Below the pieces are notes generated by a model, which saw only the letters and a program-made list of their open reading frames with translations, was not told the DNA's origin and ran no database searches. The translations under genes were made by a program, and so were the position numbers. From positions 434,001 through 498,000 of the forward strand of contig BAAIJX010000006.1 of the NCBI GenBank assembly GCA_054600435.1: a stretch of DNA of 64,000 nt. Reading direction: 5' to 3'. Below are positions 1-64,000 of the stretch, piece after piece (position 1 is the stretch's first letter; each line of letters starts with the position of its first letter). Origin of the DNA: Neophaeotheca triangularis. Taxonomy: Eukaryota.

Positions 1-372
1 CTGGTGATGTTGTCTTTGTCAAGAGTGGTTCTGTTGTCACGTATGTAGGTAAAATTACTAGGTAACAGGCAAATACCACTTAACTAGTTAAGTTAAGACT
101 TATTATTAGGTACCCTTACTGTCTGCCTTTCCCCACTTTGACACCTTGACTCCTTTCCCCCATTCGTCCAAATCTCTCATCAGTCTCAGCACCCACCTGC
201 AACCTACCTGCTCCGTGCTAGTACTTACCTTACTTACACCTGAGGTACCTACTGTATGTACCTTACCACTTCCATCCGCCAAGCCAAGCCTTACCGCCTG
301 CTACCTCCACTAGCACTAGTCACCTTAGCTTCTGCAGCCTGAGGTGCACACTGAGACACTGCACGCTGCTTG

Positions 373-399
<27 letters not shown>
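373..399 (+). repeat. (CT)n microsatellite in the CK1 promoter/leader; a (CAC)n run follows at about 565-590
   Basis: Read directly: ctctctctct... Confidence 0.9.
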
Positions 400-403
<4 letters not shown>

Positions 404-745
404 CTCAAGCCCTTCCCTTCCCTTCCCTTCCCGCTGACCTGGCACTAACTTTACACTCTCCTCAGTCTCGCCGCCGCTGCACCAAACAACACAACCACCC
501 CCCCCCTTCCGACTTCATCACGAACCACTTCACACCCCTCTCCGACACAACAACTCCACCACAACACCACCACCACCACCACCACCACCCGCGATAATAC
601 ACCTCACAACCTCGCCTGCCTCCCGTCCCACCTCCTCTCACATCCCGCCAACAGCCTGCAGCTTACCGCCAGCATCGATACTGGGTAGACTCAGGCAACT
701 TCATCCCCAACAAACAAACCCTCTTCGCTGAGGTCCCACCGTGCA

Positions 746-2245
746 ATGACGACCATGGTACGCCGCCAGCCTCACCCTCACCCTCACCCTCACCCTCACC
801 GCCCTGCCTCATCCACCGCCCGGGTGGCAGTGCATGTCCGTCCCGGTTCAAAGGCTTCATTGCTAACACAGGCACAGGACCTCCGTGTGGGGAACAAGTA
901 CAGAATCGGCCGCAAAATTGGCAGTGGCTCGTTCGGCGACATCTACCTGGGTATGTAAAAGAGCGCGGAGACAAAAACACAGACAACGGACACCCTCTAA
1001 CACATCCCTTCTTAGGCACTAACATCATCTCCGGCGAGGAGATCGCCATCAAGCTTGAGTCGGTCAAGGCCAAGCACCCTCAGCTCGAATATGAGGCTCG
1101 CGTCTACAAATCCCTCGCCGGCGGCGTCGGTATCCCCTTTGTGAGATGGTTTGGAACAGAGTGTGACTACAACGCCATGGTGCTCGACCTGCTCGGCCCC
1201 TCGCTCGAGGACCTCTTCAATTTCTGCAACCGCAAATTCTCCCTCAAGACGGTGCTGCTGCTCGCCGATCAACTCATCTCCCGCATCGAGTACATCCACG
1301 CCAAATCCTTCATCCACCGCGACATCAAACCCGACAACTTCTTGATGGGCATCGGCAAGCGAGGCAACCAGGTCAATGTCATCGACTTTGGTCTCGCCAA
1401 GAAGTACAGGGACCCAAAGACGCACTTCCACATTCCGTACCGCGAGAACAAGAACCTGACGGGTACCGCGCGTTATGCCTCGATCAACACGCACCTGGGA
1501 GTTGGTAAGTTCATGTTCTTCAGTCCGGCAGTCTAACCATTGCAGCACACTAACATCACTTCCAGAGCAATCCCGCCGTGATGACATGGAGTCCCTCGGC
1601 TACGTGATGCTCTACTTCTGCCGCGGCTCGCTCCCGTGGCAAGGCCTTAAGGCTGCCACGAAGAAGCAAAAGTACGACCGCATCATGGAGAAGAAGATGA
1701 CGACCCCCACCGAAGTCCTCTGCCGTGGCTTCCCCAACGAGTTTGCCATCTACCTCAACTACACCCGCAGTCTCCGCTTCGATGACAAGCCCGACTACTC
1801 CTACCTGCGCAAAATCTTCCGCGACCTCTTCGTCCGTGAAGGCTTCCAGTACGACTACGTGTTCGACTGGACCGTTTACAAATACCAGAAGAACGCCCAA
1901 GCCATTGCTCAGGCCCAGGGTCAGCAAGCCGATGCCGCCGAGACGGAAGAGAAGCCCGGCCGTGGCACGACCCGTCTGGCGACCGCCGGCAACACCGCCG
2001 GCCAACTCACTGACAAGCGCCGCGGAGGAGTTCCATCGAGAGCGGAGGGCACCGGAATGTGAGTGCTCACACACACGACTCGCCTTTCACTCTCCGTCTT
2101 GTAAGGCGCCTTCTCCTCTGCGTGCTGAACTATGCTTTGGAGCGCGAGGGGACCTGCAGCATTCAACTAACTTTTGTTTCTTCCAAGCAGGCAACTTCGT
2201 TCCTCCAAGCGCGGCACCGAACAGCCCGGATACACCAACTACTGA
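746..2245 (+). CDS. hhp1: Casein kinase I (Hrr25/Hhp1/CK-1a type); exons 746-757, 878-950, 1016-1504, 1566-2058, 2191-2245
   Basis: Spliced product [29 protein letters not shown]...HRDIKPDN...DFG...LTGTARYAS...[13 protein letters not shown] carries CK1 signatures; GT-AG introns with CTAAC branch sites keep the frame. Confidence 0.97.
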
Positions 2246-3889
2246 ACGGCTCGAGTGACCACGGCAGGGTCGCCTCATCTACAACCTTCGAACTCTGATC
2301 GGCTCTCATCGGCATTACGATAATCTCGTATACCTTGACCCGAATCACAACTCACAACATTTTCATATCGGTATTGAGTGCTTTCATGGCTGGCTGGCTA
2401 CGGAGACCGTTTCGCTTCCCCCGGACATGCAATCGACAACAAGATTCTCAGATGCATTCCGTCACACCATCGGTATCAACCAAGCAACGCGGGAAGCGCA
2501 AACAATGTCAAACACTGCAAGCACAGACCAAAGGCATAATCTGGCAGAGTCACTCGGCAGGGTTTCTAATCGCATTTCTCCTCTACGGACAACACCCAAC
2601 TAGATTCACCTGCAGGCTGTCTTCAAACCACGGCCACCGACAGCACGAGGACTCCCGACACACCACAAATCAACACGGGCAAAACATTCACCACTTTTGG
2701 CATTCTTGGGGAGACCACTTCGGACTCTGCTGAGAATTTTATCTGTTTCTTTTTCCTTGGGCGCTGCTTTCTCAACACCATCACCACAAACTTTAATGCT
2801 GCCACCAATCAGATTGACGGCAGCCCTTTGCTCAGAGAGCTGCTTTTTCGGCCTACTGCACCTAAACACGACTTCGACTTTGGGGGACATGGCTTACTGC
2901 GTCTGGGGAGGCTTAATGCGGCGGAGGTGACGGGTAGAGACAAGCGGGCAGCGGCAACAACAGCAAGATACAAATCAAGGGCAATTTCGGGGGCTCTGGA
3001 AGTGGAAACAATAAGAATGTTCTGGTGGTTAGGTTCGCAGCTCCCCTGGCAGGAATGCTATGGCGCTTGTGGGCTTTTCCTCTTTGACCTTGGCCTGCGA
3101 GTTTTGTGGACGCGAGTTCGCATCGTCCGTGGCTTCTTCGAGGTTACTTGCTTATTTGCTGGCTTGGTCCGTCTGCTTGCGTGGTTTTGTAGCGGTCGGG
3201 GTCGTGTTTTTCTGTAGTTTTTGTTTTGTGGTTTTGGTATCCGACTTCTTTTGCCCCCTCTTTTCCTTTTAAGGTTTATGTGCCCCTGACGTTTCTTCGT
3301 ACGCGAGCTGTGAAGGTGTTTGTTGAACCTCGTGAACGAGATATGCCAGGCAAAGTAATGTTAAGAAGGTACTTTAAAGAAGGTATTCCCGTTGCTAAAA
3401 CCTTCCAGCTGTGACAGGTAGCTTTTGTAAATCGAGCGATGAGAAGAAATGGGAGTATATTTTCTCTCTCTCTCTCTCTGTGACTGACTGGACTGATTGA
3501 CGAATGTGTGGTCGTTGCTCGTATATATATATATACTTTGCTTACGCATTTCCATCCTGTCTGTCGTCCTGTGTGTCTGTGCCTTGCTTGCGTAAGTAAT
3601 GTCTCTGGTATCTGTACCTACTCTGTGACTCGAATAGTACAAAAGGCAGTAAAGATGACGATAAAGGCGCGAACTACCTGGGCAGTTTACCCGATCTTGA
3701 TGAGCAGTCAAGCTTGTTCATTTCGAAGTATCGCTATTTCCCGCGTAAGATGAGATTCCAGCAACCAGTGCGCAATCAGTAAACCACACGATATCATCAC
3801 ATGGGGAAAAGCAGCCAGTCCGAAAAGTGCTAAGCCCCAAACACAAACCCAATCTTCACATCCCACAATCACAGCGAACCACCGCCCCC

Positions 3890-4899
3890 TCACGGCGCGA
3901 CCGCCGTAGCCCCTTCACTCGCCTGACTCTCATACCTCACCAACCGAAAATCATACCTCAACTCAAACCCGGCCTTGGGATCCCCCGCCTTCTCGACAAA
4001 ATCCACCACCAAACTATCCTTGACGGCAAAGACCGAATCATTCGCCACATACCCATCCCTCCGGTCGAAAATCTGCGTCACCAGCGGTTTGTACCCGGGC
4101 GCGCTGACGATGAAATGTATATGCGCAGGGCGCATCGGGTGGCGGTCGAGCAGCTGCAGCAGCGTGCCCGTCGGGCCGTCGAACGGGATCGGGTACGAGG
4201 TCGGCCGCAAGCAGTAGAGCGAGTACGCGCCGTCGGCGGGCGTGCAGAAGCGGCCGCGCAGGTTCATGTCCGGCTGCTCCGGGTCTTGCTGCTCGTAGAG
4301 CCCGTTGGGCGCCGTGTGCCAGATGTCCAGCTCGGCGTTTTCGACCGCCTGCCCCGTGTGCGCGTCCAGCACGCGCCCGTGCATGTGCGTGTGGTCGCCT
4401 TGCGGGATGTTGTTGGTTACGATGGAGTCGCCCATGGCGCGGCGCGGGGCGTCTTTGCGCCAGAAGGGGCCCAGGATTGCCGAGGCGGTGGGCGCGTCGA
4501 GCGCTTCGCTTGCTTTTTTGTACGTGATTTCGTCGACGAGCGATTCGATTCCTAGGATGTCTTGGAGGAGTTGGCCTTCGTTGCGTTTGTTGTCTGACAT
4601 GCGGCCGGCTTCGTTGATCTGGTGGGGGGGAGGTTAGTTTGGGTGTGAGTTTGGGTGTTGGGGGGCGGGGGGGGGGGGTTTGTTGATACCAGTTCTGTTG
4701 CTGCCATCCATTCGTCGACGGTGATTTCGTTTTCTCTGGCAAAGTCGTGGAGATGCTGGATGAGGCTCCCGATGACTTGCTTGAGTCGAGGATTGGCTTT
4801 CGGTCCTGTGGCATTGATTACGGACTGTGTGAAGTCGGGGTCGAATCGTGAAGCTCTTGTGCTATCACCATTGGTTTTGCTAGAAGAGTTGGCAGCCAT
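3890..4899 (-). CDS. Intradiol ring-cleavage dioxygenase (catechol/hydroxyquinol 1,2-dioxygenase family); exons 4899-4690, 4618-3890
   Basis: N-terminal LIQHLHDFARE helix, GPFW, DIWHTAPNGLY, RPTSYPIP and MRPAHIHF (Tyr/Tyr/His/His iron ligands); 71-nt GTATCA..CCAG intron. Confidence 0.93.
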
Positions 4900-5433
4900 A
4901 TTTGGCGACGGTGTGACGGGGACTTTACGACGACTTGGTGCGGAAGACGGTATGAAGGAGTCTCGGAAAGAAAGGGCGACTGGCTGTAGGGCGTCCAGTT
5001 TGTTTCACGCCGTCTGGTATCTAAGGGGGGGGGGGGGGAGGGGGGATATTGCGGAGTAAGGTACTTTCAAGGAGAGCTCTGGCTTGTATAAGAGGTATCT
5101 TTCCATGCAATGACTCGAGTTGTCTTTAATACTACGGACCCTTCTTTTGCCCGCGAGCTGAAGATTGTTGTTGGTCCAACACGTGCTCCAATGCAAAGCC
5201 CGACAAATTACAATAATATCCACTTGGTGGAGCGCGGGGTAGGTAACGTGGATGTGCCGTGTCCTTTCTGTCAGCCGAGCCTTGCGACGGAATATGGACC
5301 GCATCCGACATCCGCCATCCGAAGACGCCTTCCGAGAAGTCGGCACTCTGCCTCGCATCTCGCTCTCAACTTTTGACAGGAAAAGAACGCCAGGACACCT
5401 TGCTTCGAAAAGTAATGCACAAGGAGTGACCGC

Positions 5434-6892
5434 TCATTTGGTCTTCTTCCCGCCAGTCTCTTTGGCTTCCTGGGTCTTGGGATGCTTGATAGTTAGGCAC
5501 CAAATATCAAGATAGTCGCAAATGCTGCCAGATGTTAGCGAATTCCGTGAAGGTGCGCAAAGCGGGTGGTGATGCTTACCTGACAATCACATCCACCACG
5601 AAGCTACCATACACTCCAATGGCCAAACCGAGACACATAAACACATATGCGACTTGGTAGACGCCAGATCCGAGGGCGCTGGGCCAGCCGAGGCCTAGGT
5701 AGTTGCTCAATGTTGGACCAATCGAGTCGACAACACCGTACGCTAGAGGTACGAGCAGTACGTTATGGTAGGGAAAGCAGGCCTTTGTGAGGTGCGCAGT
5801 AATCATCTGGCCGACAGAGTAAGCGTTGATCAAGCCGACCAAGAAGACAAATGGCACAAGGTGCTGATGGAGGATTTCTGGGTTCAAGGCGAGGTAGGAG
5901 ACGATCAACACCCAAGCGGTAAAGAACGGAATAAGCCCTGCAAGAGCCTGGTGGGGTGGTTCACCGCGCTCTTTGCGGGCTTTCAGTACGTTGCGAGCAC
6001 TGTTCTAGATTAGCGCCGCTCTGCTGTAGAGTAGTGTGAAGTTGTCCAACATACCTCTCGACAGTGTTGAAGACCAGGACAAGACCACCATAGGCCATGT
6101 AAAAGTCACCAAAGTCCATGTCGTACACCGCATTCGGCAAGATCCCATATTGCGGGACACCGAGGGCGGGAAGCATTGCCTGTTGCCAGTAGCTTCCGCC
6201 GCCCTTGACAGCCGTGATAGCATAGACGATGCAAAGGGTCAAAATACCTTCAACGGGTCCAGACACCAAGCCGAGAGTGAGTGTGTGCGTGTGATACTCA
6301 TCCCAAGTCTGCACGTAGAATGTGAGCAGGGAAGCGAAGAGTACCAGTACCGTCCTCCACCCCTGACCAAAGTTCATTGCTGCTGAGAAGAGAAGAACTT
6401 CGAAACTAGTGTTCAAAGCATCTACTCCGTGATCGAAGAGCTCGCCGAGCGGTCCGCTCTGTCCTGTACGGCGGCTGCAGCGAATTAGTAGGGGGTCACA
6501 ATCGTTTTGCAGGTGGGTGTGGAGGCTCACGCTTGGGATCCATCGACGGCGTCAAAAGTCTGATAGAGGAACAAACCAATCGCCCAACTTGCGTAAACCC
6601 ACGTCGGGCAGTCTCGATCCATACCGGGGGTGTAGTAGAGCATCGTTAGCACGTTGGCAATGACGAAGCCAAAGCCGGAGAGGGTGATCTACTACCAGTC
6701 AGCGTATGTAATTAGTCGACAATTCTTTGAGTGTGGACTCACAGCGTTCGGGGCCATTGACATGGGAAAGCAGGGCAGCACAATGTTGGTGTAGAAAGGC
6801 TTGAGGACGTATCTCGAGACCAAGCTGTGGTCAACCCCAGAGTACTTGTACTCCTTCAGCTTGGGCAGTTGCTCCTGTCGTATGTACACCAT
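5434..6892 (-). CDS. EPT1: Choline/ethanolamine phosphotransferase (CDP-alcohol phosphotransferase); exons 6892-6743, 6688-6531, 6474-6055, 5999-5580, 5524-5434
   Basis: YKYSGVDHS, APNAITLSG, the [27 protein letters not shown] CDP-alcohol phosphotransferase motif and C-terminal ICDYLDIWCLTIK; EPT1 versus CPT1 specificity cannot be resolved. Confidence 0.93.
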
Positions 6893-7084
6893 CTTGCACG
6901 GCGTACTTGGCGATATCTTAAAGGTTAGGAGACTGCAGACGCGAGTGAAGTAGAGTACCTAGGTAGGGCGTAGGGGGTAGTAGTGTTGCTGTCTGCTTGA
7001 CCCGGTCTTGGAAAGCTTCGGCGGTCAAAGCCAAAAAACCTTAGTCGGTCGACGCGCCGGATCGCGACTTTCAGTGACGCAACA

Positions 7085-7094
7085 GTCACGTGAC
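7085..7094. promoter_or_regulatory. Palindromic GTCACGTGAC (Cbf1/bHLH E-box) about 190 nt upstream of EPT1
   Basis: Exact RTCACGTG core in a promoter position; function is inferred. Confidence 0.45.
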
Positions 7095-7739
7095 GAAGAC
7101 GATGCTTTATCAGGTATGATATGTAGGTATTCATTTAACCAGTCATTTCAAAGGCGCATGCGAATGAGTATGTTGATCGCCACGCCAGGCCAATCTGCCG
7201 TCTAAACCGCTCACTAAACAGAAAATCAGGCCATGCGCCGTTTCAGTTCACGTTTCGCATCACATGCGAGCCATAAACAGACCTGCATCGCATCACTCCG
7301 TCCGCTCTGCCCTCCTTGCGCACCGACACGCCCCTGCTGATCTCGAACATCGTCCGCGATGTCCGTCTCATATCGTTAGGCAATTTTTCCTTGCTGTTTG
7401 CTTGTTCGGACCGAGAGGGTTCCGACAGGGTCTATTGCCCTCAGTACTCTTTTAAGTGACGGAGAAGTTCTGAAATCAACAAGCTTGCCTGTAAGATCAT
7501 CCGTCTCGCCAGGATCAGCATGAGGGCGTGCGACTCCCATTGCTCTTGCTCGAAAGGCTTCTACGTAGTGCTGCTTTCCCGAACAATCCTCAGTCTGCCA
7601 CTCAGCCCAGCGGCTGCAGAAGTGGCAACCGGCCATCGAAAAGGGCACCGCTCGGGAGGGAGTCTCGGCCAGGGTAGGTCTCTTCTGGCTCTGAGATACC
7701 GACTTGCTTCACCAGTGTAGACAGCAGATATCCTAACTA

Positions 7740-8005
7740 GAGGCTTCAAGATGAAGGGCACGTGGACACCGCCTTCTGTGGCACACTTCTTGTACAGTCT
7801 CGATGGCGCCATGGCAGCCTGCGGCCGTTTTCTTCCTGGCTTCCAACGTCGTCTCGGGCATTGTTAAAGTACTTTGAAGTAATTGCAATCATAGGCCTCA
7901 CAAGCGGCTTTACTCCCCAAAAGAAACCCTCCTCTCCATATTTAGAGGATAGGACAGTGTCTGTCAAGAGTGGGGGCTCTTACCATGTGCTTTGCATAGT
8001 CAGGT
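7740..8005 (-). pseudogene. Arylsulfatase gene fragment, frameshifted and truncated
   Basis: QAAMAPSRLYKKCATEGGVHVPFILK resembles the arylsulfatase QAAxAPxRLxKxxxxEGGxRVP motif; upstream, in another frame, SKYGEEG...SKYFNNARDDVG resembles SDNGAEG...KYYDNSLENIG; the rest of the gene is absent. Confidence 0.6.
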
Positions 8006-8316
8006 TCTAGACATCAAGCCCCTGCTGAACTTTGACCATCAAGCGCTCCAAAAGAAGCAAATGCCAAAACGCACTTCTCATGACGCCACCACATCAATAT
8101 TGAAACCTCGAGTACTTCTGTAGTAGAGACACAATTCCAGCAGCCCGCGGCTCAGAGGTAAGGTGGTATATGTACACAAGCTTGTCGACGCTGGTTTCGC
8201 ACCATCACTGCCGTCCGCAGACACCATCGGCCGCCACATATCACCTCTACGTCAGCATTCCGCTCTCTTACTCTCCTCCGATAACACCCGCTATCGTCTC
8301 CTTCCTCCTCTCCATT

Positions 8317-8734
8317 CTAGTGCCCGTTCTGCTTCACAGTCTTGGCGGCAGGGTTTCGGGGGTCGTTCTTGTACTCGTCGGCTGCGATGTCCTGTTAGTA
8401 CGTGACTCTTCCCAGGCTAACAGAAGCACCTCGTTTTATGGTTTGCTGTCCTTGGCGCGCGCTGGTTTCCATCTCGAAAGGGTCCGGAGGTTCTAGGGCT
8501 CAAACGTACATTGCGACATGGCGATGGCGCCGGCGTTGATACCGTAAGCGATGATGAGACCGGCGGCGTAGAATGGCCACATGGGCTTGGCTATATCATC
8601 CCGTGCGTCAGTATTCGTCCTTTTGCCATTGATTTTCCTCCCTATCCTCGATTCTTCCGGATAAGATGCGTAGGTCTCCAAGGGGGGTCGAGCGTACCGA
8701 CGGGCGCAGGGAACTTCTTGCCGAGGAGAGACAT
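8317..8734 (-). CDS. ATP18: Mitochondrial ATP synthase subunit j/i; exons 8734-8698, 8590-8510, 8381-8317
   Basis: Spliced MSLLGKKFPAPVAKPMWPFYAAGLIIAYGINAGAIAMSQSDEYKNDPRNPAAK...; not recoverable as one ORF in the track. Confidence 0.93.
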
Positions 8735-9236
8735 GGTTTCGGTAAGTTGGAGTGGTATTCGTGAGGGTCTGTAAAGATCGACTTGGGCGTATGGGTTGTC
8801 GTGGTGAGGTCGCAAGCTCTTGCGATGCGCTTCTGAGCCTCCCGGCTTCCGGGCTTGGCCGATTGGGGGGATACCTTAGGGTAAGGGTTGTGTTTTCACC
8901 TACCACATCTCTCTTGCCTGTTAATTATATGTTGACTTCATTCACTCCAGTACTACTGGGCACAGGCAGAAATTCACGCAATAACGTCCCCTACGAGATC
9001 TCGGGTGCTCAATTAGTTCAATATTGACTTGTTGCGCACTGGCTCTGTTTGCTTGCTTCGGAACACTGCAAGCTCCATCTCACGATTTCCACCAACTGGC
9101 AAGTAACGACTTTCCACTTCGAATCGAACTTCCATTTGCTTTCAAACATCCTCCACGGTAGGGCCAACGTACCTTGACCACAGCATCGCTTCAACTGCCG
9201 CCTGCGCGAGCTCTCTACCCTTAGTCCATCAAGATC

Positions 9237-11808
9237 ATGGGCGACGTACAAAAGGAACCTTTCGAATTACTTCAACACCTCCCCGAAGAGCTCTTGCAGA
9301 ACATCCTTGCGTACACGAACAGCAGAGATCAAAAGGCTCTGAGCTTGACCTCACGCTGGGGACGTCACCATGCGGCTCCACTACTATGGCAGAATGTCGA
9401 TTTGGTGGACTGCCGCACGTCGTACAGCTCAAAGGAGTGTGATGAGCACGACGACACCCCCATCATCAAGAAGTTGATCATATTGGCTACGTAGGCGCGA
9501 CCTGCTCTTGTACTCTAAGTCTCAGACAAGATGTTAACAGAGTCGCAGAAATCCACAGCTTGCCTCTTCCGTTCAGACACTCACCCATCGTTGCCACCTC
9601 CCACCGCCAGCCATCTTCAACGAGCTGCCATGGAATCGCTTCAGCAATGCCTGCTTATCCACGGATCCTCGTACGATCGAGTTATTGAAGCGTGCTGTCG
9701 CCAACATGACCAAAATTCAAACACTGCGCATCATCTTCGGTCACACGACTCTAAGCGAAGCACTGCTACGATGTTTCTTTGACGTAAATAGAGCGCGCCT
9801 TGCACCATTACGTCGACTGTGGCTCGAGAATGTGAGAATCACCGTGGGAGGTGTTGGAGATTTGGTTGAAATGGAAAAGCACCCTTACGACTTGCCACTC
9901 CGGCTCGACTACACGGGCCTCGAAAGTGTGCGCTACAGAAGATCGCCATTGTGGCAGCAGCGCATCGCCTCCCCGTTCGGACACGCTACAAATGCCAACT
10001 ATCGAGTCTATCTGAGAGGCTACCACGCAAAAGCAACGACGAAAAACCTCTACCCGCAATACGGCACTGTTCAAAACGGCGAAGGAGGGCTGTACGAAAC
10101 CGCTCTAGGATCAGATATACAACAGCAGAAGAGCGCTCCGAGTCGTTCTGGCCATCCTGCTTTGCTTCCGCCTCAACAGATCACGCCGTATCAGCTCGAT
10201 TGGCATTTTGACGATATGCTCTATCGTTCCATTTCACAAGGGCCTGGATATCCTGTCGATATCGACAATTACGCCCTTCCCACTGCCGAGGACGCGCAGA
10301 TGCAAGCCTATGAGCATTTCTGGATTAGCGAACCTCCAATATCCGCAACAAACATTGTACCACCCGATGAACACGTCGATCTTTCTCATCTACCCAGCAC
10401 GTTTGCTGCTTTGTGGCCCTTGAAGTGCGCCAGCCAAAGCCTAACGCACCTCAACCTCGATTGGATGCTACCGGGACTCCGAGGCACTCCTCATGACGCA
10501 CGTCAAGCGGACGAAGTCTGGCCGGTGTTCCTCGATGAATTGTTCTCACTACGTTTTCCTCGTCTTCGATCATTCCAGTTACGAAACGCCGTCGTACAGC
10601 ACACCAAGCTACCTGACGGCTTCTACCTCTTCGATCAAGGCGATTTCAGTCTGGCCGCTCTCGAGTTCATGGAGGCACACAAAAATCTGCAATGTCTAGC
10701 ATGGCCTATGGATCACTTTTTCGGCGAGAGACGGCAAGAGCCAGCTCATGCGAGGAGAGTAGAGTCTCTCATCGAACGTTTGGGTCGGACACTCACAGAT
10801 CTCCGCGTCGACACGCTATATAGTGGCGGCGGCGAAGCACACAGCGAAGACCACTGGACCGAGGACTTATCTGCAAGAGAACGTCGACGGGCTTTCATCT
10901 CACGTTTTGCCTCTAAAATGACACGCCTAGAAAGCATCAAAATCGAAGGTGGCATGCCGCGAGACGAGCGCCGCGAGACAATCCGAGCCCTCGGCCACTG
11001 TCAACTCAAAAAGCTTGTCCTCATCGGCGTCACTAGCCCAATCGGCAACACCTGGGGTCCCAACGGCCGCGACCTCCCAGAGTTCCTCACGCCAGACGAA
11101 ACCGCCGACCTCGAGGCCGAAGACAAAGACGCCGTCTTCGCTATTGGTCCCACAACACCCACACCGCCCTCTCAGGACACCACCAATAAACCATTCACCC
11201 CCATCTACGGCTGGCCCGCCAGCCCCCCAATGCTCCACACCATCGCCAGCCACCACGCCTCCACCATCACCGAACTCAAATTCTGCGGCTACAAAGGCAG
11301 CGCCTGCTTGTACGAGCCCACACCCATCACCACTCCACTCCTCGCCGCTCTCAAACACTTCCACAACCTCGAGACCCTCGTCCTCAGCACCTGGCTCTCC
11401 ACACTCTTCGAACACTCCTACCACGACCCGGAGATCATAGCTTTTTGGCTCAACACCCGCAACCCCGCTTCCACGGCTCTAGTCCCGGCCACGCCCATCG
11501 CGGACGAGGATCTAGGCGGCTGGGCGCTGGCGCTGAAGACGCGGTTTGCCCCCGAGGCTCTGGCGGCCAGGGTCGTGGCCATGTTTGGGCCGCTGTTGAG
11601 TGAGCGGGCTAAAGGGCGGGAGGGTGGTGTCAAGGTCCGCGCGAGTTTTTGTTTAGGGGATTGGGGCGGGATTTTTGACATCGATGTTGGGGTTGGTAAG
11701 GGTGAGGGTGGGAGTGGGAGGGATGTGGTGGTGGGGTTTGAGGGGCCGAGGGAGGAGTTGGAGCCGATGCGGCGGAGGCAGAAGTTGGAGGGGAGGCGGT
11801 GGTTTTAG
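9237..11808 (+). CDS. F-box protein with an LRR-like C-terminal region; exons 9237-9490, 9549-11808
   Basis: N-terminal LQHLPEELLQNILAY..D..ALSLTSR..LW F-box; the GTAGGC..GCAG intron joins in frame to the 707-aa ORF; LxxLxL repeats. Confidence 0.85.
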
Positions 11809-11950
11809 TGGGTAGGGGATTGTGAGTCTGGGTGGATGAAGGCAGGTTGAGTTTTGCAAGAATGGAGCGAGGATGCTTGTGACCTTGACACGACGACCGC
11901 GGTGTCAATGCGTTTTTGGGCCGGCGTGACATGGGTGTTCTTTCATGAGT

Positions 11951-13519
11951 CTACTCAGCTGCATCCGATAGAAGAGGAGTGTAACAACCAGGTCTTTTCC
12001 TCATACTACATAGCAGCGGGCATGTGTAACGCAGAATCCACTCGAGATTTGTACACGCTACGAGCACGAAAGCTTGCTGCCGTTTCTTCCTCCATTTCGC
12101 GGACTCACCAGCCCATGCGAACTCTCCCGGCGCAAGCTTCCTGGGCACGGGCGCGCGGCCAGACCGGCGAGTCGGCTGAAGGGCAGTCGACGATGTGCGC
12201 GCGCTCTGAAGCCCAATCCGTTGCCGCACTCCACTGCTACAGTATTCCACTCCTGGTTCATCTTGCACGACGGGCCGCTTCCTCGCGACGACGATGATGT
12301 CGGAGTGCACAGTCTCGCTCGGGGACCTCCGCCGCAGCCGTCGTCGCTTTGGTGCTTGAGTGTCGCTGTTTTTGGCGAGTAGGACCTCCTCTTCTTCTTC
12401 TCCGTCATCTTCGTCTCCGTCTCCTTCGTCTCCGTAAAGGAAACTGTCCTCCACGGCGCCTTCGATACGCTCCGCGTGGCCGTCGGCCTCCCCGGCGCGA
12501 GGGCTCTGCAATGGCAAAGTCTCGCTAGTCAAGCGTCTACGTCGCTTCATCGGTCTAACCGACATAGTGCTGCCCCGATCGTCATATGCTCCGTTCTCGG
12601 AACTGCTCTGAGCAGGCACTGCAACAGCAGGTAGAGTGCCAGAAACGCTCGCTTCATTGGCAGCTTCAGTTTCGACGTTGAAAGCGTCGCTGGAGATCGG
12701 TGCTAGTCGCTCTAGGGTTGATTGCGCGGTTCCACGAGCCCCGGCAGGAGCAAGGTTGGAGCCCTCGACGCTCGCCTGAAAATCACCTTGCTCGACGTGC
12801 AGATCGTTGGGTTTGGAATTAGTTGTGTGGGAGGCCGGGAGTGCATCGGTAGACGTGGCCGACACATTGTCAGGAGACGTAAAGCGTCGTCGCTTCCTAC
12901 TGAACTTGAAACTGCCACTTCGCTCGTCGTAAGCTTTTCCAATTAGGTTGGTGAATCTTTCTAGCATCGCGCTTGACGGCAATGGGGAAGTTTTAGCTAG
13001 GCGCTGAAGCTCGTCGTGGCCGGGTGTTCCATAGGGTCCTAGTGTGCCTTTCAGGGAAGCAGGAGGACCGGGAGATGCTCCATCACAGCGTGGGTGGCTA
13101 TCCCAGTGAGCTGCTACTCTTCGATCTCGCTGCAAGTCTTGCTGATGCTCATAGGAAGGGGTATCGGTGCCGATGGCTAGGAAGGGCAGGCTGGTAGATT
13201 GTCGGAGTCTCGCCCTGCTGGATGATAGAATTGAATCGTGTGGCAAGCCAAGGTTCGCTGGCGGCTGGCGGATATTATGCTGCTGCTGCTGCTGCTGCTC
13301 ACATCTTACAGGCTGGTCTCCGTCGTGATCCTCTAACGGAATCGTTGCGAGCAAAAGGTTGAAATCTTCACTCCAGTCCACATTCCGAAGATCTTGAGAT
13401 GGGACATTGTTGCCAGAGAGTGAAGTGGTCGGCTTTGCGGTGTCAACGTGAACCAGAGGACGTGGCAATTGTTCTAATGCAGTGCGGATCGCTCTCGTCA
13501 CTACACTCAGCAGCCACAT
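11951..13519 (-). CDS. Hypothetical low-complexity, probably nuclear protein (522 aa)
   Basis: Long ATG-initiated ORF with basic NLS-like clusters (RKRRR, KRRRR) and an acidic tract; no recognisable domain. Confidence 0.55.
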   Translation of the reverse strand: MWLLSVVTRAIRTALEQLPRPLVHVDTAKPTTSLSGNNVPSQDLRNVDWSEDFNLLLATIPLEDHDGDQPVRCEQQQQQQHNIRQPPANLGLPHDSILSSSRARLRQSTSLPFLAIGTDTPSYEHQQDLQRDRRVAAHWDSHPRCDGASPGPPASLKGTLGPYGTPGHDELQRLAKTSPLPSSAMLERFTNLIGKAYDERSGSFKFSRKRRRFTSPDNVSATSTDALPASHTTNSKPNDLHVEQGDFQASVEGSNLAPAGARGTAQSTLERLAPISSDAFNVETEAANEASVSGTLPAVAVPAQSSSENGAYDDRGSTMSVRPMKRRRRLTSETLPLQSPRAGEADGHAERIEGAVEDSFLYGDEGDGDEDDGEEEEEVLLAKNSDTQAPKRRRLRRRSPSETVHSDIIVVARKRPVVQDEPGVEYCSSGVRQRIGLQSARTSSTALQPTRRSGRAPVPRKLAPGEFAWAGESAKWRKKRQQAFVLVACTNLEWILRYTCPLLCSMRKRPGCYTPLLSDAAE

Positions 13520-14035
13520 GTTCCTTACCAGACCGATCTCCCATCAGATGCTTGTAGTTTGGAGTAGTGGGATTTGACGGGCGGAAGTGATGCTAGGAAG
13601 CTGCATTGCACCTGCCATGCCATGCCATGTGGAAAGGCTGGAAGGTGGGGAGAAAGGGGAAGACGCTTCATAGCACCTACCTATACCTAATACTACTAGT
13701 AGGTCCCTATCTACATTGCCCAGCTCAAAATACTTCCAGTGTAGGTATTTAATGCAAGCTGCTTCCATGTCGGGTCCACTGAAGCTCACGTTGCAGCACC
13801 TTAGTGCCTTTCGATTGAGCCATCGCAACGAAGCGAGCGTTGGAAGAGCCTTCGGACTCCCAATACTAGCCGACTTCGCAATGCGTATCAAGCATTTCGG
13901 AAAGCTACACGGCTCCTCCTCCTACATATGTAGCTTACAGCGTGGAAAGTACCTCATGTCCCAGGCACCGACGCTGCTTCTCCAAGCCCGCGACCTCTTT
14001 TGTACACTTCTCCCTCATTTTGGATATCATTACAT

Positions 14036-14554
14036 CTACGAGCTTTCCTCTTGCTTTGCCTTCCTGTTGTCCCATTGCCGCGGCATGATGATTGGTCGTC
14101 TGGTGTTGGATTGCGCTTGCTGGAAGGCCTCGGTAAGGATTGGGGAGCTCTCCGTTCGAATGGTCGTGCCGATGCCCATAAAGAAGCTGGGAGGGTGAGT
14201 GTGGTGTGCTTTTAAGCGCATTCCTTGGATCAACCTACCCAAAAGTCGCGGAGGAACCTAGCATGTACTGTCCCAGGGTTCGCATCATGCCGTTAGGGCC
14301 AGGACCGAATCTGATAATGTTGGTGGCCCCGAAGATGAATCCGATGATAAGTCCGACGCCTTTGTTGTTGCATTAGACCAGCGGTGCCGTTTGGAGATGT
14401 AAGGGTTAGCGGAACGTACTGCCTCCCATCATGGCTCCCATCTTTGCTGCGAGGTGTGAGCGCTCGTCCTGGCCTTTTCGCGATACTGTTTTCCCAAGAT
14501 ACCTTTGTCGAAAGTCGACGGGCCAGACATGCCTCCTCCCACGGGTACCGGCAT
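14036..14554 (-). CDS. MGR2: Mgr2/Romo1 TIM23-complex subunit; exons 14554-14503, 14446-14420, 14359-14239, 14186-14036
   Basis: Spliced ...GPSTFDKAKMGAMMGGSVGLIIGFIFGATNIIRFGPGPNGMMRTLGQYMLGSSATFGFFMGIGTTIRTE is a Romo1-family signature. Confidence 0.92.
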
Positions 14555-15468
14555 CTTGGTGGCTAAATGGAACAGTGAGTGATAGGAAGAAGTAGGTGTA
14601 TCGTCGTCAGTCACCAGTTAGTAACACACAGAGAAGACGGGAGGTAGTATGCTGTCGGTAGTGAAGTCAGTCTGGGGTGCAGCTGCACAAGTCGAAGCAC
14701 GTGACGCAGCAGAAAGCTACTCCACTTGTAGGAGGTAAGCCGTTCGTTGGAAACGCTTGTGGCTTGTCGCTGGTCCTCCCGTGTCCTCCCCCCCCCCCGG
14801 CGAAAACATTAAACTGGCTCGAGGTCGAACGTCCCCCATTGTGCCGCAACCCGCACCCGCGACCTCCGCCGCGACCTCACCTCCTACCCCCAATCTCTGC
14901 ACAACCGACTGCTCCCTTTTGCTGCACGAGAGGGGTGCAACTCTATCAGCTCCGACGGCATCTGCATCCACAGCTACGAACGAACCCGTTGCCGCCGTGT
15001 CGTGCGTGCATCGTCAGTAGGGGTCAGCGGCCGAGGCCTCCTTACGAAGCTGAGCCAAGCGAAATCGACTCGACGACTTCTTCTTCTTCTTCTTCTTCTT
15101 CTTTGTCTTTTCCTTCAACATTGACGACAACGACAACGGCAAAGACAGACACACGGCTACTAGGTTACACAGCTGAACACGTACAGGGAGGGTGCTGGTC
15201 TTGCCGGGAGGGAAGTGGCAGCGGAGCAGAGCTTAGCTGGTCGCGCTTTGTCGCGCCTGCGGCCAACACAATTATTCCACCACAACCGAGCACTCAACAC
15301 CCACTGCCGCATGTGCTAGGCATTATTGAACGGCAGCATTGTAACATCATAATCACGTCGACAGCATATCTACCTGCAGCACGCCAAACACCAGGGGCAC
15401 CATTCCTATATCCTGAAGCGTAGGAGTGCTTTCAACACCTGCAGCATACACTCTTGCTTCCGCTTCCA

Positions 15469-17706
15469 ATGACGGCTGTCGCTCCTCCTCCTTTTGTCTT
15501 CACCCACAGGAACTCCGACTCTCCCGCTCACGAAAAGCCATGGACCAGGTCTGACGTTTCCGCCTTGCGCACACCTGGAATCGACGACAGTGGGAGCATG
15601 TTTTCCAACCGTCCTCCACGCAAAACAGTCCAACGTCAAAACTCATCATCCTCGGTAGCTTCCAGCAACTCTTCCAACTCCACCATATCAGCTCCGTCAG
15701 TGCAAGGCAACGGTGCCAGCGCGCCCACCTCTGAGCCTGGCGGTTGGTCGATTCGAAAGAAGCCGTCACGAGGTCTATGGCCACCGGGTAAAGCAGAAGC
15801 AGCGACGGGTATATCTACAGCTAGACCGCAGAGCGTGACCTCTGCGACCTCTGGTCCTTCTGCATCTTCAGCCATTTCAGCTTTGCATGCTCCTATGCTA
15901 CCATCGCAACAGATGGCGAACGGCAACGGTCAATCCAATGGCGCAATTCGCGGCCAACAGCAGGCAGAGCCGCCAGCTATTCTCCACTTGATACCCATCA
16001 ACAGTACTTTTGAGCGCAAGACCATCACTGTACCATATTATCCGGATGTGCTGCGCATAGGCCGACAGACTAATCAGAAAACCATACCTACACCACTCAA
16101 TGGCTACTTTGACTCCAAGGTGCTTTCCAGACAGCACGCTGAGGTCTACGCGGACCGACAAGGACGCATCTTCATACGTGATGTAAAGTCGAGCAACGGG
16201 ACTTTTGTAAACGGAGTGCGCCTGAGTCAGGAAAATAAAGAGTCGGAACCAAGGGAACTCCGCGAGTCGGATATATTGGAGCTTGGAATAGACATTGTGA
16301 GCGAGGATCAGAAGACGGTGGTACATCACAAGGTCGCCGCCAAAGTTGAGCACGCGGGGATATACGCGCAGGGCAATGACGCTCTCAGCTTTGGTGACCT
16401 GGATCCTAGCTCCGGGGCCGGCATCATGTCAAATGGCCCTCAGCTGAAGAGGCAAGGTAGTCAGGGATCAATGAACGGGAGAGGCCCGGGTGGAATGCCT
16501 ATGAACCAGCAACAGATGATGCCGACGAACCCAATGCAGCAACAGCAGCAAATGCGGAATTGGCTCAGCCCTATTACGACGGAGAATCTGATGAAGAAGC
16601 TCAACACTGAGATGAAGCTTGCCATGCAACAGTCGCAGGACTTGGCTCGAACACGGCAGGCTCTTCAGGGTATGGTCGGCGGTAATGCAAAGCCGTTCGA
16701 GAAAGAGCAAGCGAAATCAGACTTGAACAAAGTACGACCTTCGCCATTGAAGCCGCACCAGGAGCTGAAGGCACCCTTCTCGGAACCGCCTGCACCTCCG
16801 CCAAGAGCACCGCTTCCTGAAAAGCCAGATGTTGCGCGGGCACTTGCGGACCCAATTATCCAACCCTTGCTCCGGAGAACCGACACCGCAAGACCTCAAT
16901 CAGCGAGCAGCTCACCCACTCGGACCGATCACTCTGGAGATATCCTTCGTCTATGCGAAGAACTCAAGCTGGCAAAGGGCGAGATCAGCAGTCAGACTGA
17001 ACGCATGAAGAACCTGGAAACACAACTAGCAGAGGAGCGAACCGCTCGCGAAAGCGCCGAAGAGCGCGCACAACGGCTAGAAACGGGAGGCGAGCACAAA
17101 GACTCTGTAGAAGAGCCCACCACAAACGGCATGCCAGAGCGCTCCGCCACTCCTGAAGAAGACAAACACGACTCCCCTACGAGCGCGAGCCTCCAGTCAC
17201 AACTCGACCGCCTCCACGCCTCCATGGACGAAATGAAACAGCAAATGGAAATGTACCGCCGCAACGCTGAAACAGCCGAAAGCGAGCGCGACGAAGCCCG
17301 CCAATCTCTCGCCGAGATGATCGAGCAGAAACGCACGGAGAACGCCGCTGCCGAAGCCCTCACGCATCGCTCTCAATCTCCCTCGCGCCAAACGAAGCGC
17401 ACCGCGCAAACCGACGGCACCAACGGCGCCCTATCCAACGGGCACGCCGTCACTCCCAACGGTCGACCCGCTAGTCCCACCGCCGTTGCTCTCATGCAGA
17501 AGGCCGGCCTAGCCGATGGCGACGTCATCACCCCCGAGCAGGCGCGGTTTATGCGGCAGTACCTGATGGAGGAGGTCTTGAACGAGAGTGGCAATGCCAA
17601 GGCTGCCATGTATCAGGGTATGCCTTTTGCCGTTGCCGCGCTGGTGGTCATGGTGGGCTGGGCGGCGATGGCTGGCGTCAATGGCTGGCCGAAGGTCGAG
17701 CGGTGA
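15469..17706 (+). CDS. VPS64: FHA-domain, coiled-coil, tail-anchored STRIPAK subunit (Vps64/Far9-10/SLMAP/PRO45/HAM-4 type)
   Basis: FHA domain (IGRQT..FDSKVLSRQHAE..DVKSSNGTFVNG), coiled coils and a C-terminal TM followed by NGWPKVER; first ATG at 15469. Confidence 0.92.
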   Translation: MTAVAPPPFVFTHRNSDSPAHEKPWTRSDVSALRTPGIDDSGSMFSNRPPRKTVQRQNSSSSVASSNSSNSTISAPSVQGNGASAPTSEPGGWSIRKKPSRGLWPPGKAEAATGISTARPQSVTSATSGPSASSAISALHAPMLPSQQMANGNGQSNGAIRGQQQAEPPAILHLIPINSTFERKTITVPYYPDVLRIGRQTNQKTIPTPLNGYFDSKVLSRQHAEVYADRQGRIFIRDVKSSNGTFVNGVRLSQENKESEPRELRESDILELGIDIVSEDQKTVVHHKVAAKVEHAGIYAQGNDALSFGDLDPSSGAGIMSNGPQLKRQGSQGSMNGRGPGGMPMNQQQMMPTNPMQQQQQMRNWLSPITTENLMKKLNTEMKLAMQQSQDLARTRQALQGMVGGNAKPFEKEQAKSDLNKVRPSPLKPHQELKAPFSEPPAPPPRAPLPEKPDVARALADPIIQPLLRRTDTARPQSASSSPTRTDHSGDILRLCEELKLAKGEISSQTERMKNLETQLAEERTARESAEERAQRLETGGEHKDSVEEPTTNGMPERSATPEEDKHDSPTSASLQSQLDRLHASMDEMKQQMEMYRRNAETAESERDEARQSLAEMIEQKRTENAAAEALTHRSQSPSRQTKRTAQTDGTNGALSNGHAVTPNGRPASPTAVALMQKAGLADGDVITPEQARFMRQYLMEEVLNESGNAKAAMYQGMPFAVAALVVMVGWAAMAGVNGWPKVER

Positions 17707-18825
17707 TTTTGTCTTGACCTTGTGGAAGTGTTGGGGAAAGCCGTCGACGCGGCTGTTGCAGGGCCAAAAGACAAGCCTGGCGGATGGTACCTTGACCAGT
17801 CGTTCCCAAAATAAGCTCAGCATCGAGCCAAGTCCCATTGGCGACTCGAGAACGACAATAAACCGCGAATCCTTGCCGACAGAATACCCGGTCTACGGTC
17901 CACCGCTCCTCGAGCAAAACATGGACCCCTTCTGCCGAAAAAACGCCAGCAGCGCCGAGAACCAAACCGGGATCAAGATTTGCGACCAGCAAGTCCTATC
18001 ACTCAGCAACTGGGCCAGAGGAAAACGCAAAACAAGGGGACCGGTCTTGGACCCTGTAAAATGAACCACACAAAGCAACGGCGAATGAAACACCACCATG
18101 CCCGCCGCCAGGCGAACTCGAAGGTTCTGCACATTCTGGCACATGAATGCAAGCACTGGGCGCTCTCGGTGTCATGATCGAAGACGGAGCCATAAGGGCG
18201 GGTCTGTAGCAACGGGCAAGTCTCGAAGTTGAGACGTTGGGGGTATTTTTTTCATGTCCTCTGTCTTTTGTTTTTTTCTTGTTCACGGCGGCAATGGGGT
18301 TCTAGGCTAGGCTGGGTCTGATTGGATTTGATTTGGAAGGGCGGGGGGCTTGCATGGGTACGTACGGGCATGGGCGTGCGAAGGGCTTGTGGAGTTGGGA
18401 GGGGCGGACTTCAGTTCGTTTGTTACTGACTAGTACTTTCTTCTGCCACTGCCACTACTACTACTACTGCTTTCGATCGTTCATTGTTTCTTTGTGTTGG
18501 GTTTGCATTGCCTCCGGGCCACGAGTGGGGTCCGTTCTTGGTGGACTTGGTTTGTTTCTTATGGGAGAAAGCGCGGAGCCTGTTTATGTCTCTGAGAATG
18601 TAGGATACGATTTGAGTTTTGTGGATGCGTGGGAGTCGTGGTGTTTTGGACTTGATTGAGTAGGGTGAGGTATTAACACTTCATGATGTCCTCTATCCCA
18701 TCCCGCTCTCGCTACGGGAACTCTTCGTCAGGAACACCGTAATTCGTAATTACACGCAATTGATCTATGCCCCACCACGCCCCGTGGGCAGACAAAGCTG
18801 TCTCCCCTTCTTACCCCAACCCTTT

Positions 18826-20257
18826 TTAATCCCCTCGCACCCAATCTATCCAACCCTGCAGCGCCCCGGAAATCTGCCCCCATCTCTCCGCCAATAACGC
18901 TCTGGCAACCTCATTTCCTGTCCCCTCCCTAGCCTCGTTTGCCTTCTGCTCGGCAATCTCAACCCCTTTCCGGAAAAGCGGCAACAACCAGACCTCTACT
19001 TTCGCCGAAGCGTCGTCGCCCAAGTCGTCGCCGTTGGTAACAAAGTACTCCCACTCGTTGCAAGCGAGGAGGGCAGCGCGAGCGGCGACTTGGGTGCGGT
19101 GGCAGAGGCTGTTGTCCGAGGGCGATAGGAAGTAGGAGCCTAGATAGCCTGTGTCGAGGAGTTGGGATTGCGTGTTTTGCGGGATGGCGGGGAGAAGGAG
19201 GTCGTCGAGGCGGATGCCGTCGTCGGGGCTTGGTTGCGGCGAGTCGTCGTCGTCGTCGTTGTTGTTGTTGTTGCTGGGGATGAAGCCGTAGTGGACGAGG
19301 AGTTTGTCGTTGCTGTGGGCGCCGTAGGTGGCGAGGATTTCTTGGCCGGGCTCTTTATGGGGTGAGGGGGGTTAATGAGCGGGACTTGTGGGGAGAGGTT
19401 GTTGGGGTTGGTGTGGGATTAGGAGAGTAATGAGATTTGAGATGATGAGGGAATCGGAATTTTCGCTTACGGTGGTCTTGGTTGGTCCAGACTTCGTAGC
19501 CTTTGGAAGTTTGGAGGACTTCGCACCCACTGCCCGTGGGGGTGTGGTTCATGTAGTCTAGAAAAGGACACATGGCGTACTCGCCTCCGCTTTGCGCTTG
19601 TGGTTTCCAGTGGAAGCTTCGGCTGTTGACGATGAGCCAAAAGTACCTAAAATCTTCGTACGAGTGGCTGTACTCTTCGCACCATCCTTTCGAGGCTGCC
19701 CAGTCTGCTGCGATGTCGACTTGTTGTCGTGACAGTACGTGCTTCGCCGCAGGTGGTAGACTGTCGCTTAACACGGCGTCCCAGCAGAGAGGCATGCACT
19801 CCTCGACGTCGTCCTTCGTTGGCCAAGTTGCGATCCATTGGCGCAGAAAATCTATATTGCCCAAGGCAGAGACAGTGAGGCGTGCCTGAGGCGAAAGATC
19901 ACTGAACTTCTCGTCTTTGTCCATCATCATTTTGACGGGAGTGAACATGGCCTGTGAGGGCACGAAAATGATGCGCTTCCCACTTCGAATGTTTGTCGTG
20001 GTCTTCAGCCCCATACCACGACCGGGAAGCTGTGCTGGAGTGATTTCGTCGTCAAATATCACACCACGAGACATAGCCCATTTGGCAAAATCGAGATGTA
20101 CACCATCCGGGACGATTGCTTCGAGGTTTCGTAACTTTTCGTGTTTGCCCTTGGTTGGTTTAGACCCTCGACGAAAAGACCTCTTGCGGACAGGTTCCTC
20201 TTGCGTCGGCCCCTGGCTGCGTTTCATTCCCTGTTGCTCCGCCTGGATCTCGTCCAT
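18826..20257 (-). CDS. SET-domain protein lysine methyltransferase (Rkm/SETD4-like); exons 20257-19471, 19352-18826
   Basis: GRGMGL, VNSRSF, PFLDYMNH, then after the intron PGQEILATYGAHSNDKLLVHYGF; start ATG and the AAG acceptor are inferred. Confidence 0.85.
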
Positions 20258-20649
20258 GTTGAGCTGGTAAGCAATCACTACACGGAGATGCAGGTCAGCT
20301 GTGGCCAAAAAGCCATTGCTTCACAAACTTCCAGGTTGAAGATGTTGCCGCGAAATCCGTCAAGACCAGATATATGCAGCCCGACGAGTGGCAGTCAACT
20401 TTGTCTTGCAATACACCAGAGTCGTGTCGTCTGTGTTCAGTGTGTACCTTGTTGTTACAGTATCTGACGATGCCGTCTGTACTGAGGTTCAACACCTGCA
20501 TGGAATATCAATATCACGTAAGCCGCCAAGATGATACTGTAGGTAGCGCGTAGGCTGCAGGTACTGGGTCCGGGCGGGACCCTGGCCTCGCCTCGTGATG
20601 TGGGCAGCTCTCATCATCCGGGCAGCTGTACCAACCAACTTCAACTAGT

Positions 20650-20727
20650 TAGGTACCTACCTACATACTACATACTACCTCCTACCTCCTTACCTCCTAC
20701 CTCCTACCTCCTACCTCCTACCTCCTA
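20650..20727 (+). repeat. TACC/CCTCCTA low-complexity tandem repeat in the divergent SET/RRM promoter
   Basis: taggtacctacctac...(cctccta)n read directly. Confidence 0.8.
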
Positions 20728-21321
20728 TCATCAAACACCTCTACCATTTAACATCTTCGACGACTACTCACTCATCAATCACGAAAACTCACTCTTGCCT
20801 GCCTGGCCATCTCTGCGACGTCAGCAACCACGACCGGCCTCACCTTTAACTCACCAAGAGCAATACACGCCGATCACGAGGAAGAGCAGAGTCGGGAGGA
20901 GCTCTCCGGGACACATCAGCGGGAGCTGGTCATAAGCGAGTGGAACAGGAGTGTTGCGAGTGTCGTGTTTGTACCGTTACTGCTTTTGCACGGCCTGAGA
21001 GGACTGTCTGTGTCCATCCCTCGCTACACTCGGATGTACGTACACCTGTGTCTCTAAGGGAAAGAGGCTAGCGAAGCTTGAATTGTCTTTGCAGAAGAAA
21101 GGAAAACGACAGGACATCTTGTGAGCTCGGATCTAATGCTTTCTTCAGCATAAATATCACTGTAGCTGGACTGGGACTGTAACAGACGGAGACCGCTTGT
21201 GCGACTGTACCTAACAGATCGACTCCAAATCCATTGACCACTGATCACTTCCTGCCGAACTTCCCCACAGAGCATCTCACAAAACCATTAATCCCAAAGC
21301 AGCAAGTAGCAGGCTTCTAAT

Positions 21322-22671
21322 ATGTCTGCCGAAGACGACACCTTCGATATCGACATCTATGGAGACGACGCAGACGACAACAACACCACCACCAACGATG
21401 AACCCGCGCAAGCTCTCCCTCAGGCACAGCCCCAGCAGACTGCCGATGAAGACGAGATCGACTACAATCTTGATGACTACAAAGAGGATGTTTCGACAAG
21501 CGCAGACGCAGCAGTGAAACCCGAGCAAACTCAAGACCAACAGCACACCAAAACAGAAGAAGGCACGTCGCAACCCAATCTCAAACGAAAAGCCGACGAA
21601 ATGTCCGTCAAAGACGAGCCCGACGACGATCAGCTTGAACAAAAAGACACCAGAAGAGAAGATTCCATCAAGCAAGAACACATCGAAACCGGAGACGCCG
21701 CGAAGCAAGAACAAATCGACCCCCGCCCCCTCGACCCCAGCGCCCACCCGGCTCTCAAACTCTCCGAAATTCCCTGGCACACGACTGAAGACCACGTGCG
21801 TGCCATTTGCTCCGCCACTGACCCCAAAGCCGAGCCGGAATTGCGTGAAATCGGATTCAACGAATACAAGATCAATGGAAAATCACGCGGTGACTGCTAC
21901 CTGGCTTTCGCGACGGCGCAGGCTGCTACAGCCGTCAAACGCAAGATTGAGAATTTGAGAGAACCCGGTGTCGCTGCTAGCCATGACTTGCCCGGTACTA
22001 AAGGCTGGGTATGTGTGTTCTGGTCTGGGTCGAATCCGTTTCTTGCCGGGGGAGCGCAGGCTTCGAGCAAGGGCGCTTACAACGCAGCGCCGCAGCGAGG
22101 AGGCATGGGTGGGGGTTTCAGAGGCGACAGGGGGAGAGCGGGGTTCAGAGGCGGAGGTTTCAACAACGGAATGGGAAGGGGTGGTGCTGCTGCACCTATG
22201 CAACAGCAGGCGCAACCGGGGACATGGGGGATGGGTGGTGCGGGTATGGGGATGCCGGGAATGATGGCCGGCTTCAACCAGATGGGCAATCAAATGGGAA
22301 ACATGGGCAATATGATGGGGAACATGATGGGGAGGGGCGGGATGGGAGGTATGGGAGGCATGATGGGCCGAGGTGGTTATGGTAACATGGGCATGGGGAA
22401 CATGGGTATGATGAACGGTATGAACGGTATGAACGGCATGGGCGGCATGGGTGGCATGGGTGGCATGGGAGGTGGTATGGGTGGCGCGAGGGGCGGTGGT
22501 GGTATGATGGGGAGAGGAGGGTGGAATGGCGGCGCCGGGAGTTTCCAAGGTGCTCAAGGCGGCATGGGTATGCAAGGGGGAGGGGGTGGCTATGGCTATG
22601 GCGGTGGCAGCATGAGTCCTCAACCCGGAGGCCCGGGGCAACAGGGCAACAAAAGGATGAGGACTGACTAG
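21322..22671 (+). CDS. RRM protein with a Gly/Met/RGG-rich tail; probable CPSF6/CFIm68-like cleavage factor
   Basis: N-terminal DIDIYGD, RRM (LSEIPWHTTED...NEYKINGKSRGDCYLAF) and C-terminal KRMR NLS; resembles CPSF6 IDIYAD and E.R.NGQSKG. Confidence 0.75.
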   Translation: MSAEDDTFDIDIYGDDADDNNTTTNDEPAQALPQAQPQQTADEDEIDYNLDDYKEDVSTSADAAVKPEQTQDQQHTKTEEGTSQPNLKRKADEMSVKDEPDDDQLEQKDTRREDSIKQEHIETGDAAKQEQIDPRPLDPSAHPALKLSEIPWHTTEDHVRAICSATDPKAEPELREIGFNEYKINGKSRGDCYLAFATAQAATAVKRKIENLREPGVAASHDLPGTKGWVCVFWSGSNPFLAGGAQASSKGAYNAAPQRGGMGGGFRGDRGRAGFRGGGFNNGMGRGGAAAPMQQQAQPGTWGMGGAGMGMPGMMAGFNQMGNQMGNMGNMMGNMMGRGGMGGMGGMMGRGGYGNMGMGNMGMMNGMNGMNGMGGMGGMGGMGGGMGGARGGGGMMGRGGWNGGAGSFQGAQGGMGMQGGGGGYGYGGGSMSPQPGGPGQQGNKRMRTD

Positions 22672-23303
22672 GGTTCGCGACTTGCCAACGGCGTTTTAGG
22701 GGTTGATGACCCATGACCCCCCCTCCCATGTGATGACACGGGCAAAGGTGCTAGCGTGCATTTTGTCCGATGTGTGTACAATAACAATGGTTATGAAGAG
22801 GGTGTAACATAGTTAGCTACCTGGGCATTGTCATAGAATAAAGCGGCATACGAGGTAGTAACAGTTTACATCCACTTCTTCACGTGAAATTCAAGGGGAA
22901 CGGGGTGGATCCGAGAGGCTGGGTGAAAGCTTTGATGGGGGCCATGTGGTGTCATAGAAGACAGGCTACTAGTTACAGCCCTGGGGTCGTTTCACGTAAG
23001 GTTATTAGCGTGAAGAGGGGCTGATGAAACCAGGGAAGTTGGAAAGTCAATCGTCCAGGGTAGCAACGGGATTTGGTCTTGTTGACAGCCCTGAGAATAA
23101 TGACTGACAGTCACAGAGACTCCGAGTAGGTACTATACCTACTGTAACCTAGCTTCAGGTTATTACGCCTACCTACCTACCTACCTACCTTATCTTACCT
23201 AAGGTAGATGCCTAAAGTGTGTGGTGTTGTTGCTCTGCCCACCGATTGCATCTTCATGTCTCTTTCCACTCCGCATCTTCCTCTTGTCACACATTGATTG
23301 ACC

Positions 23304-25740
23304 ATGGCCACCGGTCTGCACGAAGCAAACACCCTCCCCGACGCAGACTACTCCATCCCTCACCGTCATCCGCCGCCGATTCCACCACCTTCCGCACCCC
23401 CACCTTCCATGCCACCTCCTGCGATACCCAATGAGAACGCGAACAGCCGTCTAGGACGACAGCATCAGCGCGACGTTTCCGGCGAAAGCACCGAAGAAGG
23501 TTCGGGCAGGAGGCGTGGGAGCTTTGGTTTCTTGAGACGGAGCAGCAGCGCGAATCGCACTGGAGGTCCGGCCACGCGCATTGCTCAGGCGCATCGCGAG
23601 GCTGCTATCGCGGCGGCAGAAGGGAGGCAGAGTGAGGACTTCAACGACGGCGATAACAACAAGAACAACAACAGCAACAACAACACGTCTTCTTCCGGCC
23701 TCGGTTTAGGAAACGGGATCAAGATGTTGCGCAAGCATAGCAAAGCCAAAGCCGCGCAAGCGGAGCAGGAGAGACAGGCGAAAGCGCAGGAAGCGGCTGC
23801 CAGACCCATACCCCGTCTGCCTTCGCAGCTGCTGCCCAACGTGCAGGCAGGCATGGCCGGCGACGAGCAAAGACCCGACAGCGTCGCCATCTTCTCCGGC
23901 CACGGCCAAGGTCACGGCAACGCTCAACACTCTCACCCTCCTCAATACCCCAACCCCAACAGCAACTTCTCCCGCCCCGTCGCCGCCATGCCGCCTTCCA
24001 ACCAAAACAAGTACAGCAGCCCTGCCACTGGTTCCTCGTCGAGCTATGGCGCCCGCAGCAGCCCCATGCCCGGCAATGCTTTCGCTGCCGCTCAGCAGTC
24101 GAGCTCCATGTCCAGCGTGACCAATGGTGTCGGGTACGTTCCCGACTCCGATCGTTTGGAGAGCATGACGAATAGAGGGCGGTATAGTATTGGCTCTGCT
24201 TCGACCCCTGTTAACGTGAACAGTCCGCGCAGAGTGAGGAGACGCAAGGACCCGACGCCGTTCAAGTGAGTCCCAACAATTTTCGTTGCTAGTGGGGTGC
24301 TTTTACTGACTTGCTTGACACAGTGTTCTGGTCCTCGGAGCGAAGAATAGCGGCAAGACGTCCTTTATATCGTTCTTACAGCATACGCTCTCGCTGCCGG
24401 CTCATAAGCAGGCCTCTGTGCCGGAGACTAGGCAGGAGGGTGGTGGGAAGGGGAAGTCGACCTCGTTCTCCTCTACTTATATTGAGACGGAAATGAACGG
24501 CGAGCGGGTGGGACTTACCCTCTGGGATTCGGCTGGTCTGGAGAAGAATATTGTCGACCTGCAGCTGCGAGAGGTTACCGCTTTCATCGAAGCCAAGTTT
24601 GAAGATACCTTCACCGAGGAGCAAAAGGTCAATCGCAGCCCTGGAGCCAAAGACACTCACATTCACTGCGTATTTCTGGTGCTCGATCCAGTCAGACTTG
24701 ACGGCACTGTTGCGGTGGAATCTGCAGGCCACAAGGATGGTCCGAGTCTCACGAACATTGGCTGTCTGGATGACGACTTCGATTTGCAAGTCATGAGAGC
24801 TCTGTGGGGCAAAACAACCGTCATTCCTGTCGTCTCCAAAGCCGACACACTCACCATTCCGCACTTGTCTTTCCTGAAGCGCGCAGTCTGGCAGAGCATG
24901 CAAGACTCCAATATCAACCCACTCGAAGCTCTGGACCTCGAGCTCGATTCTGATGAAGACACTGACGAAGACGCGGGCGCATCCGACTCGGAAATCTCTC
25001 TCTCCGGCGAACGAGCCGTGCGTTCTCCCTCTGTAAATCGCACCGACGACTCCATCATCGACAACCTCGTCGATCGCAGCTCCTCAGACAGCGAAACCCG
25101 TTCTTCCTCCCCTCCCCACCCTGCAGCTCCAACGCCCAGACGCCCCGCCCATGCTCGCCAAACCAGCCGCATCTCCAACCTCTCCAACCCCATCCTCCCG
25201 GACAGCGAGGAGCCCTTCCTCCCCTTCTCCATGCTTTCCCCCGACCCGTACGACCTCCCACCTTACACCACTCCCCCCTCCAACCCCTCTACCCCACTCG
25301 GCCGCCGCTTCCCCTGGGGCACCGCCGACCCCCTAAACCCCGCCCACTGCGACTTTCCCCGACTGCGCGAAAGCATCTTCACCGACTGGCGCGCCGAACT
25401 CCGCGAAGCAAGCCGCGACAAATGGTACGAGCAATGGCGCACGACCCGCCTCAAAAACATCCCAGGCTCTCGCCAGCGTATCCGCGGCGGCGTGACACCC
25501 GTCGCTGCCGTGCCGAAGGAGGGCAGGGGCAGTCCCTCTGCCGGCAGGAACGGGGGCGTCAATGGCTCTCAGAACGGTGCTGGGAGTTCGTATGGTGTGG
25601 GCAGGAGCGCGAGCGTCGCGGCTACGAGCTCGAGTAATGGCTTTAGTCAAGTGGGCATGGCGGTCACGACGCCCGGGGATATGAGGGAGAGTACAAGGAT
25701 GGTTAGTGCTGGGAGTGGGAGGGGGGAGGTGGGGAGGTAG
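23304..25740 (+). CDS. Divergent septin GTPase (AspE/group-5-like) with a long disordered N-terminus; exons 23304-24265, 24324-25740
   Basis: Polybasic RRVRRRKDPTPFNVLVLGAKNSGKTS (G1), LTLWDSAG (G3), VIPVVSKAD (G4) and GRRFPWG..NPAHCDF septin unique element. Confidence 0.88.
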
Positions 25741-27551
25741 AGCAGAAGGGGGGAATGGGGCGGCTTTTTTCTTCTTCTTTTTTGGTGGTGGAAGTCGGCA
25801 CGCTGGGCTGCGCTGGGTGTGTACAACGGAAGTGGCAGAGGCGAGATGTCGCTGGGATCGGATGGGATGGAATATGTTTCTACACGAATGGCTCCCGGCG
25901 GACGAGAACAACCGATGCAAACACCGCTCGCTCTGCACATATGCGTACAGCAGAGATACGTACAGCACTTTTTGCGTGTCCAATACAGCAAAATTGATGG
26001 TTTGGGACGAATATGACGGGGCACGTGTAATGGCATGGCATGGCTTGGCTTGGCAAGAGACCACGAAGGGATTGCGAGGGATTATGTGTGGGTTTCTTTT
26101 CTTTTTTGCTTCGGCAGCGAAGATAGGGAGCGAGGGAAAGCAAGAGATTATCACAGCTTTTCTTGCTTTGGTCGGTTTCGCCGCTTCATTTCTCTACCGC
26201 TCTCCGACTAGCGCTTCGAGTGTTTTATATACCCCCTTTTTTACATAGCTTTCCTCCCTTTTTTTTTCCCCCTCAACCGGCCTTTACGAGCCTTTCACCT
26301 CGCTTCTTTACTTGAGCCCTTCACCACTTTCTGTCTTATGAGTGGTAATTATCGATCATGTTGTAATTTCATACACCTACCTATTGCAACAGCTTCTCGC
26401 CAACCGTCCTGTAGAGTTACATATCCCTACCTACATGCATCCACGGCATCGACGCCTTTCCCCCCTTTTCTCTCTTCCATCCAACCGCCGCTCTTGCACG
26501 AGCATGCCATACTAACCCCTGGTACCGAGCCGGACCTTTCCTTGCTCCATGGCCAGCCGTACTATACCGCCAGGAGTTCACGGCTGGGGGTTGGTGATGC
26601 TTTGCTCGCACGACTAGAGCTATGGGGTTGCCTCGACGCTCGTCGAGACTGCTGATTTGGCTTCTTTGATTTTTCTGCCGTTTCGGAGGTCTTGATGGCG
26701 TGGCTCTGCGGGGTGCGTGTTGGTCGCGTGGCGCTGTCGTTTGCTGAAAGGCCTGGACGGAGCGGTTCCGGGCTGGAGGAGGTCGAGGTATCGGTGGGTC
26801 TTTGCGCTTGGCTTGCCTCTTTGCTTGCTGGGTTGGAGGCTTAGTCTTTCTCCCCCCTTTTTTTTTCTTTTTCTTTGGAGGTGTAGAGGTTGTTATCTGG
26901 CCAAGTGGCGCGGTCGTGTAATGCGGATGTACGATTGATACGGTGGGTGTAGGGGCCCGGTGTCGTTCACACTCTTCGGCGCTTCTTTCGCGCTGGTTGT
27001 TGGAGGGACTATTGCGTCGACCATGCTCCTCGACGCGAGTTCCTCTGCTGGTTCGGGAACCTGCTGTTGAAATTCTCGTCCGGGGTCGAGGTTTTTGGCG
27101 GATATATTGGCATCGAGGTGTCCTTCGGTGCTCTGAGTCCTATGACTGACGTCCCTGGGACTGGTATTGGCTGCGCTGTGGTCTTTGACGACTACCTAAC
27201 AGATGAGTTCATCAGATAAAATGCTCAGGATGGAAAGCGACCGTCCTTGCTACTGAGGGGGCGATCGTTCGGATCAACGTCAGCGAGGAAGCTACGCTTG
27301 ACAGCGATCACCCTCATCCAGCGAATATGAAGTCTAGGTGAAGTGTCCGATGTGAGATTTTCGGTAAGGCCTGACATGAAAACGATGGAGTAATAGGGAG
27401 TCCTGAGCCTTTGCTTATAGCCGAATATCTCGACCTGCTGGAACCGTCTAGGCACCTTAAGGACATGGTAGAAGTCATGAGGCATCCTTGCTATCAAGTT
27501 ACCGCCCAATACGGGTGGCAATGGCTTCAAACCATACAGCCATCCGCACTA

Positions 27552-29819
27552 TCATCCCAACACCATCAAAACCCGCTCGAGCTTGGCGGCCGACCACGCC
27601 TTCTCAGCAATCTCACCAATATTCACGCGGTAAGCAATTCCATCTTCCCACTGAACCTGCAGCACAGTCACATAGGCCTCGCAGTCGAAATGCATAATCT
27701 GGCGTCTTCCAATGGCCACAAATATCTGACGCTCACTGTCACGGCCTTTTGCCCAGTGCGAGGCTTGCATAGGTCCGACGGAGCCGACCACAGAATTTTT
27801 TGCGTCGCGGATGGTGGCGTTCCTGGTCGGCGTCTTGTCACTGGACGGTCTGGCCAAGGTATATCGCGCGGCTGCGATATTTCGACTCCCTTCCTTGGAG
27901 CACCAAAAGAAAGCGCGTTCGGCCCAGAAAAATAAGAGGTGGCCTGATGGCGTGTCGGCTAGGATCTCGCGAGATGGACTCTCCGTTCTGATTATCTCGT
28001 GTTGGAGAGTCGTGTCAGCTTCATCGTCGTTGCTCGCCGGTGACAGTTCGATTTTTGAGTCCGTTATTTGGTGAATGTGGGCGTTGACGATGGCGATTTC
28101 GCTGCGCTGCATCAGCCGTTGCTATCTTCAGGGAGTCATGTTCTACTGGACGTACCCAAGTTCATACCGCTCATTGGTTACGGAAATGTACGCTTCGCCA
28201 AACCAGCCCATCCACGACCAGCTTGGGAAGCGCACTTTACGGTTCAAATTGGTCATGGGAAGAGTGCTCAAGTCCTCCCGCCGCCGCAAGCCATAAAACG
28301 TCGACCAGGCCAGGGCCTCGTTGAAGCGACTCTGCGGCAATCCCCAGCGGAATCGCTCGCCGTGGATTCGGAGCATATTCTGCTCAATGCCAGCAAAAGC
28401 ATTGTACACGTCACCGGACTGACCAAGCTCTCTCTGCGTAAAACGTACAACAGCCAGGCGGTAGCGTATCCAGAGCCTCTCTTTCTCGTCCAGAGGCTCC
28501 GAATACTGCCTTTCCAATCCCAGGCTTAAATCAAAGGACGCCTGCTCGTAGGGACACAGCCGCACGCCGTGTTCAAAGTACGATTCCTCGCAGAAGGTGT
28601 CCCGGTTACATGAGAAGTAGACTTGTTCCTTGGTAAAAGTCAGCACCCTCCGCGCCAAATGTCTTTCTTGAAATGTCCAGCCGCGGCTGTCCCACATTGT
28701 GTCAGCGGCGTGGTGGGCGTTGGGACCGCCCTTGGGATCCAACGTTGTCAGGAGGGAAAGGCCCGGGGTTCCACCACTGGGTGGAAGCACCATCACCTCT
28801 TCCTGGACCGTGTGTCGTGTACCGGGTCGTAAGCCAGGAAGCCCTGCATCGGCATTGTCGCCTGATGCGGCTACGACAGTGACATCTGCACTGTTGTAGA
28901 TCCGGCCCATTGCTGATATCTGGACTTTCTTGTCTCCATTGGAATTTTGAATAATGCATAGGCCGTCGATCCATATGTAGCGAAAGCTCATCCTACGTGC
29001 GAGCTCAATGGCATCGCCAATTGTAGTAGAGACGGAGTCTGCACTGAGAACTCCAGGCTTGCAGAGCTCTTCCAGGTTTTCCCAGGTCAGCATCAACCTC
29101 TGCTTCTGCTTACCCCAGACATAACTCAAGGCCAGGTAGCGGATACTGCTTAGGTGTACGTTGTCCAGCCTGACAATGGCGTTGGCGTCGACGTCTACGA
29201 AGCGTATATATGCAACTCGCTCCCCGTCTTCCAAAGGCTGGCATGACGAGCCATGCTGCCCCTGGCAAATGTCGAGCCAATGGCGAAGCCACAACACGTT
29301 GAGATACAGCGGGCGTAAACGGCCACTGAAGAGTGTTTCGCACTGCGGTGGCTGAGATTCCTCGAGCAATTGTGCTTCCTTGTCGCCGCTCACATCTGCA
29401 GTGCCAACGCTACATGCTTGGAAGCAGTGCCTAGCGTGGCTACCCGTCCAGTCCTGCTCCTGGCCTACTTCAGTAGTGAAGATGCTCAGTCGACATAGAA
29501 ATCTCTTCTCCTCATTCGAGAGGACGTAGACTCCGTAGTACCCGTTGGAAAAGCAGCATTCCGTCTTCGCTTCCTGCACGGAGGTGAAGGTCGATCGAGA
29601 GGTCAAAACTTTCAGGACCAAGAAGCATAGCCGGCAGCTGTATGCACGCTCTCGCACCGTACTGACCAGGCCGAGCGGGAATGATTTCTGCCTGTGGCCT
29701 GCTAATATATTCGACCGTGGAGCTGCATCACTCGAAGGCTGGTTGATCTCAAGCAGAGACGGGCATCGTAGCGTTTCAAAGTCAAGGGCACGGCATGCAT
29801 CACAGAGACCCGATGCCAT
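27552..29819 (-). CDS. HET (heterokaryon incompatibility) domain protein; exons 29819-28156, 28101-27552
   Basis: YLALSYVWG, YIWIDGLCIIQ, MGRIYNSA, RGWTFQE and FPSWSWMGW; exon 2 ends in the typical W..GIAYRV...W.......LG tail. Confidence 0.92.
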
Positions 29820-30722
29820 AGTCGAACCGCGTCCTTTTCTAAGTTACCAGGGCAAAGGTCGGCGGCATGGCAGCGAGACCGGGCTGTAGATAGAGAGGAG
29901 GTCGGTTGCATGCTAGCTTCGAGTGCGGCCTGGGGCGTCCAGCAGGTTCAATGCATCCTCGAGTACTTGCTATCATGTCTCCTGCGTATGTGATCCGACA
30001 CCTGTGCGCCACGGAGAGGCTGGTATATAGCAGCGTAGTTGTCCGATCCGCTCTCGCCTCGACCCACGCCTCCAGCCCCCATCAATGCAAGCGCACCTTC
30101 ACCCCCTTAGCTTCCCGCATGATCGACCCGATGCAGCATCGTCAATTCTTCAGTATTCGTGTTCTGCCATGGGAGCTGTTGGTCCTAGCATTTGGTACAT
30201 GTTAAGTGTACCCGCATTCCCCAAGCCCATCGAGCGCCAGACCATAAAGAACCTCAAACACACCACGGCACGTCCATCAGCTGACCCCAGCAGTAACCCA
30301 GTTCGTACTCTACTTAGCAACGCTCACGTCAAACAATGCGTGCAAGTCTCGACTGCCGAGCAGCGTGGCAAGATCGCGCCCAAGACATGGCTTGCATCTA
30401 CCCCCGCGTTCGAGCTCGACTGCCCATACAGCTTCTGTCACGGTTAACACCAACTTTGGGAACCTCTCGCTAATGCGACCCAATACAATGGCAAGCAGCG
30501 GCCTCGCCGGTCTGGAGCGGAGGGAACAGGCGAGTGCGAAGGTCAAATGGCACGGGTTCAGATGTAGGGATGGGTTTTCATCGCGTTATATGAACTGGCG
30601 GCGTCCTTGACACGAAACCATGTAGCTTCGTTCTTGCCGGTTGTCCTCGTCGTATTTCTCTACGCTTCAGTCACTCTGCAATTTCCACTTCACAAAATCT
30701 CGCTCTCTGAAACATCCCAACC

Positions 30723-31664
30723 ATGTCAGCCGACTGTGTACAAAGGCGCGTCTCCTCAAACGGTGACGACGACATCGAAGCCTCGAAGCACCACCTAAAC
30801 CTCACACAAACGCAGTCCACAAGCGGCATGACGATTTCCCCCGAGCTGTTCGAAAAGCTATACCTCACGCCCAAGGTCCCTCAAGCGCGCTTTGCAAACC
30901 CAACACCCCTCGGTTTCTTGGGCTTCGTAATCTCGACCTTTACGTTTTCCATCGTCTTGATGGGTTGGGGAGACGCGAACGGGCTCGCTGGCGTCGCTGG
31001 AATCTTCTTCTTCGTGGGGCCGGTTTTGTTGCTGTTGACTACAATCTTTGAGTGGATTATGGGGAACTTCTTCCCGGTGAGTTGCACGAGGTTTGAGCAG
31101 ACTGTGTTGAATCTGACGTGGACGTTTAGATGATGGTCTGTGGCTTGTTCTCGGTTTTCTGGCTTTCCTTCGGCCTGCTGCAGCTGCCTTCGCTTGGCCT
31201 CGCAGCCGCATATTCTGCCACCGGAGACGCCGCCGAGGGGGCTGCAAGCCGAGAGTATAACGCGGTCATTGGGTTATACCTGATTGTTTGGGGCTTCGCG
31301 TTGTTGACCTTCTTCGTCTTCACGCTCAAGACGAATATGGTCTTCGCTGGGATTTTCGGCTTCGTGACGCTTGGGGTTTGGATCCTGGCGGGTGCGTATT
31401 TCAGGGTCGGCAGCGGAGACTATGACACAGCTTTGCAACTGCAAAAGGTGAGTCCCTCTGTGCAGGCTCATGAGGAAGATAGCTGATCTTCTTCTTTAGG
31501 CTGGTGGCGCAATGCTATTCATCGTCGCGATCCTGGGTTGGTACATGACATTCGTTATTATGGCTACGGAAATGCGACTCGGCATCAACTTCTGGGTTGG
31601 CGATCTCAGCCATTTTTGGCCAAGCACGAATGTCCCGATGGGCGACGTAGAGAAGCAGACATAA
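30723..31664 (+). CDS. GPR1/FUN34/YaaH (AceTr) family membrane protein, AlcS-like; exons 30723-31076, 31130-31447, 31500-31664
   Basis: TISPELFEKLYL, FANPTPLG (NPAPLG-motif variant), EWIMGNFF, about six TM segments and C-terminal VGDLS. Confidence 0.92.
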
Positions 31665-32028
31665 GGACCGGTCGGATAAGGAGGGTGCTGCGGCAGTCTT
31701 GTTGGCTTCTTACGTACCGGGATCTCTTCCGAAGTTGCTGCCGAGGATAGCTATGTGCCGAGGCGAGGTAGTTATCAGTATCTAGAACTAGGCATTGTGT
31801 TTTCCGTTTGGCGCAATGAGAAAGTAATAGTTGCTTGACCGGCGGCCAAGTGCTTTTTGGACACCTATGGGGGGGCCTAAATTGACCTGATCGCTTCGTG
31901 TAGAAAAGGAGGTTTTGGAAATCCCATTCCTCATGTCGCATGAGTGTTGCCATATGCGGCGGGGTCGTGTTGAGACCATCATCGACGTATCAATTCGAGG
32001 AGATAGATATTTGTTCGGGCACGACCGC

Positions 32029-32628
32029 TCAGCCTGGCCGTGACCTTCGATCGTCGTAATAGTCGGCATCTCTCCTACGCTCTCTCCTCGAGACTCTTGA
32101 AGTGCCTCTCGAGTCCGGCGGTGGCGCCTCAATTCGTCTCATTCTTCTCTTATCTTCCCGCTCACCCTCATGCTCTGCAGGCACATACCCTATCCTTCTC
32201 CTCTCCACACCAGGACTATGGCTTCTATCCCGTCCATGTCTATCTTCCAACCTATCTTCATGCCTCCGCCTCTCAGCCTTGCGTTTTGCAAAGTCCTTCT
32301 TGCGTTTCCTTTTCTCCTCGCGCTCCTTCTCTTCTCTCTTGTTGCTCCAGATCTTGAAGACGCCTGCTACGAGGGCAAGGAGACCCACTGCTATGCCTGC
32401 CTTGCCTGCGTTGGATAAATCATGGTCATCATCGCGAGAAGTTTGCTGGGTACGGTAAGATGACTGGGTGCGACGAGAAGACTGAGTACGACGAGACGAG
32501 CGGCTACTGCGAGAATCGTAGGAGGATGTGGAAGGTGAGCGATTGCGCCTCTGAGGTCGACGGCGGCTCCTGTCTGTTGTGTAGCTATCATCGCTGTCGT
32601 AACGATCGTCTCGATTGTACCGTGACAT
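32029..32628 (-). CDS. Hypothetical Arg/Ser-rich single-pass membrane protein (199 aa)
   Basis: ATG ORF; one hydrophobic segment AGIAVGLLALVAGVF followed by a charged helix. Confidence 0.65.
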   Translation of the reverse strand: MSRYNRDDRYDSDDSYTTDRSRRRPQRRNRSPSTSSYDSRSSRSSRRTQSSRRTQSSYRTQQTSRDDDHDLSNAGKAGIAVGLLALVAGVFKIWSNKREEKEREEKRKRKKDFAKRKAERRRHEDRLEDRHGRDRSHSPGVERRRIGYVPAEHEGEREDKRRMRRIEAPPPDSRGTSRVSRRERRRDADYYDDRRSRPG

Positions 32629-33009
32629 ATTTGCGCGTGTGGTGGTGAAGTCTGTCGGAGGAAGACTACATGTATCTGTCGAAGAGAACCTTCAAAAGGC
32701 CGGGCGGCTGCGGAAGAAGCAGGCTCAGCACAGCAGTGGCAGGCCAGGCCAGGGAACTTCACTCGGGTGCCTGGAAGTGCTCGGCTGACATCAGGCTCCA
32801 CTTTTGTTACTATGCTTGCAGACCTGACAGCTGCAACGACATGCGACACTCGTCACATTCACCCGGACAGGTGGTGACAGCAAAACGTGCCGAACAGCCC
32901 ACTGCGCTCTGAGTGCTCTTCACATTCCGCGTTTTGCTGACAGATGGATGGCGAACCTACCTTAGAACATACCTTAAGCTAACGTGATAGCTGACTTGCG
33001 TGATTTTAT

Positions 33010-34170
33010 ATGTATGGCCTTTTGAGACGTCCCAAGGTCCTTCCAACGACAACGCTACAAGCCTGCCCTACTTTGCGACAACCTTCACCAATCGTACCAA
33101 ATATTGCACGAAATCTCGGCACGATGGATCCAAACTCTCTTCCTTCATCCTGGCACGCTGGGTCACAGGACTCCTTCCACGGAAAAATCACGCCTGATGG
33201 ACCGTTCCCGCCCCAGAAGAACCGTTACCACTTATACATCGGACTGTTCTGTCCCTTCGCCCACCGTGCGAATCTCCTGGTTCACCTCAAGCAACTGCAT
33301 GAGTACGCGGGCATTGACACCAGCATCGTCAGACCGTACCCCAAGGGAGACGACAAGGGATGGCCGGGATGGCGATTCAATGTTCCCAATGAGCCCGATT
33401 ACGAAGGCGCCACCGTAGACAAGCTCTTCGGCAGTAAATACCTTCACGAGCTCTACTTCAAGTGCGATAAGGACTACAAAGGACGATACTCCGTGCCCGT
33501 ACTATGGGACAAACAACGCAATGTCATCGTCAACAACGAATCTGCTGAATTGCTGCGAGACTTGCAGACGTGCTTCAACCCTCTGCTCCCTCGTGAGATC
33601 GCCGAAATCGACCTTTACCCCGAGCCGCTGAGAGAGAAAATCGACCGCATCAGCGTCTGGATGCAACGCGACCTCAACACAGGAGTTTACAAAGCTGGCT
33701 TTGCACCGGACCAAGAGACCTACGAAAAGAACCTTCCAGCCGTCTTCGCTTCACTCAACGCTCTCGAGAAGATCGCCCACTCGCATCCGGGCCCGTATCT
33801 CCTAGGCGAGCAACTGACTGAACTCGACATCCGAGCCTACTCGACTATCATCCGTTTCGATGTCGTCTACGTCCAGCATTTCAAGTGTAATCTCGGCATG
33901 GTACGCCACGACTACCCGGTCCTGTACGCTTGGCTGAGGTTCTTGTATTGGAGGCATCCGGAATTTGCGAGCACGACAGACTTCCGACACATTAAGGAGA
34001 ATTATACCAAGAGTCACGGTGGTATCAACCCAAAAGCGATTACTCCTGTGGGGCCCTGGCCGGACATTGACGGGATCGAGGGAGAAGAAATCGATGGGTC
34101 GAAGATTCGCCCAGGCGGGACAAGGAAGCAAGATGTTGTCGAGTATGAGGAGAACAAACTCGAAGGGTAA
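33010..34170 (+). CDS. Glutathionyl-hydroquinone reductase / omega-like GST (Ecm4/Gto/YqjG family)
   Basis: RYHLYIGLFCPFAHR, YSVPVLWDK, IVNNESAE, NTGVYKAGFA, RFDVVYVQHFKCN, HIKENY..SH..INP. Confidence 0.93.
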   Translation: MYGLLRRPKVLPTTTLQACPTLRQPSPIVPNIARNLGTMDPNSLPSSWHAGSQDSFHGKITPDGPFPPQKNRYHLYIGLFCPFAHRANLLVHLKQLHEYAGIDTSIVRPYPKGDDKGWPGWRFNVPNEPDYEGATVDKLFGSKYLHELYFKCDKDYKGRYSVPVLWDKQRNVIVNNESAELLRDLQTCFNPLLPREIAEIDLYPEPLREKIDRISVWMQRDLNTGVYKAGFAPDQETYEKNLPAVFASLNALEKIAHSHPGPYLLGEQLTELDIRAYSTIIRFDVVYVQHFKCNLGMVRHDYPVLYAWLRFLYWRHPEFASTTDFRHIKENYTKSHGGINPKAITPVGPWPDIDGIEGEEIDGSKIRPGGTRKQDVVEYEENKLEG

Positions 34171-34922
34171 ACTTTATATTGTCATTATAAGTTACTATGT
34201 TTCGTATTGTACACAAGCCGTGCCGAACATTTCCTCAGTTTCCCCCACCTTGTCGCAGAGATGCATCCAGTCCAAACGCGTAGGGCTTGGCATGCATCTC
34301 TGCATGCCACCACAACAGGGGAGCTCTAGCCGAACATGTACCAAGGGCCACCCAGCCAGCAACCTCACCTGCATTTCCAGAAAGCATCAAAACCTCTTTC
34401 ACTTTGAAGTACACCCAAAGCCTTTACTGCTCTCTTCGCAAGCACGGCCCAAGATCTTTGTGAAGCCTTTAGGCTTTCTTCTTCACTGGCCTCCGAACCC
34501 TTGTGATCACCTGCCGAGCCCTGCCCTCGCAACGACCCGTTCCGCCGCTTCGAGCCCAACGATCTCCGCAGCTCCAATCGCGCTGGTCCTTGCGCCCAGG
34601 ACCCCGACGACCTTCACCAATTGACCACCTCTACCCGCCGACCAAGCGACCGCGCTGTTCACTGCTCTAGGGCCGACCAATTGGACCTACGTGAAGCTTT
34701 AACAGTAACCTATTGTACGAGCTGAAAACGCCAGAGGTCCAACCGGAATACCAGCTGCTTTGTCCCTGTTTTACTCACTGGACCCTTTCGCATCGACCAA
34801 CGTGGTAGCATATAAGGACAGAGGGGAGCTACCAGAGCACTTCCGGGCCTTAGCTCGAGCTCAAGCAAGCGCTCTCAAGAGCCAGGATATCGCAGGAGAG
34901 AAAGAAAATCACATCCGGCAAC

Positions 34923-35807
34923 ATGGCGACACCGGCGACGCAGAGCTTAAAGGTGGATACTGAGTTGCGAGGAGCTCCTGAAGAAACGTATGCTAACAAT
35001 TTGCGCATAGTGCGTTGTGACTGGCGATGGTGCTGTCGGCAAAGTATGACAACCAAGACGCTCTATTGCAACCCTGCTCCTGGCTAATAGCTCTTCAGAC
35101 CTGTCTTCTCATATCCTACACCACAAATGCCTTCCCAGGAGAATATATTCCCACAGTGTACGGAGATCCCATCTTAGCTGGAAAGTGATCGAGGGCGGAC
35201 GTTGACTTGAATGCAGCTTTGACAACTATTCCGCGAGCGTAATGGTCGATAACAAACCCATAAGCCTTGGACTGTGGGATACTGCCGGGCAGGAAGACTA
35301 CGACCGTCTACGACCGCTCTCATACCCACAGACGGACGTCTTCCTCATTTGCTTCTCCATCGTCAGCCCGTCATCTTTCGACAACGTCAAGGCCAAGGTT
35401 TGTTCGACCTTCTCCTCCGCTGTCGTGGCATCCCGAGCATCAGCTGACACTACAGCTCAGTGGTTCCCTGAGATCGAACACCACGCGCCCAACGTCCCTA
35501 TAATCCTCGTAGGCACCAAGCTTGATCTCCGGGAAGACCCTGAGGTGCGGGAACAGCTCAGACAACGCAAAATGGCACCTATACAATACGAGCAGGCTGT
35601 GGTAGTCGCAAAGGACATTCGAGCTGTCAAGTACCTCGAGTGCTCCGCACTTACGCAGAGGAATTTGAAGAGTGTGTTTGACGAGGCTATCAAGTGAGTA
35701 TGCCGGCACTAGGGGCACGTCTCGCAGCACACTGACGCAAACGTAGGGCCGTTATCTCACCGCGACCACCCCCGAAGAACAAGAAGTCCAAGTGCACCAT
35801 CCTCTGA
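34923..35807 (+). CDS. rac1: Rac small GTPase; exons 34923-34952, 35011-35043, 35099-35157, 35217-35397, 35461-35693, 35747-35807
   Basis: [74 protein letters not shown]; the NAFPGEY and LW residues distinguish it from Cdc42. Confidence 0.97.
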
Positions 35808-36311
35808 GCGAGCATTTTCCGACCAAAAGCGAACAATTTGTTCTACACTCGCCCAAGAGTCCACACGTTCGGCCTCTTGCGATCGAAGAAGAAATAGAAA
35901 GCACCGCACTCCGGAGCATTGCGATTCTTTGGCATACAGTCTCCACAGACATGAGTGCGTTACCACGATGCGAGGAGTTTTGGGTTGGTACTTGGCCTTC
36001 CGCTTGGAAATGTCCAAGGGACACGAATATGACGAAGCGGGCGTAGGCGGCGAAGTGATGGGCATTTTTGAAATCGTTTACCAAGCTACTTGCTTCGAGC
36101 GGCTGCTTCTTGGACTCGGAGGCCTCTGCTACGATGAGCTAGTGGGTGCCATTTGCCCATTTAGTTTGTAGATAGGCTGGTTTGAAGTCCTTTACGAGAT
36201 TTGCGAGTCTAGTCTACCCTTTAACCTTGTTCCTTCGCTCATTCTCATGAATGGTATGTTGAATTACTCACTAGCAGGTGTTTATGCTGGAAAGTTCACT
36301 CGTAGAATCAT

Positions 36312-36346
36312 GTCACGTGATCTAAAAGCCTAGAGAGCCAATGAAT
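36312..36346 (+). promoter_or_regulatory. GTCACGTGA E-box plus AGCCAAT (CCAAT/HAP-type) box upstream of MIX17
   Basis: Both motifs lie about 190-215 nt upstream of the ATG of a mitochondrial gene; function is inferred. Confidence 0.4.
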
Positions 36347-36528
36347 CCTCGGCTTACTCGTGGCTTCTCCGCGCACTGACTTCATCTCTACTTTGGCCAT
36401 CGAAACGGCTTCCACCATCATCTTTGCCATCCACCACATCTTCCTACCCAACAACAAGCTCAATCAGTAACTCGCGCAACCCATCAAAAAACACACAAGC
36501 TTCCATCTCAACAACCACACGAACCATC

Positions 36529-37096
36529 ATGCCTCGCCAATCCCGCGGCCCAGCCCCTGCGCCCAAGCGCCCAACAGCAGCCCCCGCCAGGCCCTCCGCG
36601 CCACCGCAACCCCCCCAAGCCCGCCAGGCCTCGACCTCCGCCGCCGCGCCCACAAACGCCCAGCAGCAAGCTCCCGCACCACAAGCCCAGCAGCAAAGCG
36701 GCGGCGGCAGCGGCCTCTTCGGCCAAATGGCCAGCACAGCAGCGTAAGCCATCCTCTAAACCCCCAACACAATCAGCACAACCAATGCACCAAACTGACA
36801 CTCCCTCGAATCTCAGCGGTGTCGCCGTTGGCTCCTCCATCGGCCACGCAGTCGGAGGCTGGTTCGGCGGAGGCTCATCCTCTGAAGCCGCGCCCGCCGC
36901 CGCTCCCGCTGACCAGCCCGTCGCGCAGACCGAAAACGGCGCCGCCATGAACGCCAACTACCAGGCCCCGACGGCTTGTGCGCAAGATGTTAGCAACTTC
37001 CGAAGCTGCATGGACCAGCAGAGGGGCGATTTGACGATTTGCGGCTGGTATTTGGACCAGCTCAAGGCTTGCCAGGCTGCTGCTTCGCAGTATTAG
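36529..37096 (+). CDS. MIX17: Mitochondrial CHCH protein Mix17/Mic17 (CHCHD2/10 homologue); exons 36529-36743, 36817-37096
   Basis: MPRQSRG..., GLFGQMASTAAGVAVGSSIGH and twin CX9C motif (CAQDVSNFRSC...CGWYLDQLKAC). Confidence 0.95.
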
Positions 37097-38733
37097 ATGG
37101 TGCGTTGGGAGATGAAATGAGCTGAGGAGGGGAAAGGGTAAGAGGTGGATTCGATGGGATATGAGGGAGGAGTGAGTGGCTATGAGGGATGCTGTTGATG
37201 GCAGATTGCATTGCTTGCGCTTGTTGTATATAGGTAACGTCTCCGGCTCAATTATACCCTTCGGCTGTTACAATGCAGCTCTTCCGCCCTATGAGAGTGA
37301 TTAGAATTGATTCATCGGAGAGGTTCTTGCCCGCAGCCGCATCAAATGAGCCCTTCAAAGATCAAGCAAATACCGCCTATAAAAATACGACGGGCCATAT
37401 GCGGAAGACCCGCACCGATGTGCAGCGATACTAGGGAAACGGGGCGCTCCCTCTTGCTCAGTGCTTACACAGCCTCCTCAAGTCTCGCGGCTCCCACTTC
37501 TTCGCCTTCGTCGGCCTCTTCACCAAACAGCAAGAACATAAGTACTCCAATCGGCCACCCAACTGGAATCTTGAACGACGATCAACTATTCACTAACGCC
37601 ATTAACACACGCTCCTCTCGTTTGCGATCAAAGTATCAGTCTCGTGAGATCCCTCGGCGTTCATCGCTAGCGAACCGGCGGAACGGTTATTGAAGCGTCA
37701 GGCTTGAATTGCGATGCCTTCTTGCACTGGAAACGGCTAAGAGGGCACTTCACTGTCATCGCAACCCCCCTTGTCCTCTCCAGTTTGTTCAAGATGACAC
37801 GGGCATCAGGCGCAAACAAGACGAGACCTAGTTCACGCAAGTCGCATGACCCACAGTTCGAAGCGAGTAGACTCGCTAATACCGAAGATCTTCCACTAAA
37901 CTCCAACAGAATTGACCTCGCTCGAGCAAATTGCAATACCACGGTGAGACTGAAAACAATCGTCGACAAAAGCCACCTTCAATCGCAATAGCAGCGCGGC
38001 GGGCTCAATACCACGGGCCCAGACTACTAGACAAGTCCGCAAAAGCGCCAAGGATTATAGCGTACGGCCCACGCAGTCGAGTGTATCCCGGAATTTGAGG
38101 CCAAGTCGTCGCGCTTTTACTCGTTCCGAGCGGTGCTGAGATCCACAAGAGCGGTCGCCCTGTCGCCTCCAACTGGGGATTCTGTTGCTGGGGTTTCTAC
38201 GTGCTCTTGGGGCTGCAGGACTATAGTCCCGGCATCACTTCCTCTGGGCCGCTGGCCTACCTGATTGCTCTTCGGGCACTCGGCGGCTCGAAGCTACCGA
38301 TTAAGGGGGTGCGAGTAGCTTGCGTGCCGGGGACGTCTTTTGTCCTGACCCGCGGGCTCGAGGTGGCGTTGTATGTGAGGTTTGAAATGGCGCCGAGAAG
38401 GAGGTCGGCTGGAGTTCTGTTCTCCTTGCGCTGTTCCTGGCGCTGGAGCGAGATGAACGGCTGTAGGATACGGTGTCTTCTTGTACTTGCGGTTCCCCTT
38501 CTTGCGCTGGTGTCTTTCGATGATAAAAAGCGGAGACGTAGCTCCAGAGGCTGAGAGGCGGAGTCGAGGGGGGCTATGTAGTGTTTGAAAAGTATCTCGG
38601 CGCCTAGGAGAAATCAAATCAAGTGGTTCCCCCCATCTGACAACACCGCCGAGAGTCTTTTCTGAAGAGGTAGCGTACGGGTGACAGGCTGCAGCTGCCC
38701 AAGCTCGGGTCGGTGGAAAACGTCCCTGCACTG

Positions 38734-39573
38734 CTATGTCCCGATTCTACGGGCGAGACAAACACTGTACCTCTTCTGCACATCCCCGTACACATCTTCC
38801 GACTTGCCAGACCTACATCCTCTCCGCTCATCTCCTACGAGTGCAGCGCCCGCCTCCAGCTCAGCAGCCGGGACCTCTTCCACCCTCGGCCCCCTCTGAC
38901 CAGACATATCGAGGCCGAAACGGAAATTCCCATTAGTCCTCTTACTCTGCTCTTTGGTCTTCGACACAAACTCTTCAATTGGGCCAGGGACACTCCCAAA
39001 CTCTACCTTGGTACTGAGAGGCACCCTCTCCAACACTTCGGCGAGCAAACTCACCGCCCACTCCATCGGCCTCTCCCCATCAGTGGCAGACCTGGCAACA
39101 ACACAAACCCGCAAGGTCTTCAAAGAAGTCAAAGCTTCCAAGGCCGCAAAATCAACATCAGCACACTCGGCGCCGAAATTGGCCGCGCAATCTAGCACGA
39201 GGCAGAAATGTTGTAAACGCTGTAGGACGTGTTGCGGTAGCCGTTTCTCGGAGACTATAGGCCACATTGTGTCGTGGGCATTTACGGCGTAGCAGATGGT
39301 GTTCTCGGTGTAAAGGATACTGCTGGCTTCATGGTAGATCTGGCGATTTGCGCGGAGAAGAGGTGGATTTGTTGGGGGTGTGATGGCCAAACGGGAGGTT
39401 TTGGTTGATGTTAGGAATAGGTGCCGTGTGGGTGAGAGGGCGTGGAGATAGATGTCGTCGCGGAGCTCCGCAGGAAGATGGAAGAGTGGGAAAGGTTGGG
39501 GGTTTGGCTCCGGTGTTTCTGACCGAGTGGCGAAGGGGGGTTGTTGGGTTACTAGACGTGCTGTAGAAGCCAT
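38734..39573 (-). CDS. F-box-like hypothetical protein (279 aa)
   Basis: FPLFHLPAELRDDIYLHAL...PLLRANRQIYHEASSILYTEN pattern of a widespread Pezizomycotina family. Confidence 0.8.
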   Translation of the reverse strand: MASTARLVTQQPPFATRSETPEPNPQPFPLFHLPAELRDDIYLHALSPTRHLFLTSTKTSRLAITPPTNPPLLRANRQIYHEASSILYTENTICYAVNAHDTMWPIVSEKRLPQHVLQRLQHFCLVLDCAANFGAECADVDFAALEALTSLKTLRVCVVARSATDGERPMEWAVSLLAEVLERVPLSTKVEFGSVPGPIEEFVSKTKEQSKRTNGNFRFGLDMSGQRGPRVEEVPAAELEAGAALVGDERRGCRSGKSEDVYGDVQKRYSVCLARRIGT

Positions 39574-40089
39574 GTTGGGAGTTCGCAGAAGGTTAAGTCA
39601 ACACGAGGCGGCTCGAAGTGAGCGAAGTGAGTACATACCTAGGAGCAGAGAAAGTGCGTTTTAGCGAGATCATCATGTTACCTCTGTACATGTCGTTGGT
39701 TGAGCTAAGTCAGATTCATCCCAGTTGCTGGGCCAACCCAAGCTGACGTCAAACTGTCAACACCGCTCCCGTCCCAGCCTCCTCGACGGTCCGCCAGCCT
39801 ACTCCAGCCATCCCAAAATCGCCCGTCTTGCTGTAACTTCACAAAGAGACCCGCATTCCTTTCCATCGTACATACTTTCATACTCCACCAGTCTTTTGAA
39901 GAAGCTAAGCATAACACACACAAAGGTCCTAGAACAAACTCGCCAGACCACCTCGCCATCAAGCTCGACCCCGAAAATAATCCTTCTCCCCTTTGCCGAC
40001 GAACGAAGCGCACATCTTGCTGAGGCTTCGGCCTGCGGCTTGAGTGTACCTACGCTCGTCCCCCCTATCCCTCATCGACAGGGCTCACC

Positions 40090-41358
40090 ATGGCGCCTCT
40101 ACCTCACCTTCTCGGCCTTCTCCTCCCTCGCTCCGCCCCAGAACCGACAAACCCTCTCGACGCTCCCAACCTACTCGCTCACAGATCTCTCTATACACGA
40201 GATGACGACGACGACACCGACTGGCATCCGGGTAGTGGCGCAGCAAGCCCGGACAGCTTCAACAATGCAGGCTTCATCGCTCTCTTCGCCATCCTTGGTG
40301 CTGGCATGGCAATAGCCAGCATCTGGTTCTTCTTCTGGGCAAAGAACGGCGGGTTCCAATTCCAGGAGGGAGACTGGGACGATTACAAGTCAACGGTCCT
40401 GCGCCGTAAAGGCCCAGACGGCAAGACGCTTTCCAATGCCACAAAGTCGACGAAATTGGGCGGCGGTAGCGTCGTACATGGTCAGGACTACAAGCTCGCA
40501 AAGAGTGAAGCAAAAACCATCGTCGGTCGGGACGAAAAAGGACGCAAGGGTATTCTGGCTAAACGAGGCTTCGCCGGTACCCATTCCGTAACATACAGCG
40601 ACGATTATCAAACCGAATCCTTCGGCACCGAAACCGTCAGCGACATGACAGAAGTCCGTACCGAGCCAGACCGCTCTCACCACCATCAACACAAGCAGAG
40701 CGGCCACCACTCTCAACGCTACAGCGACCGCGACATCAAACAGTACAAACGCGAAAGGCCCGCACGCGTAGGTGGTCTCAACCGCATCGCTGACGGCGCT
40801 GGCTCGCACTTCGACGCCTCCACTACGGACCGCAGCGACACCTACACGGAAAGCAGCGAGAATTTACTTTCCGCTCAAGCCAAGCGCGACCGCGAGCAAG
40901 AAAAAGCCGAACGCCACGCTCGCATCGAAGCCGCGAAGATGGAACGTCGCTGGAAGAAAGAAGCCGAAGAAGCGGCCGCCGCCCTTGCCCGCGAAAACGC
41001 CAGTATGTCTCGTCCACCGAAGATTTCCTCCGCTGTTCCTGCCGCCAAACCAACTTCGGCCAAGCAGCCGAGGGAGAGTCGCAGGAGTGCTAGCAGGTCT
41101 GCTAGCCCGAAAAAGCGCGAGACGAGAGATTTCAGCTATCAGTCTGGACCCGCGAGTGAAGTTTTGAGCACGGCTTACACTGGTTCTAGCGGTGCCAGGA
41201 CGGCGAGCTATTACGACGCTTACCGACCACATGGGGCTGCTGGTGGTGCAAGGGCTTCGACGACTGACCATGGCCGGGCAGGGAGGCAGAGCTCGCCAAC
41301 CAAGAAGCCCAGGGCTGGCAATGGGTATCGGAGGGGCGCGGACAGCGACCTCGACTGA
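40090..41358 (+). CDS. Single-pass membrane protein of unknown function (422 aa)
   Basis: Long ATG ORF; TM GFIALFAILGAGMAIASIWFFFW followed by KNGGF..GDWDDYKSTVLRRKGPDG; charged disordered tail. Confidence 0.8.
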   Translation: MAPLPHLLGLLLPRSAPEPTNPLDAPNLLAHRSLYTRDDDDDTDWHPGSGAASPDSFNNAGFIALFAILGAGMAIASIWFFFWAKNGGFQFQEGDWDDYKSTVLRRKGPDGKTLSNATKSTKLGGGSVVHGQDYKLAKSEAKTIVGRDEKGRKGILAKRGFAGTHSVTYSDDYQTESFGTETVSDMTEVRTEPDRSHHHQHKQSGHHSQRYSDRDIKQYKRERPARVGGLNRIADGAGSHFDASTTDRSDTYTESSENLLSAQAKRDREQEKAERHARIEAAKMERRWKKEAEEAAAALARENASMSRPPKISSAVPAAKPTSAKQPRESRRSASRSASPKKRETRDFSYQSGPASEVLSTAYTGSSGARTASYYDAYRPHGAAGGARASTTDHGRAGRQSSPTKKPRAGNGYRRGADSDLD

Positions 41359-41562
41359 GATGTTTTTAGCGGATTGGAAGAATTAGCAGGATGTTCATGT
41401 TCAGCTCGAGTGCTTCGGCAGGCAGCATTTACGGGCGTTCTGGGTTGGGAGGAAAGACTGACTGAAGACGACCAACGATCGAGAACGCGGTATGCGATGG
41501 AGTCTGTTTCCTCCTTTGCGGTAACGTTGGCGTTTACGGTGCTATGGGATACGCAGGGCCGC

Positions 41563-42285
41563 TGTAGATAGTTAGCCCGACACCACATGCAAATACCCCC
41601 TTGTTACCATCACTCGAACTCTGAAGAATCTCCATCAACCTCGCCGCTGCTTTACCCGGCGAACTTGACAATTTGCACGCTACCCAAGAAGCCTTTCCCG
41701 TCCACACATCAAACCACCCTAGCACGTTCGATTATCCAGTCAATTCAATACCAAGGACCATAATACCTAGATACCTAGCAAGCACATCCCACAAACCGGC
41801 CCATTTCCCCATGCGAACTAATCACGACACCCAGTGACATCCGAACCGAATCCCTCAAACACAAGACAAACACGCCCTGAACCACATCCCACACCCTCCC
41901 GGTCAAAGCCTTATCCGCCATCCTCCCTCCCCAAAAAAAAACCCCCCTCGTTCCCCTCCTCCCCAAAAATTACGCTCAAACATCGACTCGAGTCCCATCC
42001 ACCGCGCCCGACGCAACAGCACCGGCACACACCCACCTAGACTTCAACTCCCACCGCCATAGCCCGCGCGAAAGCCGTGCATGCCCGCTGCCGACGACGA
42101 AACGGCTGGTCCAGTCCAGGCTGATTGGCTGGGCTCGGAACCCTCGTCGCAAGTGCCGCTTGGTGGGAAAGGTGTGCTGGATTTTGTTTTGGACCGCGGG
42201 TGAGGGAGGTGGGGGAGGGTGTTACTCCCCACTGTCACTGTCACTGTCGCTATCAGGGGCGCGGAGAGTGAGGCGTGCGTACCAT
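41563..42285 (-). other. Putative multi-intron small-ORF or non-coding transcript
   Basis: TATATATA and a CT-rich tract upstream (about 42490-42450), CAAC-ATG|GTACGC donor, CCAG acceptor at 42177, further donors/acceptors and a GCTAAC..CTACAG 3' splice site at about 41563-41577. Confidence 0.35.
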
Positions 42286-42800
42286 GTTGCTGCGTTTTGG
42301 ACGAGATGGTCAAAGTGGCGGTTTGTGCGAAGGAATTGGAGGGGGGGATGTTCTGAAAAGATCGTCAGCGGTCATTGACGAAGAGGGGTTTTTCTGGCTG
42401 TGGTTGTGAAGGTCTCTAGATCGTGTGGTCAATTGTGCTTTGTATGGACTAAGGAACAAACGAACGAGGATGAAGAGAGAATATATATAGATCAGACTAT
42501 CTCTTCGACCATGGGATCGTCACATAACGCATCCACAGTGCTTACTGTTGATGATGTTGCTTCGAAACCTGGGGATACATCGAGCCGGACTTTCTGCAAT
42601 GACATCAATACCCGGAAGCAAGAGTGTCTGGTCGGAATATCTACTCGTTTATCCATCGAGACGACGATCTGTTGATTCGCGATCGTCTGCAAGCGTTGCT
42701 GTAGATCTCCAGACGCTCGCTTCGCAGTCGCGTGGCAACCAATCTGGCGCAATCCCTTGAAGCCACGCTTTTGTAATGCATGCTTAGTGCTGCTTGTCAA

Positions 42801-45610
42801 TCACAAAAACCGCCATCGAGTATCGACTTGTTTGCGTTTCACCTGCAGATGAATACGTTAGCATTGTTGTGGAGCACAGGACTGCAAAGTTCACCGCTTA
42901 CCAAAGGTGCCACCAGGAAAGTAACGACTGCGAGTGCGGCGACGGTAGCCAGCATCTGGAACTTGTTGAAGTCCTTGCCAAGAATGTCGAAGCTGAAACT
43001 TGGATTCATCCTAGTACCGAAAACATCGAGCCCGTACGCGAACACGAGACTGGTGCTTTCGAGAATGGCCGGGGCTGTTACGATGCTGCTGATTCCGAGT
43101 ACTTCACGCTTGTGATTGAGATACCACTTCGGGTCAAATTCGATGACAGGCGCGTAACGCACGAGCCCTTCCATTTGCTCCAGCTTGGTAGGGTCACGAT
43201 TGACAGGCCGTCTGGGATCAATGACTCCGCGCGGGATGCCAACAATGGAGTTGGAGTCTTCGAGGACCGCTAGTAGTTGACGAGAGGTGATGCCCTGTCG
43301 TGTTTGTGTGACGGCGAGCTTCGTGATGGCTTCCGGAATTTGGAAAGTCTGAGTTAGAGTGAATGGCTCGATGCTCGAGTCGATGCTTGAGAAATTGGTG
43401 GAGCCGGTCAAGGGGCCACGATCGTTTGGCACGAGTGACTCAAAGAGCTCACCGACCACGAGTTGGTGACCCTTGGGCACTGTTTCGCTTGCCTCTGCGG
43501 TAATGGAGTAGGCAAACCAGTTCTCAGTCACAACGGCGGGGATGGGCCTGCTGAGATCTACACCAGCATGCGTGGTCGAATGAAGTGTAGAACCGGATGT
43601 GGTGTCGAGGACATGCACAGACGCCGTTTTGCTCAAGTCGTGGGCCGTTACCAACAGTGCCAGGTTCGGGCTTAGGTACTTGTACAGCACCTTGCGATCA
43701 CCAAGGACCTTGCCGATGGAAGCGACAGGATCTGTCAGTGGCCTGGGCACCAAGCTCAGGATGCGCTCGTTTTTTGGGGGCGAGAAGTTCCAGATGGCTC
43801 GCCCTTCTTTCGTTGCCTCAAGACGGCGGTCGTTGAGAGTATATTTGACGACGGTTTGCTCTGGTTGCTCGTTCAGCGGGGTCACTACCTGATCAACTTG
43901 TCCGCCGGTCGAAGCGTTGACGAAGAATTTGTCGTTCAAGCCCAAGATCCCGGGCTCAGGTGAGTCGAGTCTCAATGCTTTCTTCTCAACAGGCACGTCA
44001 AGCTTCACATTCCAAAGTATCCTGTCCGGGCTTCCGGAGTCAAGCCCAACAAGCCTGCCGTTGGATGTTGCGCAAACCACGACTTTGTGGAAACCAAAGG
44101 CATCGGAACCGCCAATGGCATCCTCGCTTGTGCCGAGGAAACCACCGATAATTCTCTGCGGTAGCGACTGGAGTAATTCTGGCAGATACTGCAGCCCCTC
44201 GACATGACGCTTCACGCGATGGATGTAAGCCGCAACCACATTGCTGTGTGCCTCAGTTTCCAGCTCGTGAGCGAGACTTTGCACTTCTAACGGTGTAGCA
44301 AAAGTTGCGGCTACGGTGCTCGCCAGCATTTCTGGTCGATTCCACATTGGGGTGCCACCTCTAAGAAGAACCCATTCGCCTGAGGCAAGCAGGATAACTG
44401 TCCTAATGGCCGAGACGGTTTCTCCCTTCATGGAGAGCTCGGCGCTGCCGTGCACTGGATACCCGTCTGCACTTTTCGTAGCCGAGCCAAAGCCTTCAAT
44501 GTCCCACTTGCCGAGTATGCCGTGTGAAGTTGACGAAACTGTGCTGACTTGCCCCTCGGTGACTCGGGTAAAGTAGACGTTGGCGTCGGCTGTGCTGACG
44601 CTGAAAGATCCCTGGCCGGTAACCTTTGGCAGAGAGTATGCCTTCTCGACCTTGCTGGTCTTGAGGTCGATATGGTAAACCTCCGCCCAATGAGCTGTCG
44701 AGCTTGCATAATGTACAAGGAAATGAGCGAGCGAGTTGACTCGGTCTGGAGCCTGTATTTGAACCCGATCCACCTTGTTCTCGCCATGCTTTTCGATATT
44801 GAAGCTCGAAACGCCCTTGGTCCCGAGGATATTGATTTTCAGGGCAGAATATGCCGCATCGGACCAAGCAATGATGGGCGCAGCCGAGTTCGCACCCACT
44901 GCCAGTATTGTGTCTGCAGATGAGAGTTCATTGTCGGAGCTCAAGGTGTATTCGTCTGTCTTCTTGCCAGACACTGGGTCCAGGGAAACGACCCGAATTT
45001 TGATATAGCCAAGCATCGACTTCTGAAGCAAGATTGCAAAGATTTCGGTCGAAGATGCCGATACCTGATATGGTACATCAGAGCCTTCTACGTTGTACTC
45101 CCACTTTGTCGCGCCTGTTGCACCGTCGAGCCTCTGGACAACCGCTTGGTCGCCTCTTGAAATTGCTACTGCATCCTTGATTGCGGGCGCATCCTTCCCG
45201 TCGCTCAGCTCAAGAATCTCAACATCGGCAACCTCCCCAGCCATATCCTTGACCCACGCTTGCCGGCCATCTCCAGCACTCCAAGCTGCCACTTGACGCC
45301 CAATGCCACTAATAACGTAGCTCTGTCCATCACCGGCCCTCAGGAACGTATTGTCCGAATCGTTCTCTAGTCTCTGTCTCCACACTATGTTTCCGTCCCT
45401 TGGATTGACGGCTCCCAATACGCCTTGATCGGAGAGGGTGTAGATCAGGGAAGCTGGCGAACTCGGGTTTGGCTGATGGAAGAACGTGGCATCTTTCTGG
45501 GGTTCGCCAAGTAGCGCGTAGTGGTAATCAATGTTCCATGCCTCGTCGGCGAAGACGGCGGTGGTAGTTTTGAGCAGTAATGCTACCGCTAATGTTAGCG
45601 GGAAACGCAT
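42801..45610 (-). CDS. EMC1: ER membrane protein complex subunit 1; exons 45610-42902, 42842-42801
   Basis: Signal peptide plus AVFADEA..ID, PQQ-like propeller, SIGKVLGDRKVLYKYLSPN, TRQGITSRQLL, LESTSLVFAYGLDVF..PSFSFDIL and C-terminal TM + KRKQVDTRW. Confidence 0.95.
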
Positions 45611-47607
45611 GATTGACGTCTGCTTAAACACCCCTCCTTACCTCAGGTCAAGCTCGCAGATGAAGCTGGAGGTATGGCATGCGGCTAAGCCGAAGAAAAC
45701 CCGATTTGAACACGTCACGTGATAAACTTAGGCACATCACTTGCACCGCCTCCAGAAGTCGCAAGATGGAATCGACGGGATGCAAGGACCGGAAACTTGG
45801 GGGATTGTTCCCAAACGACGAGTAGTGATAGTGTGTGCATAAGTTATCACAAGGTCACGTTGGCTCTAAGCTGCTAGAATTCGTGGATTCTTTGTTACAA
45901 CCGTGGCAAAGGAATTCGAACGAAAGCCGCTCGGCTGCAGTAGGGACTGTTGAATGCGATGAGTCCGCTGATATTCACCTCCATCCAGGTCCGTTGGAAC
46001 GAGCTTGTTGACGTGAAAAGCTGGTCCAAGTTCTCGTAGGGAACCGGGCAAGCACGAGGCAAGACGACGTAAACATGCACTCCGGGACGGTGCATTGATG
46101 CCGTTTCAGTGGCAGGCTGAGTCTAGGGAGGTTCTCTCTAGAAGACCCCGTTTGAAGACAATGCTATCGAAACGTGCATCATTCGAAAGACCGAGGGCAC
46201 ATTATTATTAGGTTGTTTGGCACGACTGCGGCGTCATAACAACCTTGAATACAACTTCCACACCTGCATCGTTCACAGGCTTGCCCTGAGCAGATAAGGT
46301 ACCCCAGCGCTTTGGTCTCGGTGTCGTCGGTGGAGATTTGGCGCCGCGCGGTTCCTCTTTCACTGCCGTTAGCGTTGTTCGGGTGCCCGTGATAGTTCCT
46401 GGTAATGACGAATCTGACGATACCTGCCTGTGGTTTGCCTTTTAGGTACTTCTACCAGGTACCTTGGGTACTTTGCAAAACAAAGCTACTTATGGAGAGC
46501 TATACTTGAAGAGTAGTTAGGTAGGCGAACGAAACTTGATGTAGCTCCATGTTTGGAGTATCGATGCCTCCTTGAGCCACGGCTAACTTAGCCACTACTG
46601 TGCCAGCCAGCCAGCCATGAATGCTCTGATTGAGGCTGGCACGGGACAAGTGTGCAACGCAAACTGCTACTACTGTGTAGTGTTGTGGGCTTGTGGCTCG
46701 GAAGCGGTGGTCGTCGATGCCGTGAAGTACCTCGGACCAATCGTCGCCTCGTCCTGAATCCGCAGTACCGCACCCCCAAGGGCACAATCCCTGCTGCCGT
46801 TTCGCGGCAGACATCCGACGATTCCGTGTGTGCGGTAGAAGTAGATGGTCTGGTCGGTTATCATGGACCAGTCGTAAGGCCCGTCGCGTGGATGCAAGCA
46901 TCTAATAACCTTGTGCTTCATCGATCCCAATCCTGCTCACCGCGTGAGGTCGTCGACAGCCCCATCCAGCCAGGCTCGTTAGCGAGTGCGGAAGGAAAAA
47001 GATTCTCATGCTTGATGTCAGAGCCCCAAAAGGTACCTAGGTAGGTCTTGTCGCACGGTACGGGGCGGTTGGCATCTGACGAGGTAAAGACTCTCGTTGC
47101 ACATTATTATTGATTATTCTTCTTCTCTTTCGCCGCTGTGCATTCAAAGCCAATACACTCTCGCTAGGCCGCTGCCACGATCCCCCCAGCTGCTACTGGC
47201 GTACCAAACATCTGCTACCAAAGCTAAGTTCTGCAGCTGGAGAGGCCTCTGACTTTCTCAAACTCTCTGTTCTTCATCCACGCACCTTGTCCACGAATAA
47301 TTCCCAGCTGCAACCTGCCGCAACTGCTCATCCACAAACCTCGTACGACACATCTCTCGCGCGGCAGCTGTACCCTTCCGAGCACTAGAAGAATAAGACT
47401 GGTCGAGACTTTAGGACGCTGTCTTCCAAGACGTACCGAGCCTGGACCAACACCAGACTGCCTTGCCCAATCCTGATCTGCGATTCAAAAAGTTGCGAAT
47501 CTTGCAGAACTGTCCAGCAAGAGCATCGAAGAGTGGAAGAACGACACCCTTTAGTAGGGCAGTAAAACGCATACGTGCCGGGCTGGCCTCGGCCGAAAAA
47601 TTGGGCA

Positions 47608-48464
47608 ATGTCAAGGCGAGAGGGTTCCAAGAGGGAAGGAACGCAAAGGTATCGTGTTTCAAGAAGTGCGCGACCAGACCGTCAGGGAATAACATCTTTG
47701 CAGGGTGTACAACATAGCTGTGCTTGGATCCGGGGGGGTTGGCAAGAGCGCGATTACAGGTGGGTTTTGCACTGTGGACGACGCCATTGCTGAGCGCTGA
47801 CACAGATGGGTAGCGCAATTTGTGCAGGGCATCTTCATCGAGCGATATGATCCCACCATAGAGGACTCGTACACGAAAGGACTCAACATAGACGGGCGGC
47901 AGGTGGTTTTGGAAATCATGGACACGGCGGGCACAGAGCAATTCAGTAAGTCTAGGCGATTGCAAGTACGCTGGATCCCAAGATACTAACACTGCCGCGC
48001 AGCATCCATGAGGTGAATTTACAGCAATCGTGCGTCAAATCGCGACCGCCGGCTAATCGTCGTCTAGGGAAATGTACATGCGCAACGCCCAAGGCTTCCT
48101 CCTCGTCTTCAGCATAACCTCTCGAAGCTCCCTCGACGAACTCCACGAACTGCACGACCAAATACTGATGATGAAGCGGGAGGACCCAAACATACCGATA
48201 GTGCTAGTGGGCAACAAATCAGATCTAGAAGAGGACAGGCGAGTTTCGAGAGCAAAGGCATTCGGCGTCTCGCAGAGCTGGGGCGGCGTTCCCTACTACG
48301 AAACGAGTGCCAGGAGACGGCAGAACGTCACGGAGGTCTTTGTGGACGTTTGCCGGCAGATTATACGGCAGGATAACCGGAAATATGGCTCGCAGGGCCG
48401 GCCACCGCGAGACTCCAGACACCACAGGTCTAGCAAACGAGATCGGAAATGTACCATTCTATGA
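47608..48464 (+). CDS. RSR1: Rsr1/Bud1 (Rap1/Krev-1-like) Ras-family GTPase; exons 47608-47648, 47704-47759, 47814-47945, 48003-48012, 48068-48464
   Basis: [44 protein letters not shown] (Rap-type Thr61), GNKSD, ETSAR and CaaX CTIL. Confidence 0.93.
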
Positions 48465-48591
48465 AAGAACGAACAAAAGCTCCCCTTTTCGAAGCCCCAC
48501 AAAGTCGAGGTCTTTGTTCAGGTAATGTGCTAAGACTAACAGTACGACAGTCTAGGACTTGGTGCTCGCCACGCGACTCCAAATCCACCGA

Positions 48592-49415
48592 CTACAACAA
48601 AACCATCGCGGCCGCACCGAACATGACTCCCAGGGTACCCGCAGTAACAACCGTCTTGCCCGCTCCCGAGGAAGCATCGTAAGTCGCAACAGGCGGGAAG
48701 CCAGCAGTCCCACTGGGCGCACCCGACGTGCCATTCCCAGTACCATTGAAGCCAGGATCCTGCACAGCAAACGGCGCAATCGCATCGGAGCCATTGCTGC
48801 ACAGGAAGTAATTCGCGCCGAAAGGCTGACCGAGCCCGGAAGCCGCGATGAACGCGTCGGTGTCGAAATTGCTGCGGTTTTCCGCGCTGTAGCCGCTCCA
48901 GGCCGCCGGGATAGAGAAGTTGGCGGGCTGGTAGAAGATGTACTGGATGTACCTGTGGGCGCTGGAGCTGGGGGGCGGCATGGGCCGGGCGTAGGGCACG
49001 AGGGTTTCGCCGCCCGCGATGCTGGTGAAGCCGTCTTGACCCGTGAGGTCGCGTGCGAGCCAGTGCAGGATGTCGGAGCTGGTGGGGTTTTCGGGGGTTG
49101 GCTAAAAGGGGGGTGGAGGTGTTAGCTTGGAGGCACTTTGAATGGCTGTGGTGTCGCGAGATTTACCGCGTCCGGGTCTACCATCATGACTACGAAGGTC
49201 TGGTTCGGGTTGCCGTTGTAGAGGCCGGTGGAGATCACGGGTGCTTCCGCTGGCACCTCGATGCCTAGCTGAGAGCCGGGCGTGATGTCGCGGTCGTTGT
49301 AGGCAACGTTGAGGCGTACATTGGCGCTGGGGGTGTAGTTGGGAGGAATCGACTCTACTTGGGCGGATGCGAGACCAGCGAGAGCGGCAAGCGCCAGTAT
49401 CTTTGATGGAGCCAT
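48592..49415 (-). CDS. Secreted, probably GPI-anchored PEBP-family protein; exons 49415-49167, 49101-48592
   Basis: Signal peptide MAPSKILALAALAGLASA; spliced MVDPDAPTP..ILHWL; PYARPMPP..AHRY; hydrophobic C-terminal tail. Confidence 0.88.
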
Positions 49416-50304
49416 TGCAGTGAGGACGGTTCGGTATTCAACGACACTTGATCTATCGTTTATTCAATTAAGCAAGTTGAACGGTCTGAAGTGAGTGAGA
49501 CGTGGAGTAGCTACGTCTAGACTATTTTACCAAAGCTACATAATAGCACAAGAAGGGCAAGCTTCTTTCTTATTAGTACTTTGAGCTCCGCGGAGCCCGG
49601 GTCCCCAATCACGGCAGGCGCTGAGAGTGGTGATGCTATGCCAAGCATACGGTACGAATTGAGGAGTGAACTCAAGCTAACCCCGCAAGTCAATCCCCAA
49701 CTTCCCCTACCTAGGCGCCCCCGTTGTTTCGGGCAAGCCCTCACCGGAAGTGGGACCGAATCTATCTTGACGATATCTGCTCTATGAGTGAACTCAGCTC
49801 GACATGGCAGAGAAACAAGACCATGGAGCTCGTGGACTGGCAACAATCTTCAACCCCGAATAGGCGGGAAACGCTTCGTTTTGTAGCAACGCGAAGTAAA
49901 CGTTTGACTTTCTGCTGAAACCGGTCTGGAACTACTGCCACCGTCAACCTGGCTCTCGAACTAATGGGCAAACGGAAAGGTCGCTCAACCCGCCGCTGCA
50001 ATCTTCAGATCAGCCAGTCGACTCTAATCTTCCATAGGCCGAGGAAGTTGGAAACAGCTCGAAGTTGGCATTTGAACAGAGTATCTCCGTGGGCAGATCA
50101 ATCAAGTGTAAATTGTATCATGTGCAGACGATACGAAGGTTTTGGGGACGGCAAGGGGCGTAGTTCTTCGGTCTCAAAAGCAATGAGTCCCCTTAAGGCA
50201 GCGTCAAAGTCTCCTATCCCAGCAGCAATATCAGGGCGGAAATCAGCACACTGTAGGGACAAGACGTCCGTTGGTCCCAACACCTTGGAGTAAGGAGCAG
50301 CAAC

Positions 50305-51750
50305 ATGGCATCTCGACACCCGCAAGCCAGCTTCGAGACACAAGGCAACCTAGTATAGGCTTTCCAGAGCGTGGTCGTTGATCAGTCGAGGGTAACGTGC
50401 ATCGGATTTGCGCCTTTCAAGGGCCGCAGATGCCGGAATCAAACCACAGGCAAAAATTCCGCAGAAGCGAGGCGCAGGATGAAGAGCCTAGGGCCCGAGG
50501 TCTTATTGCCTGCAGGACTTGCTGTCGCATTTGGAGATCATTGCAGGACTGTTGCTGTGTCGCCGCTTTCGTCATGGCCAAGCCGCGAACAAGGCTGCAG
50601 AGTGGCTAGATATTATCTTGAGTAAGCCAGCTTGAGTGTTTCCACTGAGCCGCTCGTCCCCGAGCGGGCAAATTTCCTGGCTCGCTCACCCTATGCGCCA
50701 TAGAGGCTAGCCAGGACGCGGAGAAGACACGCTTCAAGGTCCCGGTGCTGCTGAAAACGGGAGAAAAAAGACCGCCGGAAAAGACAAGGTTAGTGCCACA
50801 TTATACAAAAGAGAGATGTCGTGTGGAGATCTACAGGAGAGCTTCGACGGTGAGGAGTCAAAAACGAAAGGAACTTACCTTATGGGAAAGGGAGGCAAAA
50901 GCACACCAATGGCAGCGATACAACTCCGTAAGCAGCAAGGAGCAGATGCTAAGCAGCTTCTCGCTGAAGCTGTGACCCTTCGAGCGCGAAAGGAAGCAGC
51001 TCGGAAACGCCGTGAAGAAGCTCTTCGACAAGCCGCACGTGAGCGAAACGAGCGAAAAGCCGAAACCCGCCAGCGTCAGATAAAGGCCGAGGTCCGTCAA
51101 GCACAAGCGAAGGAAGAAGCAGCCCGCCAGCGCCGCGAAGAAGCACTCCGGCAAGGCGCCCTGGACCGAGCCCAGCAGGAAGCCGACGTCCGGCGACGGA
51201 AGGCGCTGGCTGAAGCTCGTCGATCTCTGGAGGAAGCCTGAGCTCGTTTGCGTCGCGAGTGTTTATATCGACAACTTGGTGCGCTCGAAGAATACCTTCG
51301 ACGGGAACAGGGATGGTGGAAGGAGCAGGCCAGACGAGAGCAAGATGCAAGGGCACAGGCCCGTCAGGAGGAAGAGGAAGCATCTCGTCGTCGCGACATT
51401 GAGCGTCGGGCCTGGGAGAAAGCTTGGAGTCACTGTGAAGACGCCTGGTCGTGGCGATTCCACGCGAACGCTTGCTATCTCCTTGAACAAACGCCGGGCG
51501 ACTTGCCATAATTCGAAAACGGCGGGGGGTTGATGCCGTCGCTGTCATTGAATTCTTCCGGCAGGCTGTTCCTGAACTTATGAGAGAGGATGCGACCGAG
51601 CAGCGGAGGATGTTGATGAAACAGTCCTTGAGATGGCATCCGAACAAGATCATGCCGGAGTTTCCGAGGGTGGCTGAAGATGAACGTGCTTTGGACATGG
51701 TTAAGGTGACAATGCAAGATTCGAACGAGCTCATGGGCGCGGCGTGGTAG
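50305..51750 (+). pseudogene. Decayed gene: Cys/His N-terminal domain, coiled coil, C-terminal LRWHPxK helical domain
   Basis: ATG at 50305 with in-frame TAG at 50356; CIGFAPFKGRRCRN; after a frameshift LEIIAGLLLCRRFRHGQA..W; in-frame TGA at 51239 within an E/R/A coiled coil; stop at 51509 and a shift before EFFRQAVP..LRWHPNKI. Confidence 0.7.
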
Positions 51751-52658
51751 CTATGATGAAGTGGCCATATTTTACTATAATTATCTTCAAATAGCCTTTC
51801 TCTCGCCAACCCTCACTTCAAGGCACTTTGAATTGAGGTCACGGAGCATTCGTCCTGTACGCCATGTCTTGACGAGCGGTCTAGTGTTAGGGTTTGGGTA
51901 GGTACCAAAGTCAGATGCTTGGAAGCTCTCGATGCCTACCTCGGAGGTAACGCGTCCCGTGGACCTCAGGCTGCCTCTTTGAGAAAGCCTAGCTCAGGGT
52001 GGTAGAGTTTTCTTTGGAGAGGTCAACAGCAGTTGCGGTGTAAGAGTAAGACGCGTGAACAGGAGTCAATGCGATGCAGGTGAGACGCATTGGACGACCC
52101 AATGGGAAGAGACCACGCCGAGACGGTGGAGATGGCGGTGGTCACAGACTCAAGTACTTCTTTTGTTTGTTGGGCATCTTCGCCTACGGGTTGGGGTATT
52201 CTGTTCAGACGACATGTAGATGCACCTCACAAGTTGGGCGGATGTCAAATACTATAATGGAGTATTCTTTAATATGATTATGATTGTTATGATTATTGTT
52301 GCTTGGTGGCTGATGACTTGTGGTTGCTGGGGATCCACTGGTATTACTCTAATCCGGTCTAGTCATGTTTTTGGCCGTAGCCTCGGAACCACCTCAAGCT
52401 CCCAGCTTAATTTGCGGAGGAAGCTTTCGCTTTCGCTTCCCTCCCTCCCACCTCCGAGCGCGCTTCGTCTACTGCATCTCAATCACAACACAACAACACA
52501 CTCACCTCCTCCTCTCTCCCTCTCTTCCTCCCACCCCCCCGCCATCACCTGCTTGTCCTACTTGAACCAGCCCGCTCCAGAGTTCCCCCAGCAGTCGCCC
52601 ACACTGCTACTTTGAGAGTCCTCAGCTGCGCAAGAACAGCTGAGGCCGAGTCGTCAAT

Positions 52659-53696
52659 CTGGACTACGATTGCAGAGTCCCAATCCCAGTGAGCTTCTTT
52701 CCAGTGAGTATACCCATCGCGTCACCCTATCAATGACAATGTCATTGAGCAAAATTCATCGTGCGTGTACGGGCTGACACACTCATCTTCACAGTCGACC
52801 TACAAGAACCAAGACGCCCAAGTCACCGAAGAACGGACAGAGGAACGCATCTCTGTCGAAGAAGGGGAAGGTCGTCAACGTGAACGTCAACAATCTTCCT
52901 CTTCCAACGTCGGCCTTCCCCGTGATCGCAAGGACGAGCGCTACACGCGTGAAGAGGTTCGCTTTACCGACGACGACCGCCAACGTCCGGGTCGTGTAAG
53001 CCACGAGGAAGACGTCAGGGTATACCGAGGCGACCGTCGCGACACGACCGTTGTCAACGAGCGGTAAGCACATACACACACCCTCTCTCTTTTCATTCTC
53101 AGCCTCCTTCTTTGGCATGACCTGGACAGTCAGTCCATGTCCCGTCTGTTTTGGCTGTCGTCGCTCTTCTGCACACTGCACACTGCACTCTGCACACTGC
53201 ACATCGGCACGGGCCCGCTTCCCCCTGATGAGCTGGCGCGACACGCTACTCGGCTAGCGCGCCACTAGTGCCATTTGGTCGACCTGGGAACTTACCTGCT
53301 TCACCTTTTGCTTTGTCTTCTCTCTCACCGGCTCTTGAAGCTCTTGAAGCTCCATCCTTGTCATGTCTTTGGTCCCAATGCTGACGGTCGCCTCCTAGCT
53401 ACCGTGAACCCTACCAACGCTACGCCGGAGCTCAACTTGACGTAGAAGATCGTGTTTACGACAACGAGCAGCAGTACAACACCCGTCACTCCCCTACCAA
53501 CGTCGACTACAACAGTCGGCTAGACAACTTCGAGCAAGACTACCGCCAGCGTACCACTCCGTACGCCGAGCAGTACCAAGACAAGAGTACCTACCCCAGG
53601 GACTACCCAGAACAGACCGGCTTCGACGAAAGAGTCCGTACTACCGAGACTCACACCGTCGATCCACGCTCCCCCGACACCAAGTCCAAACGTGAC
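52659..53696 (+). CDS. Putative CUG-initiated 204-aa N-terminal extension of HEX1; exons 52659-52703, 52795-53063, 53399-53696
   Basis: Two canonical introns (GTGAGT..GCTGAC..ACAG; GTAAGC..GCTGAC..CTAG) join a stop-free frame into the HEX1 ATG; no ATG in any frame; in-frame TGA at 52641. Confidence 0.72.
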
Positions 53697-54389
53697 ATGG
53701 GATACTACGACGAAGACGGCCACTATCACTCTTTCCGTCACGGACTGCACCGCGCTGCCGACCGCGTCCTCCACCCGATCCACGGCGGTGACCACTCCCA
53801 CTCCCACTCCCACTCCAACCGCCAACAGACCGACGACATCAGCGAAGACCGCGTAGTCAGTGACCGCGAAGTCCAAGTTTCCCAGCCTCGCCGTCAATCC
53901 GGAGCAAGCATGCCTCGTCGTTTCTCCGAGCGTTCCGGTGTGCCCAACACCATCACCATCCCCTGCCACCACATCCGCATTGGCGACCTCTTGATCCTTC
54001 AAGGCCGCCCATGCCAGGTCATTCGCATCACGACCTCTGCCCAGACTGGTCAGCACCGCTACTTGGGTGTTGACCTCTTCACCAAGCAATTGCACGAAGA
54101 GTCTTCCTTCGTCAGCAATCCATCCCCGTCGGTTGTTGTCCAGAACATGCTTGGCCCAGTCTTCAAGCAGTACCGTGTCTTGGACATCCGTGACGATGGC
54201 CGTGTCGTCGCCATGACCGAGACCGGAGACGTCAAGCAGGGCTTGCCCGTCCTCGACCAGAGCAGCTTGCTCGCCCGTCTCAACGACAGCTTCAACGATG
54301 GCCGTGGCAGCGTCAGGGTTCTCGTCATCAACGATGAGGGACGCGAGATGGCTGTCGACTACAAGGTCGTCCACGGTAGCAGGTTGTAG
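53697..54389 (+). CDS. hex1: Woronin body major protein (eIF5A-like fold, PTS1)
   Basis: MGYYDEDGHYHSFR, TIPCHHIRIGDLLILQGRPCQVIRI, QHRYLGVDLFTKQLHEESSF and C-terminal peroxisomal signal SRL. Confidence 0.98.
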   Translation: MGYYDEDGHYHSFRHGLHRAADRVLHPIHGGDHSHSHSHSNRQQTDDISEDRVVSDREVQVSQPRRQSGASMPRRFSERSGVPNTITIPCHHIRIGDLLILQGRPCQVIRITTSAQTGQHRYLGVDLFTKQLHEESSFVSNPSPSVVVQNMLGPVFKQYRVLDIRDDGRVVAMTETGDVKQGLPVLDQSSLLARLNDSFNDGRGSVRVLVINDEGREMAVDYKVVHGSRL

Positions 54390-55128
54390 ACAAGATTGTA
54401 CTTGTAAGTTGGCTCCACTCAATCAACGATTTGACAGCTCAAGTGCTCACAATCCCAAGCAGTCCGCACAGGAACCACCACAATTACCTGTTGTGCCCGC
54501 CTGTACCTAGGCACAAAGTGTACACTGCCATGTTTAGGAGCTCTACTTCTTACTGTACCTTAGTTGTCATTGGGCTGCCTTCAGCCGCCACAAGGTGTAC
54601 AAGGGTTACAGCGAGCCGTACAAACAAATGATTCAAGGATAAGGAAGGACGCTAGACTGTCGATAGTTTGCGTAGTATAGTCAAACGGAAAGAGTCCTTA
54701 CATAATCACATGATTTGATGCTCGATTGGAACGTTCATGGCATGATTGTATTCTTACAAGTGAGTGTTGTCGCTGCACAGTCCTTCCTCGTTTCCTGAGC
54801 TCCAACGTGCCAAGTCTGTAGCATGTTCACTTTTGTCATGCAGATTTGGGAAACAACGTGGGCACAGTAGTAGAAGTAGTATCATCGTTCCAAACAGAGC
54901 TAATCGCCCATAGAAATACCTACACGAATGCATCCTGGGTATCAAAAAGAGGTATTGTTGGAATTCGTGACATGCATCGCCATCGTCTCTCCCATTACAA
55001 CCTCCATGCTTCATTATACCTCCTCTACCAAGCCTTGAGTCCACGCTTTTTTGCCTTGTGAATCCCAGCGGGCATCTCGACACCGTTGGAGGCCTCCGAT
55101 CCCGCTGCCGCGTTTTGTCGGCTCTTAC

Positions 55129-58100
55129 CTAGCCAACCGCGCTCTCGTCTTCTCCGCGAATATCCCCAGCCGGTGCTTCATCATCGTCCTGCGCTGCTGG
55201 GTGGGCAGTTGTAGTCGAAGTAAGAGCGACAGTGGGTGCGTTTTTCTCTTCCTGCGCCCCTGCAGTCGCCTGGTCCTCCAATTCTGCCATCTCCACCTCA
55301 ATATCCTGGACAGTTGGGGGCGATGTGATGGAGGCAGAGGTGGTAGTGCTGCCATCCGTCTGAGAGCTCCCTGCTCCGGCCGCCTGTTGGTACAGCTCTT
55401 GCACTGCCACTTCACCATCTCCCTCGACAACCTGCGCTGATGAAGGCGTGGCAGAGGCAGTGGCGACGGTGCCATCGGTCTCAGGCATACGAGCGGAGGA
55501 AGCAGCGGTAGAATCTATCTCAGACCCATCCGCCCTTCCAGTTGCATGAGCGTCTGTTTTAGATCCAATGCTCGCGTCATGAGCAAGGCGGGCTTCCAGG
55601 GCGGCTGCCGCCACCTTTTCCGACAAGCGGGCCTCGTTATCTTCCTGGATCCGGGCCAGTTCTTCCTGCCTGGCCACTTGCGCGATGGGTCCTGCGTACT
55701 GTATAGGGTCCGGCCCAACGAGGTAGGGCGGCCGCTCATGAGGTGCCAGGTGCTCGCTTTTGATGTGCCTGCACGTCAAAGCGAATCTCAACGTGTCTTC
55801 TGGCTCGACCTCGTGCTCGAAGTACTTCTGCACAGCGTAGCCGTCCATTATAATGACGGTTCCATGGCTCAGACCCAGCTCGAGGAGCGGTGGCGCGTTC
55901 TTCGAGCGCAGGCCAAGCTCCTTCGGGAGCTCCGCACGGCGCTGGTTGTACGACTCAAGGTCGCCATTACTCTTGAGAAGCTGGAGTTCTTGCCAAGCCT
56001 TCATCCGCGGCTCGAACGTGTCCGCTTCGTTAAAACAGCCTCGAATCGGCGGCTCTTCAACGAAGAGACCGGTCTTGGTGACACCGGTGTAGTACTTGCT
56101 CTTCATTCGCAAGTTCATCCGGGCCCTTCCACCAAGCGAGAGTGTGGCAATTCTCGGGCCCAACCCAGCCTCACCGTCATCGTGGTAGTTGATCTTCTGA
56201 CCACTGGTGTAGGCAAAGATCAGGAGCTCGTTGAAATCAAGCTTGCCTTCCGGTTCAGAAGGCAGGAACTCTCCAGCCATGTAGTTGGCGACAGAGCGGA
56301 ACTGCTGGACCGGCCAAGGAGCTGCTTCGAAGGGCGCGCTCGAGGGCGAAGCAATGAACTTGTAAGGTTCACCGTAATTCATGGAAAAGGCGTTCATGAA
56401 GCTGCCCTGCTTTGAGGCCTTTTCGGTAGGCTCTTGCGTTACGGCTGGCAACTCGTCGGCTTCGAAGTCTTCCTCATCCATCGACTGGCGTTTGCGCTTC
56501 TTCGGTTGGACCAACTCCTGCTTTGGCAAGGCAGCTTTCCTGATGGGCCGGCGCTCGAGACTGCAGTCTTCCGTCTGCATCGCCTCAAACATCTGGTCGA
56601 AGCCCCGGGCCTCTGCCCTCACGCTCGCGTATGGCATGAGGTACGCAAGGCAGCCTCCAATTCCCGCGAAACTGTATATGTGGCCTTTAAATGCCCCAGG
56701 CCGATGGACAGTCTGCATACTCACCATTTCCTTCCGAAAATGGTTGTGCCGAGCTGTTGGCGGGCCAGTCATCGCGAGATCTTGGGAGGGCAATATCGAA
56801 GAGAGCGGAATTGGAATTCGGTCGGGCTTATGCTCCCATCCGCAATCTGGCTCGTTGCACACCCACTGCGCCCACTTCCACCGTGGCAGGCACTTGCCAC
56901 AGCCACGGCAGACGATGCCACGGTTGTGCTCTCTCCCGAGATGGTCCCCAAGTCTGAGTCCAGCCGCCGGGAGTGGAGGAAGCAACTCCTGTGGTGGCTG
57001 TTCGATATCCCATCGTGTCCGGTGGCGTAGGAACGACGGATCGTACAACTCATCTGCACCACAGGGAGCGTCCCGCCCGTCGTAGAGCTTCCAAAATTTG
57101 GTGCACTGGCTGTTCAAACAGCACCAGCCAAACAGATAGACTCGAGGGTGCTTTTCCTCGCAGGCCTGGCACGTTTCGAAATACATAGGCGAGACGACAT
57201 CTTCACCCAATAGCGGAGTGTCTATTGGAGCCGCGAACCACGCCGGCTCGTGCCCATCCAGCCTTTCCAGGCGATACTTCACTGTGGTGTAAATGCCGCT
57301 CCGGTTTGCTGCAGTCGACCTACCCTTCGTCTTCTCCGACCAGACGCTGATGGGCTTGTAGTAGCCTGCAACGTTGTACTTTTTCGGCATTTTCACCTTC
57401 AGCCCTGCACTGCGATTACCGAAGATCATGAGCACAGGGTCTTGATAGGCGATGTTATTTAGTAGACTTTTGGCCACAGCGTGGTCCATGTTCTGGTCCT
57501 TGACCTGCGCCATTGGGCCCTTGGCGTCCTCCTCTTGACCCATACCGCCGCTCATGCGTGCGATAACAAGATCCTCGTCGATGTATTCTCGACAATCACC
57601 TGAGTGACCGTCGATCATGAAGCCGTAAGCGTGGCCGTCATTGCAGTAGGCGCCGCCATTGTACGACTGAAAGTTGGTGAACGTTTCGCAGAGAGCTTGA
57701 CGATCATCGGCCCAAACGGGTGGTCTGCCCAAGGGCGCCGGCTTCTGATCAATCGGCAGTCGAAACATCATCCGCCGGGCAACTTCAATCTTGGCGGCGT
57801 GAAGCTTGAGTGAACGCGCAGCCAGAAGAGGATCTTCGGGTGTCAAAGGAGGGGAGGGTGGGCCAGCTGAGCTCTGTATGTTCACATGTGTTGGATCTGG
57901 GAGTCGTCCAGGAGCGTTGCCGATTGAACTTGCGAGTTTGCCGTTTCCGGAGTGTGCTAGGTCGAGGGCATCGATGGTTGACGATTCTACATCTGCATGT
58001 TGGTCCCCATTAACACGGGGGGGTGAAATGTAGGTCGACGCTACAGCTGAGGGAGCAGGGCTCCGGGAAGCAAGCGCAGGAGTCTTCAGTCGCAAAATGA

Positions 58101-58962
58101 GAGACCTTGGAGTCTCCGTCTCGGCTTCTGACTCTGGTCTTTGCTGCTGCGTCTTCCTCCTTTCCCCCCTGGGTTCTCGGTCTGGCTTTGGCTCCGAGGT
58201 CCGAACCTTGGCCGTAGGAGTTTTCGCGACCTTGCCCTCTCTGTTTCCCCATTTGGCTTCCGCGTCAGGAGCAGTGTCAAACCCAAACTTGATTGGCCGT
58301 CTCACGCTTCGTCTCCCCGACTGAATTGTCTCGAGGAAGACGTTGTGTTGCTGTACGCCTGGCTGCGAATTTAGACGCCTTTTTTTCGGTGCTGGCGGCT
58401 CGATGGACGTAGTCAGGTCTGAGGGCGCGTTTGCTCCGTCCATGCTCAGCTCGTTGCTGGCGATTGACTCGGTACCATTGGGCGGCAAGGTAGCTGGGTC
58501 AGCTGGCTGCTCTGGGGGATGCTCGACGCCGACAGCAATGGCAGTCGTCGACTCGTTGGTGAAATCGGTCCTAGCGTCCTGATCGGCGACTTCCATGACC
58601 TCCTCGCGGTGCTCAACCGCTTCGACCTCTTCACTCGTTGACAGTGCCACTGTCTCCCTCTTCACACCAAGGTTTGGGAAACGAGAAAAGACGCTCTTCG
58701 ACTTGGCTTCAATGGGTTCTGGTGCAGCATCGAGGACATCCTGCTCATCATGAGTTTGGTCATCATCCTGAGGGGGAGCAGGGGTGTCTGAAGTTCGCGG
58801 ATTAATAACAGGTTCTGAACCATATCGTTTGATGGCCTTGGGCGGTCGATTCGATCGTCGAAGGAATGATTGTGGAGCTTCCGGAGAAGAAGGCATACTG
58901 ATGGCATCGCTTAGTTCGGAATCGGAGTCATCGCAGAAGAGACTCGTATCATTGTAGTTCAT
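55129..58962 (-). CDS. Fungal AlkB-like 2OG-Fe(II) dioxygenase fused to an SRA/SAD-like domain and Cys-rich modules
   Basis: HxD..H..R set (INYHDDGE..IATLSLG..LSHG..QKYFEHEV..RFALTCR); upstream KYNVAGYYK..VWSEK..VKYRLERLD resembles the SRA C-terminus; CxxC clusters; first ATG at 58962. Confidence 0.85.
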   Translation of the reverse strand: MNYNDTSLFCDDSDSELSDAISMPSSPEAPQSFLRRSNRPPKAIKRYGSEPVINPRTSDTPAPPQDDDQTHDEQDVLDAAPEPIEAKSKSVFSRFPNLGVKRETVALSTSEEVEAVEHREEVMEVADQDARTDFTNESTTAIAVGVEHPPEQPADPATLPPNGTESIASNELSMDGANAPSDLTTSIEPPAPKKRRLNSQPGVQQHNVFLETIQSGRRSVRRPIKFGFDTAPDAEAKWGNREGKVAKTPTAKVRTSEPKPDREPRGERRKTQQQRPESEAETETPRSLILRLKTPALASRSPAPSAVASTYISPPRVNGDQHADVESSTIDALDLAHSGNGKLASSIGNAPGRLPDPTHVNIQSSAGPPSPPLTPEDPLLAARSLKLHAAKIEVARRMMFRLPIDQKPAPLGRPPVWADDRQALCETFTNFQSYNGGAYCNDGHAYGFMIDGHSGDCREYIDEDLVIARMSGGMGQEEDAKGPMAQVKDQNMDHAVAKSLLNNIAYQDPVLMIFGNRSAGLKVKMPKKYNVAGYYKPISVWSEKTKGRSTAANRSGIYTTVKYRLERLDGHEPAWFAAPIDTPLLGEDVVSPMYFETCQACEEKHPRVYLFGWCCLNSQCTKFWKLYDGRDAPCGADELYDPSFLRHRTRWDIEQPPQELLPPLPAAGLRLGDHLGREHNRGIVCRGCGKCLPRWKWAQWVCNEPDCGWEHKPDRIPIPLSSILPSQDLAMTGPPTARHNHFRKEMVSMQTVHRPGAFKGHIYSFAGIGGCLAYLMPYASVRAEARGFDQMFEAMQTEDCSLERRPIRKAALPKQELVQPKKRKRQSMDEEDFEADELPAVTQEPTEKASKQGSFMNAFSMNYGEPYKFIASPSSAPFEAAPWPVQQFRSVANYMAGEFLPSEPEGKLDFNELLIFAYTSGQKINYHDDGEAGLGPRIATLSLGGRARMNLRMKSKYYTGVTKTGLFVEEPPIRGCFNEADTFEPRMKAWQELQLLKSNGDLESYNQRRAELPKELGLRSKNAPPLLELGLSHGTVIIMDGYAVQKYFEHEVEPEDTLRFALTCRHIKSEHLAPHERPPYLVGPDPIQYAGPIAQVARQEELARIQEDNEARLSEKVAAAALEARLAHDASIGSKTDAHATGRADGSEIDSTAASSARMPETDGTVATASATPSSAQVVEGDGEVAVQELYQQAAGAGSSQTDGSTTTSASITSPPTVQDIEVEMAELEDQATAGAQEEKNAPTVALTSTTTAHPAAQDDDEAPAGDIRGEDESAVG

Positions 58963-60319
58963 CGTGGCGGCGTTCCTAGAGGTAGGCCTGGGTACTGCTT
59001 TAATCTGGATGAGCTCAATATTAGCCCAGTGAAAAAAAAAAAAAAAGATGGTGGAAGTACTGAATCGTTGACTTGAGGGTTGAGCCCGGGTATGATTAAA
59101 TGTTGAAGTGTTCAACGTGACAGCAAGTCGAAGGTCGAGAGCCAGTTACTTCACCTCACTGGGGGGTGGTCAAGGGAATCGACAGTCAATCAACTTACCC
59201 TGGAAATACCTGTTCTCTATTGGCGTTGGAAGGGGGAAGCAGCTAGGATGTCTTTGCAAAGCGAGTGACTGGACCAGGCGATGGTGAAGTGAATGTGGTG
59301 GTTCTGGTGGAGCGGTTTTCCAGATTGGTGGTGTATTAAAGTTGCAGGTCCAGCCATGGAAAGCACGAAGGCTTCGATGCTCAGGCCGGCTGACTCATGA
59401 GAGCCTTTTCCCCAGTCCGAGCTTCGTGGGATCCGCAAGTGAATGAAAGGAGAAGGCATGAGGTCGAGGAAAGTGGGGCTTGAGGCCTTGGCAGTTGTGG
59501 CAGCGTCACGTGGTGGATATTTTTCTTGCTGTCCACTTACTATGTACGTCGGATCGTGATTTGATAGTGTGCCTGCTGGCATAGTATAGCAGTTCATAGA
59601 GTCATCCGCTACATTGGGATGGTAAATGATATATAAGCTTTCTGATTGAGAAGCGGAGGCTCGAGGGAGAGAGATGAAGTCATATTTGTTGTAAGCAGTC
59701 TAGAGATGCACAACGAGAGGCGAAGCAGTAGACGATGATTTGAAGAATTATTACGTATCTACCTTCTGCTAGTAGGGTCGGCTGATACTGTCTCTCCACC
59801 TCTTTGTCGTGCCGCCCAAGTTGTCAAAGCCAGCAAGTTTGCCTGTGCTGCCCACCACGAGCCCGTCGGCAGGCGGACGCCTAGCCATTGGAAACGGTCT
59901 CTAGAAACATTGAAGTTCATTTGACCATGGATAGAGTAACAACCGTGGCCAAAGGTGCCTGAGGGCAAGCAATGACGCTTCGCTTATATTGATATCGCTA
60001 GGAACCGTTGACACGTATGTCCGACATCTGCAAGACCATAGGTCTGGTCTAGCGTTGAAGCGCAAGTCCCGGCAACGCCTCTTTGCTACGTTTGTGCAAT
60101 CGCATTGTAAGAGAAGCACTGTCTCTTATCCCTAGAAGCCAATTGGAGGACCGCGCAAGAGATCTTTTCCAAGCTGAGTGATGGAGATATCGTTACAGTC
60201 ACGAGTAGTCAAGGTTATGCGCCGTCTCGCATGGCGACCAGGCGATGACATGGTGAGCTCACCAAGTGACCAAGTTTGTCCCTCCTCTTTTTACGCAATG
60301 TTCTTCTTCTGTTATTGCC

Positions 60320-63300
60320 TCACTCAAGATTGAGTACCTTCGTCTTGTCGCCGACAAAGTCACGTCGATACTGGACAATGCGCTTCATGATGTCGCTGGC
60401 GTCTAGCTTGCCTTTGGTGCCTCGGAGCTCTTTGATAACCTGGTTGAGGCCATCTGCCCACTCCCTGCGGTCGGCACCAGGCGGTAACGGGGCACTATTG
60501 CCCAAAGTCGAGATCAGCTCGGGGTCTAGAGGTCAGTAGCCTGTGTTAGCATCCCGCTCCCGCATGTATGCGCTAACAAACAAGTTGAAGAAAACAAAAC
60601 AATGCGATAAAATTTTCAAGTGGAAAAAGAAGACTGCTTCAGATACAACGCACCGCTGTAAGACATGTCCTTGAAATGCTGATAGTCGCAAGCATTGTCG
60701 TTGCACCTGCCGCCACCAAGCTCGAAAGGGCAGATGGGCTTATTGGCATCGATGCGGCTACTGTAAGTAGAGGATCTGAACCCGCCAGGGACAGCCGCGG
60801 GATACTCGGGATGAAATCGGTAGTCCTTGAAGCGCAAGAGAGGGCTTTCGTATGTCGTGAAACGAGGCTTGGGCTTGGGATCCTCCATAGTTTCGTTCTG
60901 GATTTCGAGTTAGTAAGAAAATTACTTGCAGAGCTTGAAGTGTACCTACGACTCTGGTGGGTGCTTCTGGCGGCGGAGCCTGCAACTCGGGCGCGAAGTC
61001 GGCTTCGTCGATTGTTGGCGTTTCGATTTCGTCGGCTTGCGCGTTGGAACTGAGGTCTGAGGCAGGTTCGTGCATGACCATGTGGTTCGCACTAAGCTCG
61101 ACACTCGGCTTCTGCCGGGTTATGGGTAGATCGACGTCTTCGGAGTCGGTGGAAGCTGAACTGCTAGTATCGGAGCTATCGGAATCGTCTTCTGATTGAG
61201 CTTTGCTTTGGCCGTCCGTTGCGTCGTAGACTGGAAAGCTTGTCTGGCGATCCAATGTTAGTTCGTTGTTCGTTTGTGAAGTCGAAGGGCCAGATGATTG
61301 TGTTGCAGGCGCAAGGCCTGGCAACCAATTCTGGGTTCGGGCTGGCGTTTTAACCGACGGGTTGACTTTTCTATTGGAGTCGCCCGTATCCTCAGGGGCA
61401 GAAGGTTCGCGAGATCCAGCAGCAGTTTCACTATGGTGGTGGTTAGACAAAGAGAAGGTTCTAGCCACAGGAGCTTCCTCAACATTATCTTCTTCCTCAG
61501 TTTCGATGTCCATCTCCTCACCGGACTCCGACTCGGACTCTGAACTAGCGGTAGAGGCGTCGTTCTTGATTGTCTCCTGATAACCGCTGACCATGTTTGT
61601 AAAGTTGGAGATTGAAGCATCGCTTACTTCCGCTTCTGTAGATGCTATCGTCTCTTCAGGCGCACGATTAGCTTGTAGAGCCTGATCCGCGGGCTTCGGA
61701 CGTGTCTCCTGCTCATAAGTAGCGCCACCGGACGAGGCTGCACCACGTTGAGCGGCTTCACCGTGTTCATTGGGAATGGCTGACTCGGGTCTCGCGGCGG
61801 CGTCTGTTTGTGGGAGCGATGTTGCGGGGGTTGTCTTGCCGCTGGCTTTCGCCAGTTTCTTTGCTTGATACTCCTCCATTTTTCGCTTAAGGTCCGCAAG
61901 CTGTTGCATCTTGCGTTCGTAAGCTGTAGCCGGGTCACCCCCAGGGGTGACAACAGTCGGCGTGCCGGGAGAAGAATGTTCAATCGTGGGCCCATTGTGC
62001 GGTCTAGGCGGGAAGTCGCGGATGAGACCTGGCCCACGCGTATGGGACGCGGTATTGTTGACTATGTTCGGATTGGTGTCGTATTCGTTGTCTTCGTCGT
62101 CGCTTGTCTCAATGATGCACGTCTCGTTAGGGTCATTGCGACCAAAAGGTTTCTTAACGGCAGGTGGTGGGGGTTGCTCTGGGAATGCGGCGGCAGCAGG
62201 CCGTTTGCGAGTCGGGTGTTGGTCGGCAGATGTATCTGCGGCATCCTTGATAATAGTCTTGCTTCCAAGCCCGTCATCTTTGTTCCCAGACGAAGCTACG
62301 GCGAAGCTTGGAGATGGGTCTCTTTGATCGCGCGCAACGTGACCTGGAACCGATGCGCTAGGGTGAAAATGAGCTATGCTGTCGTGGTTCTGTCCCGGCT
62401 GTGGAGATGACCCAATAGCCGTCGAAGCACATTGGAAACTGCCAAGACCGGGCAGGCTAGGATGTTGTCCGGCTACCATACCTAATCCTGGCAAGGAGAA
62501 TCTAGACGCACCTCCAAAAGGCGTAGGAGGAAGGGAGGGGGTTGTGGGCGAAGCCCTCGAGCCTGGTAGCTGGGGTGCAACTGGAGAAGAAACAGGGGAC
62601 GACGGCAAAGCTACTCCGCCTTGGGGAATGAGTGTGACGGGAGACGGACCGTCGTCTGCAGCATGAGGAGCTTCCGGTGTCTGAGCAGCAGCTGAAGAAG
62701 GCGTCTCAACCTGGGTCTGTTTGCTTTGGCGCGCCTTTTGCGCTTTCAGGGCGTCAAGCCTCTTGCGCAAGAGCTCATTTTTCTCCTCGTTCTTGGCCTT
62801 TGCAGGCGCTGCCTTCGACGTGTTGGGCTGCGGGACGGCGGGTACGCTGGAGACATGACTAGGGGCTGTGCTCGAATCTTGACTCGCAACAACAGCAGCG
62901 TTTGGCGTTTCAAGGCCCTTCGCCGAAGACGCAGTGGCTGCTACTTGGGTGATGGAAGGCGCGGCAGTCTCGCTTCGAACAAACTCTCCCACTGTGGCTT
63001 TCACTGGAGCCGTCGCCTCTTTAACAGTCTTTGCTTGCTTTGACCCATTTGCTCTGACCGCTGCCAGCCTCGCAAGCATCTCTTGACGTTCCGCTGTAGC
63101 CGCTTTGGCAGTCGCTGGGGGCTTGGCTGCCTTTGTGGATACTTTGGGCGCACTCAACGCAGCTTCCGGCTTTGCAATCGACTGTGGGTCCATCCTTTTT
63201 TCGCGTGGCGAAGCAAGCGCTGGACGAGCGCCTGCGTTGGTAGGCGAAGCGACATGTGCAGAAGTGTTAGATGGTTTGGAGCTTTTTGCTTCCGCAGGCA

Positions 63301-64000
63301 GAGGCAAGCCCAACTTCAGGTAGCACTGGCGAAGCTCACGCGAATAACGCGGCACCTCTGCCACCAAGGTATCGAAGGTATGACCAGCTTCATGCATGCT
63401 CCTGATAAACTGAAGCACCTGAGCTTCCTTTCCTGGACTTTCTTTTGCGGTCACGTTGCGAGGTGGTTGTCGCTGGAGTCTAGGATGTTGAAAGGGTTCT
63501 CTTGACACGGCTCTTGGTGCTCTGCGATCGGCTTGCGCGTTGAGATGCTGAGCGACTGTCTCGCGGCCCTTTGAACCCTTTATTGAGGAGGCTTGGGCTT
63601 GCATGTCTGATTGACGACCATTCGGCCGCCCACGCGTGCGCTTGTCCTCTGGGCTGGCGTTACGAGGCCCTTTCGGTGGCGGTCGCAGAAAGTCACGCGA
63701 TGTTCCCTCCATGGATTCATCCTCGTCAAGCTCGCCCTCTTCTTTCTCTGCACTTACCGAGTGCTGATGATGGGCCGCGCCATTCGTTGCAGCAGACGGT
63801 GAGCCACCCGCCAACGATTGGTTGCTACCAGCGTTTTGAGAGATCGTTGGGGGCAGGCTGAAGGCGCCGCTTTGGAAAAGCTGGCCGATGGCCATGAACT
63901 GTTCCGGAGTGATGCCCTGCAACATCTCCGGTAACTGCGCATTCTGCTGGAAGGCCGCCATCAAGCCGGGTATAGAGGCCGAGTTCTGCGCCGGCGTAGC
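60320..64000 (-). CDS. Red1/ZFC3H1-like protein with a C-terminal C3H1 zinc finger; 5' end outside the window; exons >64000-60950, 60897-60654, 60525-60320
   Basis: EKEEGEL motif, long low-complexity region, FTTYESPLLRFKDYRFHPEY..SSTYSSRIDANKPICPFELGGGRCNDNACDYQHF. Confidence 0.82.

Follow-up and report, generated by a model that had tools for sequence, protein, structure and literature searches.

A probable CUG-initiated long form of the Woronin body protein HEX1, encoded through a spliced, AUG-free leader in Neophaeotheca triangularis and apparently in other filamentous ascomycetes

The crystals that plug the septal pores of fungi, known as Woronin bodies, are built from HEX1, a textbook self-assembling organelle protein whose crystallisation defines the organelle itself. 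Non-AUG initiation, to go by the title of Kremp et al. 2020, reportedly generates peroxisomal isoforms in fungi. The arrangement considered here would resemble that case in that alternative non-AUG initiation changes a peroxisome-related fungal proteoform, and would differ from it in that the two HEX1 forms share a C-terminal PTS1 and part ways at the N-terminus only. In the available excerpts of a study of V. dahliae Hex1, the C-terminal SRL is given as the PTS1 of HEX1, and isoforms of 188 and 209 amino acids are described that arise by alternative splicing just past MGYYD (PMC7762394). The isoforms described in those excerpts begin at MGYYD, and an upstream extension of some 200 amino acids is found in none of them (PMC7762394).

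Two further systems bear on the 5′ region of the gene. The hexA RNA motif is a long hairpin with internal loops, found within introns or 5′ UTRs of Hex genes and followed by a conserved tail in which every third base is the least conserved; its authors proposed a control of alternative splicing and named no start codon (Li and Breaker 2017, PMC5640933). In N. crassa, cpc-1 carries an AUG-less, conserved in-frame extension that is present Pezizomycotina-wide, with conserved near-cognate codons that have A at −3 and G at +4, and its leader holds several candidate near-cognate codons together with AUG-started uORFs (Ivanov et al. 2017, PMC5487733). The HEX1 locus is like cpc-1 in the first two respects, whereas its only candidate start of this kind is one invariant CUG and its leader has no AUG at all. 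Neither hex-1 nor NCU08332 is mentioned in the accessible text and 10 supplements of that paper (PMC5487733), and our literature search found no paper on a CUG-started long HEX1.

The gene examined here is the hex1/hexA of a Dothideomycete and lies on the plus strand of a 64,000-nucleotide stretch of Neophaeotheca triangularis DNA, which we call the window and whose numbering is used throughout. The classical HEX1 ORF (53697–54389) encodes 230 amino acids, from MGYYD to SRL plus stop, and opens in the context gacATGg. Its ATG at 53697 gives MGYYDEDGHYHSF, and the alignment begins at residue 1 of 8QLW; MGYYD likewise forms the first residues in 7/7 matching solved Woronin body major protein sequences. 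Matches of the 230-residue product to these solved proteins range from E 8e-89 to 1e-70, the best being 8QLW (E 8e-89) and N. crassa HEX-1, 1KHI (E 1e-77). Pfam recognises an eIF5A-like two-domain core (53946–54365) consisting of IF5A-like_N (53946–54104; 30.2 bits, cut-off 27.1) and the eIF-5a OB fold (54165–54365; 29.2 bits, cut-off 24.2), and the ORF ends in VVHGSRL, with the PTS1 tripeptide SRL (54378–54386) common to both proposed isoforms and present in all homologues among the matches listed. Besides these domains, the MGYYD start and the terminal SRL, the ORF that starts at 53697 also has the TIPCHH segment in common with HEX1/HexA. The 3′ UTR contains an intron of 59 nt (54404–54462) that begins 14 nt past the stop codon; its junction is present in RNA contig X1, and the far side of that junction is matched by loose ends of contigs X3 and X5. 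A public model from the same species matches 53400–54386 at 100% identity.

Upstream of this ORF, the original prediction placed a 612-nt stop-free frame, assembled over two introns and running into the HEX1 ATG, and we reproduced that frame from the window sequence. Joining 52659–52703, 52795–53063 and 53399–54389 yields 1305 nt, or 434 codons and a stop, with no internal stop; the frame passes into MGYYD and ends in HGSRL. Within the extension, conservation is highest in the coding part of exon 1 (52659–52703; LDYDCRVPIPVSFFP). This part is followed by intron 1 (52704–52794; 91 nt, GTGAGT..CAG, two ATGs), by exon 2 (52795–53063), which is rich in R, E and D and contains no ATG, by intron 2 (53064–53398; 335 nt, GTAAGC..TAG, five ATGs), and by a final part (53399–53696) that runs directly into the HEX1 ORF and holds the conserved islands RYxxPxxRY...DVxDRxYD and D..E...R....P. 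Both introns contain the branch-site-like sequence CTGAC. RNA contigs from two studies show both spliced exactly as predicted: the junction 52703^52795 is present in X1 and X3, and the junction 53063^53399 in X1, X3, and X5, the last of these from the second study. Contig X1, 1759 nt in length, spans 52489 to 54710 and X3 begins to match at 52543, which gives a leader without ATG of at least 52489–52658 ahead of the CUG. Stretches outside RNA contig cover, upstream of 52489 and in the introns, do not count here as evidence of absence.

The proposed start of the long form, CUG 52659–52661, lies in the context GTCAAT-CTG-G, with A at −3 and G at +4 as the original prediction had it. We scanned metagenomes for the peptide that follows this leucine and obtained 114 loci in 51 sequence clusters, the clusters being related sequences rather than independent events. 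The scan pattern began past the Leu codon and itself set the G at +4; because it needed the conserved exon-1 peptide, it sampled the lineages that keep this peptide and passed over those with a divergent exon 1, the window's own variant included. Within that sample the Leu codon is CTG in 114/114 loci and 51/51 clusters, and A occupies −3 in all 51 clusters; the Ala, Arg, Val, and Pro codons just 3′ of it each appear as three to four synonymous codons. Among 26 ORFs, too, the first codon is always CTG (26/26), although CTG accounts for only 20% of their Leu codons; as a control, six further invariant Leu columns of these ORFs use three to four codons each. The invariant CTG that had been anticipated is thus borne out, with no synonymous variation at this position, and what emerges from the alignments is a conserved near-cognate codon in a strong context, as would be expected of a non-AUG N-terminal extension.

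The frame that this codon opens is closed on its 5′ side. An in-frame TGA (52641–52643) sits six codons ahead of the CUG in the window, as had been pointed out, and none of the five codons between it and CTG 52659 is a near-cognate start. An in-frame stop likewise precedes the CTG by 4–50 codons in 51/51 clusters, by nine codons or fewer in 16 of them, and 0/51 have an in-frame ATG between that stop and the CTG. To judge from these sequences, the extension in the window and in its relatives is bounded by a stop and has no in-frame AUG.

Conservation was expected to begin exactly at the CTG. This holds for conservation as coding sequence; further similarity resembling a peptide, FERHSRKD, lies upstream and is non-coding, the 3′ arm of an RNA hairpin. 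The longer string FERHSRKDA..PVN before the Leu had suggested a coding start further upstream, with readthrough of the window's TGA. We rejected this candidate because the string belongs to a covarying hairpin, of which it forms the 3′ arm, and because in-frame stops fall within nine codons of the CTG in 16/51 clusters. In the relatives, the hairpin stands 19–30 nt 5′ of the CTG and comprises 17 pairs, seven with compensatory changes, and a covariance model built from it scores 33–74 bits in 12/19 further loci. The relatives' hairpin and exon 1 fit the published description of the hexA motif and are equated with it on the strength of that description (PMC5640933). In the window, a local 9-bp hairpin (52620–52645) occupies the corresponding place and ends 13 nt 5′ of the CUG; the stretch folds with z = −1.49, which is not significant. 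The covariance model aligns to the window in its flanks alone and skips the hairpin part (12.8 bits, E 0.28), and an Rfam search of 52300–53100 with E up to 1 gave no match. A long covarying hairpin 5′ of a coding-like tail was accordingly found in the relatives, and the window differs in having no canonical hairpin.

Initiation of the extension might instead take place elsewhere, at ATC 52683, at GTG 52689, or at an AUG on some upstream exon not captured in the contigs. We regard this as very unlikely, although several observations speak for it. The 5′ end of X1 consists of 22 unmatched letters that include an ATG in the frame of the CTG. In addition, some gene models from other lineages place a Met near the motif: P0002 and P0019, two of the closest named models, have A or F at the Leu position and an annotated Met 9–11 codons ahead of VPIPF, and P0079, P0118, P0199, P0201, and P0203 also have a Met a few codons upstream, all of this as seen in protein models alone. 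Yet the frame of the X1 ATG would close at the stops 52563–52565 and 52641–52643, its 22 letters match nowhere in the window with up to three mismatches allowed, and no AG precedes 52489. ATC 52683 and GTG 52689 both have C at −3, and CTG alone is invariant and in a strong context. Moreover, 41 of 42 cDNA-like contigs, which reach up to 334 nt 5′ of the CTG, contain no ATG before that of HEX1. Nor do the RNA contigs show any AUG-bearing upstream exon joined to the leader.

On the plus strand between 52000 and 53800, the ATGs around the leader are at 52365, 52733, 52739, 53117, 53137, 53228, 53363, 53378, and 53697, of which 52733 and 52739 lie in intron 1 and 53117, 53137, 53228, 53363, and 53378 in intron 2. 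The 905 exonic nucleotides from 52366 to 53696 have none, against about 8.7 expected from base composition, which upholds the claim that the extension exons and the leader before them lack ATG in any frame. The spliced leader, 782 nt at a minimum, has 0 ATGs, whereas the introns have 7 over 426 nt and the CDS has 8 over 690 nt. The depletion foreseen for homologues is equally evident: in 40 distinct cDNA-like contigs, the 39,862 nt that lead up to the MGYYD ATG contain 0 ATGs and the 24,945 nt that follow it contain 266. From the 5′ end to the MGY ATG, where 7–16 ATGs would be expected, 41 of the 42 contigs have none; mapping of these contigs onto genomic loci yielded three usable pairs only. 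As far as these sequences go, AUG is absent in every frame from the leader and from the interval between the two starts, as leaky scanning would require.

The same depletion bears on the proposal that the long form starts at the CUG while a second and shorter transcript, driven from a promoter inside intron 2 or exon 3, gives the short form. Multiple hex1 transcript starts have been described in other fungi, and the RNA contigs are silent on the transcription start, on transcript abundance, and on any second, shorter transcript. An internal promoter, however, needs no AUG-free extension, yet ATG is missing from all frames, the two non-coding ones included, and we consider this arrangement unlikely.

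That the extension is translated at all may also be doubted, since it could represent an annotation artefact laid over a long 5′ UTR that is conserved as RNA. The V. dahliae Hex1 work blames annotation errors for variable predicted N-terminal extensions (PMC7762394), and the relatives have a genuine conserved RNA hairpin just upstream, of the kind described in the hexA paper (PMC5640933). The extension, exon 2 included, matched no Pfam family, an ESM Atlas query with the extension of P0218 gave no usable match, and an AlphaFold2 model of a full long form (the L021 ORF, 26-row alignment) reached a mean pLDDT of 46.5. In that model the extension stays below 50 except for a short helix at 155–168, and fold therefore lends no backing for a function; the core was poorly modelled too, for which reason the model was excluded from fold searches. 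Some 200 amino acids long and rich in R, E, D, and Y, the extension is predicted to be mostly disordered, with a highly conserved N-terminal peptide.

Against a purely RNA origin, the frame stays open over 209–363 codons in 42/42 cDNA-like contigs, and from codon 26 onwards the extension has a median dN/dS of 0.29 (range 0.18–0.71) over 17 pairs, these being what was left of 19 chosen pairs after one missing and one identical pair were set aside. Such values lie below 1, as had been predicted, and at the level of sequence they place the extension under purifying selection. Its conserved amino-acid islands vary synonymously, and searches with the extension protein only find matches in different classes, at E 1e-15 to 1e-103. 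The extension is present in gene models from Dothideo-, Eurotio-, Leotio-, Sordario-, Lecanoro-, Geoglosso-, and Xylonomycetes, and the segment NLDFDxRVPIP, which the original prediction had mentioned, is real and found across Pezizomycotina. In light of this protein-level conservation, an untranslated extension is extremely unlikely.

The reading that we favour, and hold to be probable, is that a single mRNA yields both a 434-residue form from the CUG and the 230-residue HEX1 from the AUG by leaky scanning. A scanning 43S complex would first meet CUG 52659 in its near-optimal context (A at −3, G at +4), where a fraction of ribosomes would start with Met-tRNAi and produce the 434-residue protein, in which the extension is fused to the complete HEX1 core and PTS1. 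The other ribosomes would scan about 610 nt more, a stretch in which selection keeps AUG out of every frame, to the MGYYD AUG and make the known crystal-forming HEX1 of 230 residues. The sequences and RNA contigs show how the transcript is built, that the CUG and its context are conserved, that the frame is closed upstream, that purifying selection acts on the extension, and that the leader lacks AUG; from these we infer the use of the CUG, the origin of both forms from the same mRNA, and the status of the long form as the minor one.

What the long form might do is a matter of conjecture. Our best guess is that it joins the crystal by means of its HEX1 core, in sub-stoichiometric amounts, and that the extension, exposed at the surface, acts as a cap or adaptor. 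The wider proposition, that all Pezizomycotina make a CUG-started HEX1 as an adaptor or capping subunit, with a disordered extension whose invariant N-terminal peptide is presumably Met-Asp-Phe-Asp-Ala-Arg-Val-Pro-Ile-Pro-Phe-Ser-Val-Phe-Pro, with its share set by the leakiness of the CUG and tuned by the upstream hairpin, and that this subunit shapes or limits the lattice and links the core to membrane, tether, or septal pore, is rather doubtful at present. Were it true, stress that alters start-codon stringency would change the size or number of Woronin bodies.

The long-form arrangement appears, from the homologues collected, to be found across filamentous ascomycetes. It would account for the "hypervariable N-terminal extensions" seen in automatic gene models, called annotation errors in print (PMC7762394), and for the tail of the hexA RNA motif, which looks like coding sequence (PMC5640933). 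Many of the fungal gene models that we retrieved have an invented start or are marked partial, and the window's public model (P0001) starts at an ATG inside intron 1. If the long form exists, constructs that start at the AUG would be without it, an N-terminal tag placed at MGYYD would fall inside it, and hex1 knock-outs would delete two proteins together.

Judged from its sequence, this locus is hex1/hexA, from a Dothideomycete fungus. The 230-aa ORF beginning at ATG 53697 is matched by solved Woronin body major proteins at E values of 8e-89 to 1e-70, contains both eIF5A-like Pfam domains and has SRL as its last three residues, and a homologue search placed the public N. triangularis gene model P0001 at 100% identity to the window ORF 53400-54386. 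After the initial MGYYD, a His/Ser repeat (DHSHSHSHSN, 53784-53827) lies where relatives carry poly-His, a motif that A. fumigatus HexA needs to be targeted to the septum, according to work cited in a passage of PMC7762394.

Upstream of this ORF, the original prediction placed an extension entered at a CUG, and its coordinates proved exact on re-reading of the window sequence. Segments 52659-52703, 52795-53063 and 53399-54389 form one stop-free frame of 434 codons, separated by two introns that have the canonical GT..AG ends claimed for them and a CTGAC branch-site-like sequence each. The frame is indeed closed upstream by the in-frame TGA at 52641, six codons 5′ of CTG 52659 (context gtcaatCTGg), and none of the five intervening codons is a near-cognate start. 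The exons are likewise AUG-free, as all seven ATG triplets of 52366-53696 fall within the two introns.

RNA contigs of marine metatranscriptome runs, aligned to window 51900-54900 at ≥95% likeness, bear out both predicted splices; as assembled contigs, they give no reading of transcription start or transcript abundance. A 1759-nt contig from run X1 spans 52489-54710 with junctions 52703^52795 and 53063^53399, which both recur in run X3, and the latter also in run X5 from a second study. Spliced, the leader from 52489 to the AUG comprises 782 nt with 0 ATG, compared with 7 ATG in 426 nt of intron and 8 in the 690 nt of the HEX1 CDS. Entry through an AUG-bearing upstream exon finds no counterpart in these contigs: in none is a further 5′ exon spliced into the frame downstream of the TGA. 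The X1 contig does begin with 22 unmatched letters that include an ATG in the frame of the CTG; the frame from that ATG is closed at 52563-52565 and again at 52641. These letters are absent from the window, no AG immediately precedes 52489, and they could stem from misassembly, from divergence between strains or from an exon lying far away.

The same contigs document a 59-nt GT..AG intron in the 3′ UTR (54404-54462), beginning 14 nt past the stop codon, whose junction is present in X1 and whose far side fits the unaligned ends of contigs from X3 and X5. Spliced transcripts whose pieces differ from the window by 0 or 1 letter cover 52489-54710 in marine metatranscriptomes of two studies; such samples therefore contain this fungus, or a strain very close to it, in a transcriptionally active state.

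Homologue searches returned hundreds of gene models, 400-700 aa in length, in which an LDF motif, an R/E/D/Y-rich region, MGYYD and the HEX1 core follow in that order. The NLDFDxRVPIP segment expected in other HEX1 models was recovered as (N)LDF(D/E)ARVP(I/V)PFSVFPS(S/T)Y. An extension-only query matched at E 1e-15 to 1e-103 across Dothideomycetes, Lecanoromycetes, Leotiomycetes, Geoglossomycetes, Xylonomycetes, Eurotiomycetes (Talaromyces, Coccidioides, Penicillium, Capronia) and Sordariomycetes (Sordariales, Xylariales, Hypocreales). A passage of PMC7762394 ascribes predicted N-terminal extensions to probable misannotation. 5′ of the LDF motif the models are unrelated to each other or are marked partial without a Met, which is the output of gene callers where no AUG exists. 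The 420-aa P0001, a model of the window's own gene, starts at ATG 52739 inside intron 1, joined directly to exon 2 (MSLSKIH..AQVTEER, 52739-52800); this start is at odds with RNA junction 52703^52795. Intron positions within the extension vary by lineage: the window has an intron after codon 15, and in three mapped genome/cDNA pairs (loci L046, L036 and L069 versus L039, L057 and L075) the first lies ~280-360 nt past the CTG.

To examine the Leu codon itself, metagenome contigs were scanned with a degenerate pattern for D-F/Y-D/E-A-R-V-P-I/V-P-F-S-V-F-P, which starts after the Leu and thus leaves its codon free, and which reaches lineages with a canonical exon 1. The scan yielded at least 114 loci, and among the matches listed the codon just 5′ of the pattern is CTG in all 114, representing 72 distinct strings and 51 clusters. 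The predicted invariance of the CTG holds in all 51 listed clusters, throughout which the codon before it is A-initial, giving A at -3, and the second codon before it is GNC. Right after the CTG, there is synonymous variation: Ala uses four codons, Arg CGC, CGA, CGT and AGA, and Val and Pro three to four each. Among the listed loci, 26 full ORFs use CTG for only 20% of Leu codons, and six other invariant Leu columns show three to four codons each; the first codon is CTG in 26/26. Each of the 51 listed clusters also has the closed frame: an in-frame stop lies 4-50 codons 5′ of the CTG (median 16; ≤9 codons in 16/51), and no in-frame ATG intervenes. P0002 and P0019, both among the closest named models, have A or F at the Leu position and an annotated Met 9-11 codons before VPIPF, and a Met lies near the motif in a few other models; on these gene-model protein sequences, a switch to an AUG start may have occurred in some lineages.

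The predicted depletion of AUG in all frames extends to relatives. Among the listed loci, 42 cDNA-like ones have a frame open from CTG through MGY, and in 41 the contig is ATG-free from its 5′ end to the MGY ATG, over stretches of ~0.7-1.4 kb in which 7-16 ATG would be expected each. In the exception, L070, the 5′ part is 1270 nt long and every ATG in it lies ≥323 nt before the CTG. Excluding it, 40 distinct contigs contain 0 ATG in 39,862 nt upstream versus 266 in 24,945 nt of downstream CDS. Their nearest named relatives lie in Pleosporales, Cenococcum, Mycosphaerellales, Eurotiomycetes, Leotiomycetes and Sordariales, and the HEX core of L018 is almost identical to N. crassa 1KHI. Keeping the two non-coding frames ATG-free across a coding region is sensible only where ribosomes have to scan through that region.

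The extension is clearly under purifying selection, as had been anticipated: computed without the first 25 codons, against ascertainment bias, the median dN/dS is 0.29 (range 0.18-0.71, 17 pairs), a weaker constraint than on the core. Alignment of 26 long ORFs reveals conserved islands amid a variable, repeat-rich background, AlphaFold2 gives pLDDT <50 over nearly the whole extension, and Pfam and ESM Atlas searches with it returned no matches. It is best described, on these predictions, as a putatively disordered region with short conserved motifs.

Many gene models read FERHSRKDA..PVN before the Leu. FERHSRKD was rejected as an upstream peptide, because the stretch is the 3′ arm of a covarying hairpin: 28 aligned and folded leaders (L010:146-256 plus 27 other loci, alignment A1) form a two-helix hairpin of 17 pairs, seven with compensatory changes, which terminates 19-30 nt 5′ of the CTG. 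Its covariance model found matches in 12 of 19 further listed loci (33-74 bits). Likened through the published description, it is probably the "hexA motif" of Li and Breaker (2017; PMC5640933), described in the accessible portion of that paper as a long hairpin in Hex-gene 5′ UTRs or introns, with third-position variability in its tail; there the authors propose splicing control and name no start codon. No such hairpin was found in the window, where the model aligns flanks only (12.8 bits, E 0.28). The window instead has a 9-bp hairpin (52620-52645) containing the in-frame TGA, the whole stretch not being significant against shuffles.

Leaky scanning on one mRNA is the best reading. A fraction of ribosomes would initiate at the CUG to give the 434-aa form, and the remainder would reach the AUG (gacATGg) to give the 230-aa form, both retaining the PTS1. 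We consider it quite probable that the CUG-started long form is real and conserved, and hold with somewhat less confidence that both forms come from one transcript. A literature search, with subscription-journal hex1 papers outside its reach, found no paper tying HEX1 or the Woronin body to non-AUG, CUG or near-cognate initiation, and hex-1 is absent from the accessible text and 10 supplements of Ivanov et al. (2017; PMC5487733). On the comparative evidence, hex1, which encodes a textbook protein, would be a new and well-supported example of a mechanism already known.
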